DNA from: Centroscyllium fabricii
Taxonomy: Eukaryota
Direction of reading: 5' to 3'
Assembly: GCA_051313645.2 (NCBI GenBank)
Contig: JBNRSN020000025.1
Coordinates: 79,174,001-79,238,000, forward strand
DNA length: 64,000 nt
The stretch's first letter is position 1, and every line of letters begins with the position of its first letter. Position numbers and translations under genes: made by a program. Below, in pieces: positions 1 through 64,000 of this stretch. The notes under the pieces were generated by a model. It searched no databases. It saw only the letters and a list, made by a program, of their open reading frames with translations, and was not told the DNA's origin.

Positions 1-213
1 GCAGGTTAGGTGAATTGGAGACACTAAAAATTGCCCATGAGTATGTGTGTGAGATATAGTTCTTAGAGTTGGGGGTGTTGGGGGATATGGGGAGAGGGTA
101 GGAGGGGGGTGCTGGGTTTGGATGATCAGTCATGATCTCATTAAAAATGGCAGAGCAGGCTCGAAGGGCCGAATGGCCTACTCCTGCTCCTATCCTCTGT
201 GTGTTTCTGTGTT
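1..213 (+). mobile_element. 3' part of a V-SINE/HE1-like SINE with a CR1-type tail (continues off the left edge)
   Basis: Near-identical to the reverse complement of 21086-21306; ends in GGCCGAATGGCCTACTCCTGCTCC plus simple repeat, the tail shared by CR1 copies in this window. Confidence 0.8.
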
Positions 214-224
214 TACTGATAGTT

Positions 225-697
225 ATATTCACTCAGTTCTGGTATCATCTTCGTAATTTTTTGCACATTCTCCAATATTTCTGTATCCTTTTGTCATATG
301 CAGACCAGAATTGTTGACAGTATTGCAAATGTGGTCAAACCAAGATTCTATATAAGTTTCACATAATGTCATTGCTTTGGAATTCATTTCCTCTAGAAAT
401 GAACCCCAATGTTATGTTTGTCCTTTTTATGGCTTTGTTAACCTACGTTGCTACTTTTAATGATTTGTGAATCTGTACCCCTCGATCCCTTTGTACCTCT
501 ACCCCATTTAGGCTCTTATTTTACAGGATTAGGTAACCTCCTTATTGCTCCTACCAAAATCCACCACCTCACACTTATCTATATTGAAATTCATTTGCCA
601 TTTAGATGCCCATTCTGCAAGTTTATTAATGTCTTCTTGTAGTTCATCGCAGTTTTCCTCAGTATTAACTATACCCGCCAATTTGGTATCATTGGCG
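225..697 (-). mobile_element. Decayed CR1 LINE ORF2 (RT C-terminal) fragment
   Basis: Minus strand translates to decayed ADDTKL- and YCxQFWS-like motifs colinear with intact CR1 ORF2 at 38621-39622. Confidence 0.7.
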
Positions 698-745
698 AGT
701 GGTGGTTGCAGGCTAAGTGATGGTCGGTGTTGACTTTTTGGAAAG

Positions 746-1034
746 TGTAGTAACCATTATATGTCTACTATTCCTGTGTACCATTATGGCTAATGACGGG
801 CTGTGCAGATGTTAGGCACAGCCCAGTATTCTGTGATACTATTGGGAGCCAGGTCAGCCACACCCCTAACTCCTCCCCCAGGTGAGGCCCGTTATAGGTA
901 AGGTCTGACCAAGGCTCCTTCATTTCTGTACAGTAGTTCGTCTGGAGAGTAGCTCCATTCTTTAGCAATTAAAAGCCTTTCGTTTCGGTAACTACTCGTC
1001 GTCTCTTTTAATTTAAGTTACTGACGATACGTCA
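746..1034 (+). mobile_element. Solo LTR, Gypsy family A
   Basis: TGTAG...CGTCA ends; 5-bp TSD GAAAG (741-745 / 1035-1039); shares GGTCAGCCACACC and AACTACTCGTC blocks with the LTRs at 2588, 24161 and 32842. Confidence 0.9.
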
Positions 1035-1239
1035 GAAAGTTGTTGCGAGCAGTGCCTGATGCTGGTTGTGGGTGACCATGGATTGATATGACCCAGTGTT
1101 GTACTATTTCAGTCATGGATCAGGGCAAGGTCATTACTAGATGCCCAACTTGGAGCTGATCACTCCTTTTGTTGGATTGTGAGCAACCCTAGTCTGTATG
1201 GTGACTATTAAATTCAACACTTTCTAAATGGTAAATCTG

Positions 1240-2208
1240 AAGAGATGTGGGGCTCCAAGTACACAGATCATTAAAATGTCATGGACAGGAACAGGAAATA
1301 ATCAAAAAGCTAATGGAACACTGGCCTTTGTATCTAGAGGACTAGAATACCCGGGGGTAGAAGTTACAGCTATTCCAAACCCTGGTAAGACCACACCTGG
1401 AGCACTGTGAGCAGTTCTGGGCACCACACCTTGGAGGGAGTGCAGTGTAGGTTTACCAGAATGATACCTGGATATCAAGGGTTAATTTATGAGGAGAGAT
1501 TACACAAACTAGGGTTGTATTCCCTGGAATTTAGAAGGTTTAGGGGTGATTTGATCAAAGGCTTCAAGATATTAATGAGAACAGATAGGGTAGATAGAGA
1601 GAAACTAGTTCTGCTGTTTGGGGAGCCGAGGACGAGGGGGGAATAGTCTACAAATTAGAGCCCGACGTTTCAGAGTGAATTTAGGAAACACTTCTACACA
1701 CAATGGGTGGTAGAAGTTTGGAACTTACTTCTGCAAATGGCAATTGACGCTAGATCAATTGTTCATTTTAAATCTGAGATTGATAGCTTTCTGTTAACCA
1801 AACCTATTAAGTGATATGCACCAAAGGCGGGTATGTGGAATTAGGTTACAGATCATAGTAACATAGAAAAATAGGAGCAGGAGTCGGCCTTTCTCTACCT
1901 CAATACCATATTCCCGCTCTCTCCCCATACCACTTGATGCCTTTTGTGTCTAGAAATCTATCTATCTCCTTCTCAAATATATTCAGTGACTTGGCCTCCA
2001 CAGCCTTCTGTGGTAGAGAATTCCACAGGTTTACCACCCTCTGAGTGAAGAAAGTTCTCCTCTTCACAGTCCTAAATGTTCTACACCATATCCTGAGACG
2101 ATGACGCCTTGTTCTCGACACCCTAGCCAGGGAAACATTCTCTCAGCCATGATTCTACTGAATGGCGGAACAGGCACATGGGGCTGAATGGCTTACTCCT
2201 ATTCCTAT
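1240..2208 (+). mobile_element. CR1 LINE 3' portion, interrupted by an antisense CR1 end
   Basis: YEERLHKLGLYSLEFRRFRGDLI motif (ORF 1407-1646); tail resumes at ~2141. Confidence 0.85.
1855..2140 (-). mobile_element. CR1 LINE 3' end
   Basis: FFTQRVVNLWNSLP motif in ORF 1900-2121 followed by the CR1 tail. Confidence 0.85.
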
Positions 2209-2587
2209 GGGCAGGAAATTCGTGAGCGCATGTTTTCGGCGCTAAAATTGGCGCTGCGCTAAAAATTAGCGCCGGCGCTAAATTAGCGCTGAGGCAGCCG
2301 ATATTGGCGTTAGCGCCGTCGTTGCAGATTTCGGCGCTAATTCACGTCTTGCACGGCTTCCAGGCGGCCAATATCTTGCCGCTAATTGCCATTCCCGGGT
2401 GCAGCGCTCCCTCACTAATTGCTTGCTCCCCCATGACCTCTGCAGCCGATTAGGTCTTAAAGGGGAAGCAGAGAAGCATCTTTCCCTCCCCGCTCTCTGA
2501 TCAGCTGCTGACCACGGACCAGCTGCTGACTGCAGGCCTCCCTCCCCCCTCCTCGCACTCTGATCAGCAGCCGTGGGCCTCACTCCC

Positions 2588-4417
2588 TGACGTATCGACA
2601 ATAAGACCAAAGACGAGTAGTTACCTTAACTACAGGCTTTTGTTAACTTGAAGATGGAGCTAGTCTCCAGTTGAACACAAGGCACAGAATGACTGAGGGC
2701 AGGGCAGACCTCACCTATAAAGCTCCCACCTGAGGGGAGGAGTTAGAGGTGTGGCTGACCTGGCCTTACAAGCAGTGTTCTACACACAATACACTAAGCA
2801 ACTATATACATTGGTAATATGGTACAATGCAACTATATACAGTGGTAATATGATTACCAAATTCACCCCTTCTTTGAGAATGAGTCCGGTGTGTGTGTGT
2901 ATGTAGGCCAGTAATCGGTGGATGTTGGTTGATATGTAGGCCAGTGTTCGGTGGATGGTGGTTAGTCGGGCTGAGGCTCGACCGGGGGTTCTGCTCCAGT
3001 GCTCCCGGCAGGCGCCAGGTCTCTGATTGAAACTGTGTCCTCGCGCCCGTCCGGGAATTGCACGTATACATACTGCGGGTTGGCGTGCAGCAGCTGCAAC
3101 TTTTCCACCAGGGGGTCGGTCTTATGGCCGCGGACATGTTTTCTAAGTAAGACCGGCCCCGGCTTCATGAGCCACGGTGGGAGTGCTGTCCCCGAAGTCG
3201 ACTTCCTGGGGAAGGAAAATAACAGGTCGTGAGGTGTAGCGTTTGTAGCCGTACACAGCAGAGAGCGGATGGAGTGGAGCGCGTCTGGGAGGACTTCCTG
3301 CCAACAGGAAACTGGAAGGCCTCTGGACTTCAGGCCCAGGTTGACCGCCTTCCAGATGATCCCGTTCTCCCTTTCTACCTGGCCGTTCCCCCGGGGGTTA
3401 AAACTGGTCGTTCTGCTTGAGGCAACCCCTTTCTGAAGCAGAAACTGACGCAGTTCGTCGCTCATGAACGATGACCCCCGGTCGCTATGGATGTAGCTGG
3501 GGAGGCCGAAAATGGCGAACAGCATGGTGAAGTGTCTTATCACCGTTGCGCTCGTCATATCTGGGCAGGGGAAAGCGAAGGGGAAGCGGGAGAACTCGTC
3601 CACGACCATGAGGAAGTACAAGTTGCGGTCAGTGGAGGGGAGGGGGCCTTTGAAGTCCACACTCAGACGTTCAAAGGGGCGGGTGGCCTTGATGACGTGC
3701 GCCGTGTCTGGCCTGTAAAAGTGAGGTTTGCACTCGGGACAGACAGGGCACTCTCTGGTCATAGCCTTAATCCCCGTGATGGAGTAGGGAAGGCTACGGG
3801 ATTTTAGGAAATGGGCGAGTCTGGTGACAGCCGGGTGGCAAAGGCGATTGTGGAGGTCCTTCAGCCGGTCCAGCTGGGCGCTGGCGCACGTTCCCCTGGA
3901 CAGTGCGTCCGGGGGTTCGTTGAGCTTGCCTGGGCGGTAAAAAATGTCATACTCGTAAGTCGAGAGTTCGATCCGCCACCGCAGGATCTTATCATTCTTG
4001 ATTTTACCCTTTTGTTTATTGTTAAACATAAACGCGACCGACCGTTGGTCGGTGAGCAGGGTAAAATGCTTACCAGCCAGGTAATGATGGCAGTAGCGCA
4101 CTGCCTCCACGATGGCCTGGGCCTCCTTTTCCACTGCTGAGTGGCGAGTTTCGGGTCCCTGTAGGGTCCGGGAGAAAATCGCTACGGGCCTGCCTGCCTG
4201 ATTCAGGGTGGCGGCAAGGGCGAAGTCCGAAGCGTCACTCTCCACCTGCAAAGGGATGGACTCATCAACGGCGTGCATGGTCGCCTTGATGATATCTTCC
4301 TTAATCCGGGCGAATGCCGTTTGGGCTTCTACCGAGAGGGGGAAGACATCAGCCTTGAGGAGCGGTCTGGCCTTATCCGCGAACTGGGGAACCCATTGCA
4401 CGTAATAGGAAAAAAAT
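2588..4417 (-). mobile_element. 5'-truncated Gypsy family A element: RNase H, integrase, PPT and 3' LTR
   Basis: LTR 2588-2861; PPT AGAAGGGGTGAA 2862-2873; pol ORF 2962-4401. Confidence 0.9.
2962..4401 (-). CDS. Gypsy pol fragment (RNase H + HHCC/DDE integrase)
   Basis: ESDASDFAL and TDQRS (RNase H), H..H..C..C zinc finger, VDFKGPLP, HSDRGSSF, NGQVEREN. Confidence 0.85.
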   Translation of the reverse strand: MQWVPQFADKARPLLKADVFPLSVEAQTAFARIKEDIIKATMHAVDESIPLQVESDASDFALAATLNQAGRPVAIFSRTLQGPETRHSAVEKEAQAIVEAVRYCHHYLAGKHFTLLTDQRSVAFMFNNKQKGKIKNDKILRWRIELSTYEYDIFYRPGKLNEPPDALSRGTCASAQLDRLKDLHNRLCHPAVTRLAHFLKSRSLPYSITGIKAMTRECPVCPECKPHFYRPDTAHVIKATRPFERLSVDFKGPLPSTDRNLYFLMVVDEFSRFPFAFPCPDMTSATVIRHFTMLFAIFGLPSYIHSDRGSSFMSDELRQFLLQKGVASSRTTSFNPRGNGQVERENGIIWKAVNLGLKSRGLPVSCWQEVLPDALHSIRSLLCTATNATPHDLLFSFPRKSTSGTALPPWLMKPGPVLLRKHVRGHKTDPLVEKLQLLHANPQYVYVQFPDGREDTVSIRDLAPAGSTGAEPPVEPQPD

Positions 4418-4602
4418 CACGACGATTGGTGATCGCCAAGTGGCACTGCGCTAACATTTAGCACCGGCGTTAATCACTAGGTCAATTTAGCGCCCGGTGC
4501 TAATTTTGGCACAAGGTCGGCGCCGGCCTATTAACGCCGATATTCGGCGCTAATGGGCCGGTGCTAAGGCGGCAATTTCGCGGCCTATGTACCTATGTGG
4601 GT

Positions 4603-4864
4603 CATAGAATCATAGAAAGTTACAGCACGGAAGGAGGCCATTTCGGCCCATCGTGACCGCGCCGGCCAACAAAGAGCTATCCAGCCTAATCCCACTTCCC
4701 AGCCCTCGGTCCGTAGCCCTGCAGGTTACAGCATCCCAAGGGAACATCCGAGTACTTTTTAAATGTGGTTAGGGTTCCTCCCTCTACCACCCTTTCAGGC
4801 AGTGAGTTCCAGATGCCCACAACCCTCTGCGTGAAGAAATTTCCCCTCAAATCCCCTCTAAACC
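4603..4864 (-). mobile_element. CR1/HER1-like LINE 3' end
   Basis: (ATTCTATG)n-type tail; minus strand reads FFTQRVVGIWNSLPERVV. Confidence 0.8.
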
Positions 4865-4869
4865 GGCAG

Positions 4870-6852
4870 GCTGTAAAATGGGTGGGGTGTATAACGGGCG
4901 GGTATATAATGGGCGGGCGTGTATAATGGGCAGGGATTATAATGAGCAGGGTGCATAACGGGAGGGGTGTATAACAGGTGGGGTGTATAACGGGCAGTTG
5001 ATTAATGGGATGGGTGTATAACAGGTGGGGTTTATAACGGGTGGGTGAATAACGGGCAGGTGTATAACGGGTGGGTGTTTAACAGGCGGGTGTATAACAT
5101 GCGGGTATATAATTGGCAGGGTGTCTAATGGGTGAGTATATAACGGGTGGGGAGTGTAACAGGCGGGTGTACAATGGGCGGGGTGTACAACGGGTGGGGT
5201 GTGTTATGGCCGGGAGCATAACAGGCAGGGTGTAGAACAGGCGGGGATATTGCAGATGGGTGTATAACTGGTGGGTGTATAACATGCAGGGTGTATAACG
5301 GGCGGGTATATAACAGGTGGTGGGTATAATGGGTGGGTGTATAATAGGTGGGGTGTATAATGGGCGGGATTATAACGGGCGGGTGTATTGCAGGCGGGTG
5401 TATAACGGACGGGTGTGCAATGGGCTGGTGTATAATGGGTAGGTGTATAATGGACGGGTGTATAGCGGGCGGGTGTATAACGGGCGGGTGTATAACGGGC
5501 GGCTGTATAACAAACCGGTGTATAATGGACGGGCGTATAAGGGGCTGGTGTATAATGGGCTGGGGTATAATGGGCGGTTGTATAACGCACGGGTGTATAA
5601 TGGACGGGTGTATAATGAGCGGGTGTATAATGGGCGGGTGTATAAAGCGCGGGTGTACAATGGACGGGTGTATAACGAGCGGGTGTATAATGGGCGGGTG
5701 TATAATGGGTGGGTGTATAATAGGCGTGTGTATAACGGGCGGGTGTATAACGGGCGGGTGCATAACGAACCGGTGTATAACGGACGGGTGTATAATGGGC
5801 GGGGGTATAATGGGCAGGCGTATAATGGGCGGGGTATAACAGGCGGGTGTATAATGGGCGGCTGCATAATGCGCGAGTGTATAATGGGCGGTTGTGTAAT
5901 GGGCGGGTGTATAACAGGCGAGTGTATACCGGGTGGGTGTAAATAGGCGGGGTGTATAACGGGCATGTTTATAATGGACAGGGTGTACAACAGGTGTGTG
6001 TATAACAGGCGTGTGTGTAATGGGTGGCTGTATAATGGGCCGGTGTATAACGGGTGAGGTGTATAATGGGCGGGTGTATAATGGGTGAGTGTATAATAGC
6101 CAGGGTGTATAATGGATGGTTGTATAACGGGCGGCTGTATAATGGGCATGGTGTATACCTGGCATTTGTAAAATGGACGGGGTGTACAATGGGCGTGTGT
6201 CTAATAGGTGGGTGTATAACAGGTGGATGTACAAGGGGCGGGTTTTATAATGGTAGGGTGTATAACAGGTAGGTGTATAATAGGCAGGTGTTTAACAGGC
6301 GGGTGTTTAACGGGCGGGGTGTATAACATGTGGGTGTATAACGGATGGGTGTATAACTTTTGTGTGTATAACAGGCAGTTGTATAACTGGCTGCGTGTAG
6401 AATGGGCAGATGTATAATGGGCTGGTGTATAACGGGCGGGTGTGTAAGGGGCAGGTGTATAACGGGTGCGTTTATAATGGGTGGGGTGTATAACGGGCGG
6501 GGTGTATAATGTGCGGGTGTATAGCCGGCGGGTGTATAATGGACATGTGTGTAACGGGCAGATGTATAACGGGTGGGGTGTATAATGGGCGGGTGTATTA
6601 CGGGCGGGCTGTATAATGGGCGGGTGTATAATGTGTGGCTGTATAGCCGGCGGGTGTATAATGGGCGGGTGTATTACGGGCGGGCTGTATAACGGGCGGG
6701 CTGTATAATGGGCGGGTGTATAATGTGTGGCTGTATAGCCGGCGGGTGTATAATGGGCATGTGTATAACAGGCGGGTGTAAAACAGGCAGGTGTGTAACG
6801 GGCAGGTATATAACTGGCGGGTGTATAACGGGCGGATGAATAATGGGCGGGT
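4870..6852. repeat. ~2 kb minisatellite with 15-16 bp unit GGGTGTATAA(T/C)GGGC
   Basis: Directly visible tandem array with strong G/C strand skew; explains the YTP/IHPP/GCIMG/YNGRV low-complexity ORFs. Confidence 0.95.
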
Positions 6853-8091
6853 GATCCGATATCACCCATTTAGCGCTTCCAGCCGAAGATGAATTTTACC
6901 CCTAGTGTAAATCTTTTCAGTGTGTCTGATTGCTGAAAACCTGTATCCGTCCCACCCACAGCACCATCTGCAGTGACAGGTATCCATCACACACTCACAG
7001 GATAGGATGAGGACGCAGCATTCACGTGCTGTCTGTTGAATCGAGAGGTTGTAATTGTCTTTGTCGTCACCTTCTGCAGCCCAGCATTACATTTGCAGAT
7101 GTAAAAGTTTTCTTTTTACTTCTCATTGCAATTGCACAATGAAATACTGGCCTTCCCTGAGATGGCGTTATTGACTGTTTTAGCGAAAGCCTCATGAAGT
7201 GTTTATTATAAATTTACAACAGCGAGTTAATAAAAAAAACTTTTACTGCGGCTAATATTAAGGAAAGACTACAGGAGATCAAGACAAGCACAGCAAACTG
7301 GCACTGGCTCACCTTGATTTATGTGAGACCCACAGTTGACATTAAGGATGGTGAGGAGGTGGGAGTCGTCTAACTGTTGCCCGCAGCCAGAGTTCTTCAG
7401 CAGGAGGACATTGAAGAGCTCTTTAGCTGAGCAGACCCTGGCCCCTACCATAATAGTCATGTTCTTCTAGCCCTACCCCCGCAAAAAAACTGCATCTGCT
7501 CCAAGACCAGCATTGATATTCAACGTCAACTAACATTGCAGGGCCCGCTGCTCCTATAGGACTACCCTGCGCACAAAGATTTCAAAACACAGTTAAGTGT
7601 GAGAACTTGTATGAGAAGTTCCCCGTGTGTGAATCCCTAGTTTGTAGTGTTCTCTTGCCAACTCTGCCGCTCCTACCAGGTACAAGTTCTCTTGGGCGTG
7701 AGTTCTTGACCGCAGCCACGAGGAGGACAAGCCTGAACAAGTACGACAGCAGGGAGATGGACTGCAGTATTTTGGGGGAGGGCAGACACCTCTTCCTCCC
7801 GCACATGGCTTCCATCTCTGCTCTCGAGAGTGTTCCGTGCCAAGATAATGAAAGGCATCTTCCGAGCTGGCGATAAGAGCGCGCATCCTGGGTATTTGCT
7901 GCAGATTGGAAGTGGTTCGAGTGGAGTGTTATTGGACTGATGCCTTTCTGTCTGGATTTAGAGCTCAGCAGAGCGTTTCACAACATCTACATTAGAAGTT
8001 GGAACCCCAGAAATCCCCCAGGCTGTGAAGTAGGAAGCTGTAATTGGCCGTCTGACAGTTCATTTCAACACTTTAAATATTTGGAAATATT

Positions 8092-8896
8092 GGGCCAGAA
8101 TTTCGGGTGCCTCAAACCAGATGCCCACGCACGAACGGGTCCAAAATGCCCTGTGCGATGAACGCACGGGAGATGCCCACGGATCCGAGATTTCCGATGC
8201 TGAGGGAGAAGGGCCCTCAGCATCAAACGCAGGAGTGAGTTGCACCCAGAATTTGGGCTCCAAAAGGGTGATTTTTGGTCAGTGATTCTGTGGGCAACGG
8301 GCCCACAAGCTGCACGGGAGAAAATCAGTTGTAACTCGTGCGTGACGGAGTAAAATGCGTTTTTAAACAAGGTAAGTTATTTTTTTACCTTTAATTTTAA
8401 GTTTTAACAGTTTTGGGGAGTAATGTGGCCAGATCGGTATCAATAAATTTGGATGTTAACGTTTTTAAAAAAAAATTACAAATCCGATTTTGAATTGCTA
8501 TACCTATTCCAAATCGCTAATTTTTAAATTTAGAGTTCTGAAATTTTTAACTAATTTAGTGAAGTTAAAAAATGAAGAAAAAAAATCGCTGACTTACCTT
8601 CGGTGAAAAGCTGGTCTGGCCGCGCTGCTCACTGCCGAGTCTGTGAGTGCAGCGCCTCACGTCCCTGCTCTCTCAGGTCCGACTCGCGATCTGTGGGTGT
8701 TTTTTATTTAAATTGGGGATGTGTGGGCGGGGCATACACTGCGCTCCTAGCGTGGCTGGACTGCCACGTTGCGCAGGAAGGGGGTGGAGCCGAGCCGAAA
8801 TGCTGGGAGTAAAAAAAGTGCGATGTTGGTGCAATTCGTTAGCGATCCGCATGGTTCCTAGTTCCCCACCAACCGGCAAACCCGAAATTCTGGCCC
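8092..8896. mobile_element. Harbinger-type MITE
   Basis: 16-bp perfect TIR GGGCCAGAATTTCGGG; 3-bp TSD ATT (8089-8091 / 8897-8899); no coding capacity. Confidence 0.85.
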
Positions 8897-9039
8897 ATTA
8901 CATTTCATACAATTTTAGCATTTAGGAACATAGGAACAGGACGAGGTCATTCAGCCCCTTGAGCTTGTTGCACCATTTAATTAGATCATGGCTGATCCAT
9001 TTATCCGTCTTTTCTGCATATCCATTTCATAGAATCATA

Positions 9040-9726
9040 GGCTGAAAAATTGGCACTCTAACGCTGCCCCATTAGTGCCCTAAAATGGGCGCTACAGGTT
9101 TTAGCACCGGGCGCAAAAACGTTTGCGCCATGCCTAAAATTCACCAAGCGATTAGCGCCGTTGCTAACTGTTAGCGCGCGCTACTTGGCGCGCCTGAATC
9201 CTTGCTGATATCCTGGTGCAACGCCCGCTCCCAGGGGTACACCTGAAATTGACGAGTGGCCGCCTAACTAACGCCCAGCGCTGCCCGCGCCAGCTTTCAC
9301 AAACGCAGCTGAGGTGATGTGGGGCCGCTGGGGCATTCTTTAAAGGGAGACACTTCCTCCCTTTCGTGCGGTGGCCATTTTGTGGGAGATCAGAGAGAGA
9401 GAGAGGGAGGTGAGGAGAGATACAGAGAGAGGCAGAGTGAGGTGAGGAGACATCATATACTGTTTCCCCTCCCCCTTTAAGAGCTGACCGGTGCCAGCAT
9501 TGCTGGGAAGGCCAGGAGTGGCAGATGGAGCGCTGCGCCCGCGCTCGCCACTTAGCGCCTGAATATTGGCCGTTTGCACCCGTGCAACGCTTGATTTAGT
9601 GCTGCAATCTGCAAGGCCGCCCTAAAGCGAATATCGGGAGCTCCGGCCCTAATTTGCACCTGGCGCTAATTTTAGCGCTGCGCCGAGATTAGCGCCCCAA
9701 AACGTGCGCTGACCAATTTTTCAGCC
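9040..9726. mobile_element. Harbinger-type MITE inserted in a CR1 tail
   Basis: 14-bp TIR GGCTGAAAAATTGG / CCAATTTTTCAGCC; imperfect 3-bp TSD (ATA/ACA). Confidence 0.8.
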
Positions 9727-9773
9727 ACAGAATCTTACAGCACACAAAGAAGCCATTCAGCCCATCGTGCCTG

Positions 9774-10250
9774 TTCAAGTTCAAGTTCAAGTTTATTGTC
9801 ACATGTACTAAATACAATCTAGACTGTGAAATGCTTACAGCGATCCGAACGCACCGTGCAACAAGGACATTAAGCTGCCCGGCACGCACGGAGCCCGCAA
9901 GACGTCAGCCATTCTCCAGCGCCATCATCGTTGGTCCCGTTCCTGCTCCGGCTACTCAGTTCGATGGTAATTGTCCTCGACCGCTCCGTTAACTTGCTCT
10001 GCCACTGTTTCTTCCGTTGTTTCTCTTAACTTGATGCCTTTCGGCCCGGGAGCAGCGTCCTAAGGCCTGGGGCCTAGCTTTTGTCCAGACACTATCCCGG
10101 CTCCCCCGAGCTCCGAACTCCAGGCCTAAGGTCTGGGGCCTAGCCTAGCTCTCCTCCAGGTATCATTCCGGCTTCCCCGTGCTCCGAACTCCGGGCCAAG
10201 GCCTGGGGCCCAGCACTCAGCCCGGCGCCATCCAGGCTCCCCCCGAGTCC
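9774..10250 (-). mobile_element. Short retroposed element with a Rex1-type (TTGAAC)n tail and an internal ~66-70 bp tandem repeat
   Basis: TGACAATAAA followed by (CTTGAA)n on the minus strand; splits a CR1 tail that resumes at ~10251. Confidence 0.55.
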
Positions 10251-10444
10251 TTTGTGCCAGCTCTTTCAAAGAGCTCTCCAATTAGCCCCACTCCCCTGCA
10301 CTTTACACTTAGCCCATCACATTTCTATTCTATGTGTTAATGTCCTTTGGATACCTTGTCTGCCTGTTCAGTTGGGCATAAAAGATTCGAAGAACAGGGG
10401 AGGTTTACCAGTGTGCTTGCGGAAAATTTTCTCACAACCAACAC

Positions 10445-10620
10445 AAATTGTCTGGTCATTTATCTGATTGCTGTGTGTGGGAGCTTGCTGTGTGCGGATT
10501 GGTTGTTGAGATTGCCTGTAAAACAAGTGACTACACTTTAAAAAGTACCTCGTTGGCTGTGAAGCACTTTGGAACATCCTGAGGATCTGACAGGCACTAT
10601 ATAAATGCAGGTTCCTTCTC
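10445..10620 (+). mobile_element. 3' part of a SINE with an L2-type tail (SacSINE1-like)
   Basis: Ends GGCACTATATAAATGCA; matches the antisense copy split at 44195-44286 / 54635-54765. Confidence 0.7.
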
Positions 10621-12020
10621 CTTTTGCTCTCATCCTGCTGGATGCCAATGCTGCCCCTTGGAATAGGTTTTTAATATTGCTGTAGACTCCCAGCGCTTTG
10701 AGAACGGTTCCATTTATTCATAGGAACAACAGTCACCACACAAAATCCCACCAGCAAAGCCATTTTGAATGCATAGTTTGTGAGTTTTATTTCTGGCTGC
10801 CATGTCTCCCTCAGTGACTGACTCGCCAGGTCACAGGTGCATCCCTCTGATCGCTGCAACTCCCACACTAGCCAAAATGTCTTGGGATTCTAACGAAGCG
10901 GCGCGTTCCAGACCCCAACCTCCAGCTGCCATTTTCAAACAAAGACCGAGGCCAATGCAGACTATCCAAGGGCGAGGGCTTTTTTAATGCTAACGGGAAG
11001 ACATATTTAAAATCGGGATGTCCTGGGAGAGAAGGACAGACCGCCGCCCAGCTGGAGCACTCCTGAGACACTGAGGCAGCGGCCTCGATTGACAGATGTC
11101 AACGTTTCTGCGCCTGCTGCTGTGACTGAGGGCTGGGGTTCATTAAGCAGCTCGGGGTAGCATATGGGTCGGCCCCGCGGAGCGCAGTCGCACTGGAGCG
11201 CGCGCAGCTGAGCCTTAAAATGAACTCGTGAGAAACACCACTGTGAGCACTGCTCACATTGAAGCAGGTCATTTATAGATATATTGCTTGGCCTATTACT
11301 CACTGACATCTCCTAATGTGGCAAATTCCTAGCTTCAGTGCCACCGATCTGAGGCTAGGCCTTCAAAGAGCACAGTATACCTGTCACTGATGAAAATTGA
11401 TGTCATCTGCCAGCAGCTATAGTTTACTGACAATTTATTTATTTATTCTGCTGCTGTGTAGGAGCAGCTAGGGTCACCACTCACTCCTCTCTGTCATTCA
11501 GGAAATCATTTTAATGGACAACTGTTGCAATGAAATATGACTCTGTCTAATGACTGCCCTCTTAAATCAACAATCTACTGTATATCTTAGGTAGGCTGTG
11601 GACAAATCCATAAAATAACCACATTCTCATGGGTCTCTTATATGTGTTTACAGGTAGCTTCATGTTCTGTCAATAGACTAGCAAGGCACTAACAGTCAGT
11701 CTATGAGAAGCCTGGGCTTTCCAAAGCTCGCTATCATTCAGTCCAGAGAGGAGCAGGCTCCAAGGTTATTGAATTCTCTGTGTGCCAGCTGTTTGTGTTT
11801 CTTGTTCTCGCTGTTCCTTTGGTCATTTGATAAGTTCCAGTCAATCTCGGCAGATGTTGACTACACAAAGCAGCATTGTTTCGAATCAGAAACCTAAGAC
11901 TTGACTGAACATGAAATCTTAATTAAGGCTGTCGTATATTATAACTAAACTAAACCTTACTTCACCCAGATATGGAAACTCAATTGTGTGTTTTTACACA
12001 AAGTATTGAAAGAAAAAAAA

Positions 12021-13022
12021 CGCTGGAAAAATTGGGTTGGTTGCGCCTCCCGTTAGCACCTTAGGAGGGCGCTAATGGGGGTGCAAAGCAACTCGCGCCC
12101 GGGAGTGGCGAGTTTAGCGCCGCTTGGTAAATTAACTAGGCATTTTGTGGCGGCGCTAAGCACTACCACCACAATCTCCTGCACCGGCAGATGGTGACGT
12201 CATTGGAGTGCGCAACGCCCCAGAAGCGCCCCGGATCAGATATTGAGTGGCGCCCCCTGCCTTACCGCCTGCAGCTAACAACGATAGGTTGAGGGGAGCG
12301 TTCTGCATTCAGAAGGGAACTGGGGGAGCGCTATTTAAAGCTGACTGCTTCCCGCCTTTTTTTGTTGGTGACATTTTTGCACCTTGCATTCTGAGAGAGT
12401 GAGAGAGAGACTTCTGGAGAGATTCAACACTGTGTGAAGGAGTTTTGGGTACTGAGCAGCACGTTGCAGGTTCATTTTGATTTGCCCTTCCTTGTGTCGA
12501 TTTAGAAGAGAATGTGGGGGCTGCACTCAGCTCTTTCCCTGGGTCTCTCCGTTGTTCTTTCCAGCAGATTTGATGTACCTGTCTCTCCAGGCCGAGATTC
12601 AAGGCTGCAATGAGCAGGATGTGGATGGAGAGCAAGATCGACCCTCCCCTTTAAGATAAAAACAGAAAATGCTGGAGAAACTCAGCAGGTCAAGCAGCAT
12701 CTGTGAAGAGAGAAACAGAGTTAACGTTTCAGGTCGATGACCATTCGTCAGAACTCTCCTTTAAGAATTGGACGGTGCCAGTGTGTCTGTGTTCCATTGC
12801 AGACTGACATCACATGAGCTTTGCCAGCGCTCTGAGGTAACGCCTCGCTCCTTGACCTTTGCGCCTTAAGAGAGGTGTGTAGCGCCTGATATAGTGTGCA
12901 ATCACCTCCAGGGGCGATAAAACCCGAGTTTGCTGTTGGTGGTGCTAATTTGCACCAGGCGCTAAATTTAGCGCTGCGCCGACTATAGCGCCACAAACGT
13001 GGCGATACTGAATTTTTCCCCC
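12021..13022. mobile_element. Harbinger-type MITE (GCGCTAA family) containing a Penelope-like fragment
   Basis: GGAAAAATT...AATTTTTCC termini; GCGCTAAATTTAGCGCTGCGCC block shared with 9661-9685. Confidence 0.6.
12657..12753 (-). mobile_element. Penelope-like pLTR 3' fragment (family P2) with a minimal hammerhead motif
   Basis: Minus strand reads AGTT-CTGACGA-ATGGTCATCGACCT-GAAACGTT-AACT; ~13-bp TSD CTC(C/T)CCTTTAAGA. Confidence 0.75.
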
Positions 13023-13150
13023 GATACGTTTAACCAGTTTGAGGATCGCAGCAGTACCTCTAAAAACCACAATTAAAAACATGCCAAAATTTAGAGTAAG
13101 TTTGCATATTGCTCTTGACCAGGGTTCATACTAACCCAAGCTGAAGGGGT

Positions 13151-13247
13151 TGACGAAAGGTCTTCGACCTGAAACGTTAACTCAGTTTCTCCCTCTACCG
13201 ATGCTGCCTGGCCTGCTGAGTTTTTCCAGCATTTACTGTTGTTATTA
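13151..13247 (+). mobile_element. Penelope-like pLTR 3' fragment (family P2)
   Basis: TGACGA-AAGGTCTTCGACCT-GAAACGTTAACT; flanked by TGAAGGGGT / TGAAAGGGT. Confidence 0.75.
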
Positions 13248-14002
13248 TGAAAGGGTGAATATCTCCTCTTCCATATCCATACCATGAAATTGACCAAAAT
13301 TCAGCAAAAATGGGCAACAAACTCAGATGGTGTCGGATATGAGAAAATTCACACTGAGATTCGGATTCAGATTCAGATTATGCCACATTTGTGGGCCAAA
13401 GAAGAGGGAGTTTCGCTCAGGGACACAATCCCACACAAAGCTAAATCAAGCAAGGTCGAACAGAGACAACTATCTGGTTGTAAAATAGCAGGGGGGCTGC
13501 CTATATCACCAAATGGATGCTTCCAGCCATCCAACACCAGGTTACAATGGGAGCTCCTCTAGCCGTCAGTTCGGCAGTGTATTTTCTCAGAGGACCTTTG
13601 ACCTCCACTGAGATCACCATAACAGCAGCCTACATCCTTTTGAGACACACAAAGAAAAAAAATCTGCAGTCAAAACTCCCTTTCTCAGTTTCTTTCTGTG
13701 CCTTAAGCAAGCAAAATCCCTGGAATAAGGAACATCCAAAAGATTAGGGAAGAGGCCAAAACCACATCAGAACAACAACAGAGTAATGAATAACGTAACA
13801 TGGAGAAGAAATGCCAGGGGATGACTACTTGTTCCAGCTAGTAACAGTTCCTATGAGTTTGGCTGTGTCGGTAGTGTGAGATTAGGAATGTGTTGTGATG
13901 TCGTGTATTGTAAGGGTTTTGCAGTATTTAAATGGGGCCTCTATACATCCCATGTGAATAAAGTATCATCGTGTATTAGTTTTCATCCCTGTCCATTTTT
14001 AG

Positions 14003-14100
14003 AACCTGACCAGCTGGGGCCTGCTGCAAGAGAAAGTTGCCAGAGGGCAGCCCGTGTTTCCTTTGCAGGTGTTGTACAGTAAAGGCATCGTGGAAATGTG
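14003..14100 (+). CDS. Candidate host exon, unidentified (NLTSWGLLQEKVARGQPVFPLQVLYSKGIVEM)
   Basis: Pyrimidine tract plus TAG acceptor at 14002, GTAAGC donor at 14101, one open frame, in non-repetitive DNA. Confidence 0.4.
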
Positions 14101-14533
14101 GTAAGCACAGAGCAGAGCAAATTTGGAATTATAGGCGCGAGCAGGTTCATGACCATGCCCATCTGGAAACTCCCTGAAAATCCCAGAGCAGCGTAAAGGG
14201 GTCAAGACTCGATATATAGCTCACTTTTCCTCTCTGCCTGGGAAATGAATGTACCCGAGGCACTCCGGCAGGACATGTTGGGACTCGAATCGTCTGTTCT
14301 TCCTTGTATTGTAGAGTCACTGACTACCTTGAACAAAGCTAACCAATTGGACATTGGCAGGTAGAGGCCTAGCTTGACAGCTGGAAGAAAAGCTCTTCAT
14401 CATACCAATGGACACTTTGGAGCTCAACTGGATTGTCCTGAGTTTCCTCAATATCCATACACTTTCTGGCATCGTGTGCAGTGTTAGTTGGTGCAAGTAT
14501 TTTAAGACAATGCTGCTTTATTTGGAAAACTAA

Positions 14534-15337
14534 GGGGGGCATTTTCGCAAAGGTGTGGGGAATTGGCGGGTTTTGGGCAGATCAGGTTTCTGACACAATT
14601 GTTCAAGGGCCTGGACGTCGCATGCAATTTTGGCTTAATTGGCCAATTAAGTGCCCTCATGTCAGAGCCCCTGCCAATACACAATTTCCAGTCAGAAAGC
14701 GTGGGTTGCTGCAGTTGTGTTTTTAGAGCTGCAGGAACATTTGATGGGCAGGTCTGAAGAGGTTGTTTCCTTTCAATGTTGACACAGTCCATTGTGAGTC
14801 GCTAATGTCAACAAATGCTAAACCGCAAGACTTTTTGATTGGCAGGTTTAAGGACGCGCTGTTTAGAGCACCTGTATTTGAAGCAGTAGAAATCATCCAA
14901 CAGGTCAGTCTTTAAAAGGTGTTTTTCACAGCTGATTTTCAACCTATGGAGATACTTACACCTCCAGGGTGTTGAAGGCCTGTAAGGCATCCTGCTACAG
15001 GTGCTTCAATGCCTTGAAGGTGAAAGTGAGCAAACCAAATGTGTTCCCGTTAGGTTTCACCGGCGGGGTTTCAGGATGGCAGGATATGGGTGGGAAACGC
15101 TTTAAAATAGCGGAGGGTCCTTAAAATGGGATTACCTCTGGCAGTTAAGGGCCCTCAATGAGCATTACGATCATCCCCGCCGGTGGCGGGCGGGAATGAT
15201 TCGGGTCGGCTAGACTCGCTGGCTGCAAACTGGAAAGCGGCGGGGATCTGGCGAGAGAGGTCGGGACCACCAGGTTTCATAATTTTAAGCCCCGCCCCTC
15301 CGAAAACCCGCCCTCATGGCCCGAGGAAAATCCCCCC
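14534..15337. mobile_element. Harbinger-type non-autonomous element
   Basis: TIR GGGGGGCATTTTC / GAAAATCCCCCC; TAA/TTA flanks (TWA target); related inverted copy at 37075-37727. Confidence 0.8.
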
Positions 15338-15523
15338 TTAAATGACTCGCAGAGCCTCATTGTTGGCTAGGGTTCATATCTTATTGCATAATGAAATAGT
15401 GTTCATGGAAACAAATGTGGACTTCAAAATGGAGTGCTACCAAAAAACGGGAGCACAGGGCGCATAGAGGGAGATCCCTGAACCGGAATGGATAGGCCCA
15501 AGGAGCACGTAATATTGGACCTC

Positions 15524-16134
15524 GGGCCTGATTATCATCAAACCAGCAAACTATTGACACCTAATGGGTGCCTCCAGGCACCTGGCCAGAAATGAAGCCT
15601 TGAAGAGGAAGCCAATGCATTGCCTGAAGCCGCCTTCAGGTAAGTCCTTAAAGAGAAATGGGAAAAGGGGGCGCGATCGGGAGAGGGCGACACTTGGGTT
15701 AAGTGAGCAATAAGGAGAAGGAGGCGATCGGGAGAAGGAGGACAATCGGGAGAAGGAGATTGGTGGGGATTGGGAATAGAGGCAGAAGCAGCCGAAAGCT
15801 GGGTGGGGGAGGGTGGTGGCGGTGATCAAGGAGGAGGGTGGCAATTGGGCGAGGGAAGCAGTGCCCTGAATGGTTTCAATGTGGGGTCGCGAGGACCACT
15901 CCTGAAGCTCCAAGATCCACATTCGGGTAAGTATATTTTAAAATCGTATAATTTTGCTGTGCGGCCTGCAATGGACCCTTTAAAGACCGCCTGTTTGGTC
16001 AATTGTAGACCTGGTTCCCCTGAACGCACCTTGTGTCTCAGGACTACCCAATATTGCAGTGGGAGCCTCAAACATATTGGAGGCATAGGAGGCTATTTAG
16101 CGCCCAACTGGGCGATTGATAAAGTCTTTAGCCC
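15524..16134. mobile_element. Probable decayed Harbinger-type MITE
   Basis: GGGCCTGATTATCATCAA / TTGATAAAGTCTTTAGCCCC degenerate termini. Confidence 0.4.
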
Positions 16135-17016
16135 CTCAAAGAGGTGATGAAATACCTTCCCCTGCTCATCACACAGAACCTCTGAGCCTCTCAGCCAAAT
16201 GAGCAAAAATATTAAGTGACCAGCATGAGAAGTTGCAAGTATTAATAAATCACACTGAAACTGCAATGATCTGCTGTCAATTTCAGGTCAATTTCATTAA
16301 TTTAAAATCAACCAAGCAGTTCTTTAGAGCTCCGTCAAACTCAAAGCCTCAGCATTGGTAAGTAGATTTCACAGTATAATTTTACTTCCTTAAAAAGGAA
16401 AAATGATTGGAATGAAATAACAATAAGAATCTACACAAAGGATAATAAATCCAACATGGGTCAGTTTATGTGACAGTCCCAAAAGAAAAATGAAAATCTA
16501 ATTTTTCTATAAATTTCTAATGCTGCACATTATAAAACACAATTGGAGAAAAGTATACAGCCACTGCAAAACTTTTAATTCAAGAGATCATGTCTGACTT
16601 TCTGTTTTCTTTTTAATAAAACCAAATAATTCCTCCATTCTCTTCCCCTGAGCTATCACTTCATAATTGACAGTAATGCACGGGATTGTAAAATTAATTT
16701 AATCTCCATACCATGCTCAGATTACCACAATTGTCATCAGCCACGTAATAAACTGTTTCATTCATAGCTAACAATTCCAGTTTTCCTTTCACTGACTAAA
16801 AATAACTTCAAAATTCCTGTAACTTTCCAAGTATTAATAAATGAAATGTTTTTTGAAACTGGATTGTGCTGTTTCTCCGCTTGCTTCTATGCAGCATCTG
16901 AAAGTAACAGAAAGTAACGTTTTCTATGTGTGTTCCCAGAAAAGGGCATTCGGGTCAAGAAAGGATGTATTCCCTCAAAATGCTCTAAGACCATTACCCT
17001 TTCCCTTTAATGTACG

Positions 17017-17108
17017 AAGTCACACAACACCAGGTTAGAGTCCAACAGCTTTATTAGAAATCACAAGTTTTCGGAGCGCTGCTCCTTCGTCAGGTGAAGT
17101 GAAGAGAT
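17017..17108 (-). mobile_element. Penelope-like pLTR fragment (family P1) with a hammerhead-like core
   Basis: Minus strand reads TCAC-CTGACGA-AGGAGCAGCGCTCC-GAAAACTT-GTGA; homologous to the arms at 38199-38635. Confidence 0.75.
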
Positions 17109-17114
17109 GCATAT

Positions 17115-20100
17115 TGATGCGATGACGTCACCATGACTTCCGGTGTGATGATGTCACCGGGACTTCCGGTGTGGTGACGTCACCAACCGCGGGCTCTTTA
17201 AATAAGCCTGCTCCAGGTGGATCAGTCTCTTTGCTACCTGGCCCTTGTAATGTATTAAACAAGTGATTTCTGTCTCTCTGGCTCCCGCGTGGTTCTTCAG
17301 GCCTGCATGCACTACAGTGGTGACCCCGTACTTAGAACGTCTTCCAAGGGAACAAAAATGAAGCAGTTGCTGCAGGACTGAGGGCCAAGCTGCCTCAGAG
17401 CACTTCCAACCAACATGCCATCAGCAAGCCAAGCAGCGCGATCTCAAAGATTGGGCCAGAACTCCGGCCACAGAGTAACTCTGCCAGAGTTCTGGGAGCT
17501 ACGCCCAGCGGCCTGGTTCCTCTGCATTGAAACCACCTACCGCATCCATCGCGTCCAGGAGGATGACCGCTACGACCTGCTCTTCGCGGCCCTACCATAG
17601 ACCACGGTCGATCGGATGTGGCCGACGTTACAGCGTGCACCAGCAGCAGGCAGGTACGAATACCTTAAGGCCGCGCTGCTCAAAAAATTCACCCCCTCCC
17701 AATTTGAGCGCGACTGCCAGCTCATCAACCTCCCCGAACTCTGGGACGCAGACCCATCGGACCTTTGGGCCCAAATGGAAGCGCTGAATTCAGACCCAGC
17801 CTCCGTCAAGCGCACCTTGTTCCTCCTCAAACTGCCCCCCTCCGTCAGACCGGCTCTGACAGCCCTCTGCCACTACAGCGGAGAACGGCTGGCTGAGGAG
17901 GCCGACAAGCTCATGACGGCCGAGCGCTCCCGCTCCGCCACGTGCGAGCCCGTTGCCACGGCATCGGAGCCCCGCCACGCGCACCCCAGGTCCGACCCCA
18001 AGTCTAAACACAGACCAACGCGACCCCGCAAAAGGCCGTGCACATCGGGCACCGGCTGGTGTTACTACCACACCCGGTTTGAAGCGAAAGCGCAGCGCTG
18101 CGTCCAGCCCTGCACTTTTAAACCCCAGCCCAGCTCAAGCCCCACCATGTCCGTAGGCCGCTCTGGAGCACTGCTCTACATCACGGACAGCGGCACAGGC
18201 CTCCGGTTCCTCTGCGACACAGGCGCGCAGCACAGCATCGTGCCAGCCTCCCCCGCAGAAACCAAGCAAGGCACCCGGAGCCCACCACTCGAAGCCGCAA
18301 ACGGCTCCGAAATAATAACGTAATGCACCCGCAAGCTCACCATCAAGCTAGCAGGCCACACGTACCTTTGGGACTTTATCACCGCCCAAGTCAAACTACC
18401 CCTCCCCGGCGCCGACTGGTCGACATCCATAACATGTCGACCATCCCATGCTCCACAGGGCCGGCACACCAGGCCCACGCAGCGGCACACTGCCGAGCCC
18501 GGAACTCCGACACGTACGGCACGCTCCTCGCGGAGTTCCCAACCCTCACCAACCCTACCTTCACAGCCCGTACGGCCAAACATGGGGTGGAGCATCACAT
18601 CACCACCACCGGCCCTCCCGTCCATGCCCACACCCGCAGGCTGGACCCGGCAAAACTGGAGATCGTGCATACCGAGTTCCGCACCATGGAACAACTCGGC
18701 ATAATCCGCCGCTCCAGCAGCCCCTGGGCCTCCCCCCTCCACATCGCCCCCAAGCCGGGCGGTGGCTGGCGCCCCTGCGGAGACTACTGCCGCCTCAACA
18801 ACGCCACCACCCCAGACAGGTACCCCGTCCCCCACATCCAAGATTTCTCAGCAAGGTTAGCGGGCTGCACAGTCTTTTCCAAGATCGACCTGGTACGGGG
18901 CTACCACCAGGTACCAGTGCACCCGGCGGATGTCCCTAAGACAGCCGTCATTACCCCATTTGGACTATTCGAATTTCTCCGAATGCACTTCGGACTCAAA
19001 AACGCGGCCCAGGCCTTCCAACGCCTCATGGACTCAGTCCTACGGGACTTGCAGTTCACGTTCGTCTACCTGGACGACATCCTCGTGGCCAGCACCTCCC
19101 CCCAGGAACACCTCCTCCATCTCAGGACCCTGTTCAAACGCCTGGTCGAACATGGCCTCATATTAAGCCCCTCCAAATGCCGGTTCGGCCTCGAGACGAT
19201 CGACTTCCTCGGCCACCGCATTTCCCAGACCGGGGCCATACCCCTGCCCTCCAAGGTGCGGGTGGTCCAGGAATTCCTCCACCCGCACTCCATCAAGGGG
19301 CTGCAGGAATTCCTCAGGATGGTTAATTTTTATAACTGCTTCAACCCAGGAGCAGCCGCTCTCATGGCACCCCTTTATCAGGCCAACCGCGGGCAGTCTA
19401 ACAAAACTGCGGTCGAGTGGACGGCCGAAGCCACCACCGCCTTCACCGCAACCAAAACCGCCCTGGCCAACGCCATGCTCCTAGCCCACCCTAGGCCCAA
19501 CGCCAGAGTGGCCCTCACCACCGACGCCTCTGACCACACAGTCGGAGCGGTCTACAAGCAGTGGACCGGCAACTCCTGGCAACCCCTGGCCTTTTTCAGC
19601 CGACAACTTCGGCCCCCAGAGGTTAAGTATAGCGCCTTTGACAGGGAGCTACTCACTCTCTACCTCGCAGTGCGTCACTTCCGCTTCCTCTTAGAGGGCC
19701 ACCACTTTACAGCCTTCGTGGATCACAAGCCACTTGTGTCCGCAATGGCTAAGATCGCCGAACCCTGGTCGGCCAGGCAGCAGCGCCAGCTCGCGGCCAT
19801 GTCAGAATTTACCACCGACATACAGCACATCGCCGGCCGCGACAACGTGGTTGCTGACTGCCTGTCACGCCCCACCATCAGCGCCGTACAAACGGTGGTC
19901 GACTACGCCAAACTGGCGGCCGACCAACTAACCGACCCTGACCTGCTCGACCCAGCTACCAACCTCCCCGGCCTGCACTTGGCCAGCGTAGCACACGGGC
20001 CCACAGCTACAGTGGTCCGCTGCGACATCTCCCTCCCGCAGCCCTGACCCGTCGTCCCCCACGCATGGAGGCGACACATCTTCCAGACCCTTCATGGCCT

Positions 20101-20771
20101 GTCCCACCCTGGCACCCGCGCGTCCACTAAGCTGATTTCGGCATGTTTCGTCCGGCGCGGCCTGCGCAAGGATGTCCGCGCCTGGACCAACGCCTGCACT
20201 GCCTGCCAGCGCGCCAAGGTGCACAAACACATCAAGGCACCGCTGGAAACGTTCACCATCCCAGCTAGACGCTTCGACCACGTCCACATCGACCTGGTCG
20301 GACCACTACCGCCATCACGGGGACACACGCACGTCATGACCATGGTCGAACGCAGCACTCGCTGGCCAGAGGCAGTCCCACTCATCGCTACCAGCACCGC
20401 GGACCTGGCCAGGGCCTTCATCGCCACCTGGGTCGCGCGTTTCGGCATACCCACCGACATCATGTCGGACAGGGGCCCCCAATTCACGTCAACACTATGG
20501 GCGACCATCGCCCGAAACCTCGGGGTAACCCTGCACCGAACCACCGCTTACCACCCTGTCATGCTATCATTACATTGTGGCGACACGCCCACCAAAGCCA
20601 TCGAATCCGCCTCGGGAGTACTGCGGGGCACGGCCCCGCCCATCGGGTGACGCGATGACGTCACCATGACTTCCGGCGTGATGATGTCACCGGGACTTCC
20701 GGCGTGGTGACGTCACCAACTGCGGGCTCTTTAAATAAGCCTGTTCCAGGTAGATCAGTCTCTTTGCTACC
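17115..20771 (+). mobile_element. Defective Gypsy family B element
   Basis: Partial 5' LTR 17115-17316; PBS TGGTGACCCCG 17318-17328; gag (LPEFW, CYYH...C), PR (LCDTGAQ), RT (YLDD), RNase H, partial IN; second LTR 20576-20771. Confidence 0.92.
17415..20556 (+). pseudogene. Gypsy B gag-pol broken by stops and frameshifts
   Basis: ORF pieces 17415-17600, 17616-18323, 18323-20047 and 20219-20556 are colinear with 46135-48846 and 45030-46010. Confidence 0.9.
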
Positions 20772-20989
20772 TAACCCGCACATCTTTGGACTGTGGGAGG
20801 AAACCGGAGCACCTGGAGGAAACCCACACAATGGCTAATCTAACCTTAGCCCCTTCACCTTCCTTTTATAAAGTGTGAAATGTGAGATTATCCACTTTGG
20901 TAGGAAGAATAGAAAAGCAAAATATCATTTAAAAGGAGAGAGACTACAGAATGCTGCGGGACAGAAGGATCTGGGTGTCTTTGTACATT

Positions 20990-21772
20990 GGGCGCGAAAT
21001 TGGAGCTCTAGCGCCCGTGGCTGAAATAGAGCAGCGCCCGCTGATTTATCGCTGGGCGCTGCCCGCGCCAGCTTTCTGTGGCCGTAACAGCACAGAAACA
21101 CAGAAGATAGCAGCAGGAGTAGGCCATTCGGCCCTTTGAGCCTGCTCCGCCATTCAATGAGATCATGGCTGATCATCCAAACCCAGCACCCCCCTCCTAC
21201 CCTCTCCCTATATCCTCGACACCCCCAACTCTAAGAACTATATCTCGCACACATACTCATGGACAATTTTCAGTATCTCCAATTCATCTAACCTGCATGT
21301 CTTTGGAGCGTTGCTTAAAGGGGAGTGCAGCGGTCGGCCATTTTTATTGCTGGCCGACTGCTAGCACCTTCCTCCTCCGTTGCTCCCCCGGCGGGGTCAG
21401 GCCTCCAGCAACTGAGCCCGGCACTTCCCTCCAGTGCCGGACTCCTTCTCCCGATTCTGGTCCCACGGCGGCCCCGCGGGGCTCCGGTCGCAGCCGCGCC
21501 AGGCCCCTCCCCTTTAATCAGTGAGGAAGGCCTGCCGTACCGCGGGCCGCCGCTACGCGCTCGTTGGTGCAGCACTGTGCCCATGCCCACGCCCCGATAT
21601 TTGGCCGCATCGCACCAAGAGCGAGGCGGCCTGCCTGATTTAGCACCCGCCCACCCATAATGGGCGACGCAGGCCAATTTCGGCCCTATTAGAGCCAGCG
21701 ATGAGCTGGCGCTAAAAATAGCGCATCTCCTGGATCAGCGCCACAAAATGTGGGCTGAACAATTTAGCCCCC
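20990..21772. mobile_element. Harbinger-type MITE(s) inserted in a CR1 fragment (20870-21855)
   Basis: GGGCGCGAAATTGG start; CCAATTTCGGCCC end at 21686 and a second end AATTTAGCCCCC at 21772. Confidence 0.55.
21086..21306 (-). mobile_element. 5'-truncated V-SINE-like element with CR1 tail
   Basis: Reverse complement of 1-213. Confidence 0.8.
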
Positions 21773-21852
21773 ACAAAGTTAGAAGACAGGTACAGCAAGT
21801 TATTATGAAGGTAAATGGAATGTTGGCCATTATTGCTCAGGGGATGGAGTAT

Positions 21853-22606
21853 AAGAACATAATAAGAACATAAGAAATAGGAGCAGGAGTCGGCCATTCG
21901 GCCCATCGAGCCTGCTCCGCCATTCATTGATATCATGGCTGATCTTCTGCCTCAACTCCATTCACCAGCCCTATCGCCATATCCTTTGATGTCCTTTCTA
22001 GTCAGAAATCTATCGACTTCTGTTTTGAATATACCCAATGACTGAGCCTCCACAGCCCTCTGGGGCAGAGAATTCCAAAGATTCTCCACCCTCTGTGTGA
22101 AGAAATTTCTTCTCGTCTCAGTCCTGAATGGCCGACCCTTTATCCTGAGGCTGTGGCCCCTGGTTCTAGACTCCCCAACAAGGGAAACATTCTCCCAGCA
22201 TCCATCCTATCAAACCCTGTAATAATTTTGTATGCTTCAATGAGATCCCCTCTCATTCTTCTGAATTAAAGAGAATACAGGCCGAGATTACTCAATCTCT
22301 TCTCATACGATAGTCCCGCCATCCCAGGAATCAATCTCGTGAACCTTCGTTGCACTCCCTCTATGGCAAGTATATCCTTCCTTAGGTAAGGAGATCAAAA
22401 TTGTACACAGTACTCCAGGTGTGGTCTCATCAAGGCCCTATATAATTGGAGTAAGACTTCTTTACTCTTTTTCTCAAATCCTCTTGTAATGAAGGCCAGC
22501 ATACCATTTGCCTCCCTAATGGCTTTCTTCACCTGCACATTCACTTTCAGTGACTCATGTACACAGACACCCAGATCCCTCTGAGCATTTCATTCCCCAA
22601 TCTTTC
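21853..22606 (-). mobile_element. CR1 LINE 3' portion
   Basis: (TTCTTATG)n-type tail; minus-strand RPHLEYCVQF and LWNSLP motifs. Confidence 0.85.
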
Positions 22607-24160
22607 AGTGAGAGGCGTTCAGAAAGGAAATTGAGAAAGTACAAGGGAAACATGTTCCCCTAAAGGTCAATGGTGGGACCAATAAGCCCAGAGAACCTTG
22701 GATGTCAAGGGATATACGTGAATTGATTCAGAAAAAAAGGGGGCTTTCGGCAGACATAAAGAAGTAAAGACAGAGGAGGCTCCAGAGGAGTATAGAAGGT
22801 GCAGGGGGTTACTGAAAAAAGAAATTAGGAGAGCGAGGAGGGGCCATGAGATAACCCTGGTGGGCAAAATAAAAGAAAATCCTAAGATGTTTTATAAATA
22901 TATTAAGGGCAAGAGGATAACGAGGGAAAGGGTGGGGCCAATTAGGGACCAAAGTGGGAATCTGTGTGTAGAGCCAGAGGATGTAGGTGGGGTTTTGAAT
23001 GAATTTTTTGCATCAGTGTTCACTGTGGAGAAGGGCGATGTGGACATAGAAATAAGACAGGAGGAATGTGATACACTTGATCATATTAGTATTGACAGGG
23101 AGGAGGTACTAGCGGTTTTAGCAGGCTTAAAAGTGGATAAGTCTCCAGGCCCTGACGAGATGTATCCCAGGCTGCTGGGTGAGGCTAAGGAAGAGATTGC
23201 AGGGGCTCTGACACAAATTTTCAGAACCTCTCTGGCCACAGGGGATGTACCGGAGGACTGGAGAATGGCCAATGTAGTGCCATTATTCAAGAAAGGTAGT
23301 AGGGAGAAACCAGGGAATTACAGGCCAGTGAGCCTGACATCAGTGTTGGGGAAATTACTAGAAAAAATACTGAGGGACAGAATTAGTCTCCACTTGGAGA
23401 GGCAAGGATTAAATAAGGATAGTCAGCATGGCTTCGTCAAGGGAAGATCATGTCTGACTAATTTGATTGAATTTTTTGAAGGGGTGACCAGGTGTGTGGA
23501 TGGTGGTAGTGCAGTGGATGTGGTATACATGGATTTTAGTAAGGCTTTTGATAAGGTCCCGCATAGGAGACTGGTCAAGAATGTAACAGCCCATGGGATC
23601 CAGGGCACCTTGGCACAGTGGATCCAAAACTGGCTTAGTGACAGGAGACAAAGGGTGATGGTCGAAGGTTGTTTTTGTGACTGGAAGCCTGTGTCCAGTG
23701 GGGTACCGCAGGGATCGGTGTTGGGTCCCTTTCTGTTTGTAGTCTATATTAACGATTTAGATATTAATGTAAAAGACATGATCAGTAAGTTTGCAGATGA
23801 CACAAAAGTTGGGGGGTTGGTAAATAGTGAGGAGGAAATCCGCAACATGCAGGACGACATAGAGGAGTTGGTCAGATTGGCGGAACAGTGGCAAATGGAA
23901 TTTAATCCTGAAAAGTGTGAGGTGATGCATTTCGGTAGGTCTAACATGGCAAGGGAATACACCATGATTGGTAGAAGTCTAGGGAAGACAGAGGATCAGA
24001 GGGACCTTGTGTGGTAATCATGTATATAACCACTGTATATAGTTGCCGGTTACCTGTGTAATATTGTAGGCTAGGTCAGCCACACCCATGACTCCTCACC
24101 TCAGGTCGGAGTATATAGGTGAGTGCTGACCTGCCCCCACTCATTCTTCACCTTGACCTC

Positions 24161-27100
24161 TGACGTATCGTCAATTTACTCAATAAAGTCAAAGACGAGT
24201 AGTGACCTTAAACTACAGGCTTTTATTGACTTACTTTGGAGCTATACTCCGAACGAACAAACAGGAACAGAATGAGTGAGCCCGGTCAGTCCTCACCTAT
24301 AAAGGGCCTCACCTGGGGAAGGAGTTAGAGGTGTGGCTGACCTGGCTCCACGACAGTGTTGCAACATGGTTATCTTATACAGGCAATATTGGCAACAATA
24401 TTGTAGTGGTAAACTATGTACAATTACGGTTTCCACATTCACCCCTTCTTGAAAATTTAAGTCCGGCGGGGTGAATTGACAGAGCAGGTCATTATTAGTT
24501 TGTCCGGCGGTCGCATCTGTCTGGAGGACCGCCGGGGCTCGGGCAGAAGTTTGTTATGGTCCGTCCCGCTCGGGTCCGGTGGTGGTGACAGTGGCGCTGG
24601 TGCCGAAACTTCAGATGCTGGTGGTATCGGTTGATCCGAGCCATCGGAATGGTGCTCTTGGGCTGGCCACGGCTGGGGCTCTGGATACCTCGGTGGCCAC
24701 TGTAGGTGCAGGGGGTGTTCGAGATACCGTGGCTGGGCAGGCTGCTGCCCGACCAGTGGCTCTGCTGTGGTGCTCCCGGCGGGCGCTAGGTCCCTGATGG
24801 AGACGGTGGCCTCGCGCCCGTCCGGGAACTGCACGTAGGCATATTGTGGATTAGCATGCAGGAGCTGCACCTTGTCCACCAGGGGGTCGGTCTTGTGGCC
24901 ACGGACGTGCTTTCTAAGGAAGACCGGCCCCGGTGTCGTGAGCCATGGAGGAAGAGCTGTCCCCGAAGTCGACTTCCTGGGAAAGGAAAACATTAAGTCA
25001 TGAGGGGTGGCGTTGGTGGCCATACATAACAGAGAGCGTATCGAATGCAGCGCGTCTGGGAGGACTGCCTGCCAATGGGACACTGGAAGGCCTCTGGACT
25101 TCAGAGCCAGGGTGACCGCCTTCCAGATGATCCCATTCTCCCTTTCTACCTGGCCGTTCCCCCGGAGGTTATAACTGGTCGTTCTGCTCGAGGCAACCCC
25201 TTTCTGGAGCAGAAACTGACGCAGTTCATCGCTCATGAACGATGACCCCCGGTCGCTATGAATGTAGCTGGGGAGACCGAAAATGGCGAACAGCGTGGTG
25301 AAGTGTTTTATCACCGTTGCGCTCGTCATATCTGGGCAGGGGAAGGCGAAGGGGAAGCGGGAGAACTCATCTACGACCGTGAGGAAGTATGAGTTACGGT
25401 CGATGGTGGGGAGGGGGCCTTTGAAGTCCACGCTTAGACATTCAAAGGGGCGGGTGGCCTTAATGAGGTGCGCCGTGTCTGGGCGGAAAAATTGGGGTTT
25501 GCACTTGGCGCAAACAGGGCACTCTCGGGTCATCGCCTTGATCTCCGTGATGGAGTAGGGGAGGCTACGGGATCTAACGAAGTGGGCGAGTCTGGTAACA
25601 CCCGGGTGACAGAGGCGATCGTGGAGATCCTTCAGCCGGTCTAGCTGGGCACTGGCGCACGTTCCCCTGGACAGTGCGTCCGGGGGTTCATTGAGTTTAC
25701 CTGGTCGGTAAAGAATGTCGTACTCGTAAGTTGAGAGCTCGATCCGCCACCGCAGGATCTTATCATTCTTGATCTTACCCTTTTGTTTATTATTAAACAT
25801 AAACACCACCGACCGTTGGTCGGTGAGTAGGGTAAAACGCTTACCGGCCAGGGAATGACGCCAGTAGCGCATGGCCTCCACGATGGCCTGGGCCTCCTTT
25901 TCCACTGCAGAGTGGCGAATTTCGGGTCCCTGTAAGGTGCGGGAGAAAAACGCTACGGGTCTGCCTGCCTGATTCAGGGTGGCGGCAAGGGCAAATATTC
26001 CGAAGCATCACTCTCCACCTGGAAAGGGATGGATTCATCAACGGCGTGCATGGTCGCCTTGATAATGTCTTCCTTTATCCGGGCGAATGCTGTTTGGGCT
26101 TCTACCAAGAGGGGGAAGATGGCAGCCTTGAGGAGTGGTCTAGCCTTGTCCGCGAACTGTGGGACCCATTGTGCTTAGTAGGAGAAAAATCCTAGGCATC
26201 TCCTCAAGGCTTTGGGGTTGTGAGGAAGGGGTAGTTCCTGTAAGGGGCGCATACGCTGTGGGTCGGGGCCGAGGACCCCATTCTCCACCATGTATCCGAG
26301 GATGGCGAGCCGGTCTGTATTAAAGACACATTTGTCTTTGTTATACGTAAGGTCCAGCCTTTCCGCCGTGTCAAGGAATTTGGCCAGATTGGCATCGTGG
26401 TCCTGCTGGTCATGGCCGCAGATAGTCACGTTGTCCAGGTAAGGGAAGGTGGCCCACAACCCGTTCTGGTCAACCATGCGGTCCATCTCCCGTTGGAACA
26501 CTGACACTCCGTTGGTCACGCCGAAGGGGACCCGGAGGAAATGGTAGAGCCGACCGTTCGCCTCGAAGGCGGTGTACGGGCGGTCGGCTTTCCGGATCGG
26601 GAGTTGGTGATACGCCGACTTAAGGTCAATCGTGGAGAACACCTTATATTGGGCGATCTGGTTGACCATGTCCGAGATGCGGGGGAGGGGGTAGGCGTCG
26701 AGCCCGGTGTAGTGGTTAATAGTCTGGCTGGAATCAATAACCAGCCGCTGTTTCTCGCCAGTCTTCACCACTCCTACCTGGGCCCGCCAGGGGCTGGTGC
26801 TGGCTTCAATTATCCCCTCCTTCAGCATACGCCCGACCTCCGACCTGATAAATGTACGATCCCCCACACTGTACCGCCGACTCTTAGTAGCAATAGGCTT
26901 GCAGTTGGGGTCGAGATTGGCGAACAGTGACGGGGGGTCGATTTTCAGGGTGGAGAGGCCGCAGGCCGGGCTCCGCTTTGGGAAGGGACTGTCCCGGCTA
27001 CTGACGGTGAGGGGGGGCAGGGTCCCGCCGAACTCAATTGTCACGCTCTTGAGGTGGCACTGGAAATCCAGACCTAGTAAGGCTGGGGCGCAGAACTGCT

Positions 27101-28996
27101 TGAGGGTGTACAACTTAAAGTTACGGTACACACAACCCTTGACTGTGTGCGTGACGGAGCAGTAGCCGGTGACGTCCGCGGTGTGGGACTGTGAAGCAAG
27201 GGAGACTTGGTAGCGCGTGGGCAGGATCTGCAGTCCGTAGCGCTGCGCTGAATCGGGGTGGATGAAGCTCTCTGTGCTTCCAGTGTCGAACAGGCAATTA
27301 GTAATATGGCCGTTGATTTTGATCGGCATGATCGAGTTCGATAGGGTGTGTGGCCTAGCCTGGTCGACTATAGGTATGGCTGAGGCCGAAGTGTGCATTT
27401 GTGTGTGGGGGCCCCCTGCTGGTTGGGGCTCTACACAAGATGGCGGCGCCCGTGGTTCACACATGGCGGGGCGCTGGAGACAAGATGGCGGTGCGGAGGG
27501 GTCGCACATGGCGGGCCGCTGGAGACAAGATGGCGGCACCGGGGTGTCGCACATGGCGGGCCGCTGGAGACAAGATGGTGGCGCCCGTGGTTCGCACGCG
27601 GCTGACCGCTGTGAGCGCGCTGGTGGCGCCCGTGGTTCGCACGCAGCGGGCTGCGGTGGCTGGGTTGGCGGTGCCCGTGGTTCGCACGCAGCGAGCCGCA
27701 GTGGTTGGGTTGGCGGTGCCCGTGGTTCGCACGCAGCGGGCCGCGCTGGGTGTGCTGCTGGCGTTGGGGGGTCATGCTTGGCCGGCCGTGGCTGAGCTTG
27801 GCGTGCCGTGGGTGCAGCCGGCCTTTGCCGCATCAGGGTGGGAGATGGGGGCGCTTTTCTTCTACCCCCGGACCGTCGCTGGATCGCGCTGCTATTGCAG
27901 CTTACCTGAGGCCTGGCGGAGCTTTCACAGGCTGCGCTGTTGTACCTGGAGTTGGGCGCTGCTGGTGCTGATCTGCAGGTCTTCGCATAGTGTCCCCTTT
28001 TGGAGCACCTTTCACAGGTCGCGGTCTTCGCTGGGCATCTCGCCCGTGGATGCAGTCCCTGGCCGCAGAAGTAGCACCGTCTGTCCGCCTGTGCCTTTGT
28101 GGCTGTCGCTGCCATCGTGGGGGTCTCGTCCCATTGTGGTGCTGCCCAGGCCTGGGCCCGTTGTGGCGCGGCCCACGCGTTGTATACCTGCGGGTTTGAG
28201 CCGCTGTACGCCTGCAGCTTGTTGCGTGCCCCTTCTACCGAGTTCGATATGGAGATCGCCTCCTCTAAGGTTAAAGAGTCTCAAGCAGCCGCTGGCGGGC
28301 CTCAACACACCTTAGGCCTGTTACGTAGGCATCACGGACGAGGAGATTCGCCTCCTCCTCTGCTGTCCGTGGTTGGCAGCCACAGACCCGTACCTGGGCA
28401 TGGAGTGCTTGCTCGAATTGTTCATTCGACTCACCCGGTAGTTGTGGTCTGGTCGCGAGCACATGTCTGGCGTAGACCGAGTGGACCGGGCGCTCGTAGC
28501 ATTTCCGCAGTTTTTCCACTGCCACTGGGTAGGTTTTGGCGTCTCGGATGAGGGAGAATACTCGGCTGGAGATCCTAGACCGGAGAACTTGTAGTTTGTT
28601 CCCGTCGGTTGTAGCCTTGGCGGCGTCCATGTAGGCCTCCAGGAGACCGAACCAGTGTTCGAACGTGGTGGCGGCGGCTGGGCCCTGTGGACTGGTGTCC
28701 AGCTTCTCTGGCTTTACCGCGCCGTATCGTCAATTTACTCAATAAAGTCAAAGACGAGTAGTGACCTTAAACTACAGGCTTTTATTGACTTACTTTGGAG
28801 CTATACTCCGAACGAACAAACAGGAACAAAATGAGTGAGCCCGGTCAGTCCTCACCTATAAAGGGCCTCATCTGGGGGAGGAGTTAGAGGTGTGGCTGAC
28901 CTGGCTCCACGACAGTGTTGCAACATGTTTATCTTATACAGGCAATATTGGCAACAATATTGTAGTAGTAAACTATGTACAATTACGGTTACCACA
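24161..28996 (-). mobile_element. Inner Gypsy family A provirus inserted in the outer 5' LTR
   Basis: 5-bp TSD ACCTC (24156-24160 / 28997-29001); LTRs 24161-24437 and ~28723-28996; PPT 24438-24449. Confidence 0.94.
24457..28715 (-). pseudogene. Inner element gag-pol (two CCHC knuckles, PR, RT, RH, IN), disrupted
   Basis: CYFCGQGLHPRARC and CERCSKRGHYAKTC; LFDTGST; YLDN; stop at 26175; IN ORF 24457-25905. Confidence 0.9.
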
Positions 28997-29112
28997 ACCT
29001 CATCAGGAGACCAGCTCCATTATTAGTTGCTAAATGCCTGTAGTTTAGGTAACTACTCGTCTTTGTGTGATTAATTGACGATACATCAATTTTCTTAACT
29101 CAATTTTTGAAC

Positions 29113-32100
29113 ATGGATAGCAATGCAGTGAAACCCCCACGACGGCAGCGGCGGCTGCAAAGGCGCCGGCGGGGCTCAGATGCTGCTTCTGCGGCCAAGG
29201 AAAGCACCCACGGGCGCAGTGCCCCGCGAAGAATACGACCTGCGTGCGGTGCGCGAAGAAGGGGCAATACGCTAAGGCGTGCAAATCCAGACCGGCCTCC
29301 ACCTCCAGACCCAACAGCGCGGCCTGTGAGAGCAGTGACACCACTCCGTGGCTACAGGTACGGTGTTGCAGCGCGACCCAGCAGCGGTCAGCCGGGGGTA
29401 AATCGCGGGCGCCTCCATCCCCTTTAAAAGTACGGCGGAACCCGGCCGCACGCACGGCACAGGCGCCGCCATCCTAAACGCGACGGCGACCGGCCATGTG
29501 CGACCCCCCGGCGCTGCCATCTTGCCCACAGCGGTCAGCTGCGTGCGAACCACGGGCACCGCCATCTTGTCCACAGCGGTCAGCCACGTGCGAACCACGG
29601 GTGCCGCCATCTTGTCCACAGCGGTCGGCCGCGTGCAAACCATGGGCGCCGCCATCTTGTCCACAGCGGCCAGCTGCGTGCGAACCACGGGCGCCACCAT
29701 CGTGTCCACAGCGGCCAGCCACGTGCGAACCACGGGCGCCGCCATCTTGTCCACAGCAGTCAGCCGCGTGCGAACCATGGGCGCCGCGAGCTTGTCCACA
29801 TCAGCCGGACACGTGCGAATCGCCAGCGCCGCCATCTTCTGAGCGGCCATCTTGCCAACCGCCCCGGCCGGAGCCCCAGCTAGCGGAGGGCCCCCACACA
29901 CACACATACACTTCGGCCTCAGCCACCGTCGATCAGGATAGGCAGCACAACTTGTCCAACTCCATGATGGGGATAAAGGTGGACAGGCACGTCACTAACT
30001 GCCTGTTCGACACCGGTGGCACAGAGAGCTTCAAACACCCCGACACACTGCAGCGCTACGCACTACAGACCCAGCCCACGCACTACCAAATCTCCCTTGC
30101 CTCAAAGTCCCACACGGCGGACGTCACCGGCTACTGCTCCGTCACGCTCACGGTCAGGGACTGCGTGTACCGCAATTTCAAACTGTACATCCTCCAACAG
30201 CTGTGTGCCCCAGTATTACTGGGACTGGATTTCCAGTGCCACCTGAAGAGCGTGACGATGGATTTCGGTGGAACCCTGGCCCCCCTCACCGTCAGTAGCC
30301 GGGACAACCCCAACTTAACGTGGAGCTCGACTTGCGGCCTGTGCACGTTAAAAGTCGACCCCCCCTCACTGTTCGCCAATCTCGACCCCAAATGCAAGGC
30401 CATTGCTACCAAAAGTCGGCGTTACAGCGCAGGGGACCGGGCGTTTATCAGGTCGGAGGTCGAGCGCATGCTGAAAGAAGGGATCATTGAGGCCAGCACC
30501 AGCCCCTGGCAGGCCCAGTTCGTGGTGGTTAAGACAGGCGAGAAACTGTGCATGGTCATTGACTAGAGCCAGACGATTAACCGCTACACCGGGCTCGACG
30601 CCTACCGCCTGCCCCGAATCTCGGATATGGTGAAACAGATGGACCAGTACAAGGTCTTTTCCACAATCGACCTCAAGTTTGCGTATCACCAACTCCTCAT
30701 CGGGAACTCTGACCGCCGGTAAACCGCCTTCGAGGCGAACGTCAAGCTCTACCACTTCCTCCGGGTCCCCTTCGGTGTGACCAATGGTGTGTCGGTGTTC
30801 CAGAGGGAGGTGGACCGCATGGTTGACCAGAACGGATTGCAGGCCACTTTCCCCTACCTGGACAACGTGCCCATCTGCGGCCATGACCAGCAGAACCACA
30901 ATGCCAACCTCGCCAAAATCCTACACACGGCGAAACGGCTGGACCTAACATAAAATAAAGACAAGTGTGTCTTTAGTACGGACCGGCTCACTATCCTCGG
31001 ATACGTGGTGGAAAACGGGGTCCTCGGCACCAATCCACAGCGTATGCGCCCCTTGCAAGAGCTGCCCTTACCTCACAACCCCAAAGCCCTGAGGAGATGT
31101 CTAGGGTTCTTTTCTCATTACGCGCAATGGGTCCCCCAGTACGCGGATAAGGCCAGACCTCTCCTCAAGGCCGACGTCTGCCCCCTCTCGGCAGAAGCCC
31201 AAGCGGCATTCACCCGGATCAAGGAAGACATCATCAAGGCGACCATGCACGCCGTTGATGAGTCCATCCCTTTCCAGGTGGAGAGTGATGCTTTGGACTT
31301 CGCCCTTGCCGCCACCCTGAACCAGGCAGGCAAGCCCGTAGCGTTCTTCTCCCGGGCCCTACAGGGACCCGAAACTCGCCACTCAGCGGTGGAAAAGGAG
31401 GCCCAGGCCATCGTGGAGGCAGTGCGTTACTGGCGTCATTACCTGGCTGGTAAGCGTTTTATCCTGCTCACCGACCAATGGTCGGTGGCGTTTATGTTTA
31501 ACAATAAACAACGAGGTAAAATCAAGAATGATAAGATCCTTCGGTGGTGGATCGAACTCTCGACTTACGAGTATGACATTCTTTACCGTCCAGGCAAGCT
31601 TAACGAACCCCCGGACGCACTGTCCAGGGGAACGTGCGCCGGCGCCCAGCTTGACCGGCTGCAGGCCCTCTATGATTGTCTCTGCCACCCGGGTGTCACC
31701 AGACTCACCAACTTCGTCAAATCCTGTAGCCTCCCCTACCCCATCACGGAGATTAAGGCTATGACAAAAGAGTGCCCTGTCTGTGCCGAGTGCAAACCCC
31801 AATTCTACAGGCCAGACAGGGCGCACGTCATCAAGGCCACCCGCCCCTTTGAACACCTGAGTGTGGACTTCAAAGGCCCCCTCCCCTCCAGTGACCGCAA
31901 CTCGTATTTCCTCACGGTCATTGACGAGTTCTCATGCTTCCCCTTTGCCTTCCCCTGCCCAGATATGACGAGCGCCACGGTAATTAATCACTTCACCATC
32001 CTTTTCGCCATTTTTGGTCTCCACAGCTACATCCATAGCGACCGGGGGTCATCGTTCATGAGCGACGAACTGCGTCAGTTCCTGCTTCAGAAAGGGGTTG

Positions 32101-32752
32101 CCTCAAGCAGAACGACCAGTTACAACCCCTGGGGGAACGGCTAGGTAGAAAGGGAGAACGGGACCATCTGGAAGGCGGTCAACCTGGGCCTGAAGTCCGA
32201 GGCCTTCCAGTCTCCCGTTGGCAGGAGGTCCTCCCAGACGTGCTCCATGCCATCCACTCTCTGTTGTGTACCGCCACTAACGCCACACCTCATGACCTGT
32301 TGTTTTCCTTTCCTAGGAAGTCGACTTTGGGGACAGCACTCCCGCTGTGGCTGACAGCGCAAGGGCCAGTATTGATTAGAAAGCACATCCCCGGCCACAT
32401 GACCGACCCCCTGGTGGAATGGGTGCACCTGCTCCACGCCAACCCGCAATATGCTTACGTGGCATACCCGGAGGTGCGCGTGGATACGGTCTCGATCAGT
32501 GATCTGGCGCCTGCTGGGAGCACAATGGCAGAACCCCCGGTCGAGCCTCAGCTTGACCAGCCAGCACCCACCGAATACTGGCCCCCATATACACACACAC
32601 CGGGGCCCTCAACACCACCAATCAACGATCCGCGATTGGATGCCGCACCGCTAGCATCATTGGCGGAGAGCATGTCCACAGCCTGCAACCAGCACCACCA
32701 TCACTGGCACCCCGGCGGACCCTCAGGCAGACGCGACCGCCGGAGAGACTGA
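29113..32752 (+). pseudogene. Outer element gag-pol, disrupted
   Basis: ORF pieces 29496-30566, 31005-32144 and 32240-32752 are homologous to the inner element. Confidence 0.88.
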
Positions 32753-33787
32753 TAACCAAATGTTAAAAGACTACGCTGATGTACATTTTTCACCCCAAGG
32801 CATTTTCACCCCACGGGACTTGATTTTAAAGAAGGGGTGAATGTGGTAATCATGTATATAACCACTGCATATAGTTGCCGGTTACCTGTGTAATGCTGTA
32901 GGCTAGGTCAGCCACACCCCTGATTCCTCCCCTCAGGTCGGAGTATATAGGTGAGTGCTGACCTGCCCCCACTCATTCTTCACCTTGACCTCATCAGGAG
33001 ACCAGCTCCATTCTTAGTTAATAAAAGCCTGTAGTTTAGGTAACTACTCGTTTTTGAGTGATTAATTGACGATACCTCACCTTGGTGTGCAGGTACATAG
33101 GTCCCTGAAGGCAGCAGGACAGGTGGATAAAGTGGTTAAAAAGGCATATGGGATACTTGCCTTCATTAGCCGAGGCATAGAATATAAGAGCAGGGAGGTT
33201 ATGATGGAGCTGTACAAAACGCTGGTAAGGCCACAGCTGGAGTACTGTGTGCAGTTCTGGTCGCCGCACTACAGGAAGGATGTAATAGCTTTGGAGAGGG
33301 TGCAGAGGAGATTCACCAGTATGCTGCCTGGGCTGGGGAGCTTCAGCTATGAAGAGAGACTGGATAGGCTGGGGTTGTTTTCCTTGGAGCAGAGGAGGCT
33401 GAGGGGGGACCTGATTGAGGTGTACAAAATTATAAGGGGAATAGATAGGGTGGATGGAGTGGAACTTTTTCCCTTGGTAGAGGGGTCAATAACTAGGGGG
33501 CATAATTTCAGTGTAAGGGGCAGGTGGTATCGTGGGGATGTGAGGAAGAACTTTTTCACCCAGAGGGTGGTTGGAGTCTGGAACTCACTGCCTGAAAGGG
33601 TGGTAGAGGCGGGAACCCTCACAACATTCAAGAAGCATTTGGATGAGCACTTGAAATGCCACAGCATACGAGGCTACGGACCAAATGCGGGAAAATGGGA
33701 GTAGTATAGACTGGGATTGATGGGGGCACAGATGCGATGGGCCGAAGGGCCTATTTCTGTGCTGTATTACTCTATGACTCTATGACT

Positions 33788-34737
33788 ATTTAGGAAACAC
33801 TCTGCCTTTCTGTTTTTTCTACCAAAATGGATAACTTCACATTTATCCACATTGTATTCCATCTGCCATGTTCTCGCCCACTCACTGAGCCTGTCGAGAT
33901 CCCCTTGAAGCCTCTTCACATCCTCTTCACAACTGACACTGCCACCTAGCTTTGTATCATCAGCAAATTTGGAAATGTTACATTTAGTCCCCTCATCCAA
34001 ACCATTGATATAGATTGTGTATAGCTGAGTCCCAAGCACCAATCCTTGTGGTACCCCACTAGTCACAGCCAGCCATCCTGAAAAAGACCCGTTTATCCCT
34101 ACTCTTTGTTTTCTGTCTGTTAACTAATTCTCAATCCATGCTAGTTTATTACCCCAATTCAATGCACACTAATTTTGTTCACCAACCTCTTGTGTGGGAC
34201 CTTATCGAAGGCCTTCTGAAAATCAAAATACACCACATCTACCAGTTCCCCTTTGTCCACTCCACTAGTTACATCCTCAAAGAACTCCAATAGGTTTGTC
34301 AAACAGGTTTCCCCTTTCATAAATCCATGTTGACTCTGCCCAATCTTACTATTAGTTTCTAAGTGCCCAGTTATTCCATCCTTTATAAGAGGTTCAAGCA
34401 TTTTCCCAACTACTGATGTGAGACTAACAGGTCTGTACTTCCCATTTTTTCTCTTCCTCCTTTCTTAAATAGCGGGGTTACATTTGCTATCCTCCAATCT
34501 GCAGGAACCATTCCAGAATCTATAGAATTTTGGAAGATGACAACTAATGGGTCCTCTCTCCCAATGGCCACCTCTTTCAAAATCCCAGGATGTAGGTCAT
34601 CCAGTCCTTGGGATTTATCGACTTTTAGTCCCATTAATTTTGCTAGTACTGGTTTTTTTTATAATAATAATTTCCTTAAGTTCCTCATTCTCACCACAGC
34701 CTTGCTTTTCTCATATTTCTGGGAAGGAAGCCTTGTT
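33788..34737 (-). mobile_element. CR1 LINE RT fragment
   Basis: YFDFQKAFDKVPH, GVPQG and FADDTKL in ORFs 33767-34634. Confidence 0.85.
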
Positions 34738-35553
34738 ACATAGAAACATAGAAACATAGAAGATAGGAGCAGGAGTAGGCCATTCGGCCCCTCAAGCCTG
34801 CTCCGCCATTCAATGAGATCATGGCTGATCATTCAAATTCAGTTCCCTGTCCCTGCCTTCTCCCCATATCCCTTGATGCCTTTAGCCTTAAGAAATATAT
34901 CGAACTCCTTCTTGAATATATTTAATGAATTGGCCTCAACAGCCTTCTGTGGTAGAGAATTCCACAACTGTACAGGGCATTGGTGAGACCACACCTGGAG
35001 TACTGCATACAGTTTTGGTCTCCTTATTTAAGGAAGGATATATTTGCATTGGAGGGTGTTCAGCAAAGGTTCACTGAGTTGATTCCTGAGATGAAAGGAT
35101 TGTCTTATGAGGAAAGGTTGAGCAGGTTGGGCCGATACTCATTGGAGTTTAGAAGAATGAGATGTGATCTTATTGAAACATATAAGATTCTGATGGGGCT
35201 TGATAGGGTAGATGCAGAGTTTCCCCTCATGGGGGAATCTAGAACTAGGGGGCATAGTTTCAGAGTTAAGGGGTCGTCTATTTAAGACAGAGATGAGGAG
35301 GAATTTCTTCTCTCAGAGGGTCGTGAATCTTTGGAATTCTCTACCCCAGAGAACTGTGGAGGCTGGGTCATTGAATTTATTCAAGTTTGAGATAGACAGA
35401 TATTTGAGCTACATGGGAGTCAAAGGTTATGGAGAACAGGCAGGAAAGTGGAGTTGAGGCCAAGATCAAATCAGCCGTGATCTTATTCAATGGCAGAGCA
35501 GGCTCGAGGGGCCGAATGGCCTACTCCTGCACCCTATGTTCTTATGTTCTTAT
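34738..35553. mobile_element. Two back-to-back CR1 3' ends (34738-34967 minus; 34968-35553 plus)
   Basis: Each carries the LWNSLP motif and the CR1 tail. Confidence 0.8.
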
Positions 35554-35554
35554 G

Positions 35555-35735
35555 GTCCTCATGTTGCCCTTGGCAAGCACACATGTGATCAAGCTTCCAT
35601 ATGTAAAATGATGATGCCCAACTCTCCTTCTCTACCTCCTCTGTCCACTGCCTCTCTGCTGACAGGCTGCTTCACAGATGAACCACAATTTTTTTCGCTT
35701 GACCAACGAGAAGACAGAAGCCATCAAGTTCAGCC
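35555..35735 (+). mobile_element. Highly decayed L2 LINE RT fragment
   Basis: SFHM*NDDAQL (YADD box) and MNHNFFRLTNEKTEAIKF resemble L2 RT WMxxNFLxLNxxKTE. Confidence 0.55.
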
Positions 35736-36046
35736 AGATATAATTGTCCTATTCCACTGACAGCACTTTGTGTACGTTCCTCAGGTTTGAAACCCAAGTA
35801 CTGAATTATTAGACCACTTGAGCTGAATAAACATATATAGTTTTAATTCATTAAGCAACTACTAAAACTCTAATGAACAAGCCATCCAATCTTTTTAATC
35901 TATAATGGACAGTTGTTAAAAGTACAAAATCTGCCTCACTTTATTCGAAACTCCCTAATTGTCACTGAGGAATTAATTATTTTTCTTTTTTTTAAAGCTT
36001 CTCTCTTCTGGTAGCAGCTGATCATAGTATTGGGAGAAAGAGCTTT

Positions 36047-36372
36047 ATCATAGAATCATAGAATCATAGAATCCCTACAGTGCAGATAGAGGCCATTTCG
36101 GCCCATCGAGCCTGCACCGACACATATCCCACCCTATCTCCGTAACCCCACATATTCAATCCTCCCAACACTAGGGGTCAATTTATCATGGCCAATCAAC
36201 CTAACCCGCACATCTTTGGACTGTGGGAGGAAACCGGAGCACCCGGAGGAAACCCACGCAGACACGGGGAGAATGTGCAAACTCCACACAGATAGTACCC
36301 AAGGCTGGATTTGAACTCGGGTCCCTAGCGCTGTGAGGCAACAGTGCTAACCACTATGCCACTGTGCCGCCC
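36047..36372 (-). mobile_element. Full-length tRNA-derived V-SINE (HE1-like)
   Basis: Box A TGGCATAGTGG, box B GTTCAAATCC, V-domain TGCGTGGGTTTCCTCCGGGTGCTCCGG, (ATTCTATG)n tail. Confidence 0.92.
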
Positions 36373-37074
36373 TTTAATTTATTTTCTTTATTTAAAAAAA
36401 ACATCTAAAGGAAAATAACTGATTCAAGCTTGTTTTACGGGCCATAGGATCACTCCAGTCCCAGTCTGTCAAGAGAGATTTTTTTTATAAGTAAAAAAAC
36501 TGACATAATTCAATTTGTTTAAAAAAAATGCCATTTTAAAAAATAGAATTGCTTGAGTGTTTTATGAAAAAATACCTCTGGATTTAAGTTACTTTACTTT
36601 CATCTACTGCCTGATGGGGATTAATATACACCATGGATATAACGTTAATCATATTTCTTTCCAATTTCCTCCAGTCTCCTTTCTTTAAATTCAGATTCCC
36701 TTTGGCCTAGTTTGCCTGTTATCCACTCCGTCTCTCCTGTCATTATTAACCCATTCTCTGGACCTCTACTCACGCATTCCATTCCATATTAAACTTCATC
36801 CATTCAGTTCTGGTCCAGACCAGTTGATCCACCCTCTCCCTGTGCTCCTACTGCTCTGCCCGACTATGGCTCTCTGCTTCAGGTCCTTTTGGCACTCTAG
36901 GATTTCCTTTCTGTGTTTTGGCACCTTTTTCTCCATGGTTGTTCTCTCATTCTCTCCTGAAAGCTTGGGGCATAACCAGCATTGTCCAAAGGCTGGCTCC
37001 TCGATTACAGCATTATAATTAAAACAAATGATCCATCTAGATCTTCCTCCTATCAGACATTGACAGCTGCCACC

Positions 37075-37727
37075 GGCGGGCTTGATCATTGAGCTCGTTA
37101 GGGGTCCTTAATTGCCATGGGTAATCGCATTTTAAGGGCCCCTCGTGATTTTTGACCCCTCCCACCCATACCCCGCCATCCTGAAACCCCGCCAGTGAAA
37201 CCTAAGAGAATCTCAGTCGGCTTGGTCACTTTCACCTTCAAGGCATTGAAGGACCTGTAGCAGAATGCCTTCCAGGCCTTCAACACCCTGGAGGTGTAAG
37301 TGACTCCCTTGTCTGAGGAGCAGCTGTGAAGAAAACACTCAAAATACTTAACTTGACAGATGCTGAAATGCTTCATAGAGAGACAGCTCCTAACTGTGAA
37401 AGCTTTCCAGTGAGTCCTTATTACTGTCACTAAACCCACTTGGGCTTTGAGATTGGTTGCACTCCATTGTGATGTCACAATGGACAGTTTCCATAGAAAC
37501 TAACAACACACAGTCCTTAGAAGTGTCAATCAAACCTCCAGTTCTCATCTGCAGCCCGTTGCTTTCTGACTGGGATCCTTCAATTGGCAGGGGCTCCCCA
37601 CATGCAGGCAATTAATTGGCCAATTGAGCCAAAATTGCGTGGGGCTCCCAGGCCCTTAGACATTCGGGACTGAAACCTGATCCGCCCAAGACCCACCAGG
37701 TTCCCACACCTTTGCGAAAATGCCCCC
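37075..37727 (-). mobile_element. Partial inverted copy of the Harbinger element at 14534-15337
   Basis: Ends CCCACACCTTTGCGAAAATGCCCCC; colinear internal blocks. Confidence 0.8.
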
Positions 37728-38249
37728 ATAATTGCCAAATTGTTCTTTTTGTCAAAATGCTATTGCTTCCTTTGTTCTGTATCAGCTATTCCATTGAAAG
37801 TGGACTGGGATCAGCTACTCGTAGGAAAGTCCGCATCAGAACAGTGGGGGGCGTTCAAAGAAGAAATTGAAAAAGTACAAAGGAAACATGTTCCCCAAAA
37901 GGTCAAGGGTGGGACAAATAAGCCCAGGGAGCCTTGGATGTCGAGCGATATACAAAAATTGATTCAGAAAAAAAGGGGGGCTTTTGGAAGGCATAAAGAA
38001 CTAAAGTCACAGGGGAGTTTAGAGGAATACAGTGGATGTGGTCTACATGGATTTTAGTAAGGCTTTTGATAAGGTCCCGCATAGGAGACTACTCAAGAAG
38101 GTAAGAGCCCATGGGATCCAGGGCAACTTGGCACAATGGATCCAAAACTGGCTTAGTGACAGAATGCGGAGGTGCCGGTGTTGGACTGGGGTGGACAAAT
38201 GCAAAAAGTCACACAACACCAGGTTTAAAGTCCAACGTTTTATTTTAAA

Positions 38250-38287
38250 TCACAAGCTTTCGGAGCTTTTGCCCCTTCGTCAGGTGA
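38250..38287 (-). ncRNA. Minimal type I hammerhead ribozyme motif
   Basis: UCAC-CUGACGA-A-GGGGC(AAAA)GCUCC-GAAA-GC-UU-GUGA: intact core, stems I and II, palindromic AGCU in place of stem III. Confidence 0.75.
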
Positions 38288-38545
38288 AAGAGAAACTAAA
38301 GTCAAAGATCACACACATGGGGGAGGGGAGAAATTTGATCCCATACATCCAACCCTAGAGCACACAAGCATATTAGCATACCTTAACACCTCAGTCTGCG
38401 AACAATGGGGCACAATTGCAAAACACAGAGTTCGCAGACTGAGGTGTTAAGGTATGCTAATATGCTTGTGTGCTCTAGGGTTGGATGTATGGGACCAAAT
38501 TTCTCCCCTCCCCCATGTGTGTGATCTTTGACTTTAGTTTCTCTT

Positions 38546-38583
38546 TCACCTGACGAAGGGGCAAAAGCTCCGAAAGCTTGTGA
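38546..38583 (+). ncRNA. Minimal type I hammerhead ribozyme motif
   Basis: Identical inverted copy of 38250-38287. Confidence 0.75.
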
Positions 38584-39851
38584 TTTAAAATAAAACGTTG
38601 GACTTTAAACCTGGTGTTGTGTGACTTTTTGCATTAGTGACAGAAGGCAGAGGGTGATGGTCAAAGGTTGCTTTTGTGACTGGAGGCCGGTGTCCAGTGG
38701 GATACCGCAGGGATCGGTGTTGGGTCCCTTGCTGTTTGTAATCTATATTAATGATTTGGATATCAACGTAAAAGGCATGATCAGCAAGTTTGCAGACGAC
38801 ACAAAGATAGGAGGGGTGGTAAATAGTGAGGAAGAGATCTGCAGGCTGCAGGGGGATATAGTGGAGCTGGTCAGATGGGCGGAACAGTGGCAGATGGAAT
38901 TTAACCCTGAAAAGTGCGAAGTGATGTATTTTGGCAGGACTAACATGGAGTGGGAATACACCATGAATGGTAGCACTCTAGGGAAGACAAAGGATCAGAG
39001 GGACCTTGGTGTACAGGTACACAAGTCCTTGAAGGCAGCAGGGCAGGTGGGTAGGGTGGTCAAGAAGGCATATGGGATACTTGCCTTCATTAGCAGGGGC
39101 ATAGAATACAAAAGTAGGGAGGTGATGATGGAGCTGTACAAAACACTGGTGAGGCCACAGCTGGAGTATTGTGTGCAGTTCTGGTCGCCACACTATAGGA
39201 AGGATGTGATAGCTTTGGAGAGGGTGCAGAGGAGATTCACCAGGGTGCTGCCTGGGATGGAGAGCCTCTGCTATGAGGATAGACTGGACAGGCTGGGGTT
39301 GTTTTCCTTGGAGCAGAGGAGGCTGAGAGGGGACCTGATTGAGGTGTACAATATCATGAGGGGCATAGATAAGGTAGATGGCGGGGAACTTTTTCCATTG
39401 GTGGAAGGGTCAATAACGAGGGGGCATAGATACAGGGTGAGAGGCGGGAGGTTTTGGGGGAATGTGAGGAAGAACTTTTTCACCCAGAGGGTGGTTGGAG
39501 TCTGGAACTCACTGCCTGAAAGGGTGGTAGAGGCAGGAACAGTCACAACGTTCAAGAAGCATTTGGATGTACACCTGAAAGGTTACAACATACAAGGCTA
39601 CGGTCCAAATGCAGGAAAGTAGGATTAGAATCGTCTAGGTTTGGATGGGTAGCACGGACGTGATGGGCCGAAGGGCCTCTTTCTGTGCTGTATGACTCTA
39701 TGACTCTATGACTCTATGACCCGGGAGGTACAGGGACTCACGCTCGCAGGCCTCTCCGGGTACAGAGGCCCACATATCTCAGGGTGCAGGTAGTTCACAA
39801 GCACCCCTGGGATCACGTGGGCCGACCCAACCAATAAACGAAGGGAATCAC

Positions 39852-40031
39852 TGTGGTAAACCATTATTACTAATGCCATACCACTGTTGTACTACTGTAC
39901 TGCTGTCTGTAAATACCTTACTGCTGCCTGTGTAAATACCTTACTGCTGCCTGTAAATACCTGTATACTGATACCTGCAGGAGCTTGCCCCAGCTGACCC
40001 CGCCTCTGACTCCACTTCCGGACTCAGGTAT
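39852..40031 (+). mobile_element. U3 half of a family A-related LTR, cut at its TATA box
   Basis: TGTGGTAAACC start; short tandem duplications; ends CTCAGGTAT at the next insertion. Confidence 0.6.
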
Positions 40032-41172
40032 TGATGTACCGTCAATAAGGCCAAAGACGAAGAGTTAACCTTAACTATATGGCTTTTATTCACTAAAGAA
40101 TGGAGCGTGTTTTGGCTGAGCTCAGTGGTGTACTGACCAGAGGTGGGTGAGCAAGCACCTAAGTACCGGTTTCGCCTGTCGGAGGGACCGACGGGGTGCC
40201 GGTTGCGGTAGTTCAGGCAGAGGGGCCCACGGCGTGTTGTCAGCCACGGGTGCTGGCGGCGTGGTGTCAAACGCCCAGTTGTCGGCTGGCGGTGTCGAGG
40301 GCCCCAGTGTGTTACGTGTGTGTGTAGGCCAGGGTGTCTCGTAGCCAGTGGGTGGCGGTTGGCAGAGCCGGGGCTCGGCCGGGGATTCGGTGTCCGTGAC
40401 ACCGGCAGGCGCCAGTTCACTTATCGAGACTGTGTCCTGGCGCCCGTCCGGGTATGCCACGTACGCGTACTGCGGGTTGGCATGGAGCAGGTGCACCCGT
40501 TCCACTAGGGGGTCCGTCTTGTGGCCACGGACATGTCTCCTAAGCAAACCGGGCCCCGGGGTGGTCAGCCACGGCGGTAGCGCTGTCCCCGAAGTCGATC
40601 TCCTTGGGAATGAAAACAGTTTCTCGTGAGGCATGGCGTTAGTAGTGGTACACAAGAGGGAACAAATGGAATGTAGCGCATCGGGGAAGACCTCTTGCCA
40701 ACGGGAGACTGGAAGGCCTCTGGATTTGAGGGCCAAGGTGACAGCCTTCCAGATCATACCATTCTCTCTACCTGGCTGTTCCCCCGGGGTTTGTAACTGG
40801 TCGTTCTGCTCGAGGCAATCCCCTGCTGGAGCAGAAACTGACGCAGTTTGTCGCTCATGAACGACGACCCCCGGTCGCTGTGGATGTAGCTGGGGAGACC
40901 GAAGATCGCGAAGAGCATGGTGAAGTGTTTGATCACCGTCGCGCTCGCCATGTCTGGGCAGGGGAAGGCAAAGGGGAAGCGGGAGAACTTGTCAATGACC
41001 GTGAGGAAGTACGAGTTGCGGTCAGCAGAGGGGAGAGGACCTTTGAAGTCCACACTCAGGCGCTCGAAGGGGCGTGTGGCCTTGATAAGGTGCGCCCTGT
41101 CTGGCCTGTAAAATTGGGGTTTGCACTCAGCACAGACAGGGCACCCGTTGGTCATGGCCCTGATCTCTGCAA
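40032..41172 (-). mobile_element. Gypsy family A fragment (integrase + partial LTR)
   Basis: LTR end at 40032; VDFKGPLP and HSDRGSSF in ORFs 40122-41170. Confidence 0.88.
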
Positions 41173-41371
41173 TGGAGAGGGCTGTGACTGCTGAGTCTTT
41201 GAGTATATTCAAGGCTGAGATCGATATTTTTGACTCTAGTGGAATCAAGGGATATGAGGATTGGGCAGGAAGGCAGAGTTGAGGTCGATGATCAGCCATC
41301 ATTTATTGAATGGCGGAGCAGGCTCGTGGGGCCGTATGGCCTACTCCTGCTCCTATTTGTTATGTTCTTAA
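41173..41371 (+). mobile_element. CR1 3' tail
   Basis: GGCCTACTCCTGCTCC tail. Confidence 0.8.
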
Positions 41372-41516
41372 GAATGAAAGGGGACCTTATAGAGGGGTAG
41401 GATACTATGTGGAAAGGCGAGGTTAATGTGGAACACTATTTGAAGCTAAACCACTAATAAAAGATAAAGGGGCACAGCCACATGCTGGGAAACGGTAATT
41501 TCTAGACTTCACACCA

Positions 41517-41675
41517 AGGGGTGAATTTATCGCTTGTGTTGCCTGACGGGAAACAGGCATTTGTGGATCCGCCATGTGACTTACACACTCCCCGATTTTT
41601 GTTTTTATTGACTTTCAATGAAAATGGGGCAGGGTGTAAAACAGATCTGCTACTGCCTGTTTCCTGCCTGATGGA
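41517..41675. mobile_element. Decayed hairpin MITE fragment
   Basis: GGGGGTGAATTT start; internal dyad TTACAC...GATTTT...ATTGA/TCAAT...AAAAT...GTGTAA. Confidence 0.45.
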
Positions 41676-41774
41676 CATTCACTCCAAAGAGTGATCAATG
41701 TCTGGAATGGTCTTGTGGTTAGGGAGGCAAAAGCTCTGGAATCATTTAAGAAGCAGTTCGATGTAAGATATAGA

Positions 41775-42950
41775 GATTGCAGGGCCGTTTATGGACGCCA
41801 TGTTCCTGATTGTTGTGGATGCCCATTCAAAATGGCCAGAGGTGGTAAAGATGTCCTCCACCACAGCTGAGAAGACAATCTCAGTCCTTAGAACCACCTT
41901 CACCAGAAATGGCATCCCGGAACAAATCTGCTCCGACAATGGCCCCCAGTTTGTCTCGGAAGAAATTAGTGCATTTCTCAAAAGGAGCAGGATATGGCAC
42001 TACAAATCAGCACCGTATCACCCGGCCACCAATGGACTGGCCGAAAGTTTCGTCTAAACCTTCAAGAAAGCCATAAAAGCCATGGGGGGAGGAAAGTTAG
42101 ATTTACAACACAAAGTAGATAACTTTCTCTTTGCTTATAGGAACGTTGCTCATACAATGATTAACCAGACTCCGGCAGTCTTATTGTTCAACAGGAGATT
42201 GCGCAACCGACTAGACCTGCTGCAACCAAACATCCAACGGGATGTCGAAAATAGGATTTTCCGAAAGGCTTCTGACCGAGAAACCAGAAGTTTTGATGAG
42301 GGCCAAGATGTATTAATAAGAGACTATAGGCATGAACAATGGCAGGCTGGAACAATCAGCCATCGACAAGGGCCATTATCATATACAGTGGACACATCTG
42401 AGGGTCAAGTCAGACGACACGCTGACCAAATTGTAATGGCTACGGTAGCCAATACGGATTTGCCCCAATCAACGGCGTCAACTGAACGGACAATCTCCTG
42501 CTACAATATACCAGATGAGGAGGTGCCAGATGAAGGCCCCTTAGAGGCAGACATGGACGGTGAACCAGCAGAGACTATTTCCACGCCGGCCGCCAGAAGG
42601 CGGTACCCAACAAGAGACCGCCGACCTCCACAGAAACTGAATCTCTTAATTGTAAATATCTGATATGTATAAATAGTTTTGTTAGTCCTCCCCATATACT
42701 GATTGTTGTATCGTAAAGGTTAATTAAGAGGGAAGGAATGTGGTGTATGTCCCAATAAGGCTTATACTGGGCACTACTTTATGTAGTGCCAGGATATTGC
42801 AGTACCGCAGTTCACCACTGCTGTATATAAGTTCGAGCGAGGAGCGATACGGGCAGTTCCAGATTCTGTAATGCAGAATAAACATCTCTTTGGTTTCGTA
42901 CCTTTGAGTCTAGTCCGCAGTTATTCTTGCCAGATTGCGCGGACCTAACA
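41775..42950 (+). mobile_element. Gypsy family C fragment: integrase, PPT and 3' LTR
   Basis: VVDAHSKWPEV, SDNGPQF, PYHPATNGLAE; PPT AAGAGGGAAGGAA; LTR 42739-42950 TGT...ACA with TATATAA and AATAAA. Confidence 0.9.
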
Positions 42951-44742
42951 CCTGTTATAAAAGTGTTTGTCTCCGTATCAATAAGTTTTAAGATCATTAA
43001 ATCACAACTATATTGCTGTCAAACGATATTTCTATCAGGCCTTTAGGTACAGTCGAGATTCAGTTCCACATCCTTAACTGCAGCTCCTTCCAGCATCTAG
43101 CCAAAGATATTCTGCTTCCTGAATATACAAGATTCTCCACATTGTGTTCTGGCAGAAGTGGCATATTTGACAGAGCCTCATAGCAGAGGGGGCCCAAATC
43201 CCTCAGCAATCTCCCTGGAGAAAGGCCTAAAGAACTCTTGCCAAAAATTGATGCAATATGTCTGAACCCACTCACTTTTTCACCAAGATCTACAGTCATT
43301 CTTAAGCCATTTTATACAATTGAGGCTAGTTCCTGGCTCCGAGTTTAAATCTACCTTTAAAATTGGTTTGTACTTTCAAAGAGATTCAGTTGTTCATTAA
43401 ATTTTTAGTAGCGTTGTTAACCTTGAGGCATCAGAAAGAAGGATACATCCCATCAAAAAGAGAGATGTGCGCTATTAGAGAACAAGACAAGTGCCATCAG
43501 AAATAGGACAAGTGAGATCAGGCAGAAGGTCAAGTGACTTCAGGAAGAGGAGAAAGTGTCATAAAGAAGAAGAACTAACCGCAGAAAAGGAGACAAATGG
43601 CTTCAGAAACCAGAACAATCGCAATAAACAAGAGGATGTATTAAGTGGGATTCATTTCAAATCCAGCAATAACACTTACGAAAACAGAGAATCAGAATCA
43701 CAATTCAGCCATTAAGAAATGTGTGGACAAGCAGTCAATTTTTTTTCTAAATTTGGATTTGTTAAATATTTAAATACCGTGTTGTGTAAAGCTGTCATTG
43801 CTTACACAGGTTGATAGTAGCAGCCACAGGGACATACTGACAGCCACAATATTCAGTTCAAAAAGGCAGCACATCTCAGTCTCACTCAAATCTGGTTAAA
43901 TAGCTCTCACTTTCAGTTACCTTTTTAGCAGCTTCATGTTCAACAGACTTCAAAATTTATCCTTCAGCTTGAATATGGAATAATGGCTTGGATTTTGTGC
44001 CAAACAAGCCCATGTCTGGAGTGCTTTGGAATATGAACGCACACCCAGGAAACGATCTCATAGTAAAACACCACAATCATTCTAATATCCACCTCAAGGA
44101 CAAATGTTCTTGCATTAACCAAAATGCCGTTGTGCTTGGACAGAAGAGTGTACATCAACAAATTTCAATCTGTGCGTGCTACAAATTGGTTTGAAAGAAA
44201 AGAAAGACTTGCATTTATATAATGCCTTTCATGACCTCGGCACATTCTAAAGTGCTTTACAGCCAATGAAGTACTTTTAAAATGTAAGGCTTGATTTTAT
44301 CAACCTCGGCAGGTCCATGGCAGGCGAGGTCAGTGGTGGGTCCTGACCTTGCTGCTGTCTCCAGCCCACTGTCCAAAATGATTTTCCCCTGATTGGGCTT
44401 GTTAAGCCCACCCAGCACATTTCCCAGTCCAATTGAAGGTAGCAGGCCTGATTATGTAATTTGATGACACTGTGAAGGAATAAGCCGTATAACCTATACA
44501 CTATCTTATGAAAGAATTCCGGCCTCATTAAAACATGACAAACTGGGTTTGGAAATTTAGAAATCGAACTATGAAATAGCTATGAAAAACTTCTGGCTAT
44601 TGAGATAAGATAGTTGTTGACTCTGAATGAATAACCTTATTGAAACAGAAGGTGAAAGGCTCTGACAGGTTGAAATTTTGGGAATGAAACAATGGTTCAC
44701 CCTGGATAAGGTGTTCTAATTTACACTTCGTAAAGAAGCACA

Positions 44743-47700
44743 TGTAGCGCCTGCAGGGCCTAAGAACAACGCATGAGCCAGAGAGACAGAAAAAACACGT
44801 GTTTATTACATTACAGTAGCACAAGAAGAGAGTGAACCACTCGAAGCAGGCTTATTTAAACGGCCCGCCGTTGGTGACCTCATCACGCCGGAAGTCGCGG
44901 TGACGTCATCACGTCACCCGATGGGCGGGGCTGTGCCCCGCAGTGTTCCCGAGACGGATTCGATGCCTTGGTGGGCGTGCCGCCAGACAGCTACCCCCCC
45001 AGAATCTGTCCGGGAGAATAAAAAAGAGTCTATGTGAGCCGTTGGGGTGGCCGGATGGTGCGGCCGGCACGTGTTGTGTGTTGCTCCTGGATCTGCGGTG
45101 GAGTGTGGGCGGGTGTTGGTGTGGGAGGGCGTCCGCGTTGCGGTGGTTGTGCGGGGACTGTCGTCTCGCCCGCTGTAACGTGTGCCGGTTTCAACCGGTC
45201 TATTGAAACAGTTTCTGTTCTGTTGCCCATTTGAAGCTGGAAAGCTTTAGCTCCCGCCCGAAGCACTCTGTAAGGGCCATCATATGGTGGCTGTAGTGGC
45301 GATCGGTGTGCGTCGCGCCGGACAAACACATATTTTGACTTTTTAATGCCGTCAGGTACACGTGCTGCCGGCTCTCCGTGCCGGGCCACTGGTAGTGGTT
45401 TGAACACTCGTGCCGGGTTGGCAAAGTCTTTTAGGTACTGGTCGGCTGACCAGGGAGCGTTTGGCTCGGCTAGGAACTCGCCTGGCACTGTTAGGGTTTG
45501 GCCGTAGACGAGTTCTGCTGCCGAGGCGTTTAGGTCCTCTTTGACTGCCGAGCACAGCCCGAGGAGTACCCACGGGAGACGGTCGGTCCATGACGCGTCT
45601 TTGAGGCTGGCCCGCAGGGATGCTTTCATAGAGCGGTGGAACCGTTCGCAGAGCCCGTTGGATTGTGGGTGGTATGCGGTGGTTCGATGTAAGGTTACCC
45701 CGAGGTCGCGGGCGATGGCCGCCCATAGTGCTGATGTAAACTGGGGTCCTCTGTCCGACGTGATGTCGGTGGGCACGGCGAAGCGGGCGACCCAGGTGGC
45801 GATGAACGCCCTGGCCAGTGGCGGCGAGGGGGACTGCTTCTGGCCAGCGAGTGTTGCGGTCGACCATGGCCATGACGTGTGTGTGGCCCCGGGATGGCGG
45901 TAGTGGCCCGACGAGATCAATGTGGACGTGGTCGAAGCGTCTGGCCGGCACTGTGAATGTTTCCAGCCGTGCCCTGATGTGCTTGTGCACTTTGGAGCGC
46001 TGGCAGGCAATGCAGGAGTTGGTCCAGGCGCGGACGTATTTGCGCAGGCCGCGCCATACGAACCGGGCCGAAATCAGTTTAATCGACGCGCGGGTGCCAG
46101 GGTGGGACAGGTCAAGGAGGGTCTTGAAAATGTGTCACCTCCATGCGTGGGGGACGACAGGTCTGGGCTGCGGTAGGGAAACGTCGCAGCAGACGACGGT
46201 GGCAGCGGGGCCTTGTGCGATTTTGGCCAAGTGAAGGCCCGGGAGGTTGGCTGCTGGGTCGAGCAGGTCTGGGTCGGCCAGCTGGTCTGCTGCCAGCTTG
46301 GCGTAATCGACCGCCATTTGGGCGGCGTTAATAGTGGGGCGTGAGAGGCAGTCAGCGACCACGTTGTCGCGGCCGGAGATGTGCTGAATGGCGGTCGTGA
46401 ACTCCGACACAGCCGCGAGTTGGTGCTGCTGACTGGCCGACCAGGGTTCGGCGAGCTTAGCCATAGCGAAGGTGAGTGGCTTGTGGTCGACGAAGGCTGT
46501 AAAGTGACGGCCCTCCAAGAGGAAGCAAAAATGGCGCACTGTGAGGTAGAGAGCGAGGAGCTCCCTATCGAAGGCGCTGTACTTAACCTCTGGGGGCCGG
46601 AGTTGTCGGCTGAAAAAGGCCAGGGGCTGCCAAGAGTTGCCGGTCCACTGTTCAAAGACGGCCCCGACAGCGTGGTCGGAGGCGTCAGTGGTGAGGGCCA
46701 CTCTGGCATTGGGCCTGGGGTGGGCTAGGAGCGTGGCGTTGGCCAGGGCGGTTTTGGTTGCGGTGAAGGCGGTGGCGGCGTCGGCCGTCCACTCTACCGC
46801 AGTTTTGCCGGACTGCCCGCGTGTGGCCTGGTATAGGGGGGCCATGAGAGTGGCTGCTCCTGGGATAAAGCGGTTATAAAAATTAACCATCCCGAGGAAT
46901 TCCTGCAGCCCCTTAATGGAGTGCGGGCGGGGGAATTCCTGAACTGCCTGCACCTTGGAGGGCAGGGGTATTGCCCCGGTTTGGGAAATGCGGTGGCCGA
47001 GGAAGTCTATGGTCTCGAGGCCGAATTTGCATTTTGTAGGGCTTAATATGAGGCCGTGTTCGACCAGGCGCTGGAACAGGGTCCTGAGGTGCAGGAGGTG
47101 TTCCTGGGGGGAGGTGCTGGACACGAGGATGTCGTCCAAGTAGACGAAAATGAACGTCAAGTCCCGTAGGGCCGAGTCCATCAGGCGCTGAAAGGCCTGG
47201 GCCGCGTTTTTAAGGCCGAAGGGCATCCTAAGGAACTCGTAGAGTCCAAAGAGAGTGATGACGGCCGTTTTGGGGATGTCCGCCGGGTGCACCAGGACCT
47301 GGTGGTAGCCACGCACCAGGTCGATCTTAGAGAAGATCGTGCAGCCTGCTAGTCTGTCGGAGAAATCCTGGATGTGGGGTACGGGGTACCTATCCGGGGT
47401 GGTGGCGTTGTTAAGGCGGCGGTCATCGCCGCAGGGGCGCCAACCCCCGCCCGGCTTGGGGGCGATGTGGAGGGGAGAGGCCCAGGGGCTGTTGGAGCGG
47501 CGGATTATACCGAGTTGTTCCATGGTGCGGAACTCGGTGCGCGCGATCTCCAGTTTGGCCGGGTCCAGCCTGCGGGCGTGGGCATGTACAGGAGGGCCAG
47601 TGGTGGTTATAAAATGCTCTACCCCGTGTTTGGCCCAGCAGGCGGTGAACGTGGGGTTGGTGAGGGTGGGGAACTCTGCGAGGAGCGTGCCGTAAGCGTC

Positions 47701-49182
47701 AGAGTTCCGAGAGCGGCATTGTGCAGCCGCGTGGGCCAGGAGTGCGGGTCCTGTGGAGCATGGGATGGTCGACATGTTATTGATGTCGACCAGGCGGCGC
47801 CGGGTCATGTCGACCAGCAGGCCGTGGGCGCAGAGGAAATCTGCCCCGAGGAGGGGTGAAGTGACCTGGGCTGTGACGAAGTCCCAGTGATACGTGTGGC
47901 CTGCAAGTTTAATAGTGAGCTTGCGGGTGCCGTACTTTTTTATATTGGAGCCGTTGGCCACTGCGAGTGGCGGGCCCCGGGTGCCTTGTTTGGCTTCTGC
48001 AGGGGAGGCTGGCACGATACTGTGCTGTGCGCCTGTGTCGCAGAGGAACCGGAGGCCTGTGCTGCTGTCTGTGACAAAGAGCAGTGCTCCTGTGTGTCCT
48101 ACAGACATAGTGGGGGCTGGGGTGGGCCGTGGCTTAAATGCGCATGGATGTACGCAGCGGTGCGCTTTATTATCGAACCGCGTGTGGTAGTAGCACCAGC
48201 CGGTGCTTGATGGACGCGGTTGCCTGGGTGGGCGCGCGGCCCTAGGTTCAGGCATGGGGTTGGACCTGGGGAGCGAGTGGTTGCGCTCGATAGATGCGGC
48301 GTTAGGGTCGCACGTGGTTGAGCGGGTGCGCTCGGCCGCCATGAGCCTGTCGGCTTCCTCAGCTAGCTCGTCCCCGCTCCGATGGCCGAGGGCCGCCAGG
48401 GCCGGTCTGATGGAGCGGGGTAGTTTGAGGAGGAATACGATGCGGAACAGGGAGGCGGGTTCGGTGGTGAGCGCTTGCATCTGACCCCAAAGGTCTGATG
48501 GGTCTGCGTCCCCGAGTTCGGGGAGGTTAAGGAGCTGGCAGTCGCGCTCAAATTGAGAGGGGGTAAAAAAAATTATGAGCGCGGCCTTGAGGAACTCGTA
48601 CCTGCCTGCCGTGGGCACACGCTGTAGTTTGGACCACATCCGATCGATCGGCGATTGCGGTAGGGCCGAAAAGACCAAGTCGTAGCGGTCATCCCCCTGG
48701 ACGCCGTGTGTGCGGCAGCTGGTTTCGATGCACATGAACCAGGCCGCTGGGCGTTGCTCCCAGAACTCCGGTAGGGTAAGTCTGTGCCCGAAGTTCTGGC
48801 CAAGTCCTTGGATTCGTGGAGCTTGGTTCCTTGTCCTTGTAGACATGTTTTTCCTTTTAAAGTGTCCTTAGGCTGGTGATCCTTGATCCTGCGGCAGCTT
48901 TTTCTCCTTGGAAGTCGTTCCAAGTCGGGGTCACCACTGTAGCGCCTGCAGGGCCTAAGAACCACGCGTGAACCAGAGAGACAGAAAAAACACTTGTTTA
49001 TTACATTACAGTTGCACAAGAAGAGAGTGAACCACTTGAAGCAGGCTTATTTAAACGGCCCGCCGTTGGTGACCTCATCACGCCGGAAGTCGCGGTGACG
49101 TCATCACGTCACCCGATGGGCGGGGCTGTGCCCCGCAGTGTTCCCGAGGCGGATTCGTAGTCTTGGTGGGCGTGCCGCCACA
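44743..49182 (-). mobile_element. Near full-length Gypsy family B provirus
   Basis: 245-bp LTRs 44743-44987 and 48938-49182; 4-bp TSD CACA; PBS TGGTGACCCCGAC (48924-48936) complementary to the tRNA-Trp 3' end; G-rich PPT. Confidence 0.95.
46135..48846 (-). CDS. Gypsy Gag-PR-RT-RNase H polyprotein (903 aa), premature stop before integrase
   Basis: LPEFW, CYYH, LCDTGAQ, MPFGLKNA, YLDD, TDAS; integrase continues in frameshifted ORFs to 45030. Confidence 0.9.
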   Translation of the reverse strand: MSTRTRNQAPRIQGLGQNFGHRLTLPEFWEQRPAAWFMCIETSCRTHGVQGDDRYDLVFSALPQSPIDRMWSKLQRVPTAGRYEFLKAALIIFFTPSQFERDCQLLNLPELGDADPSDLWGQMQALTTEPASLFRIVFLLKLPRSIRPALAALGHRSGDELAEEADRLMAAERTRSTTCDPNAASIERNHSLPRSNPMPEPRAARPPRQPRPSSTGWCYYHTRFDNKAHRCVHPCAFKPRPTPAPTMSVGHTGALLFVTDSSTGLRFLCDTGAQHSIVPASPAEAKQGTRGPPLAVANGSNIKKYGTRKLTIKLAGHTYHWDFVTAQVTSPLLGADFLCAHGLLVDMTRRRLVDINNMSTIPCSTGPALLAHAAAQCRSRNSDAYGTLLAEFPTLTNPTFTACWAKHGVEHFITTTGPPVHAHARRLDPAKLEIARTEFRTMEQLGIIRRSNSPWASPLHIAPKPGGGWRPCGDDRRLNNATTPDRYPVPHIQDFSDRLAGCTIFSKIDLVRGYHQVLVHPADIPKTAVITLFGLYEFLRMPFGLKNAAQAFQRLMDSALRDLTFIFVYLDDILVSSTSPQEHLLHLRTLFQRLVEHGLILSPTKCKFGLETIDFLGHRISQTGAIPLPSKVQAVQEFPRPHSIKGLQEFLGMVNFYNRFIPGAATLMAPLYQATRGQSGKTAVEWTADAATAFTATKTALANATLLAHPRPNARVALTTDASDHAVGAVFEQWTGNSWQPLAFFSRQLRPPEVKYSAFDRELLALYLTVRHFCFLLEGRHFTAFVDHKPLTFAMAKLAEPWSASQQHQLAAVSEFTTAIQHISGRDNVVADCLSRPTINAAQMAVDYAKLAADQLADPDLLDPAANLPGLHLAKIAQGPAATVVCCDVSLPQPRPVVPHAWR

Positions 49183-49730
49183 CACATAAGATAAGGAACA
49201 TTTACCCTTGTAAAGATGATATCGAGTAAGGAACACCTACCGTCACACTTTTTTTATATGATAAAATGAGAGCACCTAGAGATGAGGCACGAGTCTGCCT
49301 GAGGTGGCAGTAAGAGTTGCAGAGGTCGGCAGAAAAATGACGAGAGATAATTAGTATGCATCAGCAGAAAACCTTAAAGGAAATACCACTGGCAAAGGGT
49401 ATAAATATTGAACTCTCAAATGGGATAACAGACTCGCTTTAATCGGGCAAAGCGATTCTCGGCTTCAGAGGCAGCTCTGTAGTCTCCAACTCTTTGTACC
49501 TCGGGATGAAAGGTATTTGATTTTGGTCGATATCCTGTAGAACACTTTATGAACTGTAATACAGGTACTGTAGTGAAGTTAACATTTTAAAGTAAGATTC
49601 TCTGATAATAAAAGTGCTACCTGGAGGGCGGTAACATCTTCAGATTGTTCCTTTCCTTTAGGGAGAGATAGTCCGGATCTTTAGACCCAATTAAGCGTCT
49701 TTAGGACTGAACTACCTCAAACTTTAGTTG

Positions 49731-51578
49731 ATTCAGATTCAGATTCAGATTCATTTTATTGTCACATCACAGATATACAGGTATAAATGCGAGTGAAAAA
49801 CTTGTGTGCAGAGCTCAACAGTGCAATAACAGAAGAACAAAAAACAATCATCAACCAATTTACAAGTTACAGTTTACAAAATACACATTACAAAATATAC
49901 TAGTAAGTATATAATATAAATACTAATACCAGGTGGGTATGAGCAAATTTGCAGAGTGCAGGTAGGGGTGTAAAGGTTCTGGGTGGACTGAAGGTGGTGA
50001 TAGTAAGGTGAATTGGTGAAGGGAGGTGCCTCTCTGTGATTCACAGTATACTGACCAGGGGGAGGGGGGAGTGTGGGAGGGGGGGAGTGCTGGCCCCGGC
50101 TGGCCCCAGGCTGTTGCAGTGAGCAATTGTTAGCTGTTCAGCAGCCTGATGGCCTGAAGGTAGAAGCTGTCCTGGAGTCTACTGGTCCGGGACCTAATGC
50201 TGCGATACCGTCTGCCAGACGGTAGCAGCAAGAAGAGTCTGTGGCTTGGGTGACTGGAGTCCCTAATGATCATCTGGGTCTTCAACAGACAGCGACTGGT
50301 ATAGGTGTCCTGGAGGGAGGGAAGCTCAACTCCAGTGATGTGCTGCGCCGTTCTCCACCCTCTGCAATGCATTGCGGTTGAGTTCAGTGCAGCTCCCGTA
50401 CCAGGCAGTGATGCAGCCAATCAGGATACTTCCCATGGTGCTGCTATAAAATGACCTGAGGATGCGGGGGCTCATGCTGAACTTCCTCAGATGACGAAGG
50501 TTGAAGAGGCGTTGTTGAGCTTTCTTCACCACATTTCCGATATGTTCTGTCCATGTGAGGTCTTCGGTGATGTGTACGCCAAGGAACTTGAAGCTGCTGA
50601 CCCTCTCTACTGCAGTCCCATCGATAGTGATTGGGGTGTGTGTTCCTCCCCACTTCCAGAAGTCCATGATCATCTCCTTGGTCTTGTTGGCATTGAGGGA
50701 GAGGTTGTTATCCTGGCACCAATGTGTCAGAGCTCCGACCTCCTCCCTGTAGGCCATCTCATCGCCATCGGAGATCAGGCCCACCACCATCTTGTCATCC
50801 GCGAATTTGATGATGAAGTTGGAGCTCTGCGTGGCCACGCAGGCATGGATATACAGGGACTATAGGAGAGGACTGAGCACACATCCCTGGGGGGCTCCCG
50901 TGTTAAGGGTCAGTGGAGAGGAGGTGATGCTGCCCATCTTCACCACCTGGCGACGGCCCGACAGGAAGTCAAGGATCCATCTGCACAGGGAGATGTTCAG
51001 GCCCAGGGCCCTGAGCTTGGTGTCAAGCTTGGAGGCCACTATGGTATTGAACGCTGAGCTATAATCCACAAACAGCATTCTCACATAGGTGTTCCTCCTG
51101 CCCAGGTGAGAGAGGGCAGTGTGCAGTGCAATGGCAATTGCATCGTCAGTGGATCTGTTTTGATGGTAGGTGAATTGCAGTGGGTCCAGGGTAGCAGGTA
51201 GCACGGAGCAGATGAAGTCCTTTACCTGCCTCTCAAAGCACTTGCTTATGATAGAGGTACGGGCAACAGGACACCAGTCATTTAAGCAGGTTACTTTGGC
51301 CTTTTTGGGTACAGGGACAATGGTGGACATCTTGAAGTACGGGGGACAACAGACAGGGAAAGGCAGAGGTTGAAGATGTCAATAAACACTCCGGCTAGTT
51401 GATCCGCGCATGCTCTAAGGACGCGGCCAGGGATGGCATCTGGGCTGGCAGCCTTGCGGGTATTAACCCGCTTAAAGGACCTGCGTACGTCGGCCACAGA
51501 GATGGAGAGTGTACTGACCTCATCGGCAGCGGGGACTGCCTCCGGGAAGACAGGATTGTTAGCCTCGAAGCAAACATC
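49731..51578 (-). mobile_element. Rex1/Babar-type LINE, 5'-truncated
   Basis: [38 protein letters not shown]; (GAATCT)n tail. Confidence 0.9.
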
Positions 51579-51740
51579 TGAAAAATATGCCTGATCTGGG
51601 GTAGCCCTAAATGGGATAGGACTAGTAATTATCCCTTCAACATGTCATCAGCCAGTTTCCTTAAAGGGATCATGTGCAAATTTAGTTTGACAGATGTGCT
51701 GTCAGTGTTCTACAGCATTGAAGTGCTGCACACACTGACA

Positions 51741-51977
51741 ATGACTGCACAGAGGTGCACGGCTGCACCCAGGCTCGCCCATGATTCCCTCCATATGCTT
51801 ATGGAAGGAGTCACAGCATGCAGGGAGGCTCTCTTCTCTTCCAATGGGCGGAAGAGACCTCCCCAGGAAACCAACACAGGCTGGTTGCACATTGCACAGG
51901 AGGACACAAGCAGGGAGGTCATCACGAGGACCAGGCTACAGTTATGCAAACCTTTCAATTATCTCATTAGATCATGA
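51741..51977 (+). pseudogene. Harbinger Myb/SANT-like DNA-binding protein remnant
   Basis: APRLAHDSLHMLMEGV...REALF...GRKRPP...W..IAQE...RT..Q..K.FN pattern of Harbinger/NAIF1-type Myb domains. Confidence 0.7.
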
Positions 51978-52086
51978 ATCATTATTACAAAGCCACACTC
52001 AACCTTATCCTGATGTGCCACTCATCACATCCCCATCACTCTGACTTCCCTACCCTACTCCTGCATATCCTTATTTACATCAACTT

Positions 52087-52586
52087 ACCTTGCACAATAG
52101 AAAGCATACTGACAAGCTGCATCACTGTCTGGTATGGTAATTGCACTATCTCGGACCGGAAAACCCTGCAGCGGGTAGTCAAAACTGCCCAACGAATTAC
52201 CGGTACACAGCTACCGTCAATGGAAAGCATCTACCTCAAACGCTGCTTACGGAGGTCTATGAACATTATAAAAGACCCCACACACCCCAGCCACAGTCTG
52301 TTCGCCCCTCTGCCCTCCGGGAGACGCTACAGAGCAATTTGCACCCGCACGACTAGATTTCAGAACAGCTTCTTCCCCAGGGCTGTCAGCCTCCTGAACT
52401 CTAAAAAGAAACTCCGGTACCTGCACGCCTGATAATGAACTTTACTGTATGCAATTTATTTATGTAATTTATTTCTTTTGTCTACACTACTCTCGGGAGA
52501 GTCGAGTCTTCGTCTCGTTGTATTGTACTAGTACTCTGCAATGACAATAAAACTTGAATTGAATTGAATTGAATTGAATTGAATTG
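52087..52586 (+). mobile_element. Rex1-type LINE 3' end
   Basis: [15 protein letters not shown] and LPSGRRYR; (TTGAA)n tail; near-identical to 58691-59787. Confidence 0.9.
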
Positions 52587-52782
52587 CACCTTCACCCATC
52601 CTTCTCTATCTACATTATCACTTCCCCATCTCACTAGCCACTCCTCACACTCACTCTCATCCTCATCCAACCATACCAACTAACAACACACAAGGGTAGG
52701 AACTTGTGTGTTTTAGCCAATGTTCGTGTGAAGATTCTGTTAATGTGCTGTCAAACATTGAAATAATTATTTTGAACACTTT

Positions 52783-53682
52783 GGGCCCTGTCTTCCTGTG
52801 CTCCAGAAGAGCTGCACCCCCACGAAGGGGGGTCAGAAATGCCTCGTGGGGGGGCAGCTCGGGTGATTACCAGAAACGTGAAATCCTGTGCTGATGGGCA
52901 AGGGGCTTCAGCTTCCTCCCCAGGAAGACCTTGAGCTGCAGACTTCCTGTAGTCAGCTGCTCAATATACGGGCGTATCACGTGGGGAAGCCTCTCTTTTG
53001 CTGCCCATATAAAAAGGAGGCTTAAGAAGCTGCAGGCAGCTTTGAAAAGTGAAAAAAACAGGTTTAAAGTTTTTTTTAAATGTATTCCTTTGGAGATATT
53101 TGTTTGTGGTCTTACAGCTTGTAAATGTGAAGGTTTATATATATTTTGGTGATAGTTAAAAAAATCGGGAATTTGAACGCGATGTCAGCCGCTCTGAGAG
53201 CTCTCAGAGCGGCTGACATCGCGTTCAAATCCCCGATTTTTTCACTATCACCAAAATGTATAAAAACCTTCACATTTACAAGCTGTAAGACCACAAACAA
53301 ATATCTCCAAAGGAATAAAAAAAAAAATAACTTTAAACCTGTTTTTTTTACTTGGAGCCAAAAAAACCCTATCAGCAAAAAAGGCAGAAACTTTAAAAAA
53401 CCAGCTTCCTACAAACTTAAAAAAAACAAAAAAAAGGTGCTTCCCTACCTGATAATCTTCATCCCGATGGCCAATTCTGTGTTTCGTTCGGGGGTAAAGC
53501 CGACCTCAGGGGGCGTGGCTTTCACCCCGGACCAAAAAAAAGACGTCCACTCCGAACGAAGAAAAAACGGGATTTCCCACAGGAAGTCCCGCTGAGAAAA
53601 AATAAATAAATCACGTGCGGGTGCGCCGTGGGTGCACGTCTGCACGCACCCGCAGCAATCGGGCCACAGGAAGACAGGGCCC
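52783..53682. mobile_element. Harbinger-type MITE with a central palindrome
   Basis: 18-bp perfect TIR GGGCCCTGTCTTCCTGTG; TSD not clean. Confidence 0.8.
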
Positions 53683-55905
53683 AATTTGTTCTTGGACAAA
53701 TTTGCGTGCACCTTTGAAAATGGATTAGTGAATTGCAGTGAATGGTAAGACATAACGGTACCCCCCACAATGGCAATGTGTGTGGAAGGAATGGCTTGAG
53801 CATTGTAGGAATGCTTTAAGTTGCTGGTGTGGGGTGATGCCAACCCAGCACATCATGTGGCAGCCAGGGAGTACAGCGTCAAGTGAAGTAAATCTGGCCA
53901 TGGTGAGGCCATCCCTGGCATCCTGGGCAGCAATGTAGTCGGGTGCTGATGCCCTGTGTCCAGTGCAGCATCAAGTTGATTGCGGAGAAGGTTGGTGGTG
54001 TTGTTGGTGCTGATCATGGTAAGATTATGAGGACCAAGGTCAGATAGTTTCAAGGGCACCAATGCTGCTGCATTATATAGCAAGTGAAGTTGAGCTAACA
54101 CAAGCAATTTGCCAATGGTGAGAGAGGTTGTTCCTGTGAGGTGACACTGAATAGAGAGTTTACTCCAAACACTTGCAACCTGCATAAAGCTCAATCTGTC
54201 TTCCAAATGCAGTAAGCAACAGCTTCTGAACTTGGAAAGCGAACAGCTGTGAGATGGGAGCTTTTATAGCACATTTGCTGCTGTCAAGTAATGAGATGAT
54301 TCTATTGTCATACAACTCCCAACCTGCTTACCTGATGTGATCCTGAGCAGTGTGGACCCCGTGGGAGACTTGGTAAACTCTGAAAGTGAGCTCAAAATAG
54401 TTCTTAATGGTCTGTGAACAAGGTCATAAGGACCTGAATTGCCTCCCCCGCCGCTGTGTGTCGGGTCTGCTCAGTGCTGACAGACCCAACATTTGTGAAA
54501 AGGCACGTGGCAGCAGGTTGACAATGGGGTCCTGAGCCCCTGTTAAAAAAACTCATTTTCCCACCTGGTCTGCCACTGATCGCGCCCGTTGACCATCCTC
54601 CCCCTCTCCCCCACCCCCACCGGAAAATTCCCTCATAGTCACTGTTGTGATGTAGGAAACCCGGCAGCCAATTTATGCAGAGCAAGCTCCCACAAACAGC
54701 AATGTGATAATGACCAGACAATCTGTTTCTGTGATGCTGATTGAGGGTTAAATATTGACCAGGCCAATATAATGCATTTGGAGGTTTGAATTCAAACTGG
54801 GCTAAATTCAGGTTTTCTGAACAAGTTTAAATGATCCCAATTTAGAACAAGCGATGTTTCTCTCTTCAGACTGTCAGCAGGTATGCTCTGCCTAGCCGTG
54901 AGTTCAGAGCATTTGCATTCCTATTTCATGCCAGTTTTTCCGGAACCTGTTGAACGGATGTCTGCTGAGCATCCATTAACTGCAGTCAAGGTGAAGGAAT
55001 GTTGCAGTCAGATGGATGTAAATAAATCCTTCTCGCATACACCTTTGGATTGATAAACCATCACATAAATCTCACCGAGCTGTCTTAATTAATTTGGCTG
55101 TCGGTAACTGTAGCTTTGCACTCAGCACATCTGTTGTTGGGAAGAATGTTTAAGCCTCTCAGTAGACTATCCCAGTGCCTTAATGACTGAACACACACTC
55201 ACAATAACAGAGGAGCGATTCGTTAAAATCTGATTGTAAAAAGGAACTTTGCAAACTGCTAACTCAGCAGTTTAAACTTTACCCAATTAAAGAAACACTG
55301 CCAGACTAATGTAACCTTTAACATCACTTTTAATCCTGATCCCTTTCGTTAAGCTGGCTGCAAAAAAAAAACAGAAATCATTATTACTTTTATATTTCAA
55401 GATTTTAATAACATTCAGACAAAAACTTACAATCTTAGTCAATTGGTCGGAACAATATACAATATATATTATAGTTTATTGCAATGGTTTTACAGGTGTA
55501 AGTAGCACGAGCTTTCAGTTTATTTATTGAGATGATTTTAAGCTTTTAGTTCTTGAAAATTAACCAGTGTGACTCAACAAACAGAGCTGGTCCTGCGAAG
55601 AGATATATACAAGCTCGATTCAGGGAGCTCTCAAATGAAGAATCAGGCAGAATATTAGTTTCACTGTGTAAAGTATCTGAAAATAAACAAAAATCCAATG
55701 CACAAAACGTAAGGGCCGGATCTCGCTGGAGTAGGGCGTCTTGCCCCGTGTTACTCGTCAGTTAGACTTTTTTCTGCACCCTACTGCTCAAAGTGTTTGC
55801 TCCGTAACTTGCTGAAAGTGCGAGCCGATAACGGCGCGGAGATGGCAACCGGGCATCTGGGACCTTAGTGAACGATGGGACCAACAGTGCATCAACATTA
55901 ACAAT

Positions 55906-56670
55906 GGCCCAGAAATTGCAGTGGAGCCTTTGTGCGGGTGCAGTACCTGCTTAACGCACTTGAACTGCCCATATTCAGGTTTGCTTTTTTGCACTCAGAA
56001 ATTACCGTTAGCCCAGCCTGTCAGAGCTCCGTGCGACCTTCATGGGCATCTGAAGGGTGTAATTAGTGCAAGGTGGCTTTTGAGACCACCTGATTGGCAG
56101 GGAGCCAATCAGTGGAACCAATTCTCCGTTCAAAACTTCCACTGAGAAATCTGTGCAAGTTCTGAAAGGAGAGATTGCCCAAAAGACATCTAAACACAAA
56201 AATAAAATTTTACAAACACCACATTTTTTAAACATTACCCCAACTAACACAAATAACCTATTTTAAAGAAAAAATAAAAATTTGCAGAAAAGATTTTCTA
56301 CTTCCAACAGGTCTGAAAAAATACTTACCTGTCTTTAAAGTTATCAACAATTAAAAACCTGAAAAAACAACAATTAAAATCAATAAAATACACACTTACC
56401 AGATAAAAACGGATACTTACGACTGCTATTTCCCAGCATAGAAAATCCTGGTCTTGGTCCGTAGAAAAACTTGAAAAAAAAATCGGAATGTCTGGACGCA
56501 ACCCCTAATTCGCTGCTTCCTGCGCTGGACCTCGCAGGAACTCCAACCCCCCCGCTGGCCGGCATAGGAAAACCCGAAGCTGCGCTACCGGCTGCTTCCT
56601 GCCGGTTTAAGCTCTGGTGCGCTCGCACCAGAGCTGAAACCCGATATGGGCAGACTGCAATTTCTGGCCC
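55906..56670. mobile_element. Harbinger-type MITE
   Basis: TIR GG(C/G)CCAGAAATTGCAG; AAT/ATT flanks. Confidence 0.75.
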
Positions 56671-57153
56671 ATTATCACCTAAAAGTGATTCCCTTCTGTT
56701 GGAAATGTGTTGATAATAAACTAAAATGGCCCAGAAATTGGCCTCTGAGCGCATGAGTACGGACGGGGCACTCACGCATAGGCCATTGCAAACTGCTGGT
56801 TTCTTGCATGCACTGTGCATGGGTGGGAAACCGGCACTTCGTTCCCCGAACGAAGGGGTTACGAGGTGAAGCGCCTGCGCGGGAGTGGCAGCAACACGTG
56901 CGCATTGCAGTTATGCTTTTTTTACAGGATTTTCTGTCCGGGAAAGTGAGAAAAAGTTAGACACGAAAAAAGCAGGTGTAAGGCTGGCTTTTCCCAAGGT
57001 AAATGGTGAATTAATTCAAATTAAAATATTTTTTCCACAGGTTTATTATTTTTAAATACTTTAAAGAAAGGTAAGTTTATTTTTAGCCCCGTTAGGAAAA
57101 ATTATTAACTTTTTCAAAAGTTTAAATTATTGTTTAAAATAGTTATTTCATAT

Positions 57154-57548
57154 GGGCGGCACGGTGGCACAGTGGTTAGCACTGTTGCCTCACAGCACTG
57201 GAGACCCGGGTTCAAATCCAGCCTCGGGTACTATCTGTGTGGAGTTTGCACATTCTCCCCGTGTCTGCGTGGGTTTCCTCCGGGTGTGCCGGTTTCCTCC
57301 CACAATCCAAAGATGTGCGGGTTAGGTTGATTGGCCAGGATAAATTGACCCTTAGTGTTAGGGTGATTGAATATATGGGGATAGGGTGGGATATGTGTCG
57401 ATGCAGGCTCAATAGGGATTTGGGGAAAGGGCAGGGGCGGGCTGCTGGGTTTGGATGATCAGCCATGATCTCATTGAATGGCAGAGCAGGCTTGAAGGGC
57501 CGAATGGCCGACTCCTGCTCCTAGTTTCTTTGTTTCTATGTTTCTATG
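57154..57548 (+). mobile_element. Full-length V-SINE (HE1-like) with an alternative CR1 tail
   Basis: Box A 57165-57175, box B 57209-57219, V-domain; (TTTCTATG)n end. Confidence 0.92.
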
Positions 57549-57562
57549 TAATTTATAGTTAC

Positions 57563-57727
57563 TCAAAAAAAACTCCGGTACCTGCACACCTGAAAATGTA
57601 CTTTACCGTATGCAATTTGCATGTCATTTATTTGCACTACTCTCGGGAGCAGCGAGTCTTCATCTCGTTGTATTGTACTAGTACTCTGCAATGACAATAA
57701 AACTTGAATTGAATTGAATTGAATTGA
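57563..57727 (+). mobile_element. Rex1-type 3' UTR and tail fragment
   Basis: Matches 52400-52586. Confidence 0.85.
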
Positions 57728-57820
57728 AAATTGTGATGTTTTTTTTAATTTATTTTAAGTTTCAGTGATATTTTGGGGCTTGTAGAATTCATAGTTTTGA
57801 CAGCTCTTCCTATCAAACTT

Positions 57821-57910
57821 GTGATTTAAAATAAAACGTTGGACTATAAACCTGGTGTTGTGTGACTTTTTGCATTTGTCCACCCCAGTCCAACACCGGC
57901 ACCTCCACAT
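57821..57910 (+). mobile_element. 90-nt Penelope-like (P1) pLTR 3' end plus tail
   Basis: 10-bp TSD TATCAAACTT; near-identical to the reverse complement of 38164-38253. Confidence 0.88.
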
Positions 57911-58690
57911 TATCAAACTTATGAATAGAGCATTCTCTGATCTGATTGGCTCTCCGTGGGCTACGTGATCTGTCGCACTAACTGCGCCACTGGGATACGA
58001 GAGCACAGTGCGCCGGCAGTTGAAGCAGGCCCCGCATTGGAATTCCACGCTCACAGCTCAACGTCCGGCGCGCTAGATAAGTGCCGGTCGGAGGCTTACA
58101 CTCGCAGGAAGCCTCCAACCCGAATTTCTGGGCCAATGAAAATAGGGGAAATAAAATGGAGGGCTTGTTAAGCGTTTGCTAATATTGGGGATATTGGGAA
58201 AACAGATCCATCCCTCTGGAACTCCCATCCAATTAGAAACAATTTGAAGAAGATTTTTTTTGTTAGATCTGCCTGTAATTTACAAACAGAAGCGTGAGTT
58301 TCCAGTATTTTCCTCTGTGTGTGAAGTTAAAGAAAAAATATTTTATTAACTTATCATAAAAAACAATGACAGTTTCATTACACAGAATTTCTTCACATGT
58401 CCACTTTCAAGAAACTATACCCCCAAGTCACAGTGCCACACTATCGGAATCAAACTGGCTGCTTTCTGAGCGATTCAAGAGGACATCCTGCTATCAACTC
58501 CCAACTGAAGCCTACGTTCACACATGGTCCTTGCAGACGGTCGTGACCTCCACACTCTGACTATTGTTGTTGCTCCAGCTCGATATGAAGCACGAGCTGT
58601 TTCCAAAACATGCCCATAGTTTCAGCATTGCAAGGCATATCTGTGGCAGACTTCGACTGGGAGCCCACGTACTGTAGATACTGTTGCTGA

Positions 58691-59787
58691 TTCAATTCAA
58701 TTAAATTCAATTCAAGTTTTATTGTCATTGCAGAGTACTAGTACAATACAACGAGATGAAGACTCGACTCTCCCGAGAGTAGTGCAAATAAATTACATGC
58801 AAATTGCATACAGTAAAGTACATTATCAGGCGTGCAGGTACCGGAGTTTCTTTTTAGAGTTCAGGAGGCTGACAGCCCTGGGGAAGAAGCTGTTCTGAAA
58901 TCTAGTTGTGCGGGTGCAAATTGCTCTGTAGCGTCTCCCGGAGGGCAGGGGGGCGAACAGACTGTGGCTGGGGTGTGTGGGGTCTTTAATAACGTTCATA
59001 GACCTCCGTAAGCAGCGTTTGAGGTAGATGCTTTCCATTGATGGTAGCTGTGTACCGGTAATTCGTTGGGCAGTTTTGACTACCCGCTGCAGGGTTTTCC
59101 GGTCCGAGATAGTGCAATTACCATACCAGACAGTGATGCAGCTTGTCAGTATGCTTTCTATTGTGCAGCAGTAGAAGTTGGAGAGGATGCCGGATGACAG
59201 CCTGGATTTCTTCAGCTTCCTTAGGAAGTACAGGCGCTGTTGGGCCTTCTTAACCAGAGAGGAGGTGTTTAGTGACCAGGAGAGATCTTCCGAGATGTGG
59301 TCCCCGAGGAACCTGAAGCTGGACACCCTTTCCACCTCAGCCCCTTGGATGAAGATGGGGGGGTGTCTTCTGCTTCCAGTCCTCCGGAAGTCCACTATGA
59401 TCTCCTTGGTTTTCTTGGTGTTCAGTGCCAGGTTGTTTTCGGCACACCAACCCACAAGGCGCTGGATCTCATCCCTGTAGGCTGACTCGTCGTTGTTGGT
59501 GATCTGGCCAACCACCGTGGTGTCATCCGCAAACTTGATGATCGTGTTGGAGCCATGGACAGCCGCACAGTCGTGAGTGAAGAGGGAGTAGAGGAGGGGG
59601 CTCAGCACACAACCTTGTGGGGCCCCTGTGTTCAGGGTAAGTGGGGGGGAGGTGAGGTTGCCTAACTTCACAGACTGTGGTCTGTTGGTTAGGAAGTCCA
59701 GGGTCCAGTTGCAGAGGGAGGTGTTCAGGCCGAGGGTGAGGAGTTTGGTAGACAATTTGCTGGGGACGATGGTGTTGAATGCTGAGC
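58691..59787 (-). mobile_element. Rex1-type LINE, 5'-truncated, with open RT C-terminal frame 58826-59755
   Basis: [28 protein letters not shown]; (TTGAA)n tail. Confidence 0.92.
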
Positions 59788-59851
59788 CTTTGTTCTTTCA
59801 GCCCCCCCCCCCCCCACTCCCCCCCTCCCCCCCCCCCCCCGCCGCCTTTCC

Positions 59852-61503
59852 TGTAAGGTCGCAATATTCCAAGTCAAAACGGATTTACAAAGACCAGAAA
59901 CGAAGGGATGGAGTATACATGTTTCTTTTATTGAACAATGGCAGACAGGACAGGCTGCGGCCTGATCAGAGAAAAGGGGCCTCCAAGATGGCCGCCGGAC
60001 CACATGGCATAGTGTAAAACGAAACCAAAACCCAATTCGAGAAAGCCCGCGAAGAAGCCAGACATGAAGGCGCTGTTAAACCTGTAAATAAGTAGCCAGC
60101 CCCTCAGAAACCGCTCAGCCCCACAAAGAAATGCACCCAGTTAAATAAGCACCCGATAAAGCTGCAAATATTGAAATTACTGGCCGTTTAGCCAGACACA
60201 AGATTTACACAGCAAGCCCGCATTAAAGCGATTAGCACCCTTACAAAAACAATGGGGGCTCTAACGGAGAGGTTAGGGTGCCATCAAACCATTACCAGCA
60301 GGCTTGGCTGAACAAAGGAATGCAGTAACCGTTTTCAAAACACAATACCTGCCTAATGGGAAAGACATTAGCTTCATAGTATAACTGGCAGGACATTTCT
60401 ACAATTCGCTCTCTTGGAAAGCGCTCTTGGAAAGCTCTCTTGGAAATCTCTTCTTCTTCTGTGGGCTCTCTGGAGAGAGCTCTCTTCACATCTCCGACTC
60501 TCTGGAAGAGGGGGTCTCTCGAATATCTCGCAGCGTGGAAATCTCTCTTGAAAAAGAGCTCTTGGAGAAGGCTCTTGGAGGCGACCTCTTGAAGCGGTGA
60601 GGTCCCTGAACAGAACTTTTGAGCTTTAGCAGTAACTTTGGGTGGGCTCTCTGTTTCGAAGACTCCAGTTCAGCTTTCTGGGTGCAGGGCAAGCAGGGTG
60701 CAGGCTCTGGCAGGACAGCAGAGTTGGGTCAGGGCAGTATCGCATTGGAAAACCATTGCTGGTGAGGTAGTTGGTTGTTGGGCCCCATTAGTAGCATCTT
60801 GTTGAACACGGCGATTAAGCTAGCGTCGGAAGAGTGGGAAAGCAAGTAGGCTAGCAGCCCGTTACAGTTCGGCTTGAGAGGGCAGGATCGGCATACCCCA
60901 GGGTCCGGTTCAGCCAGGGAGACGGTGCGGTTGGTGCGAGGAGATAGAGCAGCCTCGAGGAACCCGTCCGGGACCAGCCCGAGCAGGAGCGACCGCCGCC
61001 CAAAGGGAGAAGACAACAAGTGGACTCCCGAATCTTCCACAGCCACGTGACGACCGACGCTGCAGCCGAGGAAACGAAGGACTTCGTAGCAGACCCCGAG
61101 TATTACCGAGTGGTGAGCATGTGCCTCGATCCTACACACCTGGACATAGCTAGGCAATAGAGGGAAGGGTGGTTTATTTGGGGTGTATTTGTAGAGTCAT
61201 TGCCCCGATTTACGATGTGCCGTGCGTTCCCCATCCTATAAGTTACCTGTGTATGTGCATATATATATCTGTTTGGGAAACAATTGTTGGTGTATCATAC
61301 TGTGTCGTTCCGATGAGATACAACCTAACTGCTGTAAATATATCCTGTGGTGCACCTAAGTCCAGCGTCTAGAACCGTAAGGGTGAGCGATTCGAACCGC
61401 TCGCGGGGGAGGAGGTTATTGCGCGAGGCCTAGCGGACTGCTAGCGCAAGGCAGCAACGGACCCCAAGTCGTACAATAAAATATACGGCGCACGCTCCTT
61501 ACA
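59852..61503. mobile_element. Large solo LTR-like element (1652 bp)
   Basis: TGTAAGG...CCTTACA termini; 4-bp TSD TTCC; no recognisable ORF. Confidence 0.75.
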
Positions 61504-61660
61504 TTCCCCAGCCCCAGCCCCCACAGGCTTTAAAATCTATCTCCCCTCCCGGCTTCTCCAGTTTTGAAGAAAGGTCATCGACCTTAAACGTTAACTCTGC
61601 TCCTCTCTCCACCGATGCTGCCTGACCTGCTGAGTTTCTCCAGCATTTTCTGTTATTATT
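61504..61660 (+). mobile_element. Penelope-like pLTR fragment (P2) with a degenerate hammerhead core
   Basis: AGTT-TTGAAGA-AAGGTCATCGACCT-TAAACGTT-AACT; homologous to 13151-13247. Confidence 0.7.
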
Positions 61661-62261
61661 ACTGTAGATAAACCGTCATTGCCTCCGTCTATAATGTATG
61701 TGGGCAGGGGCTTTCTTTTTAAATTTGTTCATGGCATGTGGGCATCGCTGGCAATGCCAGCATTTATTGCCCATCCCTAGTTGTCCTTGAGTGGCTTGCT
61801 GGGCCATTTCAGAGGGCAGTTAAGAGTCAACAACATTGCTGGGTCTGGAGTCACGTAGAGGCCAGACCAGGTGAGGACGGCAGATTTCCTTCCCTGAAGG
61901 ACATTAGGGACATTTTTAATGCAAGTGCAAGCGATGAGGTTGTCCGCTCTGATGTACCGTCCTGTTTTAGATCTGGCTTCGTCCCACTGCTTCGTGAACC
62001 ATCATCTGTGAAGAAAGCAGAAGGCACATTTGTAAATGCAGTCCTGAAATTTGCCAATTCACCATTGCCCTTGAAAGTAGTGAGGAGAAAAATGAATGTT
62101 GTTCATGGGAGACCTCTTTCTACTCTGCCATCCAGGAGACGCTATCAGCTGATGCGCATCTCCCTCCCACCTCTTAAACAGGAGTGCCTCCCACTGCCTC
62201 CATATTGATGTCAACCAGCATCCTTTATTCATAGGCATCCAAGAGCATCATTGGGTTTCTG

Positions 62262-62491
62262 CAGGTGGTGAACCTGTTGAATTCTCTACCACAGAAGGCT
62301 GTGGGGGCCAAGTCACTGAATATATTTAAGGAGGAGTTAGATAGATTTCCAGACACAAAAGGCATGAAGCGATATGGGGAGAGAGCGGGAATATGGTATT
62401 GAGATAGAGGATTCACCATGATCGTATTGAATGGTGGAGCAGGTTAGAAGGGCCGAATGGCCGACTCCTGCTCCTGTTTTCCTATGTTTCT
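62262..62491 (+). mobile_element. CR1 3' end
   Basis: VVNL.NSLPQKAV motif and tail. Confidence 0.8.
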
Positions 62492-62734
62492 GCTCCCACC
62501 GGTGCAAATAGGGTCCCTGTCGTGTGCCGTCTTTTTCTCTGAAGGTGACTTGAGTAGACATTATTGGCCGAGCCTGTTCACTGGGGACCCTTGCTGCTCT
62601 GCATTTACTCCGCTGTAGCATGCATTGGGCACATGTTTCCAGATCTATCTTTTGAAAAAAGTCACCGCCTCCATTAAGGGCATCTTCACAGAGTCATACC
62701 AGAGTCAGCACACAGCTAATTACATATTCTCACC

Positions 62735-64000
62735 TAGGGTTGCAAAGGGGTGGAAAGTTTCCGGTAAATTTCCAGAAATTTTCCATGGGAAGTTTAGCTT
62801 GGGAATTTTGCCCAAAAAAGCACATGCTAGCATAATATTATTTTTCTTCTTTTTTTTCCACAGGTCCTCTCTTAAAATTACTAACAGAGATGGAATCTTA
62901 ATTATTAAGGAATTTCTTAATCAATATATGTTTATCTTCTTACTTGGCTTGTTTTAATAATTACAAGTTTTGTGTGTGACTGTGAGCAAATGTGTCCTGA
63001 TTGGTTGGATGAGTGGATGAGCGATTAGCTCCCTCTATTTGTAATATTTGCATATCGAATTGTGATTGGCCTCTGTAAGACTGCTATAGTTTTTTTAAGA
63101 TCCAGGTTAGGGGTCCTGAGGGAAGTCATTTTGTTTTCTGCTGATGTTGTGATGATGCAGTAAGTAAATCAGACTTTATACCAAATAAACCAGTTACTTG
63201 TTGACTCTGTTGTCCTTCAATATAAAATATACAAAATAATACACTATTGGTGATGTAGCGTCGTGTGTGTACAGGTCATACTTCCATCACATGGAACATC
63301 AGCAAAAAAACCTCACCCTGTTGCAATCGTGCTGATCGACCACAGTTCGACACAGAGATGAATGCCCTTTATTTCTGTGCATAGAACAATGCCACATTTA
63401 CCATCGGATGTGTGGAAGAATTTTACCCCAGGCATTAAAGATGGAAAGACTGTGTACATGTGCAAACAGTGTACAAAGCCATTTGTAAAGAATGCCACAA
63501 AGATGCAGCAGCATTTATCCAAATGCAACAACTTCACTCAAAGCTCACAGCAGTCAGCCCAGAGTTCCTCTGCTTCCATTCAAGAAGATGATGGTTCTCA
63601 TTCAGCATCAGGCTCCTTATCATCAGCAACTCCTGGCCCACTTGGAAGGTTCTTTGTTACAATGGATAACTATAGCCAGAAGAATGCAGATGAGTGCCTT
63701 GCTTGAGCTGTATATGCAACAGGCTCACCCCTCATGCTCACAGCCAATGTGTACTGGAAGAGATTTTTCAATGTTATTCGTCCTGCATACTGTCCTCCCA
63801 CCAGACATGCTTTGCCTAATTATTTGCTGGAGGCTGAGTATAACAGAGTCCAAGGAAAACTCAAAGAAATGATAGCGATGGCAGACTGTGTTGCAGTTAT
63901 CTCAGATGGGTGGTCAAATGTACGAGGGGAGGGCATCATAAACTACATCGCCTCCACTCCTCTCCCAGTGTTCTTCAAGAGCACAGACACGAAGGACAAC
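62735..64000 (+). mobile_element. hAT DNA transposon, left part
   Basis: TAGGGTTGCAAAG terminus with GGAAA/TTTCC subterminal repeats upstream of a transposase frame. Confidence 0.8.
63389..64000 (+). pseudogene. hAT transposase (BED zinc finger + catalytic start), one in-frame TGA at 63704-63706, runs off the window
   Basis: VWKNF...CKQC...MQQHLSKC; the same frame continues RPAYCPPTR...SDGWSNVRGEGIINY. Confidence 0.85.

Follow-up and report, generated by a model that had tools for sequence, protein, structure and literature searches.

In the window (the whole 64,000-nt stretch of Centroscyllium fabricii DNA that we analyzed), a 90-nt insert starts exactly at the base that follows the predicted cut of a hammerhead ribozyme. 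This insert is, with good confidence, an ordinary 5′-truncated retrocopy, likely made from uncleaved RNA, and its start at the predicted cut is most likely a coincidence. Its source is a very abundant Penelope-like element, for which cleaved RNA is at most a minor template. Positions in the element are numbered from 0, the G after the predicted CUU^ cut, with plus values downstream. The insert and its flanks comprise the following features:

57811-57820, + strand: left target-site duplication (TSD), TATCAAACTT, whose last 3 nt (57818-57820) equal the element bases just before the cut site
57821-57910, + strand: 90-nt 5′-truncated pLTR end of the Penelope-like element, running from the first base past the predicted cut to the tail end
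57876-57910, + strand: tail of ~35 nt, missing from the forward arm that ends at 38634 (tail as defined in the available text of PMC11167929)
57911-57920, + strand: right TSD, TATCAAACTT, whose first 3 nt also fit the continuation of the element

When both strands of the window were searched, TATCAAACTT was present only at 57811-57820 and 57911-57920. The insert itself is a single copy that contains neither the ribozyme core nor tandem units, and it is 97.8% identical to a minus-strand arm at 38164-38253. Its first base corresponds to 38580, which directly follows GAAAGCTT within the 38546-38583 hammerhead. The TSD and the arm comparison agree with the initial annotation, which had described a 90-nt insert with perfect 10-bp TSDs that begins at the base after the predicted CUU^ site. 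The 10-bp TSD is far beyond chance; the start at the cut site is not. The microhomology that the annotation had given as a caveat is also present. The TSD ends in CTT, as does the element at -3 to -1, and these 3 nt of microhomology permit a 5′ junction at any point between -3 and 0. The 3′ junction also has more than one possible placement, with a TSD that starts TAT and an element that continues ACAT-YAT-G (at least seven bases of this continuation are matched in 74 of 100 unselected arms). Given 3 nt of microhomology at both ends, the element-derived length is 90-96 nt. The position of the tail between two RT start sites is inferred. Directly after the insertion, a GC-richer stretch at 57930-58150 carries two CCAAT-box-like words and may be a promoter.

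Several lines of evidence identify the family. The RT domain PF00078 scores above cutoff in two long copies, and the RT ORF stops a few hundred bases ahead of the same pLTR, making the ORF contiguous with it. On the last 130 residues, PF01541 (GIY-YIG) reaches an E value of 1.4e-4 and 22.5 bits against a cutoff of 22.6; it was not reported when the whole protein was searched. Translations of long copies contain a CxxxxCxxC linker, which falls within the CX2-5CxxC pattern of Neptune/Nematis as defined in the available text of PMC8557442. A pLTR with an optional 30-40 bp tail, an inverted 5′-truncated copy, and a TSD are all present in the family, and 60 of 96 matches are inverted copies. One 4.2-kb inverted copy with a long RT-containing frame is represented by L207 and L006 (G000:C1:1338658-1342849). 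By pattern match, 169,464 arms in the 7.2-Gb genome match exactly from +26 to 0 across the site, and the 32-nt tail word occurs 63,276 times.

Longer copies in the window preserve the ribozyme that the 90-nt insert lacks:

38154-38645: longer copy, a head-to-head inversion with an 11-bp TSD at 38154-38164 and 38635-38645
38165-~38429, - strand: tailed arm of the longer copy
38430-38634, + strand: tail-less arm of the longer copy
38546-38583, + strand: minimal type I hammerhead, with the layout given in the available text of PMC4209133
38250-38287, - strand: second hammerhead copy, in the inverted arm
17009-17098, - strand: older tail-less copy of 85-87% identity, with the whole hammerhead region kept and one change in helix III

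In the plus-strand hammerhead, stem I pairs 38546-38549 with 38580-38583. The core CUGACGA (38550-38556) and stem II (38558-38571) are followed by GAAA and a palindromic helix III, and the predicted cut falls between 38579 and 38580. The older copy at 17009-17098 starts slightly upstream of stem I. Across the family, the hammerhead core is intact in 43 of 69 long arms; within these 43, stem II retains at least 4 of 5 pairs in 41, stem I at least 3 of 4 in 42, and helix III reads GCUU in 42. Rfam returned no hammerhead match in the window at E values up to 1. When the window copy is folded in silico as a monomer, stems I and II are predicted, and in the predicted dimer fold the shared helix III is not formed. 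The Penelope-like family, the minimal type I hammerhead, and the predicted cut position proposed in the initial annotation are borne out.

Two further observations concern other parts of the window. The sequence around the inverted copy (37800-39200) resembles a CR1/L2-type LINE. At 53150-53250 lies a near-perfect 100-bp palindrome, where an Rfam mir-3913 match under the gathering score reflects the hairpin only.

The ~170,000 arms of the family allow the cleavage question to be approached by counting breakpoints. An arm is said to end at a given position when its match to the element stops there under maximal extension. Counted arms fit the element to the given base and mismatch at all five positions from -9 to -13, a filter with a pass rate of ~28% as estimated from base composition. 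The window's own 90-nt copy fails this filter, as do most random flanks, and so lies outside the counts. Individually listed arms come from the assembly's first contigs, mostly C1. Cumulative counts were 5,254 from +12 (control, 26), 3,622 from +4, and 2,316 from 0; from -4, we obtained 1,246 with a shorter anchor, or ~1,175 on the same anchor (49 of 52 common rows). With 169,464 arms, 2,316 of them ending within 0 to -8 and passing a filter that admits ~28%, roughly 95% of arms continue past the site.

At single positions, 393 arms end at 0, 211 at +2, and 192 at -1, the last counted with an anchor one base shorter (binomial p ~1e-13 or smaller for 393 against 192 and 211). We compared these counts with a null simulation in which cDNA ends were uniform, mutation was 2%, the class shares were assumed, and homology preference was given three strengths; it was scaled to the interval +4 to -8 and run with one variant reference copy left out (an artefact at +5). 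The null expects 222-246 arms at 0, which makes the observed 393 a 1.6-1.8 fold excess. The corresponding expectations are 207-252 at +2 (observed, 211), 245-259 at -1 (observed, 192), 757-817 for the bin -1 to -3 (observed, ~748), and 1,078-1,244 for +4, +3, and +1 together (observed, 1,095); for -4 to -8 the null gives 1,193-1,238. Position 0 is the only tested bin from +4 to -8 that lies clearly over the null, and the pooled excess at the cut base is real. Over a thousand arms start at 0, enough for a case like the present one to turn up in some stretches of DNA. After filter correction all 393 amount to <1% of arms, and the excess itself is an estimated ~0.2% of arms. A wide filter placed 23 of 98 rows in +4 to -3 and 16 in -4 to -15 (hand tally; 2 of the 100 rows were intact copies carrying insertions and were set aside); this filter is biased toward junctions onto stem I sequence, and its -24 to -28 bin was discounted for that reason. 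Separately, 5′ ends across the family at +12 to +5 number about half of the null (1,606 versus ~3,050), with a step just before stem I.

The excess at the cut base sits in inversions and duplications. Of the first 27 loci examined at position 0, 18 were inversions, 5 were deletions or duplications, 3 had simple flanks, and 1 was a point mutant. At +2 the first 30 loci were divided into 17 inversions, no deletions or duplications, 11 simple flanks, and 2 point mutants, and at -1 the first 29 into 19, 2, 7, and 1, respectively. Simple TSD-flanked copies account for 1 of 27 at 0, 3 of 30 at +2 (where one point mutant and one doubtful 8-bp TSD were dropped), and 4 of 29 at -1 (where one misclassed copy was added). 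Scaled up, these fractions correspond to ~15 copies at 0, ~21 at +2, and ~26 at -1, with wide, overlapping intervals. In a nested sample from 0 to -8, the 100 matches listed of 2,316 included 16 simple TSD copies, none of which ends at 0; read by hand, 3 end at -1, 2 at -2, 2 at -3, 2 at -4, 3 at -7, and 4 at -8. Among the seven copies that end at -1 to -3, the TSD extends to the cut base in one, and the other six include bases from the element's sequence upstream of the cut for which the target does not account. Blunt junctions at -1 could stem from cut RNA if a single untemplated base was added. At the cut base itself, L157 is one clean and blunt case with flanking TSDs, and three more loci are compatible with such a junction (L215, L263, and L382). 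The initial annotation had proposed a histogram of 5′ ends and had named the lack of an excess at this base as evidence against cleavage. For the whole family that lack is incomplete: an excess is found in pooled junctions (393 versus 192 and 211) and none in simple TSD copies.

These data bear on the origin of the window copy. Our preferred explanation involves an endonuclease that would make a 10-nt staggered cut at the target, followed by target-primed reverse transcription that likely starts at the tail end on uncleaved RNA. The cDNA would extend at least 3 nt beyond the cut site, and its AAG would pair with the CTT of the target, likely leading to microhomology-mediated joining; repair would then trim and seal the joint. 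For a cDNA that runs past the cut and is joined under the guidance of homology, the CTT match is expected, as a hand count of 17 TSD junctions free of filler found 4 with microhomology of at least 3 nt.

The initial annotation had instead suggested that the copy records reverse transcription of the self-cleaved 3′ product. Such a copy would start at the tail, run off after 90 nt at the 5′-OH, be joined bluntly, and carry CTT by chance. The geometry is suitable, since the cut precedes the inner start by 55 nt and the tail end by 90 nt; conservation of the motif is also seen (43 of 69 long arms have the core, and 42 of 43 read GCUU), and the pooled counts show the 1.6-1.8 fold excess at the cut base. 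Against this, a cDNA terminating at the cut would lack the AAG needed for pairing with CTT, and under cleavage the match becomes a 1.6-1.8% coincidence, or 1 in 55 to 1 in 60. The expected excess is also missing from the simple TSD class to which the copy belongs (0 of 16 at 0; 1 of 27 at the cut base, as against 4 of 29 and 3 of 30 at neighbouring positions, all small numbers), and the -1 to -3 bin into which it falls by maximal extension matches the null (~748 versus 757-817). Finally, metazoan minimal hammerheads are described in the available text of PMC4209133 as showing no monomer cleavage and low dimer cleavage. Taking the excess at position 0, ~0.65 of background, as the prior for cleavage, we consider an origin of the window copy from cleaved RNA improbable and the inference of the initial annotation unsupported. 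A later deletion that removed the 5′ part of an originally longer copy is very improbable: internal deletions or duplications occur in 12 of 211 matches, and here a complete left TSD directly adjoins the insert and both TSD copies are perfect. An identity as a non-LTR retrozyme was ruled out by the single 90-nt copy lacking the core.

For the family as a whole, it is possible, though we hold it only tentatively, that a small share of transcripts (an estimated ~0.2% of arms) is cleaved and becomes visible in fold-back insertions. The strongest hint that still speaks for run-off at a cleaved end is a recurrent joint: two arms, one with its start at 0 and the other at +15, are joined head to head through a shared AC. 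By hand count this joint accounts for 23 of the 100 rows listed from the 393, which would correspond to ~90 copies or about a quarter of the excess, a share inflated by the fact that the joint passes the filter every time. The nine copies examined (L140, L146, L148, L149, L159, L160, L162, L165, and L166) have different flanks, TSDs in most cases, and at least three sequence variants, and are independent. The arm at the cut is without a tail in all nine, and its partner is tailed in seven. Corresponding junctions with 1-nt homology are scarcer, at 5 of 100 listed rows at -1 and 2 of 100 at +2. Under cleavage, an inner-primed cDNA would run off at the cut, and its terminal AC would anneal to the GT end of a tail-primed cDNA.

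Several features of this joint weaken the case for cleavage. The 2-nt microhomology allows the end to be placed at 0, +1, or +2. If tail-primed RT paused at +15, the edge of an A-run, and its product paired with the nearest AC, an identical joint would arise from uncleaved RNA; this route explains the joint equally well. Stem I complementarity and a downstream GTGA repeat add homology at the cut base, and other recurrent junctions are equally common (+3/+8, 4 of 100 listed rows of 3,622). More generally, 78 of 132 inversion junctions contain filler, a large part of which was copied from AT-rich sequence close by, and this marks the junction bases as repair products.

The main concentration of 5′ ends lies upstream of the cut. 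Among 100 unselected tail-anchored arms, 27 end at -25 to -48, and the 24-nt bins on either side hold 7 and 6 (p ~1e-5), although alignment limits between subfamilies may shift some of these ends. Only 1 of the 100, an inversion, ends at 0 to -3, and 3 end at +4 to -3, giving per-base end rates of ~1.5% at -25 to -48 versus 0.4% at +4 to -3. Copies that end in the hotspot keep the cut site intact, which means that their template was uncut. In the window's long copy the hotspot corresponds to about 38532-38555 and spans the 5′ strand of stem I and a CT-rich tract. Candidate explanations are a transcription start or RT stalling at the ribozyme. An untemplated G, the signature of a cap, found no support at the TSD junctions of nine TSD-bearing unselected arms, a small sample. 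About 47 nt upstream of the cut (38536-38538), a YAG follows a pyrimidine-rich stretch and recurs across subfamilies, resembling a 3′ splice site. For Drosophila Penelope, the available text of PMC4209133 places an intron end at helix I.

The element resembles several known systems. Like the EN+ Penelope-like elements described in the available text of PMC8557442 and PMC3846280, it shows 5′ truncation, a TSD of ~10 bp, one tailed arm, head-to-head inversions, 5′-junction microhomology, and an RT that precedes a CX2-5CxxC linker and a putative GIY-YIG-like domain; it differs in that the present copy is extremely short and the family copy number very high (169,464 arms). With Anolis Poseidon PAc, as far as the available text of PMC11167929 describes it, the element shares a tail between two internal RT start sites, an upstream hammerhead, and AT-rich targets, whereas its Zn-finger-like linker is of the Neptune/Nematis type. 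The hammerhead resembles the metazoan PLE minimal hammerheads in the available text of PMC4209133 in its core (CUGANGA plus GAAA), the additional base that precedes stem II, a short stem I, a palindrome in helix III, and single and opposite-strand copies genome-wide; by comparison, stem II is 5 bp in the present element, whose hammerhead is predicted to cleave. Non-LTR retrozymes likewise carry a type I hammerhead and derive from PLE pLTRs, according to the available text of bioRxiv 10.64898/2026.07.22.740005, whereas they consist of tandem hammerhead-bearing units and the present insert is a single truncated copy without the core.

Our literature search, which drew mainly on openly available papers, turned up no work that places genomic 5′ breakpoints against the hammerhead cut of PLEs. 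For the anole element, the available text of PMC11167929 reports that ribozyme mutants had no effect on insertion, that unprocessed RNA was the dominant substrate, that no RNA-seq reads started or ended at the cut, and that cleavage requires the protein. Our counts agree with the in vitro result for that element.

These results bear on whether animal Penelope-like elements have minimal hammerheads that cut in vivo, a question that a single copy cannot decide. It is conceivable, if doubtful, that the hammerhead cuts a minority of transcripts in the germline, with most templates uncut, and that the record of this activity is the twofold 5′-end peak, including the ~90 fold-backs. The breakpoint counts provide two leads: the asymmetric recurrent fold-back joint at the cut base and the stronger 5′-end hotspot just upstream of the ribozyme.
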